A model generated the notes under the pieces. The model had not been told where the DNA came from. It did no database searches and saw only the letters and a program-made list of their open reading frames with translations. Positions 1-64,000 of a stretch of 64,000 bases of DNA are shown here, one piece after another (the first letter of the stretch is position 1; the number at the start of each line of letters is the position of its first letter). A program made the position numbers and the translations under genes. Source of the stretch: Perna viridis. Lineage: Eukaryota. The stretch spans positions 51,652,862-51,716,861 of the forward strand of contig CM074511.1 of assembly GCA_037379345.1 (NCBI GenBank), read 5' to 3'.

Positions 1-285
1 CACTGATGAAGTATCTTTGTCAATTCATAAAAATTACCCTCATTCATAGTATACATGTACCCCAGATTTACTAACTTTAGTCATAAATTGGATGTGGTCA
101 ATTAACTCTGACCAGTTGTCAACACAATTTGCTTGATTTTAGGGGATGCCTGTTGCTGACAAACTTCCTGTAAATTTTAATATACAAGACCTAGGAGCCA
201 AAAAATTGCCATCTGGTTATTTTTGTTGCCAGATGAAATAAAAAATCGCAAATTACGAGATTGGCAAAGCCAAGTGTGATCCCTG
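1..285. repeat. Dispersed repeat, copy 1 (ends CCCTG, hAT-MITE-like)
   Basis: Shares ggtcaattaactctga...ggggatgcctgttgctgacaaacttcc...ggttatttttgt..ccagat..aaataaaaa with 10965-11199. Confidence 0.75.
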
Positions 286-1119
286 GTTATGCTATCAAAC
301 CATTTTTTTTATACTGGTACCTTAGATTAAAGTTTATATCCTTTTCCTCTGAATTGCAAGGTTTTCATACCAGGATATAATATCTGGCCAAATGAGATGA
401 TATTCTAGATTTTTAGGTGTTGAAATACAATTCAGTTTTTTTAAATCTCTCCTTTTGTGACAAAGATTTTTGATAGTTTACCTATATAGGTGACTGTCTT
501 TGATATATTTTGCATTAGTAACTTAAACAGTTCTTCTATTCAGTTTGTTCTGATGTATCTGCTGTCATTTTATCAGGGATTGACAGTGCTATTGTTTAAT
601 GCAATCAAAAATATTAACATGTTTGCTTTTTGTTTTACTTTTTAAGGGTTATTAAGTTGATGAAATTTTAGAGGTTGTCTGGCAAACTATTTTCTGACTT
701 GGAGTATGGAGGACTAGAATTACAACCTCTCACATTTAAGGAGTAAGAAGTTTTCTGTTTGTTAATGCTGATATATTTTTAAGTTCATTTGTAAGTCAAG
801 TTATGAAAATAGAAGCAAAAACTTAGTGATGATCTTACTGTATTATAATTCATTTGTTTTAATTGTTAAATGCTGCGCATTTGGCAGGTTCTCTAATACA
901 TTATCTGCATTGTATCACAATTTGTGGCAGATAGCAGAAGTTCATGTAAAGTCTATCTTCTTTTTTTATATTATTATGTTTTTCTCAAGATTTAGGTATG
1001 CTAAATTGAGACAACTGTTTTAGCTATGAAATGAACATTGTAAGCATATTAATTTTCGCAGTTGCTAATTTCCTTGGATTCTGCAAAATGAACATATTCG
1101 CAGGTATCAATTTTCATGG

Positions 1120-1177
1120 ACCGCCTGAATATAGCTGAAATATTGCTGCTCAGGCGTTAAACCCCAACAATCAATTA
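1120..1177 (+). mobile_element. SINE/LINE 3' tail with 14-bp target-site duplication
   Basis: atatagctgaaatattgctgctc.g.cgttaaaccccaa plus short tail; flanked by ATCAATTTTCATGG at 1106-1119 and 1178-1191; second copy at 20873-20938. Confidence 0.8.
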
Positions 1178-1994
1178 ATCAATTTTCATGGTTAAAAATC
1201 AATTCCATGTTTACTATTTTCCCCAGTTTTCTATGCACCACGAAAATAGCGAATTCATTATCTCCTAAAGTGTTGTATTTTAAGTAGAAAGTGCTGTAAA
1301 ACATTAGGGTTTACAACTATCTAGTCATTGGAATTGAGGTGCTTAAGGTGTTTTCTAAGGTTCATTGTTATATACTTTAGTTTTATAATTCACTGAATTA
1401 TTATTTGATATTCTGACTAACACATGTAAACAAATGTTTTAAACTTCATTTTTGGTCAATTTTGATATGGCCAATTCTCCTAAAATGGATTATCCGGTTA
1501 TATTTTCATTAAGATGTTTCACATTGAATCTCCATATTAATGTCAAGTGTAAACATTAAGAAGTGGTAAATGTTGTGTGATGTATTTTATGTGTACATGT
1601 GGCCATCATTTTTAAATTTGGTTTTATTCTTTGGAGAAAAAATATTATTTACTTAACTACTTTTCCATATACTATTAATCAGAGAAAGAAACACTTAAAT
1701 TCATTCATCCACATAAAACAATGCTTTTGTATTTGTTTTTTGAATGTGTTTCTGAAATAAAAGTGAATTACTAGGTAGATGGGTTTTCGACATCCTTTTC
1801 TGTCTGATATTTGTACAGACTGCTACATAACTACGTGGATACTGTATTAAAATATTTTAATAAACGATACTTTCAGTTCCCATTTTATCTGCTACACTTC
1901 ACTTATGAAATGTTTTCTTTTCCACTAATTCATCCATTTACCACCTACAACTCCTTGTGTATTAAAACAGATTGTCAAATTTACAGCTTTTTAA

Positions 1995-2394
1995 GTAGTA
2001 CTCCGTGTAAGAATCATGCAAAATGTGATTCATGGTTTTAAAGCCCACATATTTTTATATTTGATATTTTGTTTAAAATGTTATAGCAAACAGAAATGTA
2101 ACATGTAGCATTTCATAAAACTCCTGATCTCAGGAGATAAAAAATATATCGAATGTGCTGTAGAATTCAAAATTAAGGAAGATAACTCTGTACATGACAC
2201 TATAAAACAATAGTAACTGTTTGATTTTCAATATGGATTATCTCCTTAGAGCAGACTGATTGGAATGAACAATTATACATTTCATCATATAGACCTATAA
2301 AGCAACTTAATAACAAAAAAAGAAAAATGTGTAGCCTTTTTTTAAGGTGTATCACATATTACAGAATTTGCATGATTCTTACTAAGACCACTAC
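1995..2394. mobile_element. TTAA-flanked MITE (Kolobok/piggyBac-type target site)
   Basis: TIRs GTAGTactccgtGTAAGAATCATGCA / TGCATGATTCTTACtaagaccACTAC; TTAA at 1991-1994 and 2395-2398; second copy at 28210-29084. Confidence 0.85.
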
Positions 2395-2909
2395 TTAAAA
2401 AATTCTTAAATTATGTTGTTATTCTACATAAAGTGGTAGTGAATTTTTTTTAGAATTGTGTGGGTTTTTTTTGTTTTTTTATTTTGGATAAAAAATTTTC
2501 ATCTTTTACATTACTTGTTGCTTGTCTGCAATTGAATTGTATGGTAAAATACTTAAGTCTGCTGGTCTACATAGAAATATATTTGTCCTTTTTATCTAGC
2601 TAGTAACCTATTCTCAGGACTGCAATGTTGTGTACAAGTGTTAAATTCTATAAGTATTAGCTTTGCTTTTGTTACATTTAAGTACTAACAGTTATTTATA
2701 ATGTATATTTATGGTCCCATAATTTGATATATACTATTCGGTTGTGCAATTATTCTCAATTGAAAGCTAATGATTTATGGTTATGCTATTGTTCTTGGAA
2801 GTTACTGTTTGATATTGGACAGCAGATCTCAATACATGCTGGTTTGTTATTCTGAAAAGAGTGATACATTGTACAGAGTGCTTTACAGTTCTAACAAAAT
2901 ACAATTTAT

Positions 2910-3120
2910 ATACTGTGAAAGTACTGTTGTTTGTGAGGTACCTGTTTTCGAGGTTTTCAAAATTTGGTTGCCAAACAAAAAGATTCCAATTGATGTCTAT
3001 CCTGAAAACCTCAAAACCACTAATTCAAGAATCTATGATCTTGTGTTTCTCCATGAAAATTGATATCCACAAATTGAAGTACTTGCATGGTAATTCTATA
3101 ATGATTGTATCTAAGTACTG
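2910..3120. mobile_element. TA-flanked Tc1/mariner-type MITE
   Basis: Starts TACTGTGAAA; internal sequence is the reverse complement of 53818-54023. Confidence 0.7.
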
Positions 3121-4094
3121 AAATGAGTTAAACAACATGGAGTTGAAAGTTATGGAGTATATGTAGAAGTGAAACTACATGCCATAACAGGGAATCTGGA
3201 TTTCCTATGATCCTGAAAATAATTTAGAGTTTTCAAATAATGTTGATAACTAAACAAAGTAAACAGAAGGATTCCAGGATTAAAGGCTAGATTGTAGACT
3301 TAACATCCCAATAACAAGTGTAAGTAATCTAAAAACAAAAACAAATGTCCTTTTTATACTTTTAACCAGTTAATTCTCTGTTGTACGAAATGTAGTTATG
3401 CTCATCTCTAATGTTAAACTCCAGTTAATGAATTAACCTAAACTTTAACAAACATTGATATTTCTGTTTTTAATTTCTGTTCTGTGTTGGTATTATGTTA
3501 TCATATCAGGGGAAACTATATTGTAATTTATTATACGGAAGTTTATGGAAAAAGTAGTTTTGATGTATCTTGTATTTGAGCAATGTTGATTCTTCTTTTC
3601 CAACCTTGTCCAAATAAAGTATTGGAAAGTTATCAAGTCTTATTCTTAAAGCCTCTTCTCTTGTCAGACAGATGGTGGATTATCCATTTCGATCCACAGT
3701 TGGTAAGATAATTCAAAATACTGGCAGTTTTTAGTTTTTGGTTTTTTTTTTGGGGGGGATAAATAATTGAGAGGAAGCTATCATTCACTTTTCCATCATT
3801 ATTCGATTGTAAAACTACGTTTGGTTGGTATTATGTCGGAAAATTTTGGAAAGCCTGTCTGCAGCGGTTAGTAAGAGAGGAAACGAACATCTGCTGCTGT
3901 TATGTGCTTTTGAAGGACGTTAATTGTAGAGTGTTCACAAAGGTTTCATGGACGGGTGGTTGCATTACTATATCCCATCGCAATTTTGTTGGCGAGGGGA
4001 TAATAAGACAGTTGATATATTAATTTTAGCACCTCTGTAAATGATGTTTTTTTGCTGTGTTGTAGTTTCATGTGCGGAGAAAATAAGATAATTC

Positions 4095-5500
4095 TTGAGT
4101 ATATCAAAAATACATGAGATATTTCCATTTATATTTACCGGATATTTACCGAAAATCTTTGACACAGGAATATTTCCTGCTAGTTGGTTAATATGGATGA
4201 TTAAACCAATATATAAAAACAAAGGAAATCTGAATGATCCAAGAACACTTTTTTCGAAGAGTTTCTTATCTTCAAGAAAAATCTATGCGGCTTCATACAA
4301 AAATATTCCACGTTAGATGATACCTTCGCGATCAATACTTTGTTCCAAATTCTAAAATCTAAGCGATAAAAAAATATTATGCTTTTATAGATTTCGAAAA
4401 GGCCTTTGATAAAGTTTGGCGAAACGTACTTTTTTTATACACTACTTCTGAATCATATAAATGGGAAAATGTATAATGTCATATTTAATATGTATTCAAA
4501 TATCAAGTCATGTATTACATTCAGAAACATAGCATCCGACTTTTTCAGCGGTGAAACTGGCGTGAGACAGGTTGAGAATTTGTCTCCTTTTCTTTTCTCC
4601 ATGTTTTAAATGATCTAGAAGACTTTATACAGTCCCACAATATAAATGGGCTGAACTCTACATCTTCAGAAATCGAAAGAAGTCTAAGTATATACATAAA
4701 GCTTATGGCCGGTAATCATTCCAAAATTTCATGTATATTGTACCAACTTACGAGAAGTCTGGTTGATCAAGGTAATGTTACCCCTTAGTTTAGTTCTTTA
4801 TGTTCGAAAAATCTTAAACGAATGTGGTAATCAAAATATTTGGGAAACATAAACTTCTCTAAATAATGAATGGCTAAAATGTGCAATTAAACAGATTGAT
4901 TGATCAATTTGTTCAAAAATTGCGATCAACAGTGAATGACTCGCCAAAAGGGATGAAACTTTAGAATTTTCAAAACCAAATTTTAATTCGGAGAATATCT
5001 TAATATTCTAGATTTCTCCGAAGCTAAAAAAAGTCCGCAGATTCAGAACTACATTGTTTTACCTATTGAAACTGGTAGGTGGCAAAGGTAAAGAAACAGG
5101 AAACAGTCACTGTGTATTGTGCAATAACCAGAAACTATGTGATGAATATCATAATATTCTCGAATGTTTCTCTTTCTCAGAGGAACGCAAGCAGATTTAC
5201 CAAGATATTATCTAAATCATTGCAATACATTCAAGTTTTCGAACTTGATGTCAACTAAAAAGCCGTATCTACTTCTTAAGCTTTGTTGTCTGATAAAAGA
5301 TATAAATTCCGCATTGGTACTTCTGGCTAAGCATCCACCCTTTTGACTGTTTTCTTCTCTTTTTTTATGTAAATATTATATACGTGCTTTTGTGTGTGTA
5401 TGTGTTTGTGTGTGTGTGCATAATTTTTGTGTCTCAAATTGTATTTGTTTATGTTCTCTACATCAGTTGATCTATGAGAATAAAAATATAACGTTCTCAG
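4095..5500 (+). mobile_element. Degenerate 5'-truncated non-LTR retrotransposon (RTE-X-like LINE) with internal deletion
   Basis: Frameshifted RT pieces: DTGIFPASW..IKPIYKNKG, FIDFEKAFDKV, GVRQVENLSPFLFS; C-terminal LPIETGRW...CxxC...DEYH; YADD region missing. Clade assignment is inference. Confidence 0.85.
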
Positions 5501-5549
5501 CCCCGTGATAATTTTATCGATAAACTGCCTAATTAACAAGTATCTTATC

Positions 5550-7890
5550 TCTTTAATAATAGGTATCTGATTATTTGTCTCTGCTTAGATTCATATTTAC
5601 ATTTGAACACATTACACATTCACTTTCATATGATATTGGCAATTTTTCGTGAAAAAGCACACACTCTTTTGTATAATTGAACATTACAGATAATCAATAA
5701 CCCATCAAATTTACTCATATTCGGTTGGTTTGAGTAGCAATATGGGATGTAACGAGATCTTAAATACTTAACCGTTGGATCATTACACTGGAAGAATATG
5801 TGAAATTCATCTCCCACTCCTTCTTTACAAAGATTACATATTCTTTAACTCCGTGGGACTCCAGACCACCTCCCAGTTTCTATTGGTAGTTTTAATTTGG
5901 AACACCTTAATTTTGTCAAATGAATACGTTCTGCTGGGGACAATCTGAGAAGATATGGTTCAATTCTGAATTCATGTTTAAAAGTGGAATAGAATTCAAC
6001 ACGAGATGTGTTGACCATTTGTGAAAACCAAGATTGATAGAATTGGTCACATAATGTCTGTTTAACTGTGACCTTAAGCCAGTTAATATTTACTTTAACG
6101 TGTTCGTTCCATAAGTAACTAAGACCCGTATCATCCAAGATAGATTTAATATAGTTAACCCACCTAAATTTGGTTGGTTTATTGTCATGCAATTTTATCA
6201 TAAGCCGAAGCATTAGATTTGACGGTTTTTGTTCTTTTTGCATAGTTCTTGCCCAAAAGCTAACCATTCTTACTTTAACAAATATTTCAAGTGGAATTCT
6301 ACCCATCTCTCCATAAACTATAAAATTTGGAGTGCTGCTTCTCATCTTAATGATATTTTTACAAAATTTAAGATGCACCTTTTCAATGTTTTGATTATTT
6401 TCAAAACCCCAGACCTCAGAGGTTTATAACAGTATTGGTGATATCATAATATCAAATAACTGCAACTGTAAATCACTTAGCAGTGGAATGTTTCTTAGTT
6501 TCCTACAGAGAGCAAAAGAGCTTCTTGGGCTTGATCTATTAGACGCTTTCTTGCAATAGTGAAACTGCCGTTGTAATTGAAACCGTGTCTAGATATGTAT
6601 ACGACTCTACTAATTCTATATTTTTGTTATATATTTGAAATTGAAAATGTTGTTTACACTTTCCTTTACTGACAACAACTTTTGTCTTTTCCGTACTAAC
6701 TTGTAATTTCTATTCTTTACAGTAATTAGCAAACACATCCAATGCTTCTTGCATAGCTTCCTTTGTTTCTGACATCACAATTGTATCATCTGCATAAAGC
6801 ATCACAAATATTTTGACATATATATCAAACATTTCTGAGCATGAACTTTCTATCAAATCTAGATTTTGTACTTCATTGTCTTGCAAAAAGATTTCTAGAT
6901 CATTAAAAAAAATTGAGAACAAAAAAGGCGGCAAGTTTTCTCCTTGTCTTACACCAACTTCACAGTTAACAAATGCCTCACAGAGTTTACCATGATGCCT
7001 AATACAAGACTTAATATTCTGATACATATTGAAAATAACTGAAAATATTTTCCCTGTTACATTGGATTTTTGAACTTTTAGCCACAGACCATCTCTCCAG
7101 ACTGTGTCAAATGCTTTTTTAAAGTCAACAAATGTGCAAAATAGTTTTTACCTTATGAAAAATATATAGCTAAAAGGTAGTGTAACACAAAAAATGTTGT
7201 CAACAGTAGAATAAACCTTTCGATATCCTGTCTGTGATAAATTTAGTGTAATTCCTCTATAATTATTTGGCTCCGATACCAAACCTTTGTTCTTATAAAT
7301 AGGTACAATAATTCCTTGTGACCAAAGTTCTGGTACAATACCTGTATCGAGTACTAAATTAAGAATCTTTAAGTATACAGGCATTAGCTCCAAAACAGTG
7401 TTTTTCAGATATTCATTAAGAATATCATCAACTCCACAGACTTTGCCATTTTTTAGATTTCTAATATTTTTAACTATTTCGTCCTCGGTGATTGGACCAT
7501 TAAGTAATTCGTTCAATTCACTTGGTAAGTTGTTAACAAAATTTTCAAAATCAAAAGTTTCATTTTCCTCTGTGTTTTCTTTCTCATTCAGTTCTATGAA
7601 AAAATCGTACAATGTACCTACAGAAATATCGCTTTTGTCTTTTTCTTTTTAGTCTATACTGTTTAATATTTTCCAAACATCCTTTGGGTCGGAATTGTTT
7701 GCTTTTCGTAAATTATTTCCAATTTTATTCTGAAAGGTATCATACGCTTTTTTTATTTCACCTTTATATTCTTTTCTTTTCTTCTTCATTAGTTTTCTTT
7801 TTTTCCAGATTTTTTAAAGACACTATATCGCTTCCTGGCTTTGTGGAATTTCTTCCTACTCTGTTTACATTTAGCATCAAACCAAAGTTG
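5550..7890 (-). mobile_element. Degenerate non-LTR retrotransposon (RTE-X-like LINE), 5'-truncated
   Basis: WFDAKC, DTGIVPELW..IVPIYKNKG..PNNYRGITL, FVDFKKAFD, GVRQGENL, LYADDT, LPIETGRW, GDEFH across broken ORFs 7612-5626. Confidence 0.92.
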
Positions 7891-8429
7891 ATTTTTGTCA
7901 TGTGTGGAAAGATCATTAATAAGTAATTAAACCATCCTCTCTAATTCATAGGAGTCACTTTGGTGATATAATTCAGACTTTTAAGATCAAAAAAGGACAT
8001 ACAGATGTCAAGTATTTTATTTTTACAATAAATAAAAACTAACTGAAATATGTACATTTCGCTGAAAGAATTTTATTACCAATGTTCAAATCATTGCGTT
8101 GATTCAATTAGAAGTATTTGATGATGATACCTGTGTATATTCATTATATTATATTTATTATATGTCAAGTGATTGCTGAGCAGTAAATAGTGATATATAA
8201 CATTTTATTTGAAAAAAAAAATGAGTTCAAACGAGACACCCCCAAATCTTGGATCACCCTTTTCGTGGTTATATAATATTGTGGGGCTGCATATTTGATA
8301 TGAAATTACTTTAATACAATAATTTTGAATTTTAAGTCATCTCAAGTTTTCCAGTATTTGTTAAGCGTATAGGAAAATCTGAAGATAGAAAATAAGCATT
8401 ATGAGCTTGGTAGCATTTGTGATATCCTA

Positions 8430-8587
8430 TTTATTCCGGATATTACAAACGTCTGTCCGTTTTTCATCTGAAATTAGATTGTTTTCCAGGACATCCGGTA
8501 ATTGTATTTTATTTTTTTTGAAAACTATTTTGTTCATCTCCAACGTGTCTATCGTCGGAAATGATCAACAGCTGTTAATTTTTTAAG
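8430..8587 (+). promoter_or_regulatory. Candidate promoter and non-coding first exon of POMGNT1
   Basis: Locally CpG-retaining stretch ending in a strong donor AAG|gtaagc at 8587/8588. The ATG exon has an acceptor 7 nt before the ATG, so an upstream UTR exon is expected. Start coordinate approximate. Confidence 0.35.
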
Positions 8588-8889
8588 GTAAGCTTTTTTA
8601 ACATCCATAACTAGATCATTTTCGAGTTAAAAGTTACTCGGTAATGTATACAGCATGATTTTCGATGTCGAGTGCACCCTATCCCTTTTTGTCAGATTTT
8701 GTTCATATGCCCTAAGACCCAGGATTTGTTTTTAATTTATCATTAATATATTTATTAAATCATTTTGTTTCCATATTTGAGTTATTATGTGCGTTCTCAG
8801 ACATGTCCGCTTCACCTTACTTTTTAATGCCGTTAATACGCCCAGTTTTTTTAAATGATTTATTACGAATGTAAAAAATTTTATGATAT

Positions 8890-9803
8890 CACACTCTTGG
8901 TTGAGGGAGTCTCCTGTAATTTTACCTTTTGATCTGCAAAAAAGTTTCCTGTGCAGAATGCATGGATCTCCCACTTTCAAGAATTCCTCCTGTAAAAAAA
9001 CCTGTAATTGAATTTATCAAATTTTCGTCAATTTCTGTCTGCCATTTTATTTTTGTTTATGTCAACAACTGTGCGTGTTGCGAAAGTGCTTTATTGTAAA
9101 AATGCTTGGAACAGCTGATAGGCATATGAGTCTTTCTAGAATTATCATCATTCATATTGACAAATAGCATGATTTACAATTTTGAATGGATTGTTATTTT
9201 AAGATTGTACAAACTTTGTGGCCGAACACAACTTGCTGTACCGTGTGGCTGATCATTTTACGGACTGTGAAAAAAAGAAAACATTCCCTGATTATAAAAT
9301 TGCAGAGATATTTTAATGTTTAAGGACTAAATGCACCCAAATCATAAAGCATGTTATCATACCAAGTCTTGAGGTTACAAATGTACAGTGATTCAAAACT
9401 GTAAACAGAAACCATTCAGTATTTTATGTGATGAAGGCAATAGTAGGGGTGCCAAAAAGTTCTTTGCTACACTTGTTTGCATTTTTAAAGATGGAAGCAG
9501 GTCCATCAAAACCAGATTCATTAACATGCCAGTGATGAACATTGGAACAGGGAAAATCTGTTTTGTGCCATACCATTTATCACTTATGTGAATACATGTA
9601 TAATTCATTTTATTGATTCATTTGTACATATCATGATATCATGTATTTATGGTTTTGAAAAAAAAAAAAATTAAAATCCTCTGTTTTATTTAATTTATAA
9701 CATAACAAAATATGTCCATAATGTTGTCAGCAAAATCTCCTGCAATCTTATGATGGATTGCAGGAGATCTCCCACAAGTAGTTTTGACTAGGTTAACAGG
9801 TAT
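8890..9803 (+). mobile_element. hAT-superfamily transposon remnant
   Basis: Transposase fragments NFVAEHNL...ADHF...FPD.KIA (9205-9305) and PFSILCDEG...TRFINMP (9388-9560); subterminal CTCC/GGAG motifs; terminus GTTAACAGGTATG. Left end approximate. Confidence 0.7.
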
Positions 9804-10964
9804 GATTGATTGTTATTGTCAAAACAGACCAAGGAAGAGAATGATGCAAAGGTAATATGAAAATTATTGGATATAAAACAGGAGCTTGAAATCTTATCAT
9901 GAATGATAATAAATGAATTCACACTTGTTATTTTGCTCCCAATGATCCCAGATTTGTCTCTGAATAACCTTTTGACATCAATGAGACAATGTAATTTTAA
10001 ATTGTGATGTCCTTAATCATGAGGAGGGAAGGGGAATTCAGTACAAAAACAACAGGAAACTGTATAATTTTCACCTATGGTGTCCACAAGTTAAATATGT
10101 CTATATGAGTTAAGCAGAGCCTTCAACTGAGCATCACACTTATAAATACACTACACTCAGTGACTTTTTGTTTCTCTAACACTCGTCAGGGTTTTAAATC
10201 TGTGTTAGTTGGATTTTTTCACAGTGAAATGTTTGTGTTAAACCCACCCATCTGGGACATGGTATATTCCAATTGTTGATTGTGTACAGAGAATCACTGA
10301 CCTGGGTGTGAAATTCATCCAGCACGGTGAAATTAGTCTTATTGATCTCTGACGACAATATGGATGTAAGTACCCAAGTTCCCAGGTCACTGACCTCCAA
10401 ATTCATTTGGGACCCCTGAAATTCACAACCAGCAGTTTGGATGAGGAAAGATGTTAATAGGGAAGCTTTTCTCATTGAGAAATACATTCTGTTGTTGATT
10501 TGGAGAACTCACTAGGTGACAATTTGTGCATACTCTTAGATACAAATTTCAGTGTTGGTGAAGTAAAAATAGTTACACCTTTTATCAGCATGCTATATTA
10601 AAATAACTTTTTTTGAAATGAACATTAACTCTGCCAGAGAAACCTGCCGGTCCCAAGGCTGGAAGAAGGAGGATGATCTATATATACATTATTTAACTAA
10701 AATAAAAGTCTTATAATTGTTATATTTATATAATTGCAAAAGAGATGAACAACCAATTATAAAGGTTTTTTTTTTTAATAACATACAATAACCACACCAC
10801 ACATCTAATGTAGCACTAAAACAACATAAAATATATATTTGCTAATATTCTGGTGCAAAAGAATCATTAATTTATTGGCACAATTTAACTACGAAAATAA
10901 AAAAGTATACTGTGCAAAACGAGTACTGGGGCAAAAGAGTTGTGGTGCAAAAGGACCATGAATT

Positions 10965-11199
10965 GTGAGTCATGTTCACCTGGTCTTATTATTTTAGATA
11001 AGCTTTATAAATTGGTTATGGTCAATTAACTCTGAGTATGTGTGATTGGAGGGGATGCCTGTTGCTGACAAACTTCCCGTCAATTATAACATACAAAACC
11101 TTGGTGCCAAGAAAATCTGGAAATGGTTATTTTTGTAGCCAGATCAAATAAAAAATAAATTTATTATTATGACATTAATGAGGCCTAGCACAATCCCTG
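10965..11199. repeat. Dispersed repeat, copy 2
   Basis: Homologous to 1-285, same CCCTG terminus. Confidence 0.75.
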
Positions 11200-12348
11200 T
11201 TATTTGTATTTATTCTCATAGATTTTGTCATTGTGGATTAATGGAATGCCCAACTTTTTTTTCAATTGTTTTCAAGGTTGGATGCTTGGTCTTGTGATCT
11301 TGATGGCATTGTAAACTTGTCATCAGCATCTTTGTTGGGGCATAAAGAATTAAATGCTACTAGTATGTCAATTGTTTGTTGAACTATTGAAAGGTCTTTC
11401 TGTTGAAAACTTTCTATTTAGACATTTGGTTTGATCCATAACATGCTAACCTTCTACAACAGTTTTTATTTGCACTTTGTGACCTTGTCATATGCAATTG
11501 TCCAGGTTTCCATCATGATTTTTGTCATGTAAACAAGATGACTTTTCATTTGGTATACAACAACCCTACTTTCTGTGAACTTTAAATATTTTGCACTAAT
11601 TAACCCCAAATGGGCTCTTTTTCTGTATAACAAAATTGATATTTGTGATGTATATGTTATGACCTTTAATTTGGTGTGTGACAACCTAACTGTATAAAAT
11701 ACTTTAGTTTTTGCACTCATTGACCTTACCCAAGTTATTTTTTACGGGACAAAACATTGATATTTCATAAGTATGCTTTAGGAACTTTCATTTGATGTGC
11801 AACAACCTTACCCTCTAAGAACTTTTAACTTTTTGCTCTTAATGACTGTTCTCTTCCAACATGTATGATTTACCGAGGTTGAAACTTTGATTTTTGAAAT
11901 GTGCTCATTTAGACCTTCGAAATGATATATCACATGACATTCTTCAACGAAGTTGAAAAAATGATGTAACATCAAATCTATAAATAGGTATTGATGAAAT
12001 ATATAAAACTATTGGAAAAAATGAAAATTTTAAGTTGTTGTAGTATCATTGCTTTTTAATATTGGTCCTTGGTATTTTATCAAACAGTTGTACTTTAGCA
12101 GATCTTTCTTTCTGTGTAATGATCATTTGTAAGTCTGTTGTGGGTTTTAAATTATATACCCCTACTCTGAAAAACTAAAATTTCAATAGATCCAATACAA
12201 GACAAGATATCTTAAATTTGAAATCTGTATGATAATCTACCAAACATATGCAACAAAATTACAAAAAATTTGGTAATTCCACTTCCAGAACACATTTTGA
12301 GCACAATGAATAATTAAAATATGATGCAATGACAAACTCCAGAACCGG

Positions 12349-12945
12349 AAGAGTAATCAAGGGAACCAAGGTTATAGCGGTAATCAAAAGATTGTAATCC
12401 AGGGACATAGACCAGACGTGGAAAACAGAAATACACAACAAAGAACATAGAGTAACTAAAATCATACAAAGTACAAAAGCAAATGAGCAACTCAGACTCC
12501 ACCAAAAACTGGGAGTATGGACCAGGGCACCGGTAGGGTAAACATCCTGTGCTTTTCTAGAAACACCCACCGAGTTGCTCATAAAAAGTCAAGTCCGGGG
12601 TAGACGAAAGAGGAAAGGAAAACTATGACATGTTGAACAAATCAGTTTTCATGGCACAGATGGATACATCATAACGATCCATGAGTTCATGATGACGGCT
12701 ATAAAACATTTGTAGTGATGACTTCAATCTTGTAGCAACATAACCCTGCTCCAGAAGCCTATTTGTTAGAATTCTAGCATGATACAAAAAGGCTGTGTAG
12801 TCTTGGCAAGCTGTGGCATAATGTATGAGTTGTGATATGAACACTCCATACTTAGATACTGAAGAGATGTTGCCACAGATGAAAGGAAAGTTGACAATTT
12901 TGAATGAAAAGTCGTCATGTTTGTCGTAAAGTTTGGTCAATAGTT
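12349..12945 (-). mobile_element. Penelope-like retroelement 3' fragment (Naiad-like)
   Basis: [20 protein letters not shown]...YGVFISQLIHYA RT thumb; ORF ends without a C-terminal GIY-YIG; 3' region shared with three other copies. Confidence 0.8.
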
Positions 12946-13974
12946 TATAGAGACATGAAACTACCACAATACAGCTAGGATTACTTGACCTTGAAAAAAC
13001 TAACAAGGTGAAGGTCGTACAATCATGTCTAGGTCACAAGCCGGATTTTGCAAAACATTTAAATTGTCATAACTTTTGAACAGATCGTTGGACATATGTA
13101 AACTTGTTCTCAAAATGTAGGGCTTATCAAGAGGGTCATTTCAAACACTGTATGTATGACTTATCTTTTATAGTTTTCTTAATATCAAGGCCTGTATTTT
13201 GCAGTGAGAAGGCCTTCTAGCACTCTATGACCTTTGACCTTGGGTGCAAATGAAAGGTATCAAAGATCATTGATGAAGGTCCCATGTCTATACATGTTCC
13301 GGTTCACGAAATATAAATTTTCAAAACTTAAGTATATTACAGGCATATAACTCCTGTAAGGTTTGATAACAAAATACATGTTTATGTTTATTCATTAGGT
13401 CTTCTGCTTGTGTACACGAAACCGTTTTCAGATTGATTCTATTATGGTTTTCAAGATATGAGCAATTGAAGGAAATAGTTTTAAAGGAACATAACTCCTA
13501 AGGTGATAATGAAATCCTTAGCAGGGTAATTTTCTGATAGAACATGATGACATCTACATGTAAGCCAAGTATGATCATTATATCCTGAAAAATGAAAAGG
13601 GGGACCATGTTGACCATATTGAAAAACAGCTAATCAACGGGAGATAACTTCTACAATGGAGGACATTATTCTTCATAGGGTCATCCCATAAAAGTCCTAA
13701 ATGACTTCTGTCAATGGTTCAAATGTGTTAATGATATCTTGGAAAATAATAGGGGGACCATGTCAAAGTAAATTTTGGATATGTCAGAAGAAAAAAAAAC
13801 ATTAGAAATACAATAAAGTAGGAAAATACCTTAATTAAAAGTAACACTGATAAATGACATAAAATATTTACTACACATATGGTAATAATGTATTACATAT
13901 TATCAGTAACATTTCTAAAATAATTTTCTAGATATGCATTTTTGAAACTCTATTATATATATACTTGAATATTA

Positions 13975-15910
13975 GAATTTGAGCTACTGTCATCATTTTG
14001 CATCCATCATCATCTGTCATCGTCTAAGCTTTTTTTCAAACATCCTCTCCTCTGAAACAACTTCACCAATTGGAATGAAACATGGTTGTTCCTTAGCGTA
14101 GCCAGCACAAAATAATGGTTAAAAATGTTTGAAACTTTGAAAAACATGAACCCTGTTACTAAAAATAGAACATAGTCAAAGTACAGTTTTTTGCTATTCA
14201 CTCAGAAACTGTTGAATGTAGCAAAATTACGATGGAGGGTAATATTGTTCAGCTAAAATTTTTCAAATGATTTGTTGATCTATGTAGGAGTTATGGCCTC
14301 TTAAACAGATTTTATTGTTGTTTTTCTTGTGTAATACTTCGATAATCTTCTCTGAAACCATGCAGCAAAATATAACAAAAGTTATAATTGTTCCCTAGGG
14401 TATCCTTCACAAACTGATCACTTATAGCTCCCTGGTCATAGGCCATGTAAGCTATTGCCATCACTTGGAGTCCGTTGTCCTTAACAATTTTTCAAAACTC
14501 TTCTCCTCTGACACTACTTGACCAATTGGAACCAAACTTAGTATGAATGCTCCTTGGGGTATCCTGCATAGAACTGATGATGGGATTTTTGATCTGTCAA
14601 AAACATATGGGTCAGACAAAAGTTTTTCGCCTACATCTCCATAACAATTAAGTTTTGCTAAATTTTCACAGGGTAAATGTGTTCAGCATGATGAGATCTA
14701 TCTGTTTAAATTTTCGTTTTAATCTGTGGAACCATATTGGAGTTATTTCCCCTATTAAACATTTTTTTCTCTATTTTTAATGTTATTTCTTTCTACAATC
14801 TTCTTCTCTAAAACTACTCTACCTATCAGAACCAAATTTGGTATGAATGTTTCTTATGGTATTCTGCATAAAATAGATTTTCGATCTGTCAAAAACATGG
14901 CCACTGTTACTTAAAATAGAACAAATGGGTCAGACAGATTTTTTTCACATATAACACCAAAACTGGTAGGTTTAGCCAAATTCTGACATGGGTTAAAAGT
15001 GTTCAGCATGGTTAGATCTATATGTGGTCAAATTTTAGTTTAATCTGTGAAGCCATGTTGGTATTATTTTCCTTTTTAGATATTTTCCATTTTTTAATGT
15101 TTTTTTTTTTAAATCTTCACCTCTGAAACTACAATACCATTCAAAACCAAACTTGGTATGAATGTCCTTCAGGATGTTCTGCATAGGACTGGTCTGGGCT
15201 GCTGTTACTTAAAATAGAACATAGGGGTCAGACAAAAGTTTTCCAAATATACCTCCAAAACCATTAAGTATAGCCAATTCTATTTATTGCTGAATTGATC
15301 CTCATCATAAGGCCTACAAAAGTCTGCATTGAGTCAAAGTTGTTGGATGGTTCCTTGTTAAAGTAATTGCCCTTGAAAGGTGAGAAATGGAGTTTTTTTT
15401 AGTTTTCAGCCAATATCTTTGATAGACAGAATTAGACTTTCAATTGATGAAATGGTCGTTATGATAAGGCCTGCGGGAGTGTGTAGCAATCCAAGTTGTA
15501 AGGTGACTCTTTGTTAGAGTTATTGCCCTTGAAATGTGAAAAATTATGCTTTTAGCAGTTTTCAGCCAATATCATGAAAACTATATTAGATGGAAAGAAA
15601 CTTTCAATTGATGAAATGATCCTTATGATAAGTCCAACCAAAGTCTACTTAAATCAAAATTGTCAGACCACTCTGTGTTAGACAGGGATGATTTTCTCTG
15701 CTTTTTTTGCTAATTGAAATCCGGATTTTACCGTTATGATTCTTTATTTACTGTTTATTTATTTCTGATTTTTCCAATTTCTGTTTTGTTTGATGACCTC
15801 ATAAAATCATTCCTGGTCTAGAGTTATTGCCCTTGAAAGGCAAAAATTTAACTTTAGCTGGGGGATGGTAAGTGAAAGCATTGCACTGTGCACCTCTAGG
15901 GTCCTTGCTA
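13975..15910 (+). repeat. HINE-type element(s) with internal tandem arrays (~300-bp and ~180-bp units)
   Basis: Recurrent tcttctcctctgaaact...accaaacttggtatgaatg at ~14040, 14345, 14497, 14797, 15112; recurrent gagttattgcccttgaaa at ~15362, 15517, 15821. Confidence 0.75.
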
Positions 15911-17699
15911 CTCTGAAATCTCTTACAGATTTCACTTGAAGTGCATGACTTCAGTTACTGTGCATTGCCACATGTAGGCACTATAAAAGTGTTGGTAGTG
16001 TAGAGGCTATATACTGGCAGAAAAAAGGTTTATCTTACTGCCAAGGCTAGCCAGTGGCAGAAAGTCAAAGTGCCTGCACTCGACCCCTGTGAATATGTAC
16101 CAACACACAAACTTTTCATTTCATGATTAAGGAGATGTGCATAAAACTGGTATCACTGTCATTTCAACCTGCTCACACATTTCTGTAGTATTGTTGTAAC
16201 TATGAAACAAGAGATCTTCGGAATATTACCAGTAAACTGATTATTGTCAATTTAGCTGTTAAGTGAGATAAAAGATTTGTGTAAACAACTTGATTGAAGA
16301 AGTTTTAATTTTAAAACATTTTCTTGTTTAATACTATGAATATTGTTTTCTGGCTTTTTGGGTTTTTTATATTTTAGTATCAAAATACCTTATGTTGCAA
16401 GTTCATGCCTAGAACTTCCCTACTGTTTCTAAACACTTCACACAAAGATGGTCCAAATAAAATTCCTTTTATACCATTCAATATATTTTTTATAACCTGT
16501 AAATATATTTCTGGTAATTATTCAGCTCAATAATATTCTATTATTTCTGCAAATTTACTTAAGATCTATAGTCTTCAAATGAACCAAAGATTTGAGGGAC
16601 TCCTTTTTGGCCTTGAAAGATGTTTAATAATAAATTTGCATTTGGAGAATTAAGTTCTTGCAGTAATGTGTCAAGAAGCATTAAATGTGCTAAGCATGTT
16701 CAATTTAACACAATTATCAGTCAAAATCGCTGTTCTATCATTAATATTTTATTATTAATAAACAGGAAGTAAAGAGCAGTGATTTTAATCAAGTAAAATT
16801 GATGGGAAAATTCAAATTGGTAATAAGTGTCTAGTTTAAAAAATGTTACATGTATATTGATAAAAAAAAAAAAAATTTGCAGCTGAAATTTGTTCCATTT
16901 TAGAATAATTACAGTGTAGGATAATACTCTGTTGAAATAGTTTCAATTGTGATTGCAAATTAATTTTTGGACAGTTCAAAATCATCCTACATAAGTAACA
17001 ATATACACTTCAGTGTTTCTACATACATGTTTGTATGATCTTTAAATAAAGGGAGATAATCTCAAGTAGAACGTATCCAAAATACCAGTAACCATGAAAT
17101 ATCTTGTACAGTGAGTCAAACTTATTGTAAATGAAATCAATACAATCAACTCACCAATTGTGGAATTGAGCTCATTTAAATATAAACATCACAACAGCTA
17201 CATTGTACTCAACAAGAAGAAATAAATTCTTACACAGGTACTAGAGTAATAAGCACACGCAAAACAATAACACAACAGTAAATACAAGATTCAATAGATC
17301 ATATAAATCTTCCAAAAATATGTACAACATACATGTATTGTAATTCAACTACACTGAACAATACTCTAAATGTTCATGCAAATTTTGCATGTGAAACTAA
17401 AGTATTAAATAACTAGATAACATTTAATATTCCAACACAATAACCAGCCATCAGTACTAAATTTCCCTAGAAAATTAATACATGTCTAGAATAACCAATT
17501 AAAAAGTAGAACATCTATACCAGGTTACTTTAGATAGGTATCACTAAGGTAAATATGTTGCCTTGTATTAAATAGAACAGAAAATAGATGTTTAAATTAA
17601 ATGAAAAATGTGAAATATAATAGAACATGCCTATAACCAGTGGAATTAGCAAAAATGGGTAAAAATCCTCTCTACCACATTTGTACTTTTGAAAACAGT

Positions 17700-17860
17700 A
17701 GTATTGATTGAATTCAGTTTATGCATATGAGGAAATTAGTTCTTAATAATTATAGTTTTATTTTACATCATGTAATCTTTTAGATTTTGTTCATGCTACA
17801 ATTTTCACAAGAATCAGAACCCTCCAGTGCTAACAGCACTTTGATTACTTTGAAAAACAA
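17700..17860. repeat. Dispersed repeat shared with 20310-20480
   Basis: acatcatgtaatcttt..attttgttca..ctacaattt...gaatca..acc(c)tccagtgctaa.agca in both. Confidence 0.7.
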
Positions 17861-17918
17861 AAAATGCAAGTAAAACATGTATTTTTTTTGTAATAAAAAT
17901 AATGAATAGCTAAACAAA

Positions 17919-18070
17919 GAGTAATCAAGGGAACCAAGGTTATAGCGGTAATCAAAAGAATGTAAACCAGGGACAGAGACCAGACATGGAAAACAGACAC
18001 ATAAAACAAAGAACATAAAGTAACTAAAATCATGCATACAAAGGGAAAAAAAAGCAAATGAGCAAATCGA
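17919..18070 (-). mobile_element. Short 3' fragment of the same Penelope-like family
   Basis: gagtaatcaagggaaccaaggttatagcggtaatcaaaaga identical to the 12350 region. Confidence 0.85.
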
Positions 18071-19083
18071 GCAAAATGAGCAAAATATTTATAAATAGCA
18101 ATGATTTATGATTTATTCATATTGTCTTAAGGCTACTTGTTCATATATCATCCATAAGTACTTTTTGCGACCATACAAGTATCATATATGATAGGTATGT
18201 TAATGTTTAATTACATTTTACCTGTAATCTATGCTTAACCATGCAACAGAGAATACACGTAAATTAATACTATCAAGAATTAGCCAATTACTACTTTGTA
18301 CTTTTTTTTATTTTCTCAAATGAAGCATTGACATCAGAGCAAATAGTATGGCTGAGAGGTTTTTCCATGTAATTTCATTCAATCAATACTTCAGGATTAT
18401 ATATTTATGGGTTTTTAGTGCTTTCGTTCTTTATTTCAAGAGGTATTTATAGGAGAGGTGTTTCTGAGAGGTCACGTTCTATTCATGTAAGTTCAGATTA
18501 AGATTTAGACATCCATGTTTTATCAGAGATTTAAACTTTTACATTAGAACCAAAATGGTCATTTCTGAATTAAAAAATATGGGGATTAAATTTTAGAATG
18601 ATAAAAAAATGCTATTATGGTAAAACATGATGATCTGATAAGACAGGTTTTTGCTTTAAAGATGTGATGGTTAAGATGGGTTTAAATTTTCTTGTCTAAT
18701 ATTATAAAAGGAGTTAAGTAGATTAATGAATTATAAGCTTTTGGTGAAGGTTCTTTTCCAATTTTTTATACCCCAGGAAACATATTTTGGATGTTTTACA
18801 TGTTAGATACCCTCTTGTCTGTTTGTCAGTAAGCCTCTTGTAAGCCCAATTCATCCCTAAATGCTCTAGGGATTTGTTTAAAATTTTATAGGAAAGTTGA
18901 GCATCATGTAGATGTGTAAGTGTATTCTATTTGTGTACTCGTTCTCAGTATTTCTAGTTTTTTTTTAATAGTCATTGCTCTTGAAGTACTGCACATGTGT
19001 GAACAATACTGATTTGGGATTCATGTACATTCTTTAGCTAGATGACTTCAGACCAATTTATATGTCTTTTTTCCAGAAGCTGT

Positions 19084-19212
19084 ATGGACAACTGGATACC
19101 AAACACCAATGCTAAACCATTCATACCCAAACGACTGAGGAATGTTCCTAGAGCTTCCAGTCAAGGGTTGACAGATATTTCAAAAAGAAAATGTATTTCA
19201 AAAATATTCCAG
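19084..19212 (+). CDS. POMGNT1: POMGNT1 coding exon 1 ([13 protein letters not shown]...KIFQ)
   Basis: Acceptor ttccag ends 19076, ATG 19084, donor CAG|gtatgt. Confidence 0.88.
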
Positions 19213-22200
19213 GTATGTTTACATAAACAGGATGATAAATACTCAGATTTGAGATTTGAATAATGTTTTTGAGTAAAAATGATACATGCATGACAAAACC
19301 AGTAAATAATAATTTAACAACAGTAGCAAGTGGATAAAAGCACAGGCTGAGATAACAATGCCTTTTTTCATTTTATGACAATGTCAGATAAAATTACAAT
19401 GTGCTTTTAGTTGATCTAAATCTAAACAAAGACTGTGTTAAGAAAGATTTACCTGTTTATTATACAACTAAAGTATAACAGTGTTTTATTGTGTGTAAAA
19501 TTGTTTTGTTTTTTAATGGGCAATAAAACATTATAACCAATTAAAGTTAAGACAGGTTCACCTTTTCTGTACAGAGTTACCTCTGGTCAGTTACATGCAT
19601 CAATTATTTCAGTTTAAGATCTTCACCACAAGTCAGTTTAATTTCTTTTTACCTTTGTACTACATGTATCATGTATCAAGTTTGAGAATAAAATAACTGT
19701 CTTTAAGTATTCTCAGATGTTCAAATATATCTAATATTTTTTTACTTCAATATTTTACCCCAAAATTTGAACTTGTTAAGTAGTGGCGAGTAAAATTTGC
19801 CAAAATTTCACATAAAAAGTGATTTATTTTATATTGCAGGGAGGGATTGTTGTTGTCTTAATAGTAACCATAGTAATCAACATAACATTTATACTGGAAA
19901 CCAGTAGAAAAGTTAAGGATCCACAACAAGTCAGTAAGTCTGTTTACTCAATATGAACTTATACTGAGTCTCATGTAAGTAAAGAGTAAGGACAATAACA
20001 AAGCTCTTTATATAAATGAAGTGAAAAAGTTATTGCTTGGTTTTGCTTCAAGATATTTCTTTACTAATGCATTATATCACAGGTATTACATAACTGCAAA
20101 ATGTTCATCAAGGAAATTATTTTCTTAAGCTGGTATGGGTTTTATTTGAGTATAATTATAGATTAGGATCAATACTCTGCTTATATAGACTTGAATGTAG
20201 ATGCAAATCAACTTTTGGACAGGTTTAAAAAATTTTGGAAAAAGATGAAATGGAACAAATTTTGTAAATATGTGTGAAGGTGGATCAGTACTGTAGTATG
20301 AATTGACATTCATTTTATATATTTTAGGATAAAAAACAGTTCTAAATTATATGAAAAATGCAAATGTATGATAAAAGTTTTATTTCACATCATGTAATCT
20401 TTGAAATTTTGTTCACACTACAATTTTTATATGAATCAAAGACCTCCAGTGCTAATAGCAGTTTGATTTTTTGTGACAGCTTTTGCAAAAATTAATTTAT
20501 TACTTAACTATAGATTTTATGAGGGTTTCCAAATTTTCTAAATTGATAGTAATCAGTTAAACAGCTGAAACTTGAGCAGTTTTGATTTTGTTTTTGTTTA
20601 GATATGTTTAACATAAACTATTGATGTTGTGATCTTTTAAGCTGAGATTTGAGTTTTTTACTGGTAACATTTTTAAAAATTCTTTTGCACTAAGTATTTC
20701 AAAAAAAAAAAAAAAAAACAACTGAGAACTTGTATGTTTATGTGAACACTATTTTAATAGAAGTATAAATTAGTATTATCATTTTAGGTACATATATTCC
20801 CAATGCAACAGTATTTCAGTGATAAAGAAAATAATGCCTTCTTTTTAACATTCAAAGTTTCAAATACCAGTCTCTCGTCTCAATATAGCTGAAATATTGC
20901 TGCTCGGACGTTAAACCCCAACAAACAAACAAACAAACTGAAAATGGATGAATTTCAATAGGGCTCACGGTATTGTCATAATTTTACAATCTCTGCAGTT
21001 ATAGAAATGTTATGTGATGTGTTTTAAACCCTGTTACATCATGTACACATAACAAAAATAACAAAAATCATTGCTTATCTTTAAAGTATTTAAAACACAA
21101 AAGGTGCAAATGTAAAAAAGTTGGCAGGTGGTATGCTGATTGGAGCAATGTAAAACCCTGATAGTAAAGGATGGAAATGTATCATTATTATTAAGTCAAA
21201 TCATTAAAGCTTCTAAACAGGTGTAATGTATTGATTCCTAAAGCATGCAAAATCTATACATTATAAAAATGTCTTATTTTGATTGTACATTAGTAATGCT
21301 CATATTTTATAAATCAATGAACTTTACTTGTAGCTTTTAGTAACAAGCTGTTGCAATTGATTGCTTTTTGATGAAAATTAATTTCTATGGACACAATTTT
21401 TGAAGAAACGTCTAAACGTTGTAATGAACAAAACCAAATATTACAGTTGGTGCTAATAAAACCAAATGTTGGTGGTGGTGGAGCCAAGTCTACGGAATAC
21501 CCACACTGGCTTGCTCTGACTATCAAAAATACAACAAAACTGGTGTTTATACATTAGTTTGGCAGCATTTTTTATAGTGGGAGCAAGTCCCTGTGGGATA
21601 CCTGACCAAAGAACTCTAAAGTATGTCCTACTGGTGACTGGACTGCTGCATTGACACTCTTGCATACTCCCAGACCCAAAGTGGGTTAGGGAGAGTTTTC
21701 CCACTTTAACTGTCTTGAAGTACACTTACTGAAGAGAGAGGTAGAAAACTTAACTCTGTTTCTTTTTTATGTAATACAATTGGACGTAAAGGCTTTTGTA
21801 TGTTATATAATTTCCTCTGCTTTGACATCATTTGAAGTCAATTAATATTGAATTGATTCCAGGTAAAATATGTCATGGAAATATTTCATAGTACTTTCTT
21901 GACTGTAAGTCGTTGTTGTCCACCCATTCTACCAGATACAATAAGACACACCCATTTAAGTGTTTATTTTTTATGTAAATATGCCAACATCTGTAGCTGG
22001 AGGTAATCCGATAGATCACAACAATAGTCAAACTTTATCTGATAAAATCACTATCCAAGTGTAGACGTGGAAAACACTGATAAAGTTACAGGAGATATAG
22101 AAATTGAAACTTTGGAATGGACAAAAATTAGTAGAGTGAACATATGATATTTTTGTGACATAGTATTCGGTCATGAGACGTTGTATTTTTCGTGATGTTT

Positions 22201-25200
22201 TTTTGGATAGTTTTTACTGTGATGTACAATTTTGTGCACTCTGTAGAAATTTACTGCTCAGACTTACATACGTGTGGAATACAAGTTTCATGTAAGCATT
22301 TTTATATCTTACTTCTATTTTGCTTAAATTTAAAACCAAAAAATATTTACTCTCGATTTGTCATTTTCCTTTTCTTGATAGTTATAAGATAAAGATATTA
22401 TGATTATGTAATGTTACATTTATATCATTATGAACTGCTTTTTTTCTTTTCACACAAATTTTATCATGTTCCTGATCAGTGTTAATGCACTAGTAACTTT
22501 ATACAACAACCTGCCAACCATGTACCGATAGTTACTAAAACACATATGCTGTTATTTAATCAGAATATATATTCTAATTATCCCATTATTTCTCTGTTGT
22601 TTATAAAGAATGACACAGATGTTTGAATAAAAATATTATATTTGAAATTGATCAGATACAGTCATTTTTGATATTTAATTTTGACCACTAATCCAAGTTG
22701 ACAATTTATTATTTGTTCATTATTTGACAAATTAATCATCTTAGTCTTTAGATTCAGAAATATTTCCGTATAATCACATGTATAACATTTTTCTACATAA
22801 ATTTTTGCATGCTGCATTGCATTATTGCATTTTTGTCATTCTAGATTAAAACTGCATTTTTTCATTGTTTAGGAAAAATTTTGTTCAACCTATGATTATA
22901 TGATAAGGGGCCTTTTTAAAATCCCCCAAAACAGTATCAGGTGTTCTAATCTCTATCTTATTATATTCTGATAGATGGTTAACAATTAGAACAAAACCAA
23001 TTATGCTTAACACATTATTTTTTTTTTCATCGATAGATAAAATATTTCTGTAATCTGTTGACGTTATTCTTGGCTCTTGGTTAGCGTGGATTGTACTGTG
23101 TTAGCTCAAAGTTGAAATATTGCATTAGAAAATGTACTGTAATGTCATATCCAGATGATGTCTCAATTAATTTCTGATAGAAAGTTTGAAATTGACCATT
23201 ATGAATAAAATCAGGTTTTATTTATGTACCCAAAACACAAATATCAGTGTTCTATGTTTCTACTATCCCATCATCCTGGGTAAGTGCAATTTGACGTGTG
23301 AAAGTTGTATACTATGTTCCACTTTTTTTTTGGATGGTAGAAAACTTAAATTTCTGAAAGCAGACTTTAATCAAATTAATCTTTATTTGACGTTTTCCAA
23401 TGGAAACCTGAAGTTTTATAAAAATCCTAGAAAGCTGAACAGTGTTGAAAAAAAGTTATTATGGTCCTAATGTCCTTAAAAGCCACTAACAGCTTAAAAA
23501 TGAATCAATAACATGTGCATTGTAAATTCTGAAGTTAATCATTCTTGCTGCAGTTTTGAGTACTAGGTTTACACTACATGGCAATTTTCCAAGGGTTATA
23601 TATGCTTTTGCTGGTCTGTCTGTCTGCTATGAAGCTGTATGAACTTAACAACTTTCAATCATAGCCTTTTCATGTAATGGTGTGATGCTTTGTGTTGAAG
23701 TTAAAGTATCCAGATTTATAACACTGGTATATGGGATGGAGCATGTGAATTTTTGTGTAATATGTTAATATAGTACATGTATAAATCATGTAGTTACCAT
23801 CAATTTATTTGATTTCAGATGAAGTTGGTGGCGTAAGTAAAAACCATGGGGCCCCAGCTAACGTGGTAGAGATGACCAGATACAAGGCCCTCTCTGTAGT
23901 AGTACAGTCCAGTAAATCTTCAGTGGTGGTCAATGTTGATGATACTGTGGTAAGTATGAATTGCCAGGGTATTCAGGCATTTTAAAATATTTACTCAACT
24001 GTTTAGCTCTATAATTAGATTTTTTGTTGTTGTTAACTAGAATAATTGCTTTTGTGATTTAGGGGTATAAATATTTTGAGTTTTCAATGGTTTAGTATTA
24101 TATAATTAAGATCTTCTGTGACATGTAAATGGTGTTATTTGATCAATTCTAAAGCATTGAAAAGAGATTTTGATTGTCATCTGAGCTTCCTCTTCCTAGT
24201 TATTTTGTGTTACCTGTAATTAATTACCTGTATCATTTTTCTGTCAAAGTATACTCAGTCAGACATAATAATGGTAAAATGTTATCCAGAAAAAAAAATG
24301 CAAGGTAGAAATACCATAACAAAGTAATTAAAAGTAATAAGTAAAAAAATTTACAGCTTGCTATTTGCATTTACAAAAGCAGAATTACTTATTAAAAAAA
24401 GAACTCCCATATATTCTATTTGATATTACTGTATTGTGGGTAATTTTTGTGGGGTGCTAATTTTGGCATATTTTAGAAGTCTGTCTAAAAAAGCCAAAAA
24501 TATACCAAATTTTAACTTGGGGCTAAAGTACTTAATTCACTACTTGGCATCCACCAAATTTATAAACATCAAAATATTTTCGTATACCTTTTTGCCTTAA
24601 AATGCCCATATTTTACACACTCCAAAATAAACTTCCTTGGTTCAGTATGCCATAGATTTTAACTGGTTTTTTTTTTTTTTTTCACAGTTAATTCAGGATG
24701 AGGAGTTCGACAAGAACAGAGGTATCCATGTAGCTGTACTAAACCAGGCAACAGTATGTATTCATAGGGAAAAATTACTTTCTAAGAAAGATTGGTGTGG
24801 CTCGTTTTTCAACATGGCTAACTTAATAAATTTACCCGACACATGCATTGTCATTTACTGTATAGGAAATACTTCACTAGGAAATAATTAAATGACCCCT
24901 AAGCTACATTGACAGGATGGGTAGTATTTAATGTCAGGAATGGGAAAGTGATCTGACTTTGTTCTTATAGTTATTGTTAAAGTTTGAGTGATATGCTTTA
25001 CTATTACAGTATCATATTAACACAATTTTTATGAAGCAGAAATATTGACATATTTTTATTTAAAAAATGTCCATTGTACATATACATTTCACTAATCTGT
25101 CGTTGAATTTATAAAACAAAACCATCTATGGTAATTTGAGAAATTTGACACTTCCATTTATTATGAGCTTCACAGAATTTATCTCATAAAACTGTAATAC

Positions 25201-28200
25201 AAATCTTTTTTGCTTTAAAAGATGTGTGTTTGACTAAAGTGATTGTATTTTATTACAGGGCAGTGTGATGTCTAAGGAAATATTTGATACCTACAGCCAA
25301 CATGAAGATGAAGCCCTCGTATCATATTTAAAAAAGATCTCTAATGGCAGAATAATAGTTTTTGCTATCAAGGTAAACATTCAGGATAATCTGAGTAAAA
25401 ATAATATAAAAAGACTTTAAAATAGTTTTATTGTAACAAGGCAAATATTTCTGTTGTCATAATATTTCCTCCTATTTATGTAGTTTGCTGAATAATTGTG
25501 TCTTATGAAAAATGTTTAAGATATAAAGGTTTCATGTGAAAATGGTCTTAAATTCAATACATGGGTCTTTTTTCTAATAAACAAAGTTGAGGATAAATCT
25601 CCCTGTCTATTTTTCAATCTGTATGTTCACATCTTGCAAGCACATCTCTTACAATGGAGTATGGAGTTCAGTTACCTGGTAGGCTTCATATGAAAAAATG
25701 CATGAGAAAAGAAAGTTATCTGTGGATATCTTCAAGGGGATACAATCTAATTATAAGGTTATCATATTTTCATCAATGCAACGACTCCTATGAGACTACC
25801 TAATAGATATTTTTTTTTATGAGTCTAAAAAAAAAGAGGTACCATGAAAGACAGATACTGTCAAGGGGGAATAATAATCAGACTGATAGACATAACATCT
25901 GTTTTCATAGAGAAATATTCTTTTTGACTGTATTTCTAGTTAATATGTGTATCTTTTACTTGACATATGATTGTATACTTATGTCCCTTTGCAGTCTGTA
26001 CCTCTGCCACTCTGCCATCTGTCCACATGCTTAATAACTAAATAATATAATTAGAGAATTCAAAATAGATGTCTTGATGGTATGTGGTCTCTTTTTGTTT
26101 TTCATTTTAGTTTTGTTAAAATTTATAAAAGCACCAAAATGTAGACAGCTGTATTATCTAGTTTAATGTTGTTGCTTTAATATGATATTTACTGCTGGAA
26201 GTCAAATTATGATGCTTGATAGAAGTAATCTGTTTGTTTCAGGATGAAGGTTCATTTCATCTTAAGTCAGAAGCTAGACAATATCTTAAAGAAATGGGCA
26301 GTGAGAAGATAGAAAACTTAGCCTTCAGGGATACATGGGCCTTCATTGTGAAGAAAGGAGGTATGATGATATATATTTCTTGCTTGATTCTCATGTCACC
26401 CCATAGATAACACTTTTTCATTGAGGATGATAATGAAAGAAATGCCCTACCAACTCTTTTCAGTCTTTAAAACAATGTTTTTGGCTATAGAGTACAAGTC
26501 AAGTTTGATTATGGTATATACTTCCTTTACTGTTACAGAGTTAAGAATATTTAGAATGTAGGGGTACAGGTATATGTGATCACCTGTTAAATGTCTCTTT
26601 TGTTTGAATAGAGTCAAGATTAACATGAAAAAATATTGCTGGATCCTTATTTATCAAAAATGCATGCATTGTAGGTAGGAAGATAGCTGAGACCTATGGA
26701 AAAGCTCCCACACTGGACAGTTGGGGTGAAAAGGTCACCATACAAGCTACCATTGATTTAGTCCGTGTCAAAGGTAAGTTACTATGGCAAATAGCTTTTA
26801 TGCAGATTTGCAGGAAGGGAGTGATATATGATTATCAGTCTATTTGAATTCAATATCTTTCAATTCCTTTAAATTTTTACTTTTTTCATTTTAAAATTTT
26901 CCTGTACAATGCACTGTACTATACCAACAAAAAGTATGAACTGAGGTAAAAATAGGTTGACTTTACTAGCTGAAATTTAACATATGAAATTTTCAATACA
27001 AAGTAATGAATGTATTTATCCTGGTTTATCAGATAGTGAATGTCAGTGGGACCAGTCAGTATTAAACCAGAGAAGAAAGTCATTCTGTAATAAGGTAGAA
27101 GGGTATGGTGATATATGTAATTGTCAAAATCCACACCCCATACAGTTTACTCCACAAAAGGTTAGTTTTATTTTCACTATGAATTCAATACATGTATAAG
27201 GAAATCTGTACTTGATTAATTTCATCTTTTAGTGCTAATGATTTACAAATACCGTATAGTGGGTTATTTTTGCAGGTGCCAAGTTTCAAGATTAGCTCTA
27301 TGAATAGGGGTATTAAATTGTTGCGTTCTTTATATTTTGAGTCTATTGATATGGTTTAACAGAGATAACTGTGAAATATCTAGACTAAAATTTGATGACT
27401 ATTTTCGTGATTCCCCAAACTTTGCCAATAAAGCAAAAAAAAAAAAACAAATAGAATGTCATGAAAAATTTCTGCTATACTATATCTAAATAACTGCTAT
27501 TTTTTTCATTCCCTGGTGACTACTTTTGTATTATTAAAGTTATGTGTAAAGTTAATGTACTTAACATCACAGATTAAAGTTCATTATCATTAAAATAAGG
27601 TTTACATTTCAGAATAAGACAATATTTTTCAAAAGGTTATTTTATTCATCAGAGATGTATGAAGGATGAGGCCCAACAAAATGCATTGACTATTGGGCCT
27701 CTGTTTAGCTTAGTCCTTGCAGAAAGTTTATATTTATGTTGATATTTTTCAGTTGGTGCCAAACAATATAGCTGATGTCCCTATTGTGATTATAGCCAGT
27801 GATAGACCACATTATTTGTTTAGGTGAGTCATGTAAGGTTAACTTTATGTATGAACTCAGTTTATGATAGTTTCATGATCTTGTGTTTGAAGATGTCTGA
27901 AGTTTTAATACTAAAACCCATAAATTGTTAAAAATGTCAATTGGGTGTATACCAGCATATAAAGATATATTTCTGTTTTTTTTGTGTGTAAATAATGCTT
28001 TCTGTAAATTAAATTTTAATGATAATTATTTCAGAATGTTAAAGACATTATTGCAGATATCTGGCGCTGATCCTAAAATGATCACAGTCTTCATTGATGG
28101 GTACTTTGATGTAAGTATTTCAAGCAGAAAGCACACCTGTATATGTTTTCATTGCTACATTTGTGTGAATGTTCAGAATTGAGCACTAACAATTTTGTCA

Positions 28201-31200
28201 TCATTTTAAGTAGTGCTTCATCTAAGATTCATGCTTGGAAAGCCTACATATTTTTAGTCCCCTATCAGCTTTAGCTGAAGAGGCCTTTAGTTCACTCTGT
28301 CCATTCATCCGTCTGTCAGTCAGGAAAAAAAGTTTTCCATGTTTTTTTTTCTAATCACTTGCAGATATTGAGCTAATTTTTGGTATTCGAGTCAACCTTG
28401 ATGAGTTACAGATCAAGTTTAGGTGTTGCTCTGCTTTCCTGAGTTTTGTCCAAGTTATGTCCCTTGAACTTTGAAAGATTTACTGAAATTTAAGTTTCCC
28501 ACACTTTTTTTTCTTAATGCTTGCGAATATTGAGCTGATTTTTGGTATTTGAGTTAACCTCGAAGAGTTACAAACCCAAGTTAACATTTTGTTCTGCTTT
28601 GCTGATTTTTTCCAATGTTTCAAAATGTAGATCATTTCCTCAGTTTGTCATTTATACTTGATTATCAAAAGTAGGTTTTGGGTCAGTGCTGTAAACAGCC
28701 GATAGGGGACTATGTATTATTTTGCAATTCTCTCAGAATGCTTTTTATTTTGATGTTTTGTTAAGATGATATAGTTAACAGAAATTAACATGTGGCTGTT
28801 CATGTAACCCTTGTTCTTGGGAGATAAAAATTATGTAGAATGTACTTATGTACTGTAAAATTCAAAATTAAGGAAGATAACTCCGTAAATGACACAAAAA
28901 TACAATAGAAGCTGTTGAATTTTCCATGAGGATTATCTCCTAAGAGCAGGCAGATTGGAATGATTAATTATACATTTCATCATATTGACCTATAAAGCAA
29001 CTTAATGACAAAAATAAAAATGTAGCCTTTTTGGGGGTGTATCACATATTACAGAACCTGCATGATTCTTACAAAGACTACTACTTAAAGCTTCATGATT
29101 ATACTGACTGTTTTATTCTAGTGACTTACTTATTCTAAGTTTTTTTATGTGCATATTCTTTTATGAACTACTAGAGAATATGTTTTGTGGATAATACTAT
29201 TTGTTCCTAGGTACTTTTGTATATCCTAATTTAATAAAATGCATTTATTGGACCAAATGGCTTTATATTTTGCATGTTCAAAGGACTCATGAACTTGTAT
29301 GTAATACCTTGTTTCTCACTGAAGATAATAATGATTCTATTTGTAGGAACCTTTACAAGTGACAAAGTTGTTTGGATTACGAGGGATACAGCACACACCT
29401 TTGGGCATTAAAAATGCTAGAGTTTCTCAACATTACAAAGCTAGTCTTACAGCCACATTCAATCTATACCCTGTAAGTATTGGGTTACACTACTGGATCA
29501 TGGACAATCTATACCCTGTAAGTATTGGGTTACACTACTGGATCGTGGATAATCTATACCCTGTAAGTATTGGGTTACACTACTGGATCGTGGATAATCT
29601 ATACCCTGTAAGTATTGGGTTACACTACTGGATCATGGATAATCTATACCCTGTAAGTATTGGGTTACACTACTGGATTGTGGATAATCTATACCCTGTA
29701 AGTATTGGGTTACACTGCTGGATCATGGATAATCTTTACCCTGTAAGTATTGGGTTACACTACTTGATCATGGATTGACTTTATTGAAGGACTGTCACAG
29801 TTTATAGGCAATTGAAGAATCATGGGGTTTTGTATTTGAAATAAATTAAAATGAAATACTACATTGTTATACCCCACTTGTAAAGTTACGGGTATATAGT
29901 GATGGGGGTGTCTGTCCTTCTGCTTGTACTATCTTCCTTCCATTACACAGTGGGAACTCATCTCTTATCCATTACTCCTCCTATACCACTGAAGGAAACT
30001 TTTACATAATCTATTTTAGATTTTGATCCAAATTAATATGGAGTTCAAATGGTACGTACAATTAACATGTGGAGACTCCTCTGGGGAGTGGGGGTATCAA
30101 GTTATTGAGCATCGCTCACAGTTTGTCTAGTGATTTGCTTTGAAGAATGATTGTAATTCAAAACTGCAGGAAAGTAGATTGACTGGTGAAAATCTGTTTA
30201 AAAATTTTGCTGTTTACACAAATTAATATTTTTCTTAATATTTATTTGTAACTTTTTTGTAAGCACTTAGATTGTGTAACTTTTGATTTTTATTTGAAAT
30301 CTAACTAACAGGGTAATAATAATTATTTTTTTGTACCAAGAATTATAATTACTGTAATTTTAGAAATATCTCTGATGTTTTTATTTATGTGAAAAATGTG
30401 ATGGCTCGACGATCACATTAATAAAAACTTGCATTTTGAATGTCTACTTGATAGTTGGGGCACTATAAGGTATGATTTTACAACAATGTCCAATACCAAA
30501 TACCTCTTAATATGAGGGTTAAAGAAGCCTTGTTAAAATTTTACATCACTTCTTCAGTATAATTCACTAGTTAAAGTAGTTTTACTTACGTTTTTTATGT
30601 GATTGATCTTCTGTAGAATCTATGACCCTTCCAAACACAAATATATACAACCATCTGACACTTGTGACTTTTTTTTTTAATTTCAAGATCCCCACTAATT
30701 TACTAATTTGTGGTTCTATCCTTGTTTAAGTTAATGGGCATTGGCCTTTCCATTAACAACCATTTAATTGACATGACTTTTCAATGCTGGGAAGGGAACC
30801 TTGGTATAAACTTTGATTTTGCTAGGTAAATATGAACTGCAAAAGCAGAAAATTCCTGATTATATTTTTTCATTCAAATGGTGAATCACAAAAATTGAAC
30901 CTTATATTTTTTTTCTTGGTGACTCATTCTGCAAAAATAAATGCACTCAATAATGTCTGAATTTACAGTAGTTTAGAATGAAATGATATTTCTAAGAATT
31001 TTTTTTTATTTTCTAGGAATCAAAATATGCAATCATTGTAGAAGAAGATTTAGATGTATCTCCTGACTTCTTAAAGTAAGTTTAGATGTATCGTTGCGTA
31101 TCCTAAAATGAAATGAATTATCACTTGTTTATATTATGCACTGCCACTAAGCATCATGAGTGGTTTGAAATTTGGTATGCAGATTAAGTATTAAGAGTGA

Positions 31201-34200
31201 AATTTGTGTCGTTCTATTCCTGTTAACAAAACATATTTGTTTGTGTTTTTTTAGGATTTTGGATCATTTATATTCTTATGACCTTTCTTCTACTTTTATT
31301 TGTACCCACTAAGCTTGCTTTAAAGATCACTTTGAAATTGAGTCCTTTTAATAGACATTATGTCTGTTTCATGTAAGTGAAAGTTTATTTTTACTGTTTG
31401 GTAATAATTCTTTTGCCTTATGAGGTCTTATTACTTGTTCCAATATACAGACAAAGCTATTATGTTCTAAAAATTATGGACAAGTTGAATCAAAGAATAC
31501 ATTAGGAACTCTGAACAGCTTGACCTACTTTGATTAAATGATAGTACCCATAATTTAACAGATATCCTCTTATTCAGTTATTTCAGTCAGACAGTTCATT
31601 TGTTAGAAGAAGATGCCACAATTTACTGTATTTCAGCATGGAATGACCAGGTATACTTTTTAATTTCTATAATTTTAAGGATATTTAATAAAGAATGATG
31701 ATATTTCTGATTTTTTCTTATGTCTATTCATTTTGAAAGAAACTAGAAAGTATACTGCTCCCCACTCTAACAAAGTTGTTCTACAAGAAATTGATATTAC
31801 TTCAGTCTGAAATCAAATCCACGTTATGACATAATTATATAATGCTTTTGTCAAAATATCAAGTGGATGTGATAAGTATTTGCATGGAAAACTGAATTAA
31901 AAAGTTGTGAACAGACTTACGGACAGATGGATAGATGAACTGAAGGATTGACACCATTATCACTATTTACCTTCCCCAAGGTGGTAGTATAACAAAGGAA
32001 GAATAAAACTCTTCAGTAAAGTTTTACTAGTACTTTAAAAAGTATTCATTATTGAAAATGTCAAAAGATTAGTAAATATTTTAAGCAGTTTACCTTATAA
32101 TAATGCAACCCATTTCTATTTAATTTATCATTCAGCTGTCAAGTTCATCAATAAGAAACTTCTATTATAAAGACACACACCTTTTTTTATAATGCATAAC
32201 TTATGGTCTCATACTTTTTGCAATGTTGTTGTCTATTATCAGGGTTATAATCATTCCTGTAAAGATGAGGAATTGTTATATAGAATAGAGACCATGCCTG
32301 GTTTGGGATGGTTACTGAAGAGAAAAATGTATAAAGAAGAACTAGAACCTCAGTGGCCTACTCCAGAAAAAGTAAGTAATATTGTCCTTCATTTTGTTTG
32401 CATTGGTGATGAATCTCTTTGCATCAACCTCTATTACAATAAATAGGTATCAGAAATTTTGACAGCCCATATTGGTAATTTTATCAAACTTCAGCAGACA
32501 TTTGTGTCAGTCTTTTACACGTTCAGATCAAGAATAAACATAATAAAAACCCTTTTTTTGTTGTTATTTAAAGATGAATACTTGAATTTGTGTTATTTCA
32601 TCACATACCCTGTCTTTTAAATTTTGATATATCTTCTTACATTGTTTAATGGACTATTTATTTGATGACATAATTTTTGTATAAGATATATTGCTTTGTA
32701 ACAAGCAGTATATTTACTATAGATTTACAAATCTTCATCATTTTTATTGCTAGATTTTTTTTCTTTTTAAAACATTTCAATTGTTTGACTCAGTGATTTA
32801 GTTTGATATTTCTTGTTTACCATTGTAGCAATGGGATTGGGACATGTGGATGAGAACTAATATGATTCGCAAGGACAGAGAATGTATCATTCCTGACATA
32901 TCAAGAACATATCACTTCGGGTCCAAAGGACTCAACATGAATCCCTACTTCCAGGAAGTTTATTTCAAGAAACATTCATTTCAAATGAAACCAAATGTCA
33001 AGTTGAAAGATGTAGATAAGTAAGTCTTTTAGTTGATTATAATGAGTTATTTATAAGTAGCACTGAATTATTGAATGTTCCTAGTGTGATAAATTTTGAT
33101 AATCACATGTGAAACAAATTCTGTAATTTTACTCTCAATTCCTGCCAAAAATATCACACCATTTTTCTCTTGTGGTGTTAACTGTACTTGACAAACTGTG
33201 ATTTGGAATATCAATCCACAGATCACAAAATTTCAATAATATTTGAAAACAGCAAGAAATCATTGATAAAAATCTACATGATAAATAGGGTAATTATTTG
33301 GTTATATAATTACTTGATAAGTTAAATTTGCATGGAATAAGTTCTGTGTGCTTCTTAAATTTTTGAGTTCATGATCATATCTTTCCAATAAACTGTCCTA
33401 TAAAAATTGTAAAGATGCTAGAAGATCTTGAGAATCTGAAGTGATATAACAAAATCTTCCAATATGATCTTTTTGTATTGGTTTACTTTTGTTGTGACCA
33501 GTGTAGCTACAATAAAGATGGAAATTCTGTATATGCCATTTTTTTGTCATCATCACAATCGATGACTATACACAGGTTGGATAAATATTCAATAGTTATT
33601 AATATTTATTAAACTGTTAGTTGATATTTTTGGCATATTTTCTACCATTGATAATCTTATGATTTTATCTTCAGAATGAAGAAAGATTCCTATGAAGATT
33701 TAGTTACAGAATTAATTAAGTCAGCTGTGATATTGGATCACACTGTTGATCCTTGTTCTGACAACTTTATACCTCATGATAAGGTAAACTATTCAGTAGA
33801 ATTATAATAAGAGATATTTTGGATTGCGTAAGAACCCTAATTCAAATTAAAATATCTATCATCATTAAGATTGAGTTGCATTAACTTCTGTAAATGTAAC
33901 ATAAAACAAATAAATGTGCTGAAATGTTTGGCCACTCAAACACTTCAAGCTTTTTGCATTTACAGTTAGTAAGATCATATAACTGAAGAAAAATTCAGTT
34001 ATGTCCCTTACATTACATTTTCTTTGCCTCTATATATTTGGATTTATCCCACTGTTAAATACTATTAAATACAAATCTTTAATGTATATGTACAGTTATT
34101 TCTATTGTGAAATTGAACAAGGTTTTCAGATACTTTACTTACTGTTGATAGTATTCAACATTTGTAATCATGCAGTTGTGCTATTATCATGGTGTACAAA

Positions 34201-36586
34201 TGTCATGAACAATGATCATTTTTTTATTTTCAGACAGAACCTCATATAATGTACATATCAATGAATACATCCACAGATTATGTCACTTGGAAACAATTAG
34301 CCAAGGTATATATTTTCTTACATTAATTATTTTCTTCATATATCCAAGATTTTTTAATATATTTTCAGCCAACTGACAACATGTAGAATAGAAAGGGATA
34401 AGGTATGATTAGGGCTACATTTAGCACCCTCTATTTTAAGAAAAAATATATTTGAACTAAATGACAAAAATGTGATATGCACTGTTTGATGAATGATTGA
34501 ATTGTTTTAAAATTATTTTAAATTTTCACAATTACATTAATTGTCAGTTTTATGGAAGCTTAAAATCTACCAAAAACAAAAAAATGGGAAAAAAATGCAA
34601 TTTTTTATTGCTACAATTGTTATTTTCAAAGGTCTACACCAACATGATTCAGGGATATCTTGACTGATATTGACTCTTGTTACTATGGCATTAAGAAACC
34701 ATAAACAATAATGTGGGGTCAAGTTGGCAGAGGCACTGAAAAAATGGAAATTGTCCCAAAAAGTGCCCAATATTGGCATATTTGACAGAAATTCACAGAT
34801 TTCCAAATTTCAGATATCATATTTTCAACCATTGAAAGATGATATACTAATATATGTGGGTAAACCATATAGTTAACATTTAAAAAAAGAACAGAAAAGA
34901 AGTTCTCCATATCAGATTATTTTCTAGTCTTGCAGGGGGCCAATATGGGCCTTAATGTAAGGTGTCCTTTTAAAATTTCATCAGTCAGATGAGCAGAAAA
35001 GTAATTGTGTTACTTTTGTGAGCAATTTATTTTCTAATTTTGTACCAAGAAAAAAAATTTTAAAAATAAGTTTCAGTGAATAAGTCCCTCTTTTAAAACA
35101 TGGTATTAGCTGTAGCAAAATAGAAAAGATACCCTGAAATGTGAAAATTAAATTGGTTTTTAGTATAAGTGCCAACCAAGTTAGTCTCTATCCCTGCTTA
35201 ATTGTTTCATTGTCTGTTTTCAGTGCTATCATCTGTGGGATTTAGATGTTCGAGGTTTTCACAGGGTATTTATTATATATTTCTTTTTAGATAATAATTT
35301 CAACATAAATATACTGAATTTTAAAAGTTGTTGGAATGATACTACCAGCAGTTGATTTAAAAAAAAGTTGTAAGTGTAAAATAACAAATAAGTAATGACA
35401 TCATGATAGAAATAGCATTGTGACATCATTATTTACAATTTATTTCATTGTTAGAACATTTTTTTTTTAAATCAACTACTGGGCCCAGTTTTCTTAAATA
35501 TGTCTAATTACTTTAAGTGTTTCCTCAAATTCTTCCTCAGCTCACCTTTTGATCAATGAGATTGTTTGAAATGAAAGATCTGAATCAAATAAGCATCTTT
35601 CATATTTATGATTGAGAAATTTCAAATCAAAATTTTGATCAAAATGCATTAAGATCAAACTATCAGTAATGTTTTCTCCAAGTTACTCAGTTATTTGATA
35701 GCAGAACAACGCATACTGATGGATGCACTACATTTGTGTTTTTGGTTTATTATGTAGAGAGGCATTAACCCATAATTTTATCAAAATCGATTACATTTCT
35801 CCTTGAAAGGATGTAGTTCAAGTGAATGTTTTGTTGTTATCTTTTTAGAGTATGTGGAGACTATTTATACGTGGTACACCAGTAGTAATGGTAGGAGTTC
35901 CTGCATCTCCTTACAGGTAAATGTGTACAGACTATAGCTACCATTTCATTCATTTTATGTACAACAGCAAATAAAATTTACTTAAAGATTAATAATTCCG
36001 GTTACTCTTCAACAGAAGACTGTGTTGTGTCAAGTTTTTAATCAAAATGAAGATTTGTTCAATCTGTCAGTACTTGCTACAAATGTTCAAGGTTTGACAT
36101 CTGTGGTCACATCAAGGTGCTCTGGCAGAACATTTTATTCCCTCAATAGTCTTTGAAACACTTCATTTGAGACATTTCAGAATAAAATAGAATGTATGCA
36201 CGGTTTTTAATTATTTTCGTTTGATATTTGACTTGATTATCTTACTTTACATAAATTTGAAATCCAAGCATATTTGTTTATATTATTCAGTGTGCTATCT
36301 GAAGAATGGTGTAACGGCCATAATGTATAAAAATAATCATATGACAAAGTGTTCTTTACTTAAATACATGTAGTATATTAAAATTTTTAAATAACATGAT
36401 ACAGCCAGTCACATTAAACAAAATATAATTCTTTATTAAAAAAAATTATTACAGTTTTTCTTGAAACAAATAATAAAATCCATCCAGTTAACATTGGATC
36501 ATAACTGTCTTGTTATGTATTATAGAATACACATGCCAGATACTGTTAAACCAATAAACATTCCTGAACCTACAAAGAAGTCATGA
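19084..36586 (+). CDS. POMGNT1: Protein O-linked-mannose beta-1,2-N-acetylglucosaminyltransferase 1, complete gene, 20 coding exons, 651 aa
   Basis: GT-AG exons join in frame: 19084-19212,19840-19933,23819-23949,24688-24753,25259-25372,26243-26360,26675-26773,27033-27160,27753-27823,28035-28110,29347-29472,31017-31075,31578-31650,32243-32371,32829-33019,33675-33783,34234-34305,35224-35265,35849-35916,36526-36586 (1956 nt). N-term MDNW..KPF, one TM helix, stem domain ([27 protein letters not shown]), GT13 domain ([33 protein letters not shown]) match POMGNT1. Confidence 0.96.
19840..19933 (+). CDS. POMGNT1: POMGNT1 exon 2, transmembrane helix ([21 protein letters not shown])
   Basis: ttgcag| ... 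|gtaagt; hydrophobic segment resembling human LLVTVIVNIKLILDT. Confidence 0.9.
20873..20938 (+). mobile_element. SINE/LINE 3' tail with (CAAA)n
   Basis: Near-identical to 1120-1177. Confidence 0.75.
23819..23949 (+). CDS. POMGNT1: POMGNT1 exon 3 (...[19 protein letters not shown])
   Basis: tttcag| ... |gtaagt; phase-compatible. Confidence 0.88.
24688..24753 (+). CDS. POMGNT1: POMGNT1 exon 4 ([22 protein letters not shown])
   Basis: Long poly-T then cacag| ... |gtatgt. Confidence 0.93.
25259..25372 (+). CDS. POMGNT1: POMGNT1 exon 5 ([20 protein letters not shown]...IK)
   Basis: ttacag| ... |gtaaac. Confidence 0.94.
26243..26360 (+). CDS. POMGNT1: POMGNT1 exon 6 (DEGSFHLK...[11 protein letters not shown])
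   Basis: tttcag| ... |gtatga. Confidence 0.94.
26675..26773 (+). CDS. POMGNT1: POMGNT1 exon 7 ([20 protein letters not shown]...)
   Basis: ttgtag| ... |gtaagt. Confidence 0.9.
27033..27160 (+). CDS. POMGNT1: POMGNT1 exon 8 (SECQW...[14 protein letters not shown]...)
   Basis: tatcag| ... |gttagt. Confidence 0.94.
27753..27823 (+). CDS. POMGNT1: POMGNT1 exon 9 ([23 protein letters not shown])
   Basis: tttcag| ... |gtgagt. Confidence 0.93.
28035..28110 (+). CDS. POMGNT1: POMGNT1 exon 10 (MLKTLLQ...[11 protein letters not shown])
   Basis: tttcag| ... |gtaagt. Confidence 0.94.
28210..29084. mobile_element. Second copy of the TTAA MITE, interrupted by a HINE
   Basis: Same TIRs and TTAA flanks (28206-09, 29085-88); colinear with 1995-2394 apart from the 28251-28745 insert. 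Confidence 0.85.
28251..28745 (+). mobile_element. Helentron-associated element (HINE/DINE-1-like)
   Basis: Sub-terminal IR AGTCCCCTATC (28256) / GATAGGGGACT (28701), GTCY-like microsatellite, two ~160-bp core repeats, inserted in a T-run. Confidence 0.8.
29347..29472 (+). CDS. POMGNT1: POMGNT1 exon 11 (EPLQV...[15 protein letters not shown]), drawn to the first of 7 tandem donors
   Basis: ttgtag| ... CCT|gtaagt; first donor gives the canonical FNLYP|ESKY junction. Confidence 0.92.
29461..29775 (+). repeat. Minisatellite, 7 x 45 bp, spanning the POMGNT1 exon 11 donor
   Basis: Unit aatctataccct|gtaagtattgggttacactactggatc(a/g)tgga(c/t); units start at 29461, 29506, 29551, 29596, 29641, 29686, 29731. 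Confidence 0.98.
29866..30130 (+). mobile_element. Short HINE-type element
   Basis: Sub-terminal IR ATACCCCAC / GTGGGGGTAT, gtctgtcc microsatellite, 3' hairpin tgagcatcgctca; similar 3' end at 38330-38376. Confidence 0.65.
30350..30970. mobile_element. TA-flanked MITE
   Basis: TACTGTAAtTTtAGAaAT ... ATgTCTgAAtTTACAGTA terminal inverted repeats. Confidence 0.65.
31017..31075 (+). CDS. POMGNT1: POMGNT1 exon 12 ([19 protein letters not shown]), catalytic EED motif
   Basis: ttctag| ... |gtaagt. Confidence 0.94.
31578..31650 (+). CDS. POMGNT1: POMGNT1 exon 13 ([24 protein letters not shown])
   Basis: attcag| ... |gtatac. Confidence 0.94.
32243..32371 (+). CDS. POMGNT1: POMGNT1 exon 14 (GYNHSC...ETMPGLGW...WPTPEK)
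   Basis: tatcag| ... |gtaagt. Confidence 0.95.
32829..33019 (+). CDS. POMGNT1: POMGNT1 exon 15 (QWDWDMWMR...[15 protein letters not shown]...)
   Basis: ttgtag| ... |gtaagt. Confidence 0.95.
33675..33783 (+). CDS. POMGNT1: POMGNT1 exon 16 (MKKDSYE...[17 protein letters not shown])
   Basis: cttcag| ... |gtaaac. Confidence 0.93.
34234..34305 (+). CDS. POMGNT1: POMGNT1 exon 17 ([10 protein letters not shown]...TWKQLAK)
   Basis: tttcag| ... |gtatat. Confidence 0.92.
35224..35265 (+). CDS. POMGNT1: POMGNT1 exon 18 ([14 protein letters not shown])
   Basis: tttcag| ... |gtattt. Confidence 0.92.
35849..35916 (+). CDS. POMGNT1: POMGNT1 exon 19 (SMWRLF...VGVPASPY)
   Basis: ttttag| ... |gtaaat. Confidence 0.92.
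36526..36586 (+). CDS. POMGNT1: POMGNT1 terminal coding exon ([19 protein letters not shown])
   Basis: ttatag|, phase 2 compatible, stop TGA 36584-36586; resembles human KKPPSVTPIFLEPP. Confidence 0.85.
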
Positions 36587-39500
36587 TGAAAGGATGAGTC
36601 ACAGGTACCTTAGGCTGGTTCTTCTCACTTTGGTGCTAATGCCGAGTTGTGGCTTATGAATTGAGAAAAACTCTGATGGTTTCAAGTCAGAAATATGAAC
36701 AAAAGAAATACCAGGTATAAAATAGAGCATGAATCAACCAAATGCTGATGTGTTACATGTCGAAGAAGAATGGAAGTATAGTATATAACTTATGAAGCAA
36801 CTAAATGCTGATTTGTTCTAATGACACTTTGTTAGAGGTTTATGTATTCTTGTATTCATACATAAATTTTAATTTTGGAAGAGTTGATATGAAGTTTTTT
36901 TTGTTTTTTTTATAGTTTTTTTTATGGCATTGTAATTCTCTCTCCATATTAGCAGGTCAAATGAGTAAATGAATGTTTGTCATTTTGAATGATCCAATAG
37001 AATTGTTTTAATATTAAAATTTTGGTCCTGAAAAAGTATATAATATAAAATTTTGTTTGTACTTCATGTACATATATTTATATTCTTTTGGGAATGAAGG
37101 AAAGAAAGTATTTAAAAACATATGTCTGCTGTGTTTAAATGGATGTATTTTCTGTGTAGTTAACAAAGTGCCATAATAACTTCATTTTGACTTATGTTCC
37201 TCATGGAAAAAATTAAGTCAAGTCATGCCATGTTATCATCGGAAGTAGTGTTGTGTCCTGTAAATACAATGTTTGATTCTCTAATGATCTGGTATCGTAC
37301 TCCAAAAATCTCATTGTATGACTTTCAGCTATGAATTTAATAATAGTAACTAATTTGAATAATTTTATTTAAATCATAGTGATGATCAGTGAAATCCACT
37401 TTTTAACTTTCTGTCATTTTTGCTCAAACTGTCTTGCAGTATTTTGCCAAAATACCTTCAATTATGTATGACTTGGATGTATTTAATGTTTTTAAACAGT
37501 AGATCTTTCAAATTTACTTCCCATGCTTTAAAGTATTGCTCATTATTTCTTTAGTGGAGATAACAATTTTCTCAATTTCAATTATATTTTATTTGTTATG
37601 CTCAGATTGCTTACAGCTTTAAGTTGCTGTATAAATTTATTTTTTTATTACAAGAATGATTCAGTCACAGTATATGCAATGATAAAACTTATACAATTGT
37701 TCCACAATAGGGTATGTACGTCATGTGACTCCGTGGTTTTGAAGAATGGGTTCTTGTCTACCATATATAGTTCTACATTATAAAAATTGTTAAGAAAGAG
37801 CACAAAATGGAAGATTGTAATGCAGTGTTTCCAGATCTTGGAAATAACCAATAAAATGCAGAGCAGTCTTTGGAGTTTGATATGTTCTGCATAGGAAATT
37901 CCAGAAAGGAAAATGAAACTAGTTTGAGACTTACAAACCCTATTATCAATTTGTTTTTGTTCCTCATTTTTTAACAAAAATAATTATTTATTTTTAGATA
38001 CATGTTTTTGCCAAATTTTGATTATTTACCTGTATATCAGATTTCTTTGCCAAAACTAAAAGTAGAACCTTACTCTATTAGTAGTTGAGTATCATCTTTT
38101 TACAGTTGTAAATTTTGAGGTTATGCTGAGAAGCCTTGTCAGTGTTTCTGTGTTTCTGTAACACTTTTATTTGTCACAGTTTTCTCAGCAACTACTCATA
38201 ACAACAGTTTAAAATTTTAACACATCATTCCTGGAGGTATGCCATATGGTGAGATTTATTTTCAGGAAAAAATTCAAGTAAACTTCCTGTTGACTGAGGA
38301 CTTTTTTATATGTTCCATATTTCGTGATTGAAAGTGGGGATATCATTAGTGAGACATTGCTCGCAAATTTCTTGTTATTTATGGGGTCTCAATTTTTATG
38401 GTTTTCTTGGGCAGTGTAGAACCACCAAATTAAGAAACCAAAAAAAAAATAATTACCTTTGTGAATGAAAATAAATTCTGTCGCTCCTGAATTGTTAAAT
38501 TGGAAATCAGTTCTTTATATGTCCTTACAGCAGTCAAAGTCAAATAACCATAGAACATTCTCACTTGAGCAGAATATTTCTCTATTTCAGGTTAAAAATA
38601 TGAATAGTATTTATTTTTTTAAATAGTAATGGTTTATGTCCGACAAATCAATTTTGTTTCCCTCTTTTGTTAAAATAATGATCTCAGTTGCAAGTTGTAA
38701 ATTACATCTACTCAGCCAATTAAAGTTCTTTTTTCATGTAATGTTATAAAATTTTTGATATGTGATACTTAAAACCAGCATGTTATGGTAACAAAAAAAA
38801 AAGGAATTTTGTTTTTATGGCAAAATAAAAAAAAAGTTTTTATGAACCAAAAGAATATCTCTTTGCAATCTAAGCACTTCTTCTTGTGTCTAGATTGTTT
38901 TATGTCTTGCATAAATTTCAGCAAAAAAAAAAAAACAGTTTGCCTGCTTCTTACAGGGACGCATACTCAATGACTGTATTATCAGAATGATTTTTGTAAT
39001 GCTACAAAGTAATTCTTCTGGGTAGATATTGTTAATACACTATCACTGTCTACTACTACACTCTATCTGTCTATATTGATATCTAGGCCATTTTACATAG
39101 TTTATTACCAGTTGCTCACTTTAAAAAATAATTTAAGGACCATTGACTAAGTTTATTGTCATTTTACTGTAAATCTTTAACAAACTGATGCCTGGTTGTG
39201 CTAAAAATGTGAAATTTAACATTTTTTTAAAAATATGATTGATTGTCCATGTTTTTATTCTTTGTGTGTGTGTGTGTTCAAAATATTAAAGTTTCCTGAG
39301 GCAGTAATAATGCAACATTCAATTTGTTATTGTTTTGGATGATAATCTAACAATTTTTTGTGTGGCCTCATTGCTAACAAGCATCATTTTTTTTATTGTT
39401 AGAACTATGTGACCATATCTTTATATTTTATTGTCAGTTGTTAGAGCTGGTACCTGTGTTATTGAGGTTACTGACCTCTGACTGAAATTTGTTCTCCTAC

Positions 39501-42500
39501 TTTATCTATGTTTTAATTTAGGCATAAATCAAATTTATATATTATTTAAAAGGTGACATCAGCTGGCACTAAAAAGAGGAAATATGTTCATGAAGATTTA
39601 TGTGGATTTTTTTACATATTTTCCCCTGGAGCAAAAATCTGAAAAATGAAGTTTCTGTTTACTCAGTAATGATTAAAAAAATATTTGATATAAATATGTA
39701 CTGTATTTTGTAGAATTTTAAAACTTGAAGGATTTATTTGGGAAGACTTTCCTTGGTATCTTGAATATATAGCCTGTAATTACCTGGTACAATGCACTTA
39801 CAAAATATTATTTGGAGGAATTGATATTCATATTGCATTTTTTTTAACTGGGCATTTATCATATGATGTTTGTAAATTTTATTAAATAATTTTGCATGTT
39901 TTACACTCACATTTCTGTCGAGTGGAAACAAAGAAGTTGGTCTAATAAGGCCCAAATTTGGCCTCATAATCAAAGTTTACTTGAAGAAAATTTAATGATA
40001 TTTCATATACGGTTAAATATGCCTTTCAAACTTGCCTGAAATTGGAAAAATCTGTTAAAAAGGCTGGAAAACACTAAGTTTTGTGCAGTATTATTTCATT
40101 CTTTTAGCAATGGCCATGTGCATGTTCATTCTCATGCTTGGTATATTTTGTGTATGATTGTTAATTACAACTCATGTGAAAATATCTTGAGTGAACAAAT
40201 GTATGGCCACTTCCGTTTCACACAAACAGCATCTTAAAAATTGCAGAAATCTTAAAAATTTAAGGTTTTTGTAAAAGTTACAAAAATGCATACTGTTATT
40301 TTGTGGAATAATGTTACAAATCTTGTCAAAAACAGCTTGTATTCAGTGTTTGCAACCATTTTACTGTACCAATACTTTCATGAAATCAGTTTTAATCAAA
40401 TTTTAAAAAAAAAGCACAAATTATGAGGCCAAATGGGGTCCTCTGACATCTGTGCAATAAAAGTCAGAATGAAGGTACATATGGAATGTATATTTTATTG
40501 TATTGTTTCTATAATGTGATTATATTATCTCTAATTATGATGTTTTAAATCAATGAATTGTTAAGATGTTTTTAATTGTGTTCAATTACATATGTTTTAA
40601 TGACTTGTTAGGGTTTACATATTACTTAATCTTTTATATGAAGAAATAACAAGAAGTATGATCTGAGATCTAAGGCTCGTTTTAAATCAAGCAGTTCAAA
40701 ACAAATGCTTATGAAGCATTATTTATATGTTTACATGTGTATGTTCGTTTACATCAATTGCAAAATTTAAAGAATAATTTCTTAAGTGTAAGTAAATGAT
40801 TGTATAGCTAGTGTAGGTGGATTCAATGCTTTTAAAATTCTAGATGAATATTGAAACCTTTTTGACTAATTTTAAAAATGATTATGCAATTCGTGCATGA
40901 GCCCTTTAATGTCTTTTATCACTTACTTAATCCCTGAACCACCTATTAATCAATAACTCTATGATATTGAATATGTTTAAATTGATTTCTATACTTTATT
41001 TTTATTGACTGATATTATAGAAATTTGGTTCAATCCTGAGTCATTTTAACATTTAAAAGTCTATACTTCCTTGAGTATAATGTATCCCATTAAGTTATCT
41101 GTCCCCACTGTCTAATACGGCTGTCTCTTTAATTTACAAAGTATTTATCCACTTTATAACATTCTACCCAATGAATTTTAACAAGACTAATCAGTCTAGC
41201 CAACAGACAAGTTACATGTGTATCAAAAGTAAGAAAATATAACGTGTGAAAGCCTGGGGACATTCTATCAGCTGTTTTCTATATCTCACCGATTTGTTTA
41301 TTGTCAGAGAATTTCTTTAGTTACCTGTTTACAGCCTTGATTACTATATATTATCTGATTATATTGATGTTTTAATTATAAAGTCAGTACTACATTTGGC
41401 AATTGTAATTCTTCTATTGAAATTCCACAATTGAAAATGTTTAATATTTGACCTTGATTCCCTTTTCTCAACATGTTCTCTTTTAATACAATGTAGGAAA
41501 ATTATAACTATTTCTGAAAAAAGTTTCAAAACTTTGAATGTTTTAACTTCTAGTGTGTCATGTTGGCTCATTTGAAAGCTGTTGTGTCTTCTTTACGTTT
41601 CGCTTGTTGTTTAGTTAGTTGTTATAATTTGGCAACTTCAGATATTTTAGGGAGAATAGCTTTTCTTTACTATAAGGATTAAGCTCAATATTTGTGTTTT
41701 CTATGAATACATAAAAGGTAGTATACATGTCAGATTTCAACCACTTTATACAGTCCAAATAGAGTTGGACAGTAACTTTTCATGTTTTCAGGTCTCTCAT
41801 TCCTGCTATAGATATTAGTTTAACATAACACAACACTTTGTTTATCAACATTATCTTAAAATCCAAACATTTTACCAACTAAATAATGGAACTGTTCAAA
41901 TGACATGATTTTTTACTTTTACATGTCCTCTTATGGAAAATGTCTACAATGGCATATCTAAAGACATAGTTTCAGATAATATACTTACAGTGCCAAGGTG
42001 TATTCAGATGTATACCAGAAAATGTGGACTTGTGTTTAGTCCCTCACTTTAATAAATGAAAAACTTCATTAATTGCATGTATCTCTCTGACTGCAAATCT
42101 ACTATTAATTGCAGAAGAGCAGTTAGTAATAAATAGGGACTCGTAGCAAGTCTACCGTAAGTTTAAAACTGTCCATGTATGGAAAACTAGTGTTTAGGGA
42201 GACAGATGTTGTTTCTTGTTGGTCAGTGTAAATTTCTCCTGTTCCTTTATAATAGTATTGTATATAAAGAAGAAACAAAGGGATGCTAGTTTCATGCCAT
42301 TTCTTTTTATTTATTCTTAATGATGTCTATTTTGTGGTTAATGTTCTACCTAACCCAATTTCTGCTGGCTGTCATTTTAAAGTTCTCGTGAACTAGTTTC
42401 TTCTAAACATCTTTAATTTTGTTCATGAGGAAAACCTGTTAAATAGTTAATGCTCAATTACAAACACTTCAGAAATGTTTACAGATATTTAATTAAACAC

Positions 42501-44248
42501 AAACAATTAGGGCATGGAATAAATAGGTCTTTGATTTTTATGATTAATTGAAGCATAAACCTTGAACTTAGTCAAAGACCAAACCCCAAGTTTTAATAAT
42601 CGTATTGAAGACCTTGAATACCATTTGTTGTTCAAATATTTTTGTATGACTCAATATGTATTTCTTTGGCACACACTCATTTTTATTGTGACATAATTGT
42701 GAGAACTCAATAAGAATACCAAAATAGATGCCGATTTAAAACTGTGTAGGAGTTTATTTTTGTTAAGCTAGTATTTTTTTCTAAGTATTTTAAATACATG
42801 TTCTTACAAAGGATAGTTTAGTCATTTAATGCTATTGTTAAGATAAGGGTTCTTGACCGTTTTCACACACCGACACGTTTTGATTTACAAAGAGGAGATA
42901 ATCCTTCCTGACAATCATTGCTGCAAAAACAAATTAGTGTCTTGCTATGACAAAGATCATGGAAATCAGATAAGGATTGTAATGGGGGAGCTTTAGTTTG
43001 GAGGTACATGTATACCTTAAATCTATATTGAAAAACCATTTACGTGGGTAATTTCTGATAAAATATGAATAGTTAAATGTTTATTATTTATATGAAAGTT
43101 CTAACGACTCCCCAATAAAATATCAATTTGCTTGTAAAAAAATTGACATGTTGCTTGCATTTATTAATCATAATCACTAGAAATATGATTCCTTATCAAT
43201 ATGTTCGTATTTTTGCAGTTAAAAAAGATATATAACATGAGCCGACCTAAGTCCATAACAGCAGTTTGTCAATTACAAAACATCATGTCAAATATATCGT
43301 CACGATTAAATTTGATTTTTATCTTGTTTTACATGTATGAAACATTTGCTCTTTGCTGGTAGTAGACGATCTTGAAGTAATCAATATACATGTATAAGTG
43401 TTTTGATTTTGTTTGAAGTGTTTCCTTGGGAACGAAATGTTACTATGTTACTGAGGGTGACGAAGCTATAATTTGGTTTAACAAGTGATTTCAACATCGA
43501 TTAATATGCTAATGAAACATACGGATTCTTGAGAAGTGCGAATACTGACCGTATTTTATAATGATAGTAAGGTGATAATGCGATAATAAAAGCTCTTAAT
43601 TATTCATCTGTAACATACGTGTCTTTAATTATCTTCGATGCCATGGAATTATATGTCAGCGTGGAAAAAATGATAACTTGTACTACAATCTCACAATTTC
43701 ATAAGCATGCAACAACCAACACTCTTGTTTTAAACAGTGAGAACAAACGTAAATTACCAGAACTTTGGATTTTCGTAACTCTCTTGTATGATCATTTTCC
43801 AATTACTTAAAAAGCACGATTACAAGAGAAAAAAAAAACAACACATTTTCATTTTTTTCTCTTCTGATTCTATCATAATTTTTATAGTTTTTTTTTTAAA
43901 GATTTGTTCCTATCATATCGATGATCTTTGTGACTCCTTGTTCATAGTCATACATGTTTTGTCGCATCATTTGTAATGGCATCATGTCCGATTATTTCGG
44001 GTATTTTTGCTAGTGAGTGCGGTTTTACTTCGGTTGCTTTGCTATGGCGTTACATAGTATGCTTGTTTGTAACATTGCAAAAACAATCACGATGGTCTGC
44101 TCACTTCAAGATAGTTGGAAGCCAATTTATAACGTGTTTAAAAGCACAGCATCCGTTCCTTTGTGTGCGTAAAATTTATTTTCATTTTATTTGTGATTTT
44201 AGTTGACAAGTCATCGATGTATATAGTGGATTAATCTATACCAACAAA

Positions 44249-44353
44249 TGACTTCCTGTCTTTCTGCTTCATTTGGTAAACGTGAGTCAATCGACTATTT
44301 AAACTCGTCCAACAGGTATGCTAATTACAATAGTACAGGTAAATCTTCAGGTA
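44249..44353 (+). promoter_or_regulatory. Putative core promoter of the CABIT gene
   Basis: ETS-type ACTTCCTGT 44251, AP-1 TGAGTCA 44283, TATA-like TATTTAAA 44296, three CAGGTA at 44313/44336/44348, about 50-150 nt before the ATG. Confidence 0.4.
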
Positions 44354-44403
44354 AACATAATAACATTTGGAATTGACATGTCTATAGTAGATACACACTG
44401 ATC

Positions 44404-46005
44404 ATGGCGAACGGGAGAGAAAAACAAGGTACCATAACCCCAGAGTGGAACGGCAATCAGACATTACTCAAAGACATATTAGTGAATTCACAAGTGCCCG
44501 TCGTTGCTAAGATAACCAAGGGACAATTTCATAATTTAGGAGTTTCTAAGATTCCATTACGGAAGCTGCATCAGGATGTGTTGATTCATTCCGTTAAGTC
44601 AGGAGTTAAGATTCTAGCACATAGTGTTCAAAGATTTGAAACCAAAGAAGGTTTGTGTCGAATAATACCACTGGACCAAAGGCTTTCTATACCAATAACA
44701 TATCAGGGCTGGTTTGAAGTTCTCTCGGAGGATGGCAGGGCCTCCAGACCAATAGATAGTGTTCAGCGACTAGCCAAAGAATTGCCAAACAAATGTCTTG
44801 TGCGACAAAATGTTAAAGGCTTTGTTGCTAACAGTGAGGGGAAATTGACTTACGACATTTCTAATGTGATCCCCGCTGGCGAAAAATTAATTCTGTCTGG
44901 AGAGATTAGCACAGTCACATCCTCAGGTGAGAGACTTAGATTCTTGAAATGTACAGATTCCAGAAACAATACATTGTTCCTAAGCTATGATCAAAATGGA
45001 CTGTTTACTCCAATAGCAGGACCAAAAGATGTTACCGGCGTATTCATGATTAAGGATATTTTAAGCCGTTTCCGTATGCCTTTAACGGTTAAACTTGTGC
45101 AAGGGGTCTGGCCAAATGTTGAAAAGAACCGCTTTACTGGAATGATAAGGTTCGATTGGGCATACACGGATGAGACTGCCTTTATTTGTCCTACCGATAA
45201 AGGTAATGTAAGAATTACCCCCGTGCCTTCAGAAATTCCGTTGAGGTTAGTGACAGCCAAAAACATGGCAGATATTAGTATGTCTGTTCCATACCAGGAC
45301 ATAATGCTTAAGTGCAACAAAATGGTAGCTAACTATTACAATACAATTCACCTTATAATCTCTGTCCCAGAATCTGTGATGAAAAATAGGACTCATTCAC
45401 TAGTCAATATATTTTCACCAAATAAACCAAAACCACCAGAAAATGAAAATAAGTTGAAACGAGCAAGCAGTCGAGAGGACATTCTGAACGACCAAGTTGA
45501 TGACCTCTACCAGTATCTCAGAGAAGGAAAAATGCCACCCAAAAGTAAATTCACGTACGAATCCGATGAAGAGAGTTTCTTCGAGGAGCCTGCTTACGAA
45601 CGGTTGGACGATTTTCGAGCTCGAATGGAAATGCTAGAGTTAGGAAAACATGATCTTAACAATGGTAAATATAGACTATCTAATGACACTGGTGCACCTA
45701 ATTATGTCAAAATAGAAACTAAGGGGCCTCATGTTAAAGATGTTGCACCCCCGGTGCCTCCTCCAAGGAAAATGAACCGGTCTGATTCCGTACCTTTATT
45801 AGATACTCACCCTACAGGATCTTCTAGTGGGTCAAGTTCTAAGGAAATGCATCGAGTTGTGAGTGATGCCACACTGATGCGAAAAAGAACACCAATGAAA
45901 CACAAGGATAATTACAAACCAAAACAACAACAAGAGGACAATCGAAGTATAAGAACTGGGTCTTCGGGGACCAGAAGACATTCGTTACATACATTGTATC
46001 TGTGA
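44404..46005 (+). CDS. Intronless CABIT-domain adaptor protein (GAREM/THEMIS/Serrano family), 533 aa
   Basis: 1602-nt ORF; N-terminal ~320 aa with CABIT-type motifs (W...LLKDIL..QVPVVAKI, LSIPITYQGWFEVL, FRMPLTVKLV); disordered tail with Tyr motifs (LYQYL, AYERL) and proline-rich PPVPPPRK; AATAAA at ~46267. Confidence 0.85.
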   Translation: MANGREKQGTITPEWNGNQTLLKDILVNSQVPVVAKITKGQFHNLGVSKIPLRKLHQDVLIHSVKSGVKILAHSVQRFETKEGLCRIIPLDQRLSIPITYQGWFEVLSEDGRASRPIDSVQRLAKELPNKCLVRQNVKGFVANSEGKLTYDISNVIPAGEKLILSGEISTVTSSGERLRFLKCTDSRNNTLFLSYDQNGLFTPIAGPKDVTGVFMIKDILSRFRMPLTVKLVQGVWPNVEKNRFTGMIRFDWAYTDETAFICPTDKGNVRITPVPSEIPLRLVTAKNMADISMSVPYQDIMLKCNKMVANYYNTIHLIISVPESVMKNRTHSLVNIFSPNKPKPPENENKLKRASSREDILNDQVDDLYQYLREGKMPPKSKFTYESDEESFFEEPAYERLDDFRARMEMLELGKHDLNNGKYRLSNDTGAPNYVKIETKGPHVKDVAPPVPPPRKMNRSDSVPLLDTHPTGSSSGSSSKEMHRVVSDATLMRKRTPMKHKDNYKPKQQQEDNRSIRTGSSGTRRHSLHTLYL

Positions 46006-49000
46006 TTCTTAAAATATGTTCTAGAAAAGTGCCAAATAATCATGGTCTTTATGACAGGTTATGGTGTGAGTGAACAGCATTTGTGTTTTGTGAATCCTAG
46101 TCATCTGTGTGAGAGAATTTTTCATGTATTCAAAAGTCGGCATATTTGTTCATTTAAAGGTATAATTTAACAGACTTCATGTTGTCAATTTATGATATTT
46201 TTACATTTTTTTTAAAAAGTAAAATGTCTAACATCTTAATGTTCTCAGGATTATGATAATGTCCTCAATAAAGGGGTCCAAAAGAGTGGGCTTTTCCGAA
46301 TATCTCCTAACATAAACCCCTCCTTTTTATAAACCTTTTCTCAATAATATCCTAGAAAATACGAAAAAAAAAGGTTGCAGGGGCTACGAAAATTACCACT
46401 ATATGTAATTATAGACTTATAAGACATTCATGTCTTTACCAAGAGGACAAAATGTCAGTTGATTTTCCTTGCTTCTGGTTTATGTTTGCATGCATCAATG
46501 TCTGGTGATATTGACCTAGTCAGCACATACCAAAACACATATCATGTTAAATATTGCTTTAAATTATTTATCAGCTGTAGTAACAGAAATAGTTCAAATG
46601 GAAAAAAAGACAACAAATACGACAGAGTTTAACCTAAATACGAAATAGTAATATTTTCAGAGATCATCAAAAGGTTTTCAATAAGTGCAAACACACCAAG
46701 TGTGTCCTAAGGCCGGTATATATTCGGTCAAACTATCTTCAAATACCTTTGTATTCATTGAAACCAACAGGATAATATTTTTACAAAGGATATATTTCAT
46801 AGCCTGCCAGGAGAGTAACTTGTCATAATAGATAATCGGTTTTAAAATGTTCATATTTTCCGCCAACATTTTAAGGTTACATGTACCGAGCCATCGAACT
46901 GTGAAAACGTCCAATTTTACGAACAATGTCTTGGTACTACATGCATGTTTCTTCTTCTTCTAAAACTTGTAATCTTAAACGAATTATTTCAAATCTGAAA
47001 ACAAATCCAATTTATTAATTTGGAAATCGAATACAAAGTCAAACCAGTCTACCATAGACAGTCTACAAGAAGTCTTAGACTTCTACAACACGTTCAGTGT
47101 CGTTACACATGGATACAATGTTTTCTTTTTCAGAAAGTCGGTGAATTCACGTCTGTTTACTTCCTCACCCTACTGACAAACATAGTATACAATTAAATAC
47201 CTGTTATGTAGAGTAAACCACAAATATATTTTGTTCATACTTTTTCATCATGACATAGGTCAAATGGGTTCATATTGATGTTATTAAATGATTTCTTTGT
47301 TTTATATTGGCTTGAAAACCAGTGGTTAAAACCCCGTTAGTTGAACACGCGAAGAACGGGAGGATTTTTGTTATGTTGTCTTTAGCTTTATCATTTCTGA
47401 AAATTCTCCTTGGAAATGAAACAACAGATCCAACCAAAATTATCACGGAGAGGCGCCACCAAGCATCTAGTGTTATGCGGAATTCGCACTAAACAGAAAG
47501 CGCTACTTTTTTGGAAGAAGGCACTTTACCTGAAATCTAATACATAAATATAAGAGAAAAGGCAACCATTTAACAACCTCCTAACACACAAGAAGAGGTG
47601 TATAAAAACACTCAAGTCCGTACGTTTGCCCAGGGACTTTCTAATATACACTCTCTGGTTTGCCTAGACATTTTACCATGTCCTAGCTGTATCGATGTGT
47701 GTAAAACGTGGTGCCCGTCCGTATGTCCACTAGGATTGGATAGTTTTTTTTTTAAAGATGCTTGTCCACGACATCAAGATAAAACTAATTACATGTATGA
47801 TAATATTTGTTCTTTTTTATACATAATCTTTGGATACCTTCTACCGAATTTCCTAAAATAAGGTCACGTCGCCGATTAATATGCAAGATCCTACGTGTAT
47901 TTGGAGCAAAATTACTAATGTTACCAGAGATTATGATAAAACCAAAATTTACTCCATAATAGTTACTTTAAATGGTATAATGACAATGCATGAAACAACT
48001 AACTTTGGTTTTGAATACACAGTATTCATTGTGGAATTACTGGGTTAAAATTATTTAAAACCGATTATTGGTCGCGTTAAGTGGATTTATACCATAAAAT
48101 AAGTACACGGACATATTGGAGTATTGATAAAACAGTATTGAATATCACAAACACGGATAAATCTTGTTCAGTATATAAAGAAAAGAATTTTTTACCGTTT
48201 ACAGATATAAAGGACCGAATATTCTCGCTTTGCTGCAACATTAATAAAGAGCTGCGCTTTAAGCGCATGATACCCCCGTTGCACTTTTAGCTTGTCCTCA
48301 TACTTTTAATAAATTTATGTAATCAACTAGAAATACTGTAAGCCCTGTCAAATACCCTCACCCCCCAAAAAATAAATAAAAAAAACGCACAAAAAATTTG
48401 GCACTATCAAGGCCACCTCAAGTTTAACAAAGTTTGTTGTCTTGATTTATCACCCATACATTTCTATCTTGTTTAAACACACTTTTCTGACACGGAAACA
48501 TAAAATTTGACATTTATACAAATCAGAAGGGAGCTTACTTCAATAGATATGAACAATTCCCCAGTTTCATAAAAGTTAGTGAAAGTGTTTTTGAGTAATT
48601 CTGCGAAAACTTGAAAATCACCCTTTTGTTAGTATAAAAATTCATAACACAGAAACGATAAATCTGAAAATTTTAAAAATCAAAAGGGAGCTTATGTCAA
48701 TAGATACAATAGCAAACTGATAAACCCATAACTATTTTCTGTCATATGCAACACTAAATACAGATTGTTTAAGTGAAATTGATAAAAAAAAAACAACCTT
48801 TATTGACAAAATGTGAAAAACAGCTGGTGTGCTAGCATTGAAAAGTGGGAAAATGGATAAAAGACTGTGGGATTGGGAAAAAGAAAAGACCAGGGCTAGA
48901 CAAACTGCAAAGAAGCTAGACAAATCTATCATGCATAAAAGATAAAAAAAAACCTGAATTTTTCCTAAGTATCCTCAAATAGAAAATATATTTTAGAAGC

Positions 49001-50394
49001 CATAGTTTTTTTTCAGAAATAATACAAGAAATAATAAATAATATATTTAATGAATAAATAACAAAATTACAATGTAATTACAGTCATGTTTGATATTGTT
49101 GATGTTAATCAGTGGAAATGCTCAAGAAATAAATTCATTTGGCAACGGAAAAACAACAATTGCTCTTCATACAAAATTAAATGAATGTTTTTTAAACTTT
49201 CAACCTCAAAAAGTATCATATCATAAACAAAAAAATAAAACATTTTTTTTTTAATTTTCAATTGACACAAAGTTACACTTTTATTGCTTAGGATATCACT
49301 TTACAAAAAAAATCATACAAGTTATTATGAGGGTTTCTTCTCCAATCTGTATAGATAATACATTTAGCAGAATTTATTTGCTGAATTATCCAAGGAGAGT
49401 TTCCAATAATGCTACTTGTAAAATTATAAATAGCTGTTCAAAATTTTCAAATATGTATTGGGCCTTAGGAAAGATGGATGCATAACATGAATTATAAATA
49501 AAAGTGATGTCAAAAATGTTTTTTTTAGAAAGCCGCATACATCCTCATATTGTAAGTATTCTTCATAACTGCATGAAGATCTACCATTAAAATATCTACA
49601 CAAAATCTCTAAGTACATTATTAGTTACGTCTAATTATTGACTTATCCTACACTCATACTTACCCTAAATTGTCCATTTACAAAAAATATATGTACCAAA
49701 TACAAATTGCTTTAAGCAAGCATCAAGTACTTCTTCATCAAATGGAAGATGTTACATACTAGAATGTGTCGGCACTCGTTACCCGTACATTAAGCAGAAG
49801 CAAAGTTGATTACCATTAAAAGCAAGATTTTTATTATGAATTTGACTTTTGCACAAAAATGAAATAAAAAGGTCAAAAATAAGTCTATTGACCAAGTCAT
49901 AGATAATGTTGCAAAAAAAGAACTGAGTGATAACAGAGTTAAAATAGACGATATACCAACAACCAATATCAGAAAATGTAAAGTAACTCAATTTTTAGTA
50001 CAAATAACTTATGTGCTTCATCAGGCTTCAGTGAAAGATATAAAAAGAGTCAAGTTCATAATTTGACAAAATTTATATAGTTATAATTCATGGACTTAAT
50101 TATGTTATTTTCAGTATAGAGTAAACCTATAAATTTGACTAAAAGGTTAATTCCCTAGATGTTTATAAAACATATTAAGTCACTGATAATGAAAAATAGA
50201 ACATTGATTGATCCAAATGAAACAAAGCTTTAACTATATATATTCAACACATGAACTATTTTTTTTTGCTTAAATAAATGCCCCTTTTTGACAAATAATC
50301 AAGGAACATAATATCACAAGTTTATTTGGAATAATGGCACAGTTCATTCTTTGTCATTTGATCATGTAAAATGAGGAATATAATTGTTTGAGAA

Positions 50395-50692
50395 TTAATC
50401 ATGTGACAGCTCTGTCAAATTATCATTATCACTATGTACAACAATAGAAGATTCAGATTTATTCTCTTCATTGATTATACCGCCCCCTTCTCCTGATACA
50501 GCTTCGTCCTCATTTTTTGCATGATTATTACTCTCCTCTGAACATTCATTTTCATTTTTGTCTGTCAATTCCTTTTCTTCTGACACTTGTTCACTATATT
50601 CAATAGCAAGTTTATCATCTAACTGATTAGCAGGTAATTGATCTACTGTAAGTTTATTTTCTGCTAAATATTTCCATTTCTTCAAGTTGGAC
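50395..50692 (-). CDS. PDE10A: PDE10A terminal exon (SNLKKWKYL + acidic tail, TAA)
   Basis: ttccag|; NxxxW end-of-domain motif; stop at 50397-50395. Confidence 0.9.
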
Positions 50693-53600
50693 CTGGAAAA
50701 AAGAAAGACAGAATGTACCAGTATCATCCACATCTGTTGGCACAGCACAATAGAACAAAAAAAAATTATGGTAAACATTATTGAATTGCTCTTATTCCTA
50801 TCTGTTTTTTTAATTTCTTCTCTGTATGAAACAAATATTTAAAGAAAAGTTTAATATGAAGTCTTCATTTCCTGCAAAAAGTTTGGATAACCCAAAAGGT
50901 ATGTGTTGATGATCAAAACAACATCTTTTAACACCAAAGCATGATTTGAAGCTAACTAAACTTAGAGTACTCACCTAGCACCATCGACCATGGGTTTGGT
51001 ATTAGGTAAAACTTGTGCCATTAGTTCATAACAGGGTAGACATATACCAACTAAAAATCCAACCTGTAATTCAAAATATTACTAAGGAGTAATCATAGGA
51101 ACCAAGATTCTAGTGGAAAGCAAAAGAATGTAATCCAGGGACAATAACCAGACATGGAAAAAGTCAAACACATCAAAAAACATAAAGTAACTATATTAAT
51201 ATATACAAAGTAACTAAAGTAAATGAGCAACTCGGACTCCACTAAAAACTGGGAACATGGACCAGGTGCACCAGTAGGGTGAGATTTCTCTGCTAATTGG
51301 TGTGTAACCAAAACAAACAAAAAAAGCATACACAAGAAATTAACTACATCTTTAATAAACTAACAAGGTATTTCCCATTCCTAGTCAAATTAAAAAATAA
51401 ATTTACAAGATCTACTAATCATCATGTAAAACCTTGACATTCACCTCTGAGAAAGTAGGGTTGATGGAAAAACTATGAATTTAAAAATTACATACAAAGA
51501 TGAACTAACAACAGACTCATATCACTGCTTAGAGGGGCATGGAACTAAATATTTTAATAGAAATACTTATATACGTAGATACCTCTAAATGTGGCAGTTC
51601 ATCTTTTTTGTCTCTATCCATCATTGGTACCGGAGTTAAACCTTGTGATTTCTCTTCATCTCCCTAAAATTCCAGTCAATAACTATCACTACAATGATTT
51701 GTCTCCCTCACAATACTTCAAAAAAAGTTAGACAGCAACCACTTTTATACTGAGGAGGTCTAGGATTATTTAAAACAAAAAAATCAAAATTTCAAGCTTA
51801 AAACTTTTTTTTACCCAGCCACGGACAGCAAAAAATATGATACAAAATTTCCCCCATTTCTTAACAATGTAGATTTTCAAATAAAATATGCTACCTCTGG
51901 CTGCTGCACAAAAATACAAAAAAAAATCTGAACCAGCATCCCCCCCTCCTCCCTGTCCTCTGAGAAAAAAAAATTGTCTGTGTCTTAATTACCGTTCAAA
52001 CTTAAGGTGATCTTGACTTAAGCAAAATGGTGAAGTAAGAAACCTGCAATTTTTTTGTTCACAGATATCAAGAGACCATTCAAATTTTGTCACATGATAA
52101 CACTAATCTAAAAACCAAATACATGTACATGTATATTCAACCATTTCTAAGTCAATGGTCTTTACTCTTGGTAAATCAAAATAGAGCTATTATAATTAAA
52201 TATGTGTTTACCAGCTTTATTCCTTTAACAGAAAGGACCAAACTAATAGCTCTAGAATAATTTAACTTATTTAAAGCACAGCAAAAAAATGATTAAGATA
52301 TTTTATACTTTAAGTATTGATTTGTTGAGGAAAATTACTTTCAAATTGGTATGATCAAAGACACTATAATTAACATTTATTTTAGGTTATACATTTTCAT
52401 TGCTGTTATTGACCATGAAGTTTGTTGATCTCTTATAAGTTTTATGAAACACTTATTATTATCTGAATATATATTCTACTTAACAAAATATCAAAAGGTG
52501 ACAAGACATCAGCGCTTTGAATAAACATCAAAATGTCCATGCAATAAGCTTCAAAAAGGGAAAAATCAAATCATATTTTAAAGTGGAAATACACAGCAAA
52601 CTATATGATCATTTAAAATCCCAAACATTCACCTTAATCAAATACTATAATGATTCAACTTTTACTCATTACAAAACACAATCAAAAGTAACTGATCAAT
52701 TTCCAGAACGAAAGCTCAACTGTAGGAAAGATTTTAAGTTACTTTGGTCCACCTCTGTGGAACAATCTTCAAACAACAGTAAGAAAGTCCCAAAACTGCT
52801 AAAATTTTAAAACAGATTAAGATGCCATTTACTCAGCAAACAGAGTAGATGTTTTTGTGTGACCATGTTAGTGTGCATTTAAAAAAATGTATTATTGAAC
52901 TTTTATGTGTTTATTTTAGAGGGCTTCATGGAATATTAAAGTATCTACTAGCTGTGTTTCCCTCTGGTTAAAGTAATATTATTATTATTATTATTATTAT
53001 TCATCTATGAATAAATATGGCCAATACACCTAGATGCAAAAATGACAGTAGAATGACATCAGTACAAGAAGGCAACTTTAAATATTCAATGATCCATATC
53101 CCTACTATGAATCACAAGATACTACTATAATATTCTCATAACAAAAGCTCAATTCTTCTCAATATACTCATAACATCTATCAACTTCTCTTAGCAATGGC
53201 CAATAAATACATTAAACAAATTCTCCCAACAGTTTCCAATGCACTTGTAAAATTCTCCCAACAACAGCCAATGCTTTTATAAAATTCTCCTTAACAATAT
53301 CCAATTTACTTATGATATAACAAACCTGAAGCCAGAATTCCTCCATGATAACATTGACAACTTGAAGTTGTATATTCCAAGGTTTATACATAGAACATAA
53401 ATCACATGCAGTCATACTTATAGCCATCAATACATGCCTGGAAATATAGGGCAAACATAGCAGAAAATTATATAGAAAAAGGATTCTGTCTAGACATGTG
53501 TTCAATGAAAAGTGTTAGTATCAAAGGTCTTATAAAACTTTTAAACCTGGTGCTCCGAAACAGGCAAAATTAAATGTTTCTCCCTACAAAAAAGTATGTT

Positions 53601-56600
53601 TCGTCTTTTCAATAGTTCAAAAGGCTATAACGCCCTCAAGACAGGACTAAATCATTGTCTCCCCATCAAAGTGATGGATAAATAAACCAAACTTAAAATT
53701 AACTTGTTTAAATCATAAAGAATTTTGTATACTGGCAATAAAATTAAAATAATGGTAGATTTGGAGAAAGAAGCTAAAGCATATGAAAGATATTTCAGGG
53801 CTTAAACTTTTATACTACTGTTAAAGTTCTTTAATTTATGGATACCAATATTTGTGGATTAGAGAAGAAAAACAAATTTGTGGATTCTTGAATTCGTGGT
53901 TTCGAGGTTTTCCATATACACATCAATTGAAATCTCCTTATCCCTGGGAACCAAATTTCGTGTTTTTGCCTACCCATGAAAACCATGAAATCTGGTACCC
54001 CATGAATAATAGAATTTTCACAGTACCTTATTATGAACACATGGCTAACTAACTTGTAGGTAATTATCGTACAGTAAAAGCGCCTATGTTGTTTATGTCT
54101 GAAGAGGCCATATTTTTCGTATTAAAATTATCTTATTTGTTATTTGGAAGTAGAGAATATATGCTTGGGAACAAAAATTAAAAGTTCATGCAAAGCAAAC
54201 AGATATTTTCAAAAGAGTGAATAATGCAAGTTCAGCAGAACTAAATATAATTCCATGCAGAAATGTCATGCTGTGTGTCAATACCTGTTGATAGAATTCA
54301 TCAAATATAGTGTGCACAGTCTGAACTTGTATGTTCCATGGCTTAGAACTCGCACATAAGTCACAAGCAGTTATAGTTACTGATCGAAGTAATTTTCTGT
54401 AGTGGGATAAATTAGAAAATCTTTTTAAGTCTTAAAGCTTATTTTCGCAAGCATTTGAACTTTTATAAACAGCTAGCCTTTTTTCCCAAGACTAATTATA
54501 ATGAAAAGGTTTGGCAAGGGAATTCTGTTTTTTTAGTCAATTACCAATATCGAAACATGGTTAAAAAGTCCCATAAATATTATAACTGAAATGTACATTG
54601 TATACAAGGAAAACTCCTGTAAAATTTCACAATGCTTCCTTAGAATATCTCAACACCATCAGTAACTTAACATAGATTCTCCCGTATATAATGATTAGTA
54701 AACCAACAAACCTGTGCTCAGTGTTGTCCCATGAAAATTCATTTTTATCACACACTTCCTGAAGTCTGGCTCTGTTACCAAAAAATAAGGCTAAATCTGT
54801 TGCTAATATGCATTGTCTAATATCACCTAAGATCTAAAAATAATATGAAAAAGATAAAAATTAGTTGTCAATTTTATTAAATAATTCTGTAAGCATTGTT
54901 TCATTTTCTCCTCCAGATCTTCCATTGTTAAAAGTAGACAAAACTAATGAAAATCAACTTATTAATGTGAGTACTCATTTTCATGTTTCACATTTCAGGA
55001 TATCAATTCAATTTCGCTTTTATTTTCATGAACACTCTGTTTGGCATATAACGAGAATGGATATTGGGATATGTCAAAGAGATCCCATTGGGATGAAAAA
55101 TGTCACCCTAAGGCCACCCATGAGTCTAAATGTTGAGGAAAACCTCACACCAAATGGCAGGCTGCAGCTGGCTCCAATTAACTCCATTCTACTTTCTGTT
55201 CAGATGACCTTTCTGATCAGCCAATCACAGCATATTATTCAAAGGGAAAATCTCAAGGACTCTGAAAAGGTCATCTGAACAGATCGTAGAATGGAGTGTT
55301 GTTAGTCCTTACATGCCTTGACTCAATAGAACAACTGATTGGTCTAATTTTGATTAGATTGCAATATATTCAGGTGCAGTAAATTTTTTCAATGTGGAAA
55401 TTAAATTAATCATGGCAATTTATTTTTGAGATTTTTTTCTTATGCACAAATTAGACAGACATTATTGCTTGCAAAACTAGTAGAAAAAGGAACAGATATG
55501 GTGAAACACAACAAGTATGTTTACAGTAGTTTATATTGTTTTGATGCTAGAGGTTGTCTGGCAAGCTATTTCCTGACTAGGAGCAATCAGTGTATTGAAG
55601 AAGAGAATATAAATGTCATTTATTATAGGAGAAAGATTCTAACAAGATTTGGAGTTATCTATTCTACCTTTTTGAAATAGCTACTATTTGATTATAAAAT
55701 CATAGTTCTGATTTGTTCTAACATGACAAAAATTGTGAACTAACCTGTTTGTATTGATCAGATGTCAGATGCTTGAAAATATTATGGCCTTCATTCTGAA
55801 ATGACAGAAAATAAAAGAACATTGTTCCAATTTATTAAAAAGATATTGATTCATTGAGTTTAGCTGAAATGCACTATGAAAAAATGGTGGGAAAATTTTC
55901 CTGCACTTTTTCCCTATATAAGCAGTAAAAATATTGCAGGTCATAATGTGTACATCACAAATATCAAATTTGTTATAAAGAAAAATAAACCAGTTGGGGT
56001 TAATAAGTGCAAAATGCTAATTGTCACAGAAAGTAGGGTTGATGTATATCTAATGATAAATAAATTTAAAAAGCTTTTTGTTTGTTTTCTAGATGTAATG
56101 AATATATTTTAGGCAAAAATGATTAAATTGGGAAAAATGAAGTGCCATCCATTGCCTGATTCTTACGCAGAATGGTACTTAATTAGAAAGAGTGAAGAAC
56201 AAAGAAACGATCACCAAGTGATTTTACTTGAGTTATTCATGATAACCAATTGACTAACCTATCTGCTTATATATATTTTCTCAAAAATATTTTACTACCA
56301 GCAAAATTCTTAAATTTTTGTGATTGGACTATTGGTTTTAGTTGGTAGAGTGAAAATACAGAATTTATTTCACTAGTGATAAATTTTACTGGGGTATCAA
56401 AATTATTTACACGTAGGGAACATTGGATAATTCAGTGTTATCTATATAATAAGTATAATAATTTAGTATCTAGAACTAACTTGTAGAATTGTAACTGTAT
56501 GGTTGAAATGGTGGTGTTCCATTGTTGAGGTAGAATATATAGCTGCCAGTGGTGATGCACTCTTCACCATGAAGGCATTGGTCTTCCCACGGTGATCTAA

Positions 56601-59600
56601 GTCATGGCATAAACAGGCCACATACAAGGCCAAACACTACAAATAAATACAATACCATAAATATATCCAGTGTATCAATTCTTTTTACAGAAAAATATCC
56701 CTCATGACATATGCAATTTAACTGAAAAGAATTTATAAGAGACAGGTAATAAAACCACAAAAAAAACTCTACTTTTTGACCTACACAGCTTTTAATGTTA
56801 AGATAGAGTGCCTAGCTTATATACTATTATACAAACTACTCAAATAGTACATGTTTATGGCACAAAAAATGTTATCCATAACACACAACAATTTAGACCC
56901 AGTCATCTAGGACTGAAAAAATGACTTGACTGTATCATAATGACACATAATACTAACCTCCACAGGTGTGAAGCAATGTTTTGTTGTCTTAATCACAGTA
57001 TACACAGCATGTGCCACAGAGAAAGCATGGGCCCAATTATGATAGGGAACATTGCGGTAGTTTTTCTTCACAGTTAGCGTGAACCGGATCATGTCATCTA
57101 TATCATATCTAAAAGTATATAAATCCCTACTCTCATATTGACAGCTGTTTAGACAAGACATAAACACAGATATATCAGTGAAACCTGCCCAAACCTTATA
57201 AGAAGACAGAAAACTCCTTCCAAATAACTAACTTGTTTCAAGAATTTTAGGTTACATGGTTCAGACAAATTTCACCCATATATGCAATTATATGATCAAA
57301 TGTTATTCAGTGGTCTGGACACATCAAATTTATTCTGCATGGGCAGTAAATGGTGTATTTATACTAAAGCCTTAATGCAGTTCCCATTTTATAGCATAAA
57401 AAGCGGTGATAAGCACAAGTTGGCTATTCTTTGTTTGATTTCACTATCTAAATGACCTGTGATTGTGGAAGGCAGAGTAATGAGATCAAGTGAAAACAAG
57501 AAGAAATGGTTTTTTAAGATCGAGAGGTTTTACAATAAATGAATTCAATAAAGCTCTTCATGAGATTGTTTTTAACTGAGTTAACTACGGTATGTTTTAA
57601 ATACTTAAAAAAATGAAATACAAACATCTTTCGAATATCAAAAGTACAAACATTCATTCCCATTCTTTCAAAAATGCTCCTCTTCATAGAGGTTTAATTA
57701 TTACAACAAAACACTCATGCATATTGTTAAAAATTAAAGCAAAATGCAATCTCAGCTTAACAGAGATTTTAAACAACATCAAAATTTCTCTATCACTCAT
57801 GTTAACCACAATTCCACCAGTTATCAATTACTTTGTAAGTGTAAGTTATCAATTTATCTTTGTTTTAGGACAATAAAAAATGACTCATGGGCATTTTAAT
57901 TTTACAATGCTTAATCATGTAAAAAAAATACATATAATGATAAATGGCCATTAAAGCCCTGAGTTCTACATCTCCAAAATCCTCCTCGATATGTTAATGA
58001 GAGATATTTAAGTTCAAATATCTGCTGTTTTTATTTGTTACTCCCGTAGTGGTATTAATTCAATGTGGATCCTGAAAAATTCGAAAGATCTTCTGAAAAC
58101 CCTCAATTCAAGATTATTATCAGAATACAATAGCATTGAAACCTAGGATTTTCAACTCTGTATACTTCTATTCCCCATACTCAGTTAAAATCCTAACTGA
58201 AAACCATTATACATCGTTAGACAATATACCTAGACACAGATATGTACTATTTCATAGAGATTCTTCATACTTTGGAAAAAAAAATTCAAATCATCTTCCA
58301 TATATACCGAAAAAGAGGTTTTCAAAATGCTGGAATTTTTTACTGACAACATATTTGTCCAGTGTGGTGAACATTCCAATGGGAACAAATTAAGCTCCTC
58401 TTCTTGCTGTCCCATTCCTTCACTCTTATGAGGCTGACTTTATAGCTGATCTAATCCAAAGGAAGGAACATCATCTAGCCAGATCCTTTGATCTCAATTT
58501 CCGCTATATAGATGACGCATTATCATTAAACAATCCTAGTTTCAGGAGTTTTATACATCACATATCACAAGAACTTGAGATAAAGGATACTACAGAAACT
58601 GTGAAGTCAGCCTCATATCTTGACTAACACTTAGAGATCGATGGTAAAGTAAAACTATTGACTAAACTATATGACAAACATGATGACTTTTTATTCCGTA
58701 TTGTCAACTTTCCTTTCAGCTGCGGCAACATCCCATCACAACCTGCATATGGAGTTTTCATCACAACTCATACGTTATGCCATAGCTTGCTATATCCCTG
58801 CAGACTTTTTGTACCATGTAAGACTTCTCACAATTAGGCTTCTGGAACAGGGTTATGTTGCTACAAGATTGAAGTCATCACTAAAGAAGTTTAATGATTA
58901 TCATCATGAACTCATGGATTGTTATGGTGTATCCATCTTCACCATGCAAATCAATTTGTTCAATATGTCATAGTTTTCCTTCCCTCTTTGGTATACCCAG
59001 GATTTGATTATTTGATTTTTTATGAGCAACTCAGCAGGTGTTTCTAGAAAAGCAGAAGATGCTTACCATACTGGTGCACCTGGTCCATGCTCCCAATTTT
59101 TAGTGGAGTCCAAGTTGCTTATTTACTTCTGTTGCTTTGTATTTATTATTTTTGTTATTTTATGTTCTTTATTGTGTATGTATCTTGTTTTTGTCCCTGG
59201 ATTACATTTTTTTTATTTCCACTAGAATCTTGGTTCCCTTGATTGCCCTTTGTAAAGTTGGTAGATAGAGCCTTTGCCAAATTAAAAAAAAAATCTTAAA
59301 ATTACTTCTCCATCATGAAATCTCTGAAATGGGAAATATAAGACTGATATCAATACTTCAATAAGAAATTTTTGAGTTTTTTTTAAATAAGCACCTGGTA
59401 TGATTACTCAGTAAGTTACAATGAAACATTTAAATCTAATGAGATTTTAATTGTTAAGTTGTGCTAAGAATATCCCCATTCAACCATTTTCATTAAACAG
59501 GAAATAGATGCCAGTAAGTGAGGAATCTGGAAAGGGAGATACACAACTCATCATGCAAAATCAATGTACCAAATATCTAAGCATTCCTTCCAATAGAAAC

Positions 59601-62600
59601 AGAAAACTTCTATCATGCATCACCTAAAACATTGCTAAGTCATACAATAAATAAGAGGTAGATTAGTGAGTTACCTGGAAAGGAGAGATGTGGTACAAGT
59701 CATCAAGCAATTTACCAAATATCTAAGCATTCCTTCTGATAGAAACTGAAACTCTGTTATAGTAAAGGGTAATTGAGGAACAGAAAAAGACAAGGTGATT
59801 ACAGTCCTACTCTAATGAGTAGAAGTATTATTATGGTAAAGGCTCAGGCTGTTCATGAATGTATTATCCTGCACCTTTCATGCAAGTTATATCAGTGTGC
59901 ATTAATAACAACTATTTTATTGGCTTTGTCTTCTTAATTATATAAATTACTACCGATACATCTAACACAGATTATTTGGTATGCTCTTTCAGAACATATT
60001 TTTTTCTTATTAGTAGCATCTCAATAATATTTTATAACTTCAATCAACACATACAGTCTATATCTAAACTCAAAAAATAATCTCACTATTTACTTAAAAA
60101 TGACAGGATTTCAGATGTCACATCAGGTGAGGGAGACAATGTTTTGTATATGTGAACATTACAATGAAAAACCTTCACCAAGTCCAGATAGTTGAATTAT
60201 CTCCCCTAATAAATGGTCCAGCATAGTTTTTTTTCCTTATAAATATCTGTGGAATGTATCCGACTTCCAAACCTGCTAACTGCATGAAAAGCATATCAAC
60301 ATATCATTCACCGTATTGTCAACCCTTTGAAAACTTCCCTAAGGGAATCCATGCCATTAGGACTGGCATGTAGGAGCATGAATATAACCCAAATGAAAGA
60401 GAAACAAAAGAAAACAAAATTTCAAAGATTCCTGCAACATATGTATTCCTATATACTTTCAATGGTAATTTTAAGCTTCCATAACCACAATGGGGTCATT
60501 AGAGTGGCATCTATCAAAAGTGAACCGTTTGTAGAAGCCTTGAAAAAACTACTGTGAAGAATTTCGAACAAGGGCAAATACAGTTACAGAGGAGTCTAGT
60601 ACAACTCTGATCGTTGAAGTGGAACCAAAGGGGAATCATTCCTGGAAACTATACACCATTTCAGCTAAGTTTGATTACAACTGACCAAATATTGCTAGAG
60701 ATATAGGCTAAAATGTGTTTCCCACAGAGTTTAAGTTGCAAATTTAAGTGGCCACAGTCAGCATAGGTGCTATTCAAGGGAACATCAAAAGATAATCATT
60801 TACAGAAATTAACAACACTACAAAGTATCAAAACATTGGCATATGAGTTGAAATTTGGATAACAGAGGACACAGATTGTTTGTAGATGTCCTTCTATAGA
60901 TCATTCCTGCCAAAATTGGTTAGGACTGAACAAGTGGTTTTAAAGAAGTAAGAAAAACAAGGGAAAAGTTGACAAAAAAGTGATGATATAAGTTTAGCTG
61001 TACTTAAGTCCTAATGATCTTAATTGCAGCTTTATGCAATCTGACTGACATTTCAAAAATCAAATGACATCAGTTGAATCTAGATAAATAAAATGTGATT
61101 TGGAAAATAGCAAATGTCCAGGGCATTATTTGTAGGTAAATAATTAAATCTGTCTATTACAGGACTACCTACCAATAGCAGACTTGTAACTGCCAATGTG
61201 TGTACAAATTACTTACAGAGGCTTAAGCTTTGGACTACCAATAGCAGACTTATAACTGCCTATGGGTGTACAAATTTCTTATAGAGGCTTAAAAACATTG
61301 GACTACCAATAGCAGACTTATAACTGCCTATGGGTGTACAAATTTCTTATAGAGGCTTAAGCTTACCAATAGCAGACTTTTAACTGCCAAAGGTTATACA
61401 AATTTCTTATAGAGGACTATGGACTACCAATAGCTGACATTACTGCCAATGAGTATACAAATTTCTTATAGAGGACTATGGACTACCAATAGCAGACTTA
61501 TAACTGCCAAAAGTTATACAAATTTCTTATAGAGGACTATGGACCACCAATAGCAGACTTATAACTGCCAATGAGTATACAAATTTCTTATAGAGGACTA
61601 TGGACTACCAATAGCACACTTATAACTGCCAATGAGTATACAAATTTCTTACAGAGGACTATGGACTACCAATAGCAGACTTATAACTGCCACAGCTTAT
61701 ACAAATTTCTTATAGAGGCTTAAGATTTGTGCAAAACTAACAGCAGATTTATAACTGCCAAAAAGCTAAGAAAGAATATTCTCCCATATGCAGTTGAATC
61801 ATGATTCAACAGAAGGTACATATTCTTGCATTATCGAACAGTACATGTACATATCTACTAAAGTTTGTAGAAATCAACACATATGAATGAATATAGGGAA
61901 AGATAGTAACAACTGCATAATGGAGTATCTAGTAAACTAAAGAGAACAGTACAGCATTGCATACTACTGCAGTCTACAATCTTACTGGAATATTACCTTT
62001 TTTTTTAAATTAACAATTATTCTTAAGAACTCCTTATCAAGTTTTTTGCAAGATACCCATTGTTTTGAATCTCCTGTTAATTTGAAACCTTACACTTTAG
62101 TTTGAAAAAAAAGATATCACCACTTGATGTATATTTAAGTCATGTGGAATCCAATAATACCTTTTTTAACAGTATTTAGGGCCAACAATAGAAACTGATA
62201 GCTTTAGGTAGAGACATTTTAATAGATATTAATTTCCTAAAAAACATTACAATCAAATTAGTGAAAAAGGGCTTGTACTGTCATATGACCAAATGATCAT
62301 GTGAGTAAACATCACTACAGCTGACCCAAGATAACAAGTTGAATTATCTCCCCTAATAATAATAATAAAGAATAATGTTTTTCTTCAATAAGATTGTTAG
62401 TCAAAAGTAAGAAATTAGATAGCAGATCAGGTTATAACATGTGTGAAGAGAGAAAATGAGAAATGGATAAGTGAGTGATCCACTGCAAACAGTCTATTTT
62501 GTCTACCAGTGTGACTTAAATGGATATACCTTTTCTCATTTTCATTCCTTCTGCAAAAACACAATAAACAATCAAATAACTCTAAAAAAATATACTGATG

Positions 62601-63950
62601 TATCTAATAAAAAATAAAAGTAAATTCTAAACAAAATCAAAGGAGAAAATATAATTTCTACTACAAGTACTTCTGTGGCTACTAATTAAGCATTGTATTT
62701 TCTACTCTTTAACCCGATTCATTTTGTACCCCCCTAAAAAGTGAAACTAAGATCAATGTCTAAAAGCTGAAGCATCAGGGTGGAAATGAAGCATTGTTTG
62801 GCACTGAATTTGGTAGGAACCAAGCTTTAGGACTATGAAGTGGGATTGAGAAAAAGTTTATCTCCAGTGTTAGCAATCAATACACAAAATATCAAAGATA
62901 TCATGTCACTCGATTAAAACAATATCTCACCCTTTAATATTGCTGAAAATATTCAAGTTCATTCAATAATTTGAAAAATAACAAGAAATTAATTGCAAAT
63001 CAAGATTTATCACATGGCTTGTAAACTTTAGATTTTTTCTTTGTGTAGATAGAAACAAAACTCAACGTAAATTAAGAAAAAAAAATGTAACAATTTTAAC
63101 ATTTGATTTTAAGCCTAGAAAGTAATTTTGATTTGAAATTTGATCCTTTCGATAAAAAATATGTTTCTGGTGATGAAAAAATAATTGTAGCATTGTAGTG
63201 ATAGTTTGATTGACCCTCACTGACAGCAGATTTGGTGGTAGACAAATAGAAAATTATAAGTTCAGTGACTGATGACATTGGTGAGTTACATGATGTCTGT
63301 AATACTTACTTGGTGGCCATACAGAAAATGTCTTTCATCATATACAATACATGTACACTCTTAGCCATATCTTCGACTGCCCATGGAGAAAACTCATAAC
63401 TAAAATAACAACTGATTCTTAATGAACAATACCATACAGAAACAATTTTAATAATTGGGACTGCCATGTATTTGTCCAAAGTCATTTATGAATTATCCCC
63501 CTTGTACAATGACACCAGTTGTGTTCTTCAGTACAACAATTCCTTAGTTCCTGGGATTTAGACTATTTTTGCTCAATAACACAGAAAGATAAGAAAGATT
63601 GCATAATAATATTTTTTAGGAAAAAACAGTTCTTAGATAAACTGACTTGGCAACACCCTGTTTTTATTTGTAAACTGACTTGACAATTCTAGGTATATCA
63701 GTATAAGCTGACTTGACTACAATGTTCTGTCTTAACTGGGTTGACAACCCAAGTATATCAGTATAATACTCATTATTCAACAATTTCCCAGTGTTTCAGT
63801 ATACACTTACTTGACAATACCCGGTATTTTTTCAGGAAGTGGATTGGATTTGATCATTTTATATTCATCATCAGTACATTGGGCATGGTATGACAGAACT
63901 TCTAATGCTACTTTATATTTCTGTTCCGATCTCCTGATTTTGTCATACAG
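50395..63950 (-). CDS. PDE10A: Class I cyclic-nucleotide phosphodiesterase of PDE10A/pde-5 type; 3' part (post-GAF helix plus catalytic domain); 5' exons lie outside the window
   Basis: Minus-strand GT-AG exons join in frame: 63950-63811, 63399-63310, 57108-56958, 56636-56481, 55795-55745, 54833-54712, [54396-54285 OR 53437-53326], 51663-51583, 51063-50975, 50692-50395. Motifs: [61 protein letters not shown]. Confidence 0.92.
50975..51063 (-). CDS. PDE10A: PDE10A exon ([29 protein letters not shown])
   Basis: ttacag| ... |gtgagt; 89 nt. Confidence 0.94.
51088..51300 (-). mobile_element. 3' fragment of the same Penelope-like family, ~25 nt from a PDE acceptor
   Basis: gagtaatcataggaaccaag...atgagcaactcggactccac..aaaactggg...ggaccaggtgcaccagtaggg. 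Confidence 0.85.
51583..51663 (-). CDS. PDE10A: PDE10A exon ([27 protein letters not shown])
   Basis: ttttag| ... GAG|gtatct; 81 nt. Confidence 0.94.
53326..53437 (-). CDS. PDE10A: PDE10A alternative exon, downstream copy ([37 protein letters not shown])
   Basis: ttccag| ... CAG|gtttgt; 112 nt, phase 2 to 0, no stops. Confidence 0.9.
53818..54023. mobile_element. TA-flanked MITE in the intron between the two alternative PDE exons
   Basis: TA|CTGTtAAAgTTCT...AGAAtTTTcACAG|TA imperfect TIRs; same family as 2910-3120. Confidence 0.8.
54285..54396 (-). CDS. PDE10A: PDE10A alternative exon, upstream copy ([37 protein letters not shown])
   Basis: ctacag| ... CAG|gtattg; 112 nt, phase 2 to 0, no stops. 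Confidence 0.9.
54712..54833 (-). CDS. PDE10A: PDE10A exon ([21 protein letters not shown]...EH)
   Basis: ttttag| ... |gtttgt; ends in phase 2. Confidence 0.94.
55181..55297. repeat. Short fold-back (inverted-repeat) element
   Basis: actccattctac.ttctgttcagatgacctttc pairs with gaaaaggtcatctgaacagatcgtagaatggagt (~35-bp arms, ~45-nt loop). Confidence 0.85.
55745..55795 (-). CDS. PDE10A: PDE10A exon ([17 protein letters not shown])
   Basis: tttcag| ... |gttagt; 51 nt. Confidence 0.93.
56481..56636 (-). CDS. PDE10A: PDE10A exon ([20 protein letters not shown]...ILQ)
   Basis: PDE signature HDxxHxG; ttgtag| ... |gttagt. Confidence 0.96.
56958..57108 (-). CDS. PDE10A: PDE10A exon ([28 protein letters not shown]...)
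   Basis: ttttag| ... |gttagt; catalytic YHNxxH. Confidence 0.95.
58035..59250 (+). mobile_element. Penelope-like retroelement (Naiad-like), decayed RT core plus 3' end
   Basis: [54 protein letters not shown]; stops and frameshifts; 3' end cttggttcccttgatt. Confidence 0.85.
61162..61760. repeat. Intronic minisatellite, ~10 x ~60 bp
   Basis: Unit ggactaccaatagcagacttataactgcc[variable]tacaaatttcttatagagg(actat/cttaa). Confidence 0.95.
63310..63399 (-). CDS. PDE10A: PDE10A exon ([25 protein letters not shown])
   Basis: ttttag| ... |gtaagt; phase 2-2, 90 nt. Confidence 0.87.
63636..63830 (-). repeat. Degenerate ~33-bp tandem repeat overlapping a PDE splice donor
   Basis: Plus-strand units act(g/t)acttgacaa...gtatatcagtata repeated 5-6 times; the last copy is the real exon/donor junction. 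Confidence 0.7.
63811..63950 (-). CDS. PDE10A: PDE10A exon ([25 protein letters not shown]...)
   Basis: tttcag| ... |gtaagt on minus; 140 nt. Confidence 0.92.
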
Positions 63951-64000
63951 CTGAAAATACATGGTGGTATGAATGAATAGACAGATGTCAAATCAAAGAA

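Follow-up and report, generated by a model that had tools for sequence, protein, structure and literature searches.

Mutually exclusive exons probably exchange part of the catalytic pocket in a PDE10-type phosphodiesterase gene of Perna viridis

The window analyzed here, 64 kb of contig CM074511.1 of the mussel Perna viridis, carries on its minus strand a run of catalytic-domain exons of a cyclic-nucleotide phosphodiesterase (PDE) gene. Read in the direction of transcription, this run comprises a constitutive exon that encodes the metal-binding motif HDLDHRG (56481..56638), a 51-nt constitutive exon placed by RNA joints (55745..55795), and a 122-nt constitutive exon (54712..54833; RNA joints 55745>54833 and 54712>53437) that ends with the AG of a split Arg codon. 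After a 315-nt intron (54397..54711) come two exons of 112 nt each, exon A (54285..54396) and exon B (53326..53437), separated by an 847-nt intron (53438..54284) defined by the sequence and RNA contigs. A 1,662-nt intron (51664..53325) then leads to an 81-nt constitutive exon (51583..51663; GDEEK ... LPHLE), whose RNA joints 53326>51663 and 51583>51063 were found in 4/4 runs, and to the exon bearing the clamp Phe (50973..51063). The A-B intron also holds a repeated element, visible as an RNA contig depth of 220-400 at 53810-54003.

The HD-type metal site is complete, with YHNWAHAF and CHDLDHRG encoded upstream and the Asp of the TACDL motif present in A and B alike. Single window exons hit PDE6, PDE5, and PDE10, and these hits did not tell the families apart. 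Discrimination came from the Mytilus orthologue, whose catalytic domain scored 303 bits with human PDE10A and about 240 bits with the catalytic domains of PDE5; PDE10A was also its best match among solved structures. Over complete exons, identity between the constitutive exons of the window and Ostrea edulis pde-5, a protein whose RefSeq name derives from Caenorhabditis elegans pde-5, is 73-98%. GAF Pfam domains occur in the orthologues, and the matching exons fall upstream, beyond the window end. Judged by sequence, the gene is thus the invertebrate PDE10 ("pde-5") orthologue, a class I cyclic-nucleotide phosphodiesterase, in line with the PDE10-type assignment of the original prediction.

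Exons A and B each consist of one base that finishes the split codon, which reads AG+A or AG+G and specifies Arg either way, followed by 37 stop-free codons in the same phase. A pyrimidine-rich tract and an AG stand before each of them, and a GT comes directly after. A is the ancestral-type version (CAS.KPW ... IFDEFY) and B the lophotrochozoan-type version (CSMYKPW ... VIMEEFW) of one segment, which supplies the metal-binding Asp and lines the nucleotide pocket on one side. They share 19/37 residues and 71/112 bases (63% nucleotide identity), and the codons differ at 9 of the 19 identical residues. Re-derivation returned the coordinates, lengths, identities, codon differences, and intron length first put forward for this pair. 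A tblastn search of A against the 64-kb window recovered B at E = 5e-12, a likeness well beyond chance, and everything else at E >= 0.3. A and B each have one copy in the 723-Mb genome; the next matches, at 41-45% identity, lie on other contigs. By the Nei-Gojobori method, the two copies differ with a pN of 0.29 and a pS of 0.64, the latter corresponding to a saturated dS of about 1.4. These values mark the duplication as old.

The reading frame constrains how the pair can be spliced. Inclusion of both exons brings a stop at codon 12 of B, and omission of both brings one at codon 9 of the exon that follows; the frame shift anticipated for both cases was thereby made concrete. The 847 nt of intron that separate A from B rule out steric exclusion, and all splice sites of the pair are of the GT-AG type. 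Docking/selector base pairing, which the original prediction had named as a mechanism to look for, found no backing: an inverted-repeat scan gave short AT-rich matches alone, with nothing convincing as competing RNA pairing, and the introns of relatives do not align with those of the window. At minimum, the reading frame enforces mutual exclusion, and out-of-frame products would probably be cleared by nonsense-mediated decay.

RNA evidence from Perna viridis came from four data sets of four studies, in the form of assembled contigs, which lose rare variants. Every spliced contig joins 54712>53437 and 53326>51663 (4/4 runs, depth 43-63). The mussel thus splices in exon B in the tissues represented to date. 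No spliced contig in the four data sets carries a junction to exon A, at the resolution of assemblies that drop rare variants, and the A-to-B joint 54285>53437 is likewise not seen in them. Exon A is covered by unspliced contigs alone (depth 3-6), which extend into both introns. The 81-residue open frame around A has no match among proteins of 45-141 residues, and B-type fragments of this species are equally absent there. The proposed junction check therefore bore out B and returned no A junction among assembled contigs. From the pattern in relatives, we infer that exon A is used in Perna viridis as well, where it may be a minor or context-restricted choice.

In those relatives, the RefSeq isoforms of one gene have identical flanks around this segment and contain an A-type or a B-type exon there, never both. 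This either-or pattern, which rests on automatic RefSeq predictions, recurs in Mytilus edulis, Pecten maximus, Argopecten irradians, Saccostrea echinata, Crassostrea virginica, Haliotis rufescens, Mercenaria mercenaria, Mya arenaria, and the nemerteans Lineus longissimus and Tubulanus polymorphus. Mutually exclusive use, as originally proposed, is hence backed by annotated isoforms of at least 10 other lophotrochozoan species, while Perna viridis itself contributes B junctions alone. At the genomic level, the Crassostrea virginica locus has A (22868-22979) followed by B (23595-23706), each of 112 nt and bounded by AG and GT, and contig L009 of another assembly shows the same tandem order. An A-type segment also occurs in a transcript-derived Logan protein of a heterodont bivalve (P0207), so that A-type exons are present in real RNA assemblies. 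All 15 listed of the 18 Ostrea edulis isoforms carry B, which had suggested that oysters leave A unused; A isoforms of Saccostrea and Crassostrea overturned that idea.

The pair predates the molluscs. Nematode orthologues have an A-like single exon, with no second version seen among the nematode proteins retrieved, and the exon that cnidarians, arthropods, nematodes, and cephalopods have in a single version is nearer to A than to B. In a tree of the 37-residue segments, which is poorly resolved, B-types group together (2 changes versus 12.2 in shuffles), as do pteriomorph A-types (89/92). Echinoderms have a comparable exon in two versions at this position, and the same poorly resolved tree gives no decision on a shared origin of the echinoderm and lophotrochozoan pairs.

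Both copies have been kept under constraint. Exon A of the window differs from the A exon of a metagenome relative (L001) at 11 of 88 nonsynonymous and 14 of 23 synonymous sites (Fisher p = 6e-6), and its pN/pS against Crassostrea A is 0.21, so that the two comparisons span 0.20-0.21. These mostly synonymous differences indicate that exon A is under purifying selection and, with the saturated dS between the copies, uphold the earlier view of an old duplication with both exons maintained. A nevertheless evolves faster than B: the respective identities are 30/37 (isoform X19, XP_071150569.1) versus 35/37 (isoform X9, XP_071150498.1) with Mytilus edulis and 15/37 versus 27/37 with L009.

To locate the exchanged residues, we used the Asp of the shared TACDL motif, which we take to be D674 of human PDE10A. 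On this alignment, A and B have Ala/Ser at position 677, Ser/Met at 678, Ser/Tyr at 679, Phe/Met at 693, and Tyr/Trp at 697. The pocket assignments of the original prediction fit the alignment on that premise. A published list of PDE10A pocket residues (L675, V678, I692, Y693, F696, Q726, and F729) accords with the numbering (PMC8979230). Across 11 species, five positions of the segment have no residue in common between A-type and B-type exons, and position 678 is Ser in 10/11 A exons and Met in 11/11 B exons.

The mRNA junction 51583>51063 reads ...LPHLE|VGF..., which places Glu where the invariant purine-selecting Gln (human Q726) is expected. Glu occupies this position in every retrieved bivalve and gastropod protein except the Q-type isoforms of oysters. 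The original prediction had left this replacement out of account. Since the purine-selecting Gln is Glu in this PDE10/pde-5 gene, vertebrate specificity rules apply to it with uncertainty. A second version of the downstream exon was looked for in the intron 51664..53325 of Perna viridis and not found.

We consider it likely, with a probability of roughly three in four, that A and B are mutually exclusive exons that arose when an exon of the PDE10/pde-5 orthologue was duplicated in tandem long ago. That duplication would have furnished two exons for one 37-residue part of the catalytic domain, and the choice between them would exchange pocket residues that are fixed by type, namely Ser/Met at human V678, Phe/Met at Y693, and Tyr/Trp at W697. 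An unlikely, though not negligible, alternative holds that other molluscs use the pair while the lineage of Perna viridis now relies on B alone, with A persisting as a silent, undecayed relic. It would account for the presence of B junctions alone in the four RNA data sets, for the intron-level coverage of A, and for the longer terminal branch of exon A of the window (0.18, versus 0.054 for B). Contigs of a close relative (L006-L008), whose B exon is identical at 37/37 residues, likewise show no A-type exon within the 1.5-1.8 kb upstream of B. However, A still has an open frame, its exact length, and its AG and GT borders; the metal-binding Asp is retained, as are the KPW and EF motifs. Where it departs from the A exon of relatives, most changes are synonymous. 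Contigs, moreover, are unable to show the absence of a rare isoform.

Exon A might instead act mainly as a poison exon, its joint inclusion with B shifting the frame and lowering PDE output through nonsense-mediated decay. The stop that arises 12 codons into B is what such a function would demand, but the joint it requires does not appear in the RNA contigs, and A sits without B in full-length annotated isoforms. A poison exon would not need PDE-like coding, yet the A protein segment is conserved across phyla, which makes this role improbable. That the two exons belong to different genes, resemble each other by chance, or reflect an assembly duplication is scarcely credible, and we found no point in its support. 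Both lie at a single locus between the same RNA-supported flanks and have no second copy in the genome. Their tandem order is repeated in Crassostrea and L009, and 63% nucleotide identity excludes a recent assembly artifact.

If A and B are indeed used in mutual exclusion, the resulting enzymes would most likely be distinguished by substrate affinity, by a preference for cAMP or cGMP, or by sensitivity to ligands, as their pocket residues suggest. A more far-reaching reading is possible but tentative: one PDE gene would offer splice-chosen pockets with different nucleotide preference, kept since before the split of molluscs and nemerteans. In oysters, a second pair in the next exon, which swaps Gln/Glu, would on this reading raise the number of active sites to as many as four.

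Vertebrate PDE10A variants differ at the N-terminus and are not known to differ in the pocket. More generally, the isoform diversity known for PDEs resides in parts of the protein that serve regulation and targeting, and each gene is assumed to have a single, fixed catalytic pocket. Human PDE10A shares with the mussel enzyme its catalytic fold family and the DLC motif that comes after the metal-binding Asp; the orthologues also have its architecture of tandem GAF domains and PDEase. Human PDE10A differs in having Gln 726 where Glu is found here, and Val678 and Tyr693 in place of Ser and Phe (A) or Met and Met (B). The closest counterparts are the mollusc RefSeq isoforms named "probable 3',5'-cyclic phosphodiesterase pde-5", automatic models of the orthologous gene with the same two versions between identical flanks. 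Our literature search found no description of an active-site splice switch in PDE10/pde-5.

Tandem-duplicated alternative exons are known from the oyster alternative oxidase CvAOXA/B (PMC5589949) and from a human survey (PMC8373072). In these systems, equal-length homologous neighbors are reportedly used singly and swap a protein segment, much as proposed here. In PDE10, by comparison, the swapped segment belongs to the metal site and substrate pocket of an enzyme, and the pair is common to molluscs and nemerteans. The isoforms are already implicit in the RefSeq models of relatives; the new content lies in recognizing the switch and how deep it reaches in evolution, and the kind of mechanism is not new.

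To conclude, splicing of this gene probably rewrites part of the catalytic pocket, and the two versions hold their own fixed residues across phyla. This pattern points to two enzymes from one gene that may handle substrates differently. The pair amounts to a natural experiment on the roles of residues 678 and 693, and of 726 in oysters, in cAMP/cGMP selectivity, and it matters for how cyclic-nucleotide signaling in molluscs is annotated and its expression analyzed.

The phosphodiesterase gene on the minus strand holds two versions of one catalytic-domain segment, exon A (54396-54285) and exon B (53437-53326). As originally predicted, each is a stop-free exon of 112 nt with AG before it and GT after it; in both, one base closes a split Arg codon and 37 codons follow. 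The two agree at 19/37 residues and 71/112 bases, with pN of 0.29 and a saturated pS of 0.64, and a recount gave the same 9 of 19 identical residues encoded by different codons. Used as a query within the window, A matched B (E = 5e-12) and nothing else, and across the whole 723-Mb assembly both exons are single copy, the runners-up having 41-45% identity and lying on other contigs. Other catalytic-domain exons were found as minus-strand open stretches carrying the motifs [38 protein letters not shown] and [12 protein letters not shown], and, compared over complete exons, they are 73-98% identical to the Ostrea edulis RefSeq entry "probable 3',5'-cyclic phosphodiesterase pde-5." The depositors of Mytilus coruscus and M. 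galloprovincialis named the orthologue PDE10. This assignment is upheld by the Mytilus edulis orthologue, whose catalytic domain scores 303 bits against human PDE10A versus ~240 bits against PDE5 catalytic domains. Window B is identical to M. edulis B at 35/37 residues and to one transcript-derived protein at 37/37.

The pair recurs in related animals. A search of 1.84 billion representatives with an A/B profile returned 542 matches of two recognizable kinds, A-like (CAS.KPW and VIFEEFY-type motifs) and B-like (C[SA]MYKPW and VIMEEFW). Cluster look-ups that followed a region-restricted search with an oyster protein uncovered isoforms from a single gene and chromosome record, all of them automatic RefSeq models, that hold either type between identical flanking residues in Mytilus edulis, Pecten maximus, Argopecten irradians, Saccostrea echinata, Crassostrea virginica, Haliotis rufescens, Mercenaria mercenaria, Mya arenaria, and the nemerteans Lineus longissimus and Tubulanus polymorphus. 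Isoform X19 of Mytilus edulis has A and the 10 others listed have B; A is the commoner form in Mya arenaria, and a heterodont bivalve protein derived from Logan transcripts (P0207) is A-type. The tandem arrangement itself was also recovered. At the C. virginica locus (L020), where the upstream exon ends at 22672, A (22868-22979) and B (23595-23706) are 112 nt each, bounded by AG/GT, and stand in the order seen in the window; in contig L009 of GCA_013332975.1, an A-like exon with the same boundaries lies 741 nt upstream of B. The proteins retrieved from Octopus, Argonauta, cnidarians, arthropods, nematodes, and one priapulid are A-type only, so A looks like the ancestral version. B is common at least to molluscs, nemerteans, and one annelid (Ridgeia).

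Between the window and Crassostrea, 23/37 residues are identical in A (pN 0.21, pS 0.98) and 27/37 in B (pN 0.15, pS 1.02). Window A differs from its counterpart in a metagenome relative (L001) by 14 synonymous changes in 23 sites and 11 nonsynonymous changes in 88 sites (Fisher p = 6e-6), and the A exons of Saccostrea and Crassostrea are identical at 37/37 residues. In the mussel lineage A evolves somewhat faster than B, and in L009 much faster (15/37 vs 27/37).

To place the differences in the catalytic pocket, the 11 species having both versions were aligned, with the Asp of TACDL taken as human D674. L675, I692, and F696 do not vary in either type. No residue is common to the two types at positions 666 (Gln/Arg/His/Glu in A, Met in B), 669, 679 (a small residue or Ile/Val in A, Tyr/Phe in B), 693 (Phe/Ile/Tyr in A, Met in 11/11 B), and 697 (Tyr in 11/11 A, Trp in 11/11 B); position 678 is Ser in 10/11 A exons and Met in all 11 B exons. 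L675, V678, I692, Y693, F696, Q726, and F729 are listed in PMC8979230 as belonging to the ligand pocket of PDE10A. Two pocket positions, 678 and 693, thus hold type-specific residues kept across phyla, in line with the pocket differences originally proposed. No other observation argues as well that the A and B enzymes may differ in substrate or ligand handling.

The exon length of 112 nt is not divisible by three. With both exons included, translation therefore stops at codon 12 of B, and with neither it stops at the ninth codon of the downstream exon, which bears out the predicted frame shifts. In the simplest mechanism, A+B and skipped transcripts would be removed by nonsense-mediated decay. 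Steric exclusion is ruled out, as had been argued, by the 847-nt intron between the exons, and all splice sites are GT-AG. The suggested docking/selector base pairing found no backing, since a scan for complementary segments gave nothing convincing; the introns of relatives are too diverged from the window for a comparison of intron conservation.

RNA of the species was sampled as assembled contigs of four runs from four studies placed on 50900-56700; the contigs are spliced and so contain RNA. Joints 56481>55795, 55745>54833, 54712>53437, 53326>51663, and 51583>51063 occur in all four runs at a contig depth of 40-63. Of the junctions expected for the two exons, those linking B to the upstream and downstream constitutive exons were present, and no joint touching A was found in these contigs. 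A is covered only by contigs of depth 3-6 that run on into both flanking introns (e.g., 53706-54436 and 54091-54400), a depth at the level of the surrounding intron. B is therefore the exon used in these RNA samples. Assembled contigs lose rare variants, so the missing joints do not establish A as never used. Summed contig depth reaches hundreds to tens of thousands at 53810-54003, 51094-51287, and 55168-56331 within introns of the gene; these stretches most likely represent repeated elements of which other copies are transcribed elsewhere.

The neighboring exon differs at another pocket position. Junction 51583>51063, read in spliced contigs of all four runs, gives ...LPHLE|VGF... and places Glu (51583-51585, minus strand) where the invariant purine-selecting Gln, Q726 of human PDE10A, would be. 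Glu occupies this position in every retrieved bivalve and gastropod orthologue with the same exon type and is absent from cephalopods, annelids, nemerteans, and other phyla. The window has the Glu version only. Oysters possess a second alternative pair right after A/B (24128-24211 and 24791-24871 in the C. virginica locus), comprising an 84-nt exon whose ...LPESQ end supplies the invariant Gln and an 81-nt exon ending in ...LPHLE; the Gln and Glu versions occur in different RefSeq isoforms, and a Pinctada gene model joins them in series. Two versions of this exon are likewise present in Lineus. In contigs of a close relative whose B is identical at 37/37 residues (L006-L008), the sole downstream match to this next exon (3109-3383) is strongly diverged, with 44% identity, ends in ...LPEDE, and lies ~1.4 kb past B; it could be one more alternative version or a copy in decay. 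L009 carries the HDLDHRG metal-binding exon in two AG/GT-bounded tandem copies (2530-2682 and 3422-3574), each 80% identical to the single copy of the window; the two possibly form a further alternative pair.

Two versions of the pocket exon were also seen in other lineages. In bdelloid-rotifer-like metagenome contigs (L002-L005), where the duplication sits in a compact genome, the exon occurs twice in tandem 117 nt apart (9983-10090 and 10208-10312 of L002), and annotated Rotaria and Adineta proteins have either copy between identical flanks. Among echinoderms, two sea stars, a sea urchin, and two crinoids have two versions in isoforms of one gene (P0231/P0384, P0235/P0387, P0267/P0396, P0230/P0402, and P0270/P0405), KPW...[11 protein letters not shown] versus KPF, each grouping across classes in a tree.

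Tandem exon duplication is well known to give rise to alternative exon pairs. In oysters, the alternative oxidase has such a pair (PMC5589949). Our search of open-access papers and preprints found no description of an alternative exon inside a phosphodiesterase catalytic pocket. For related species, RefSeq already contains A/B isoforms as automatic models; the interest of the pair lies in the location of the swap and in its age.
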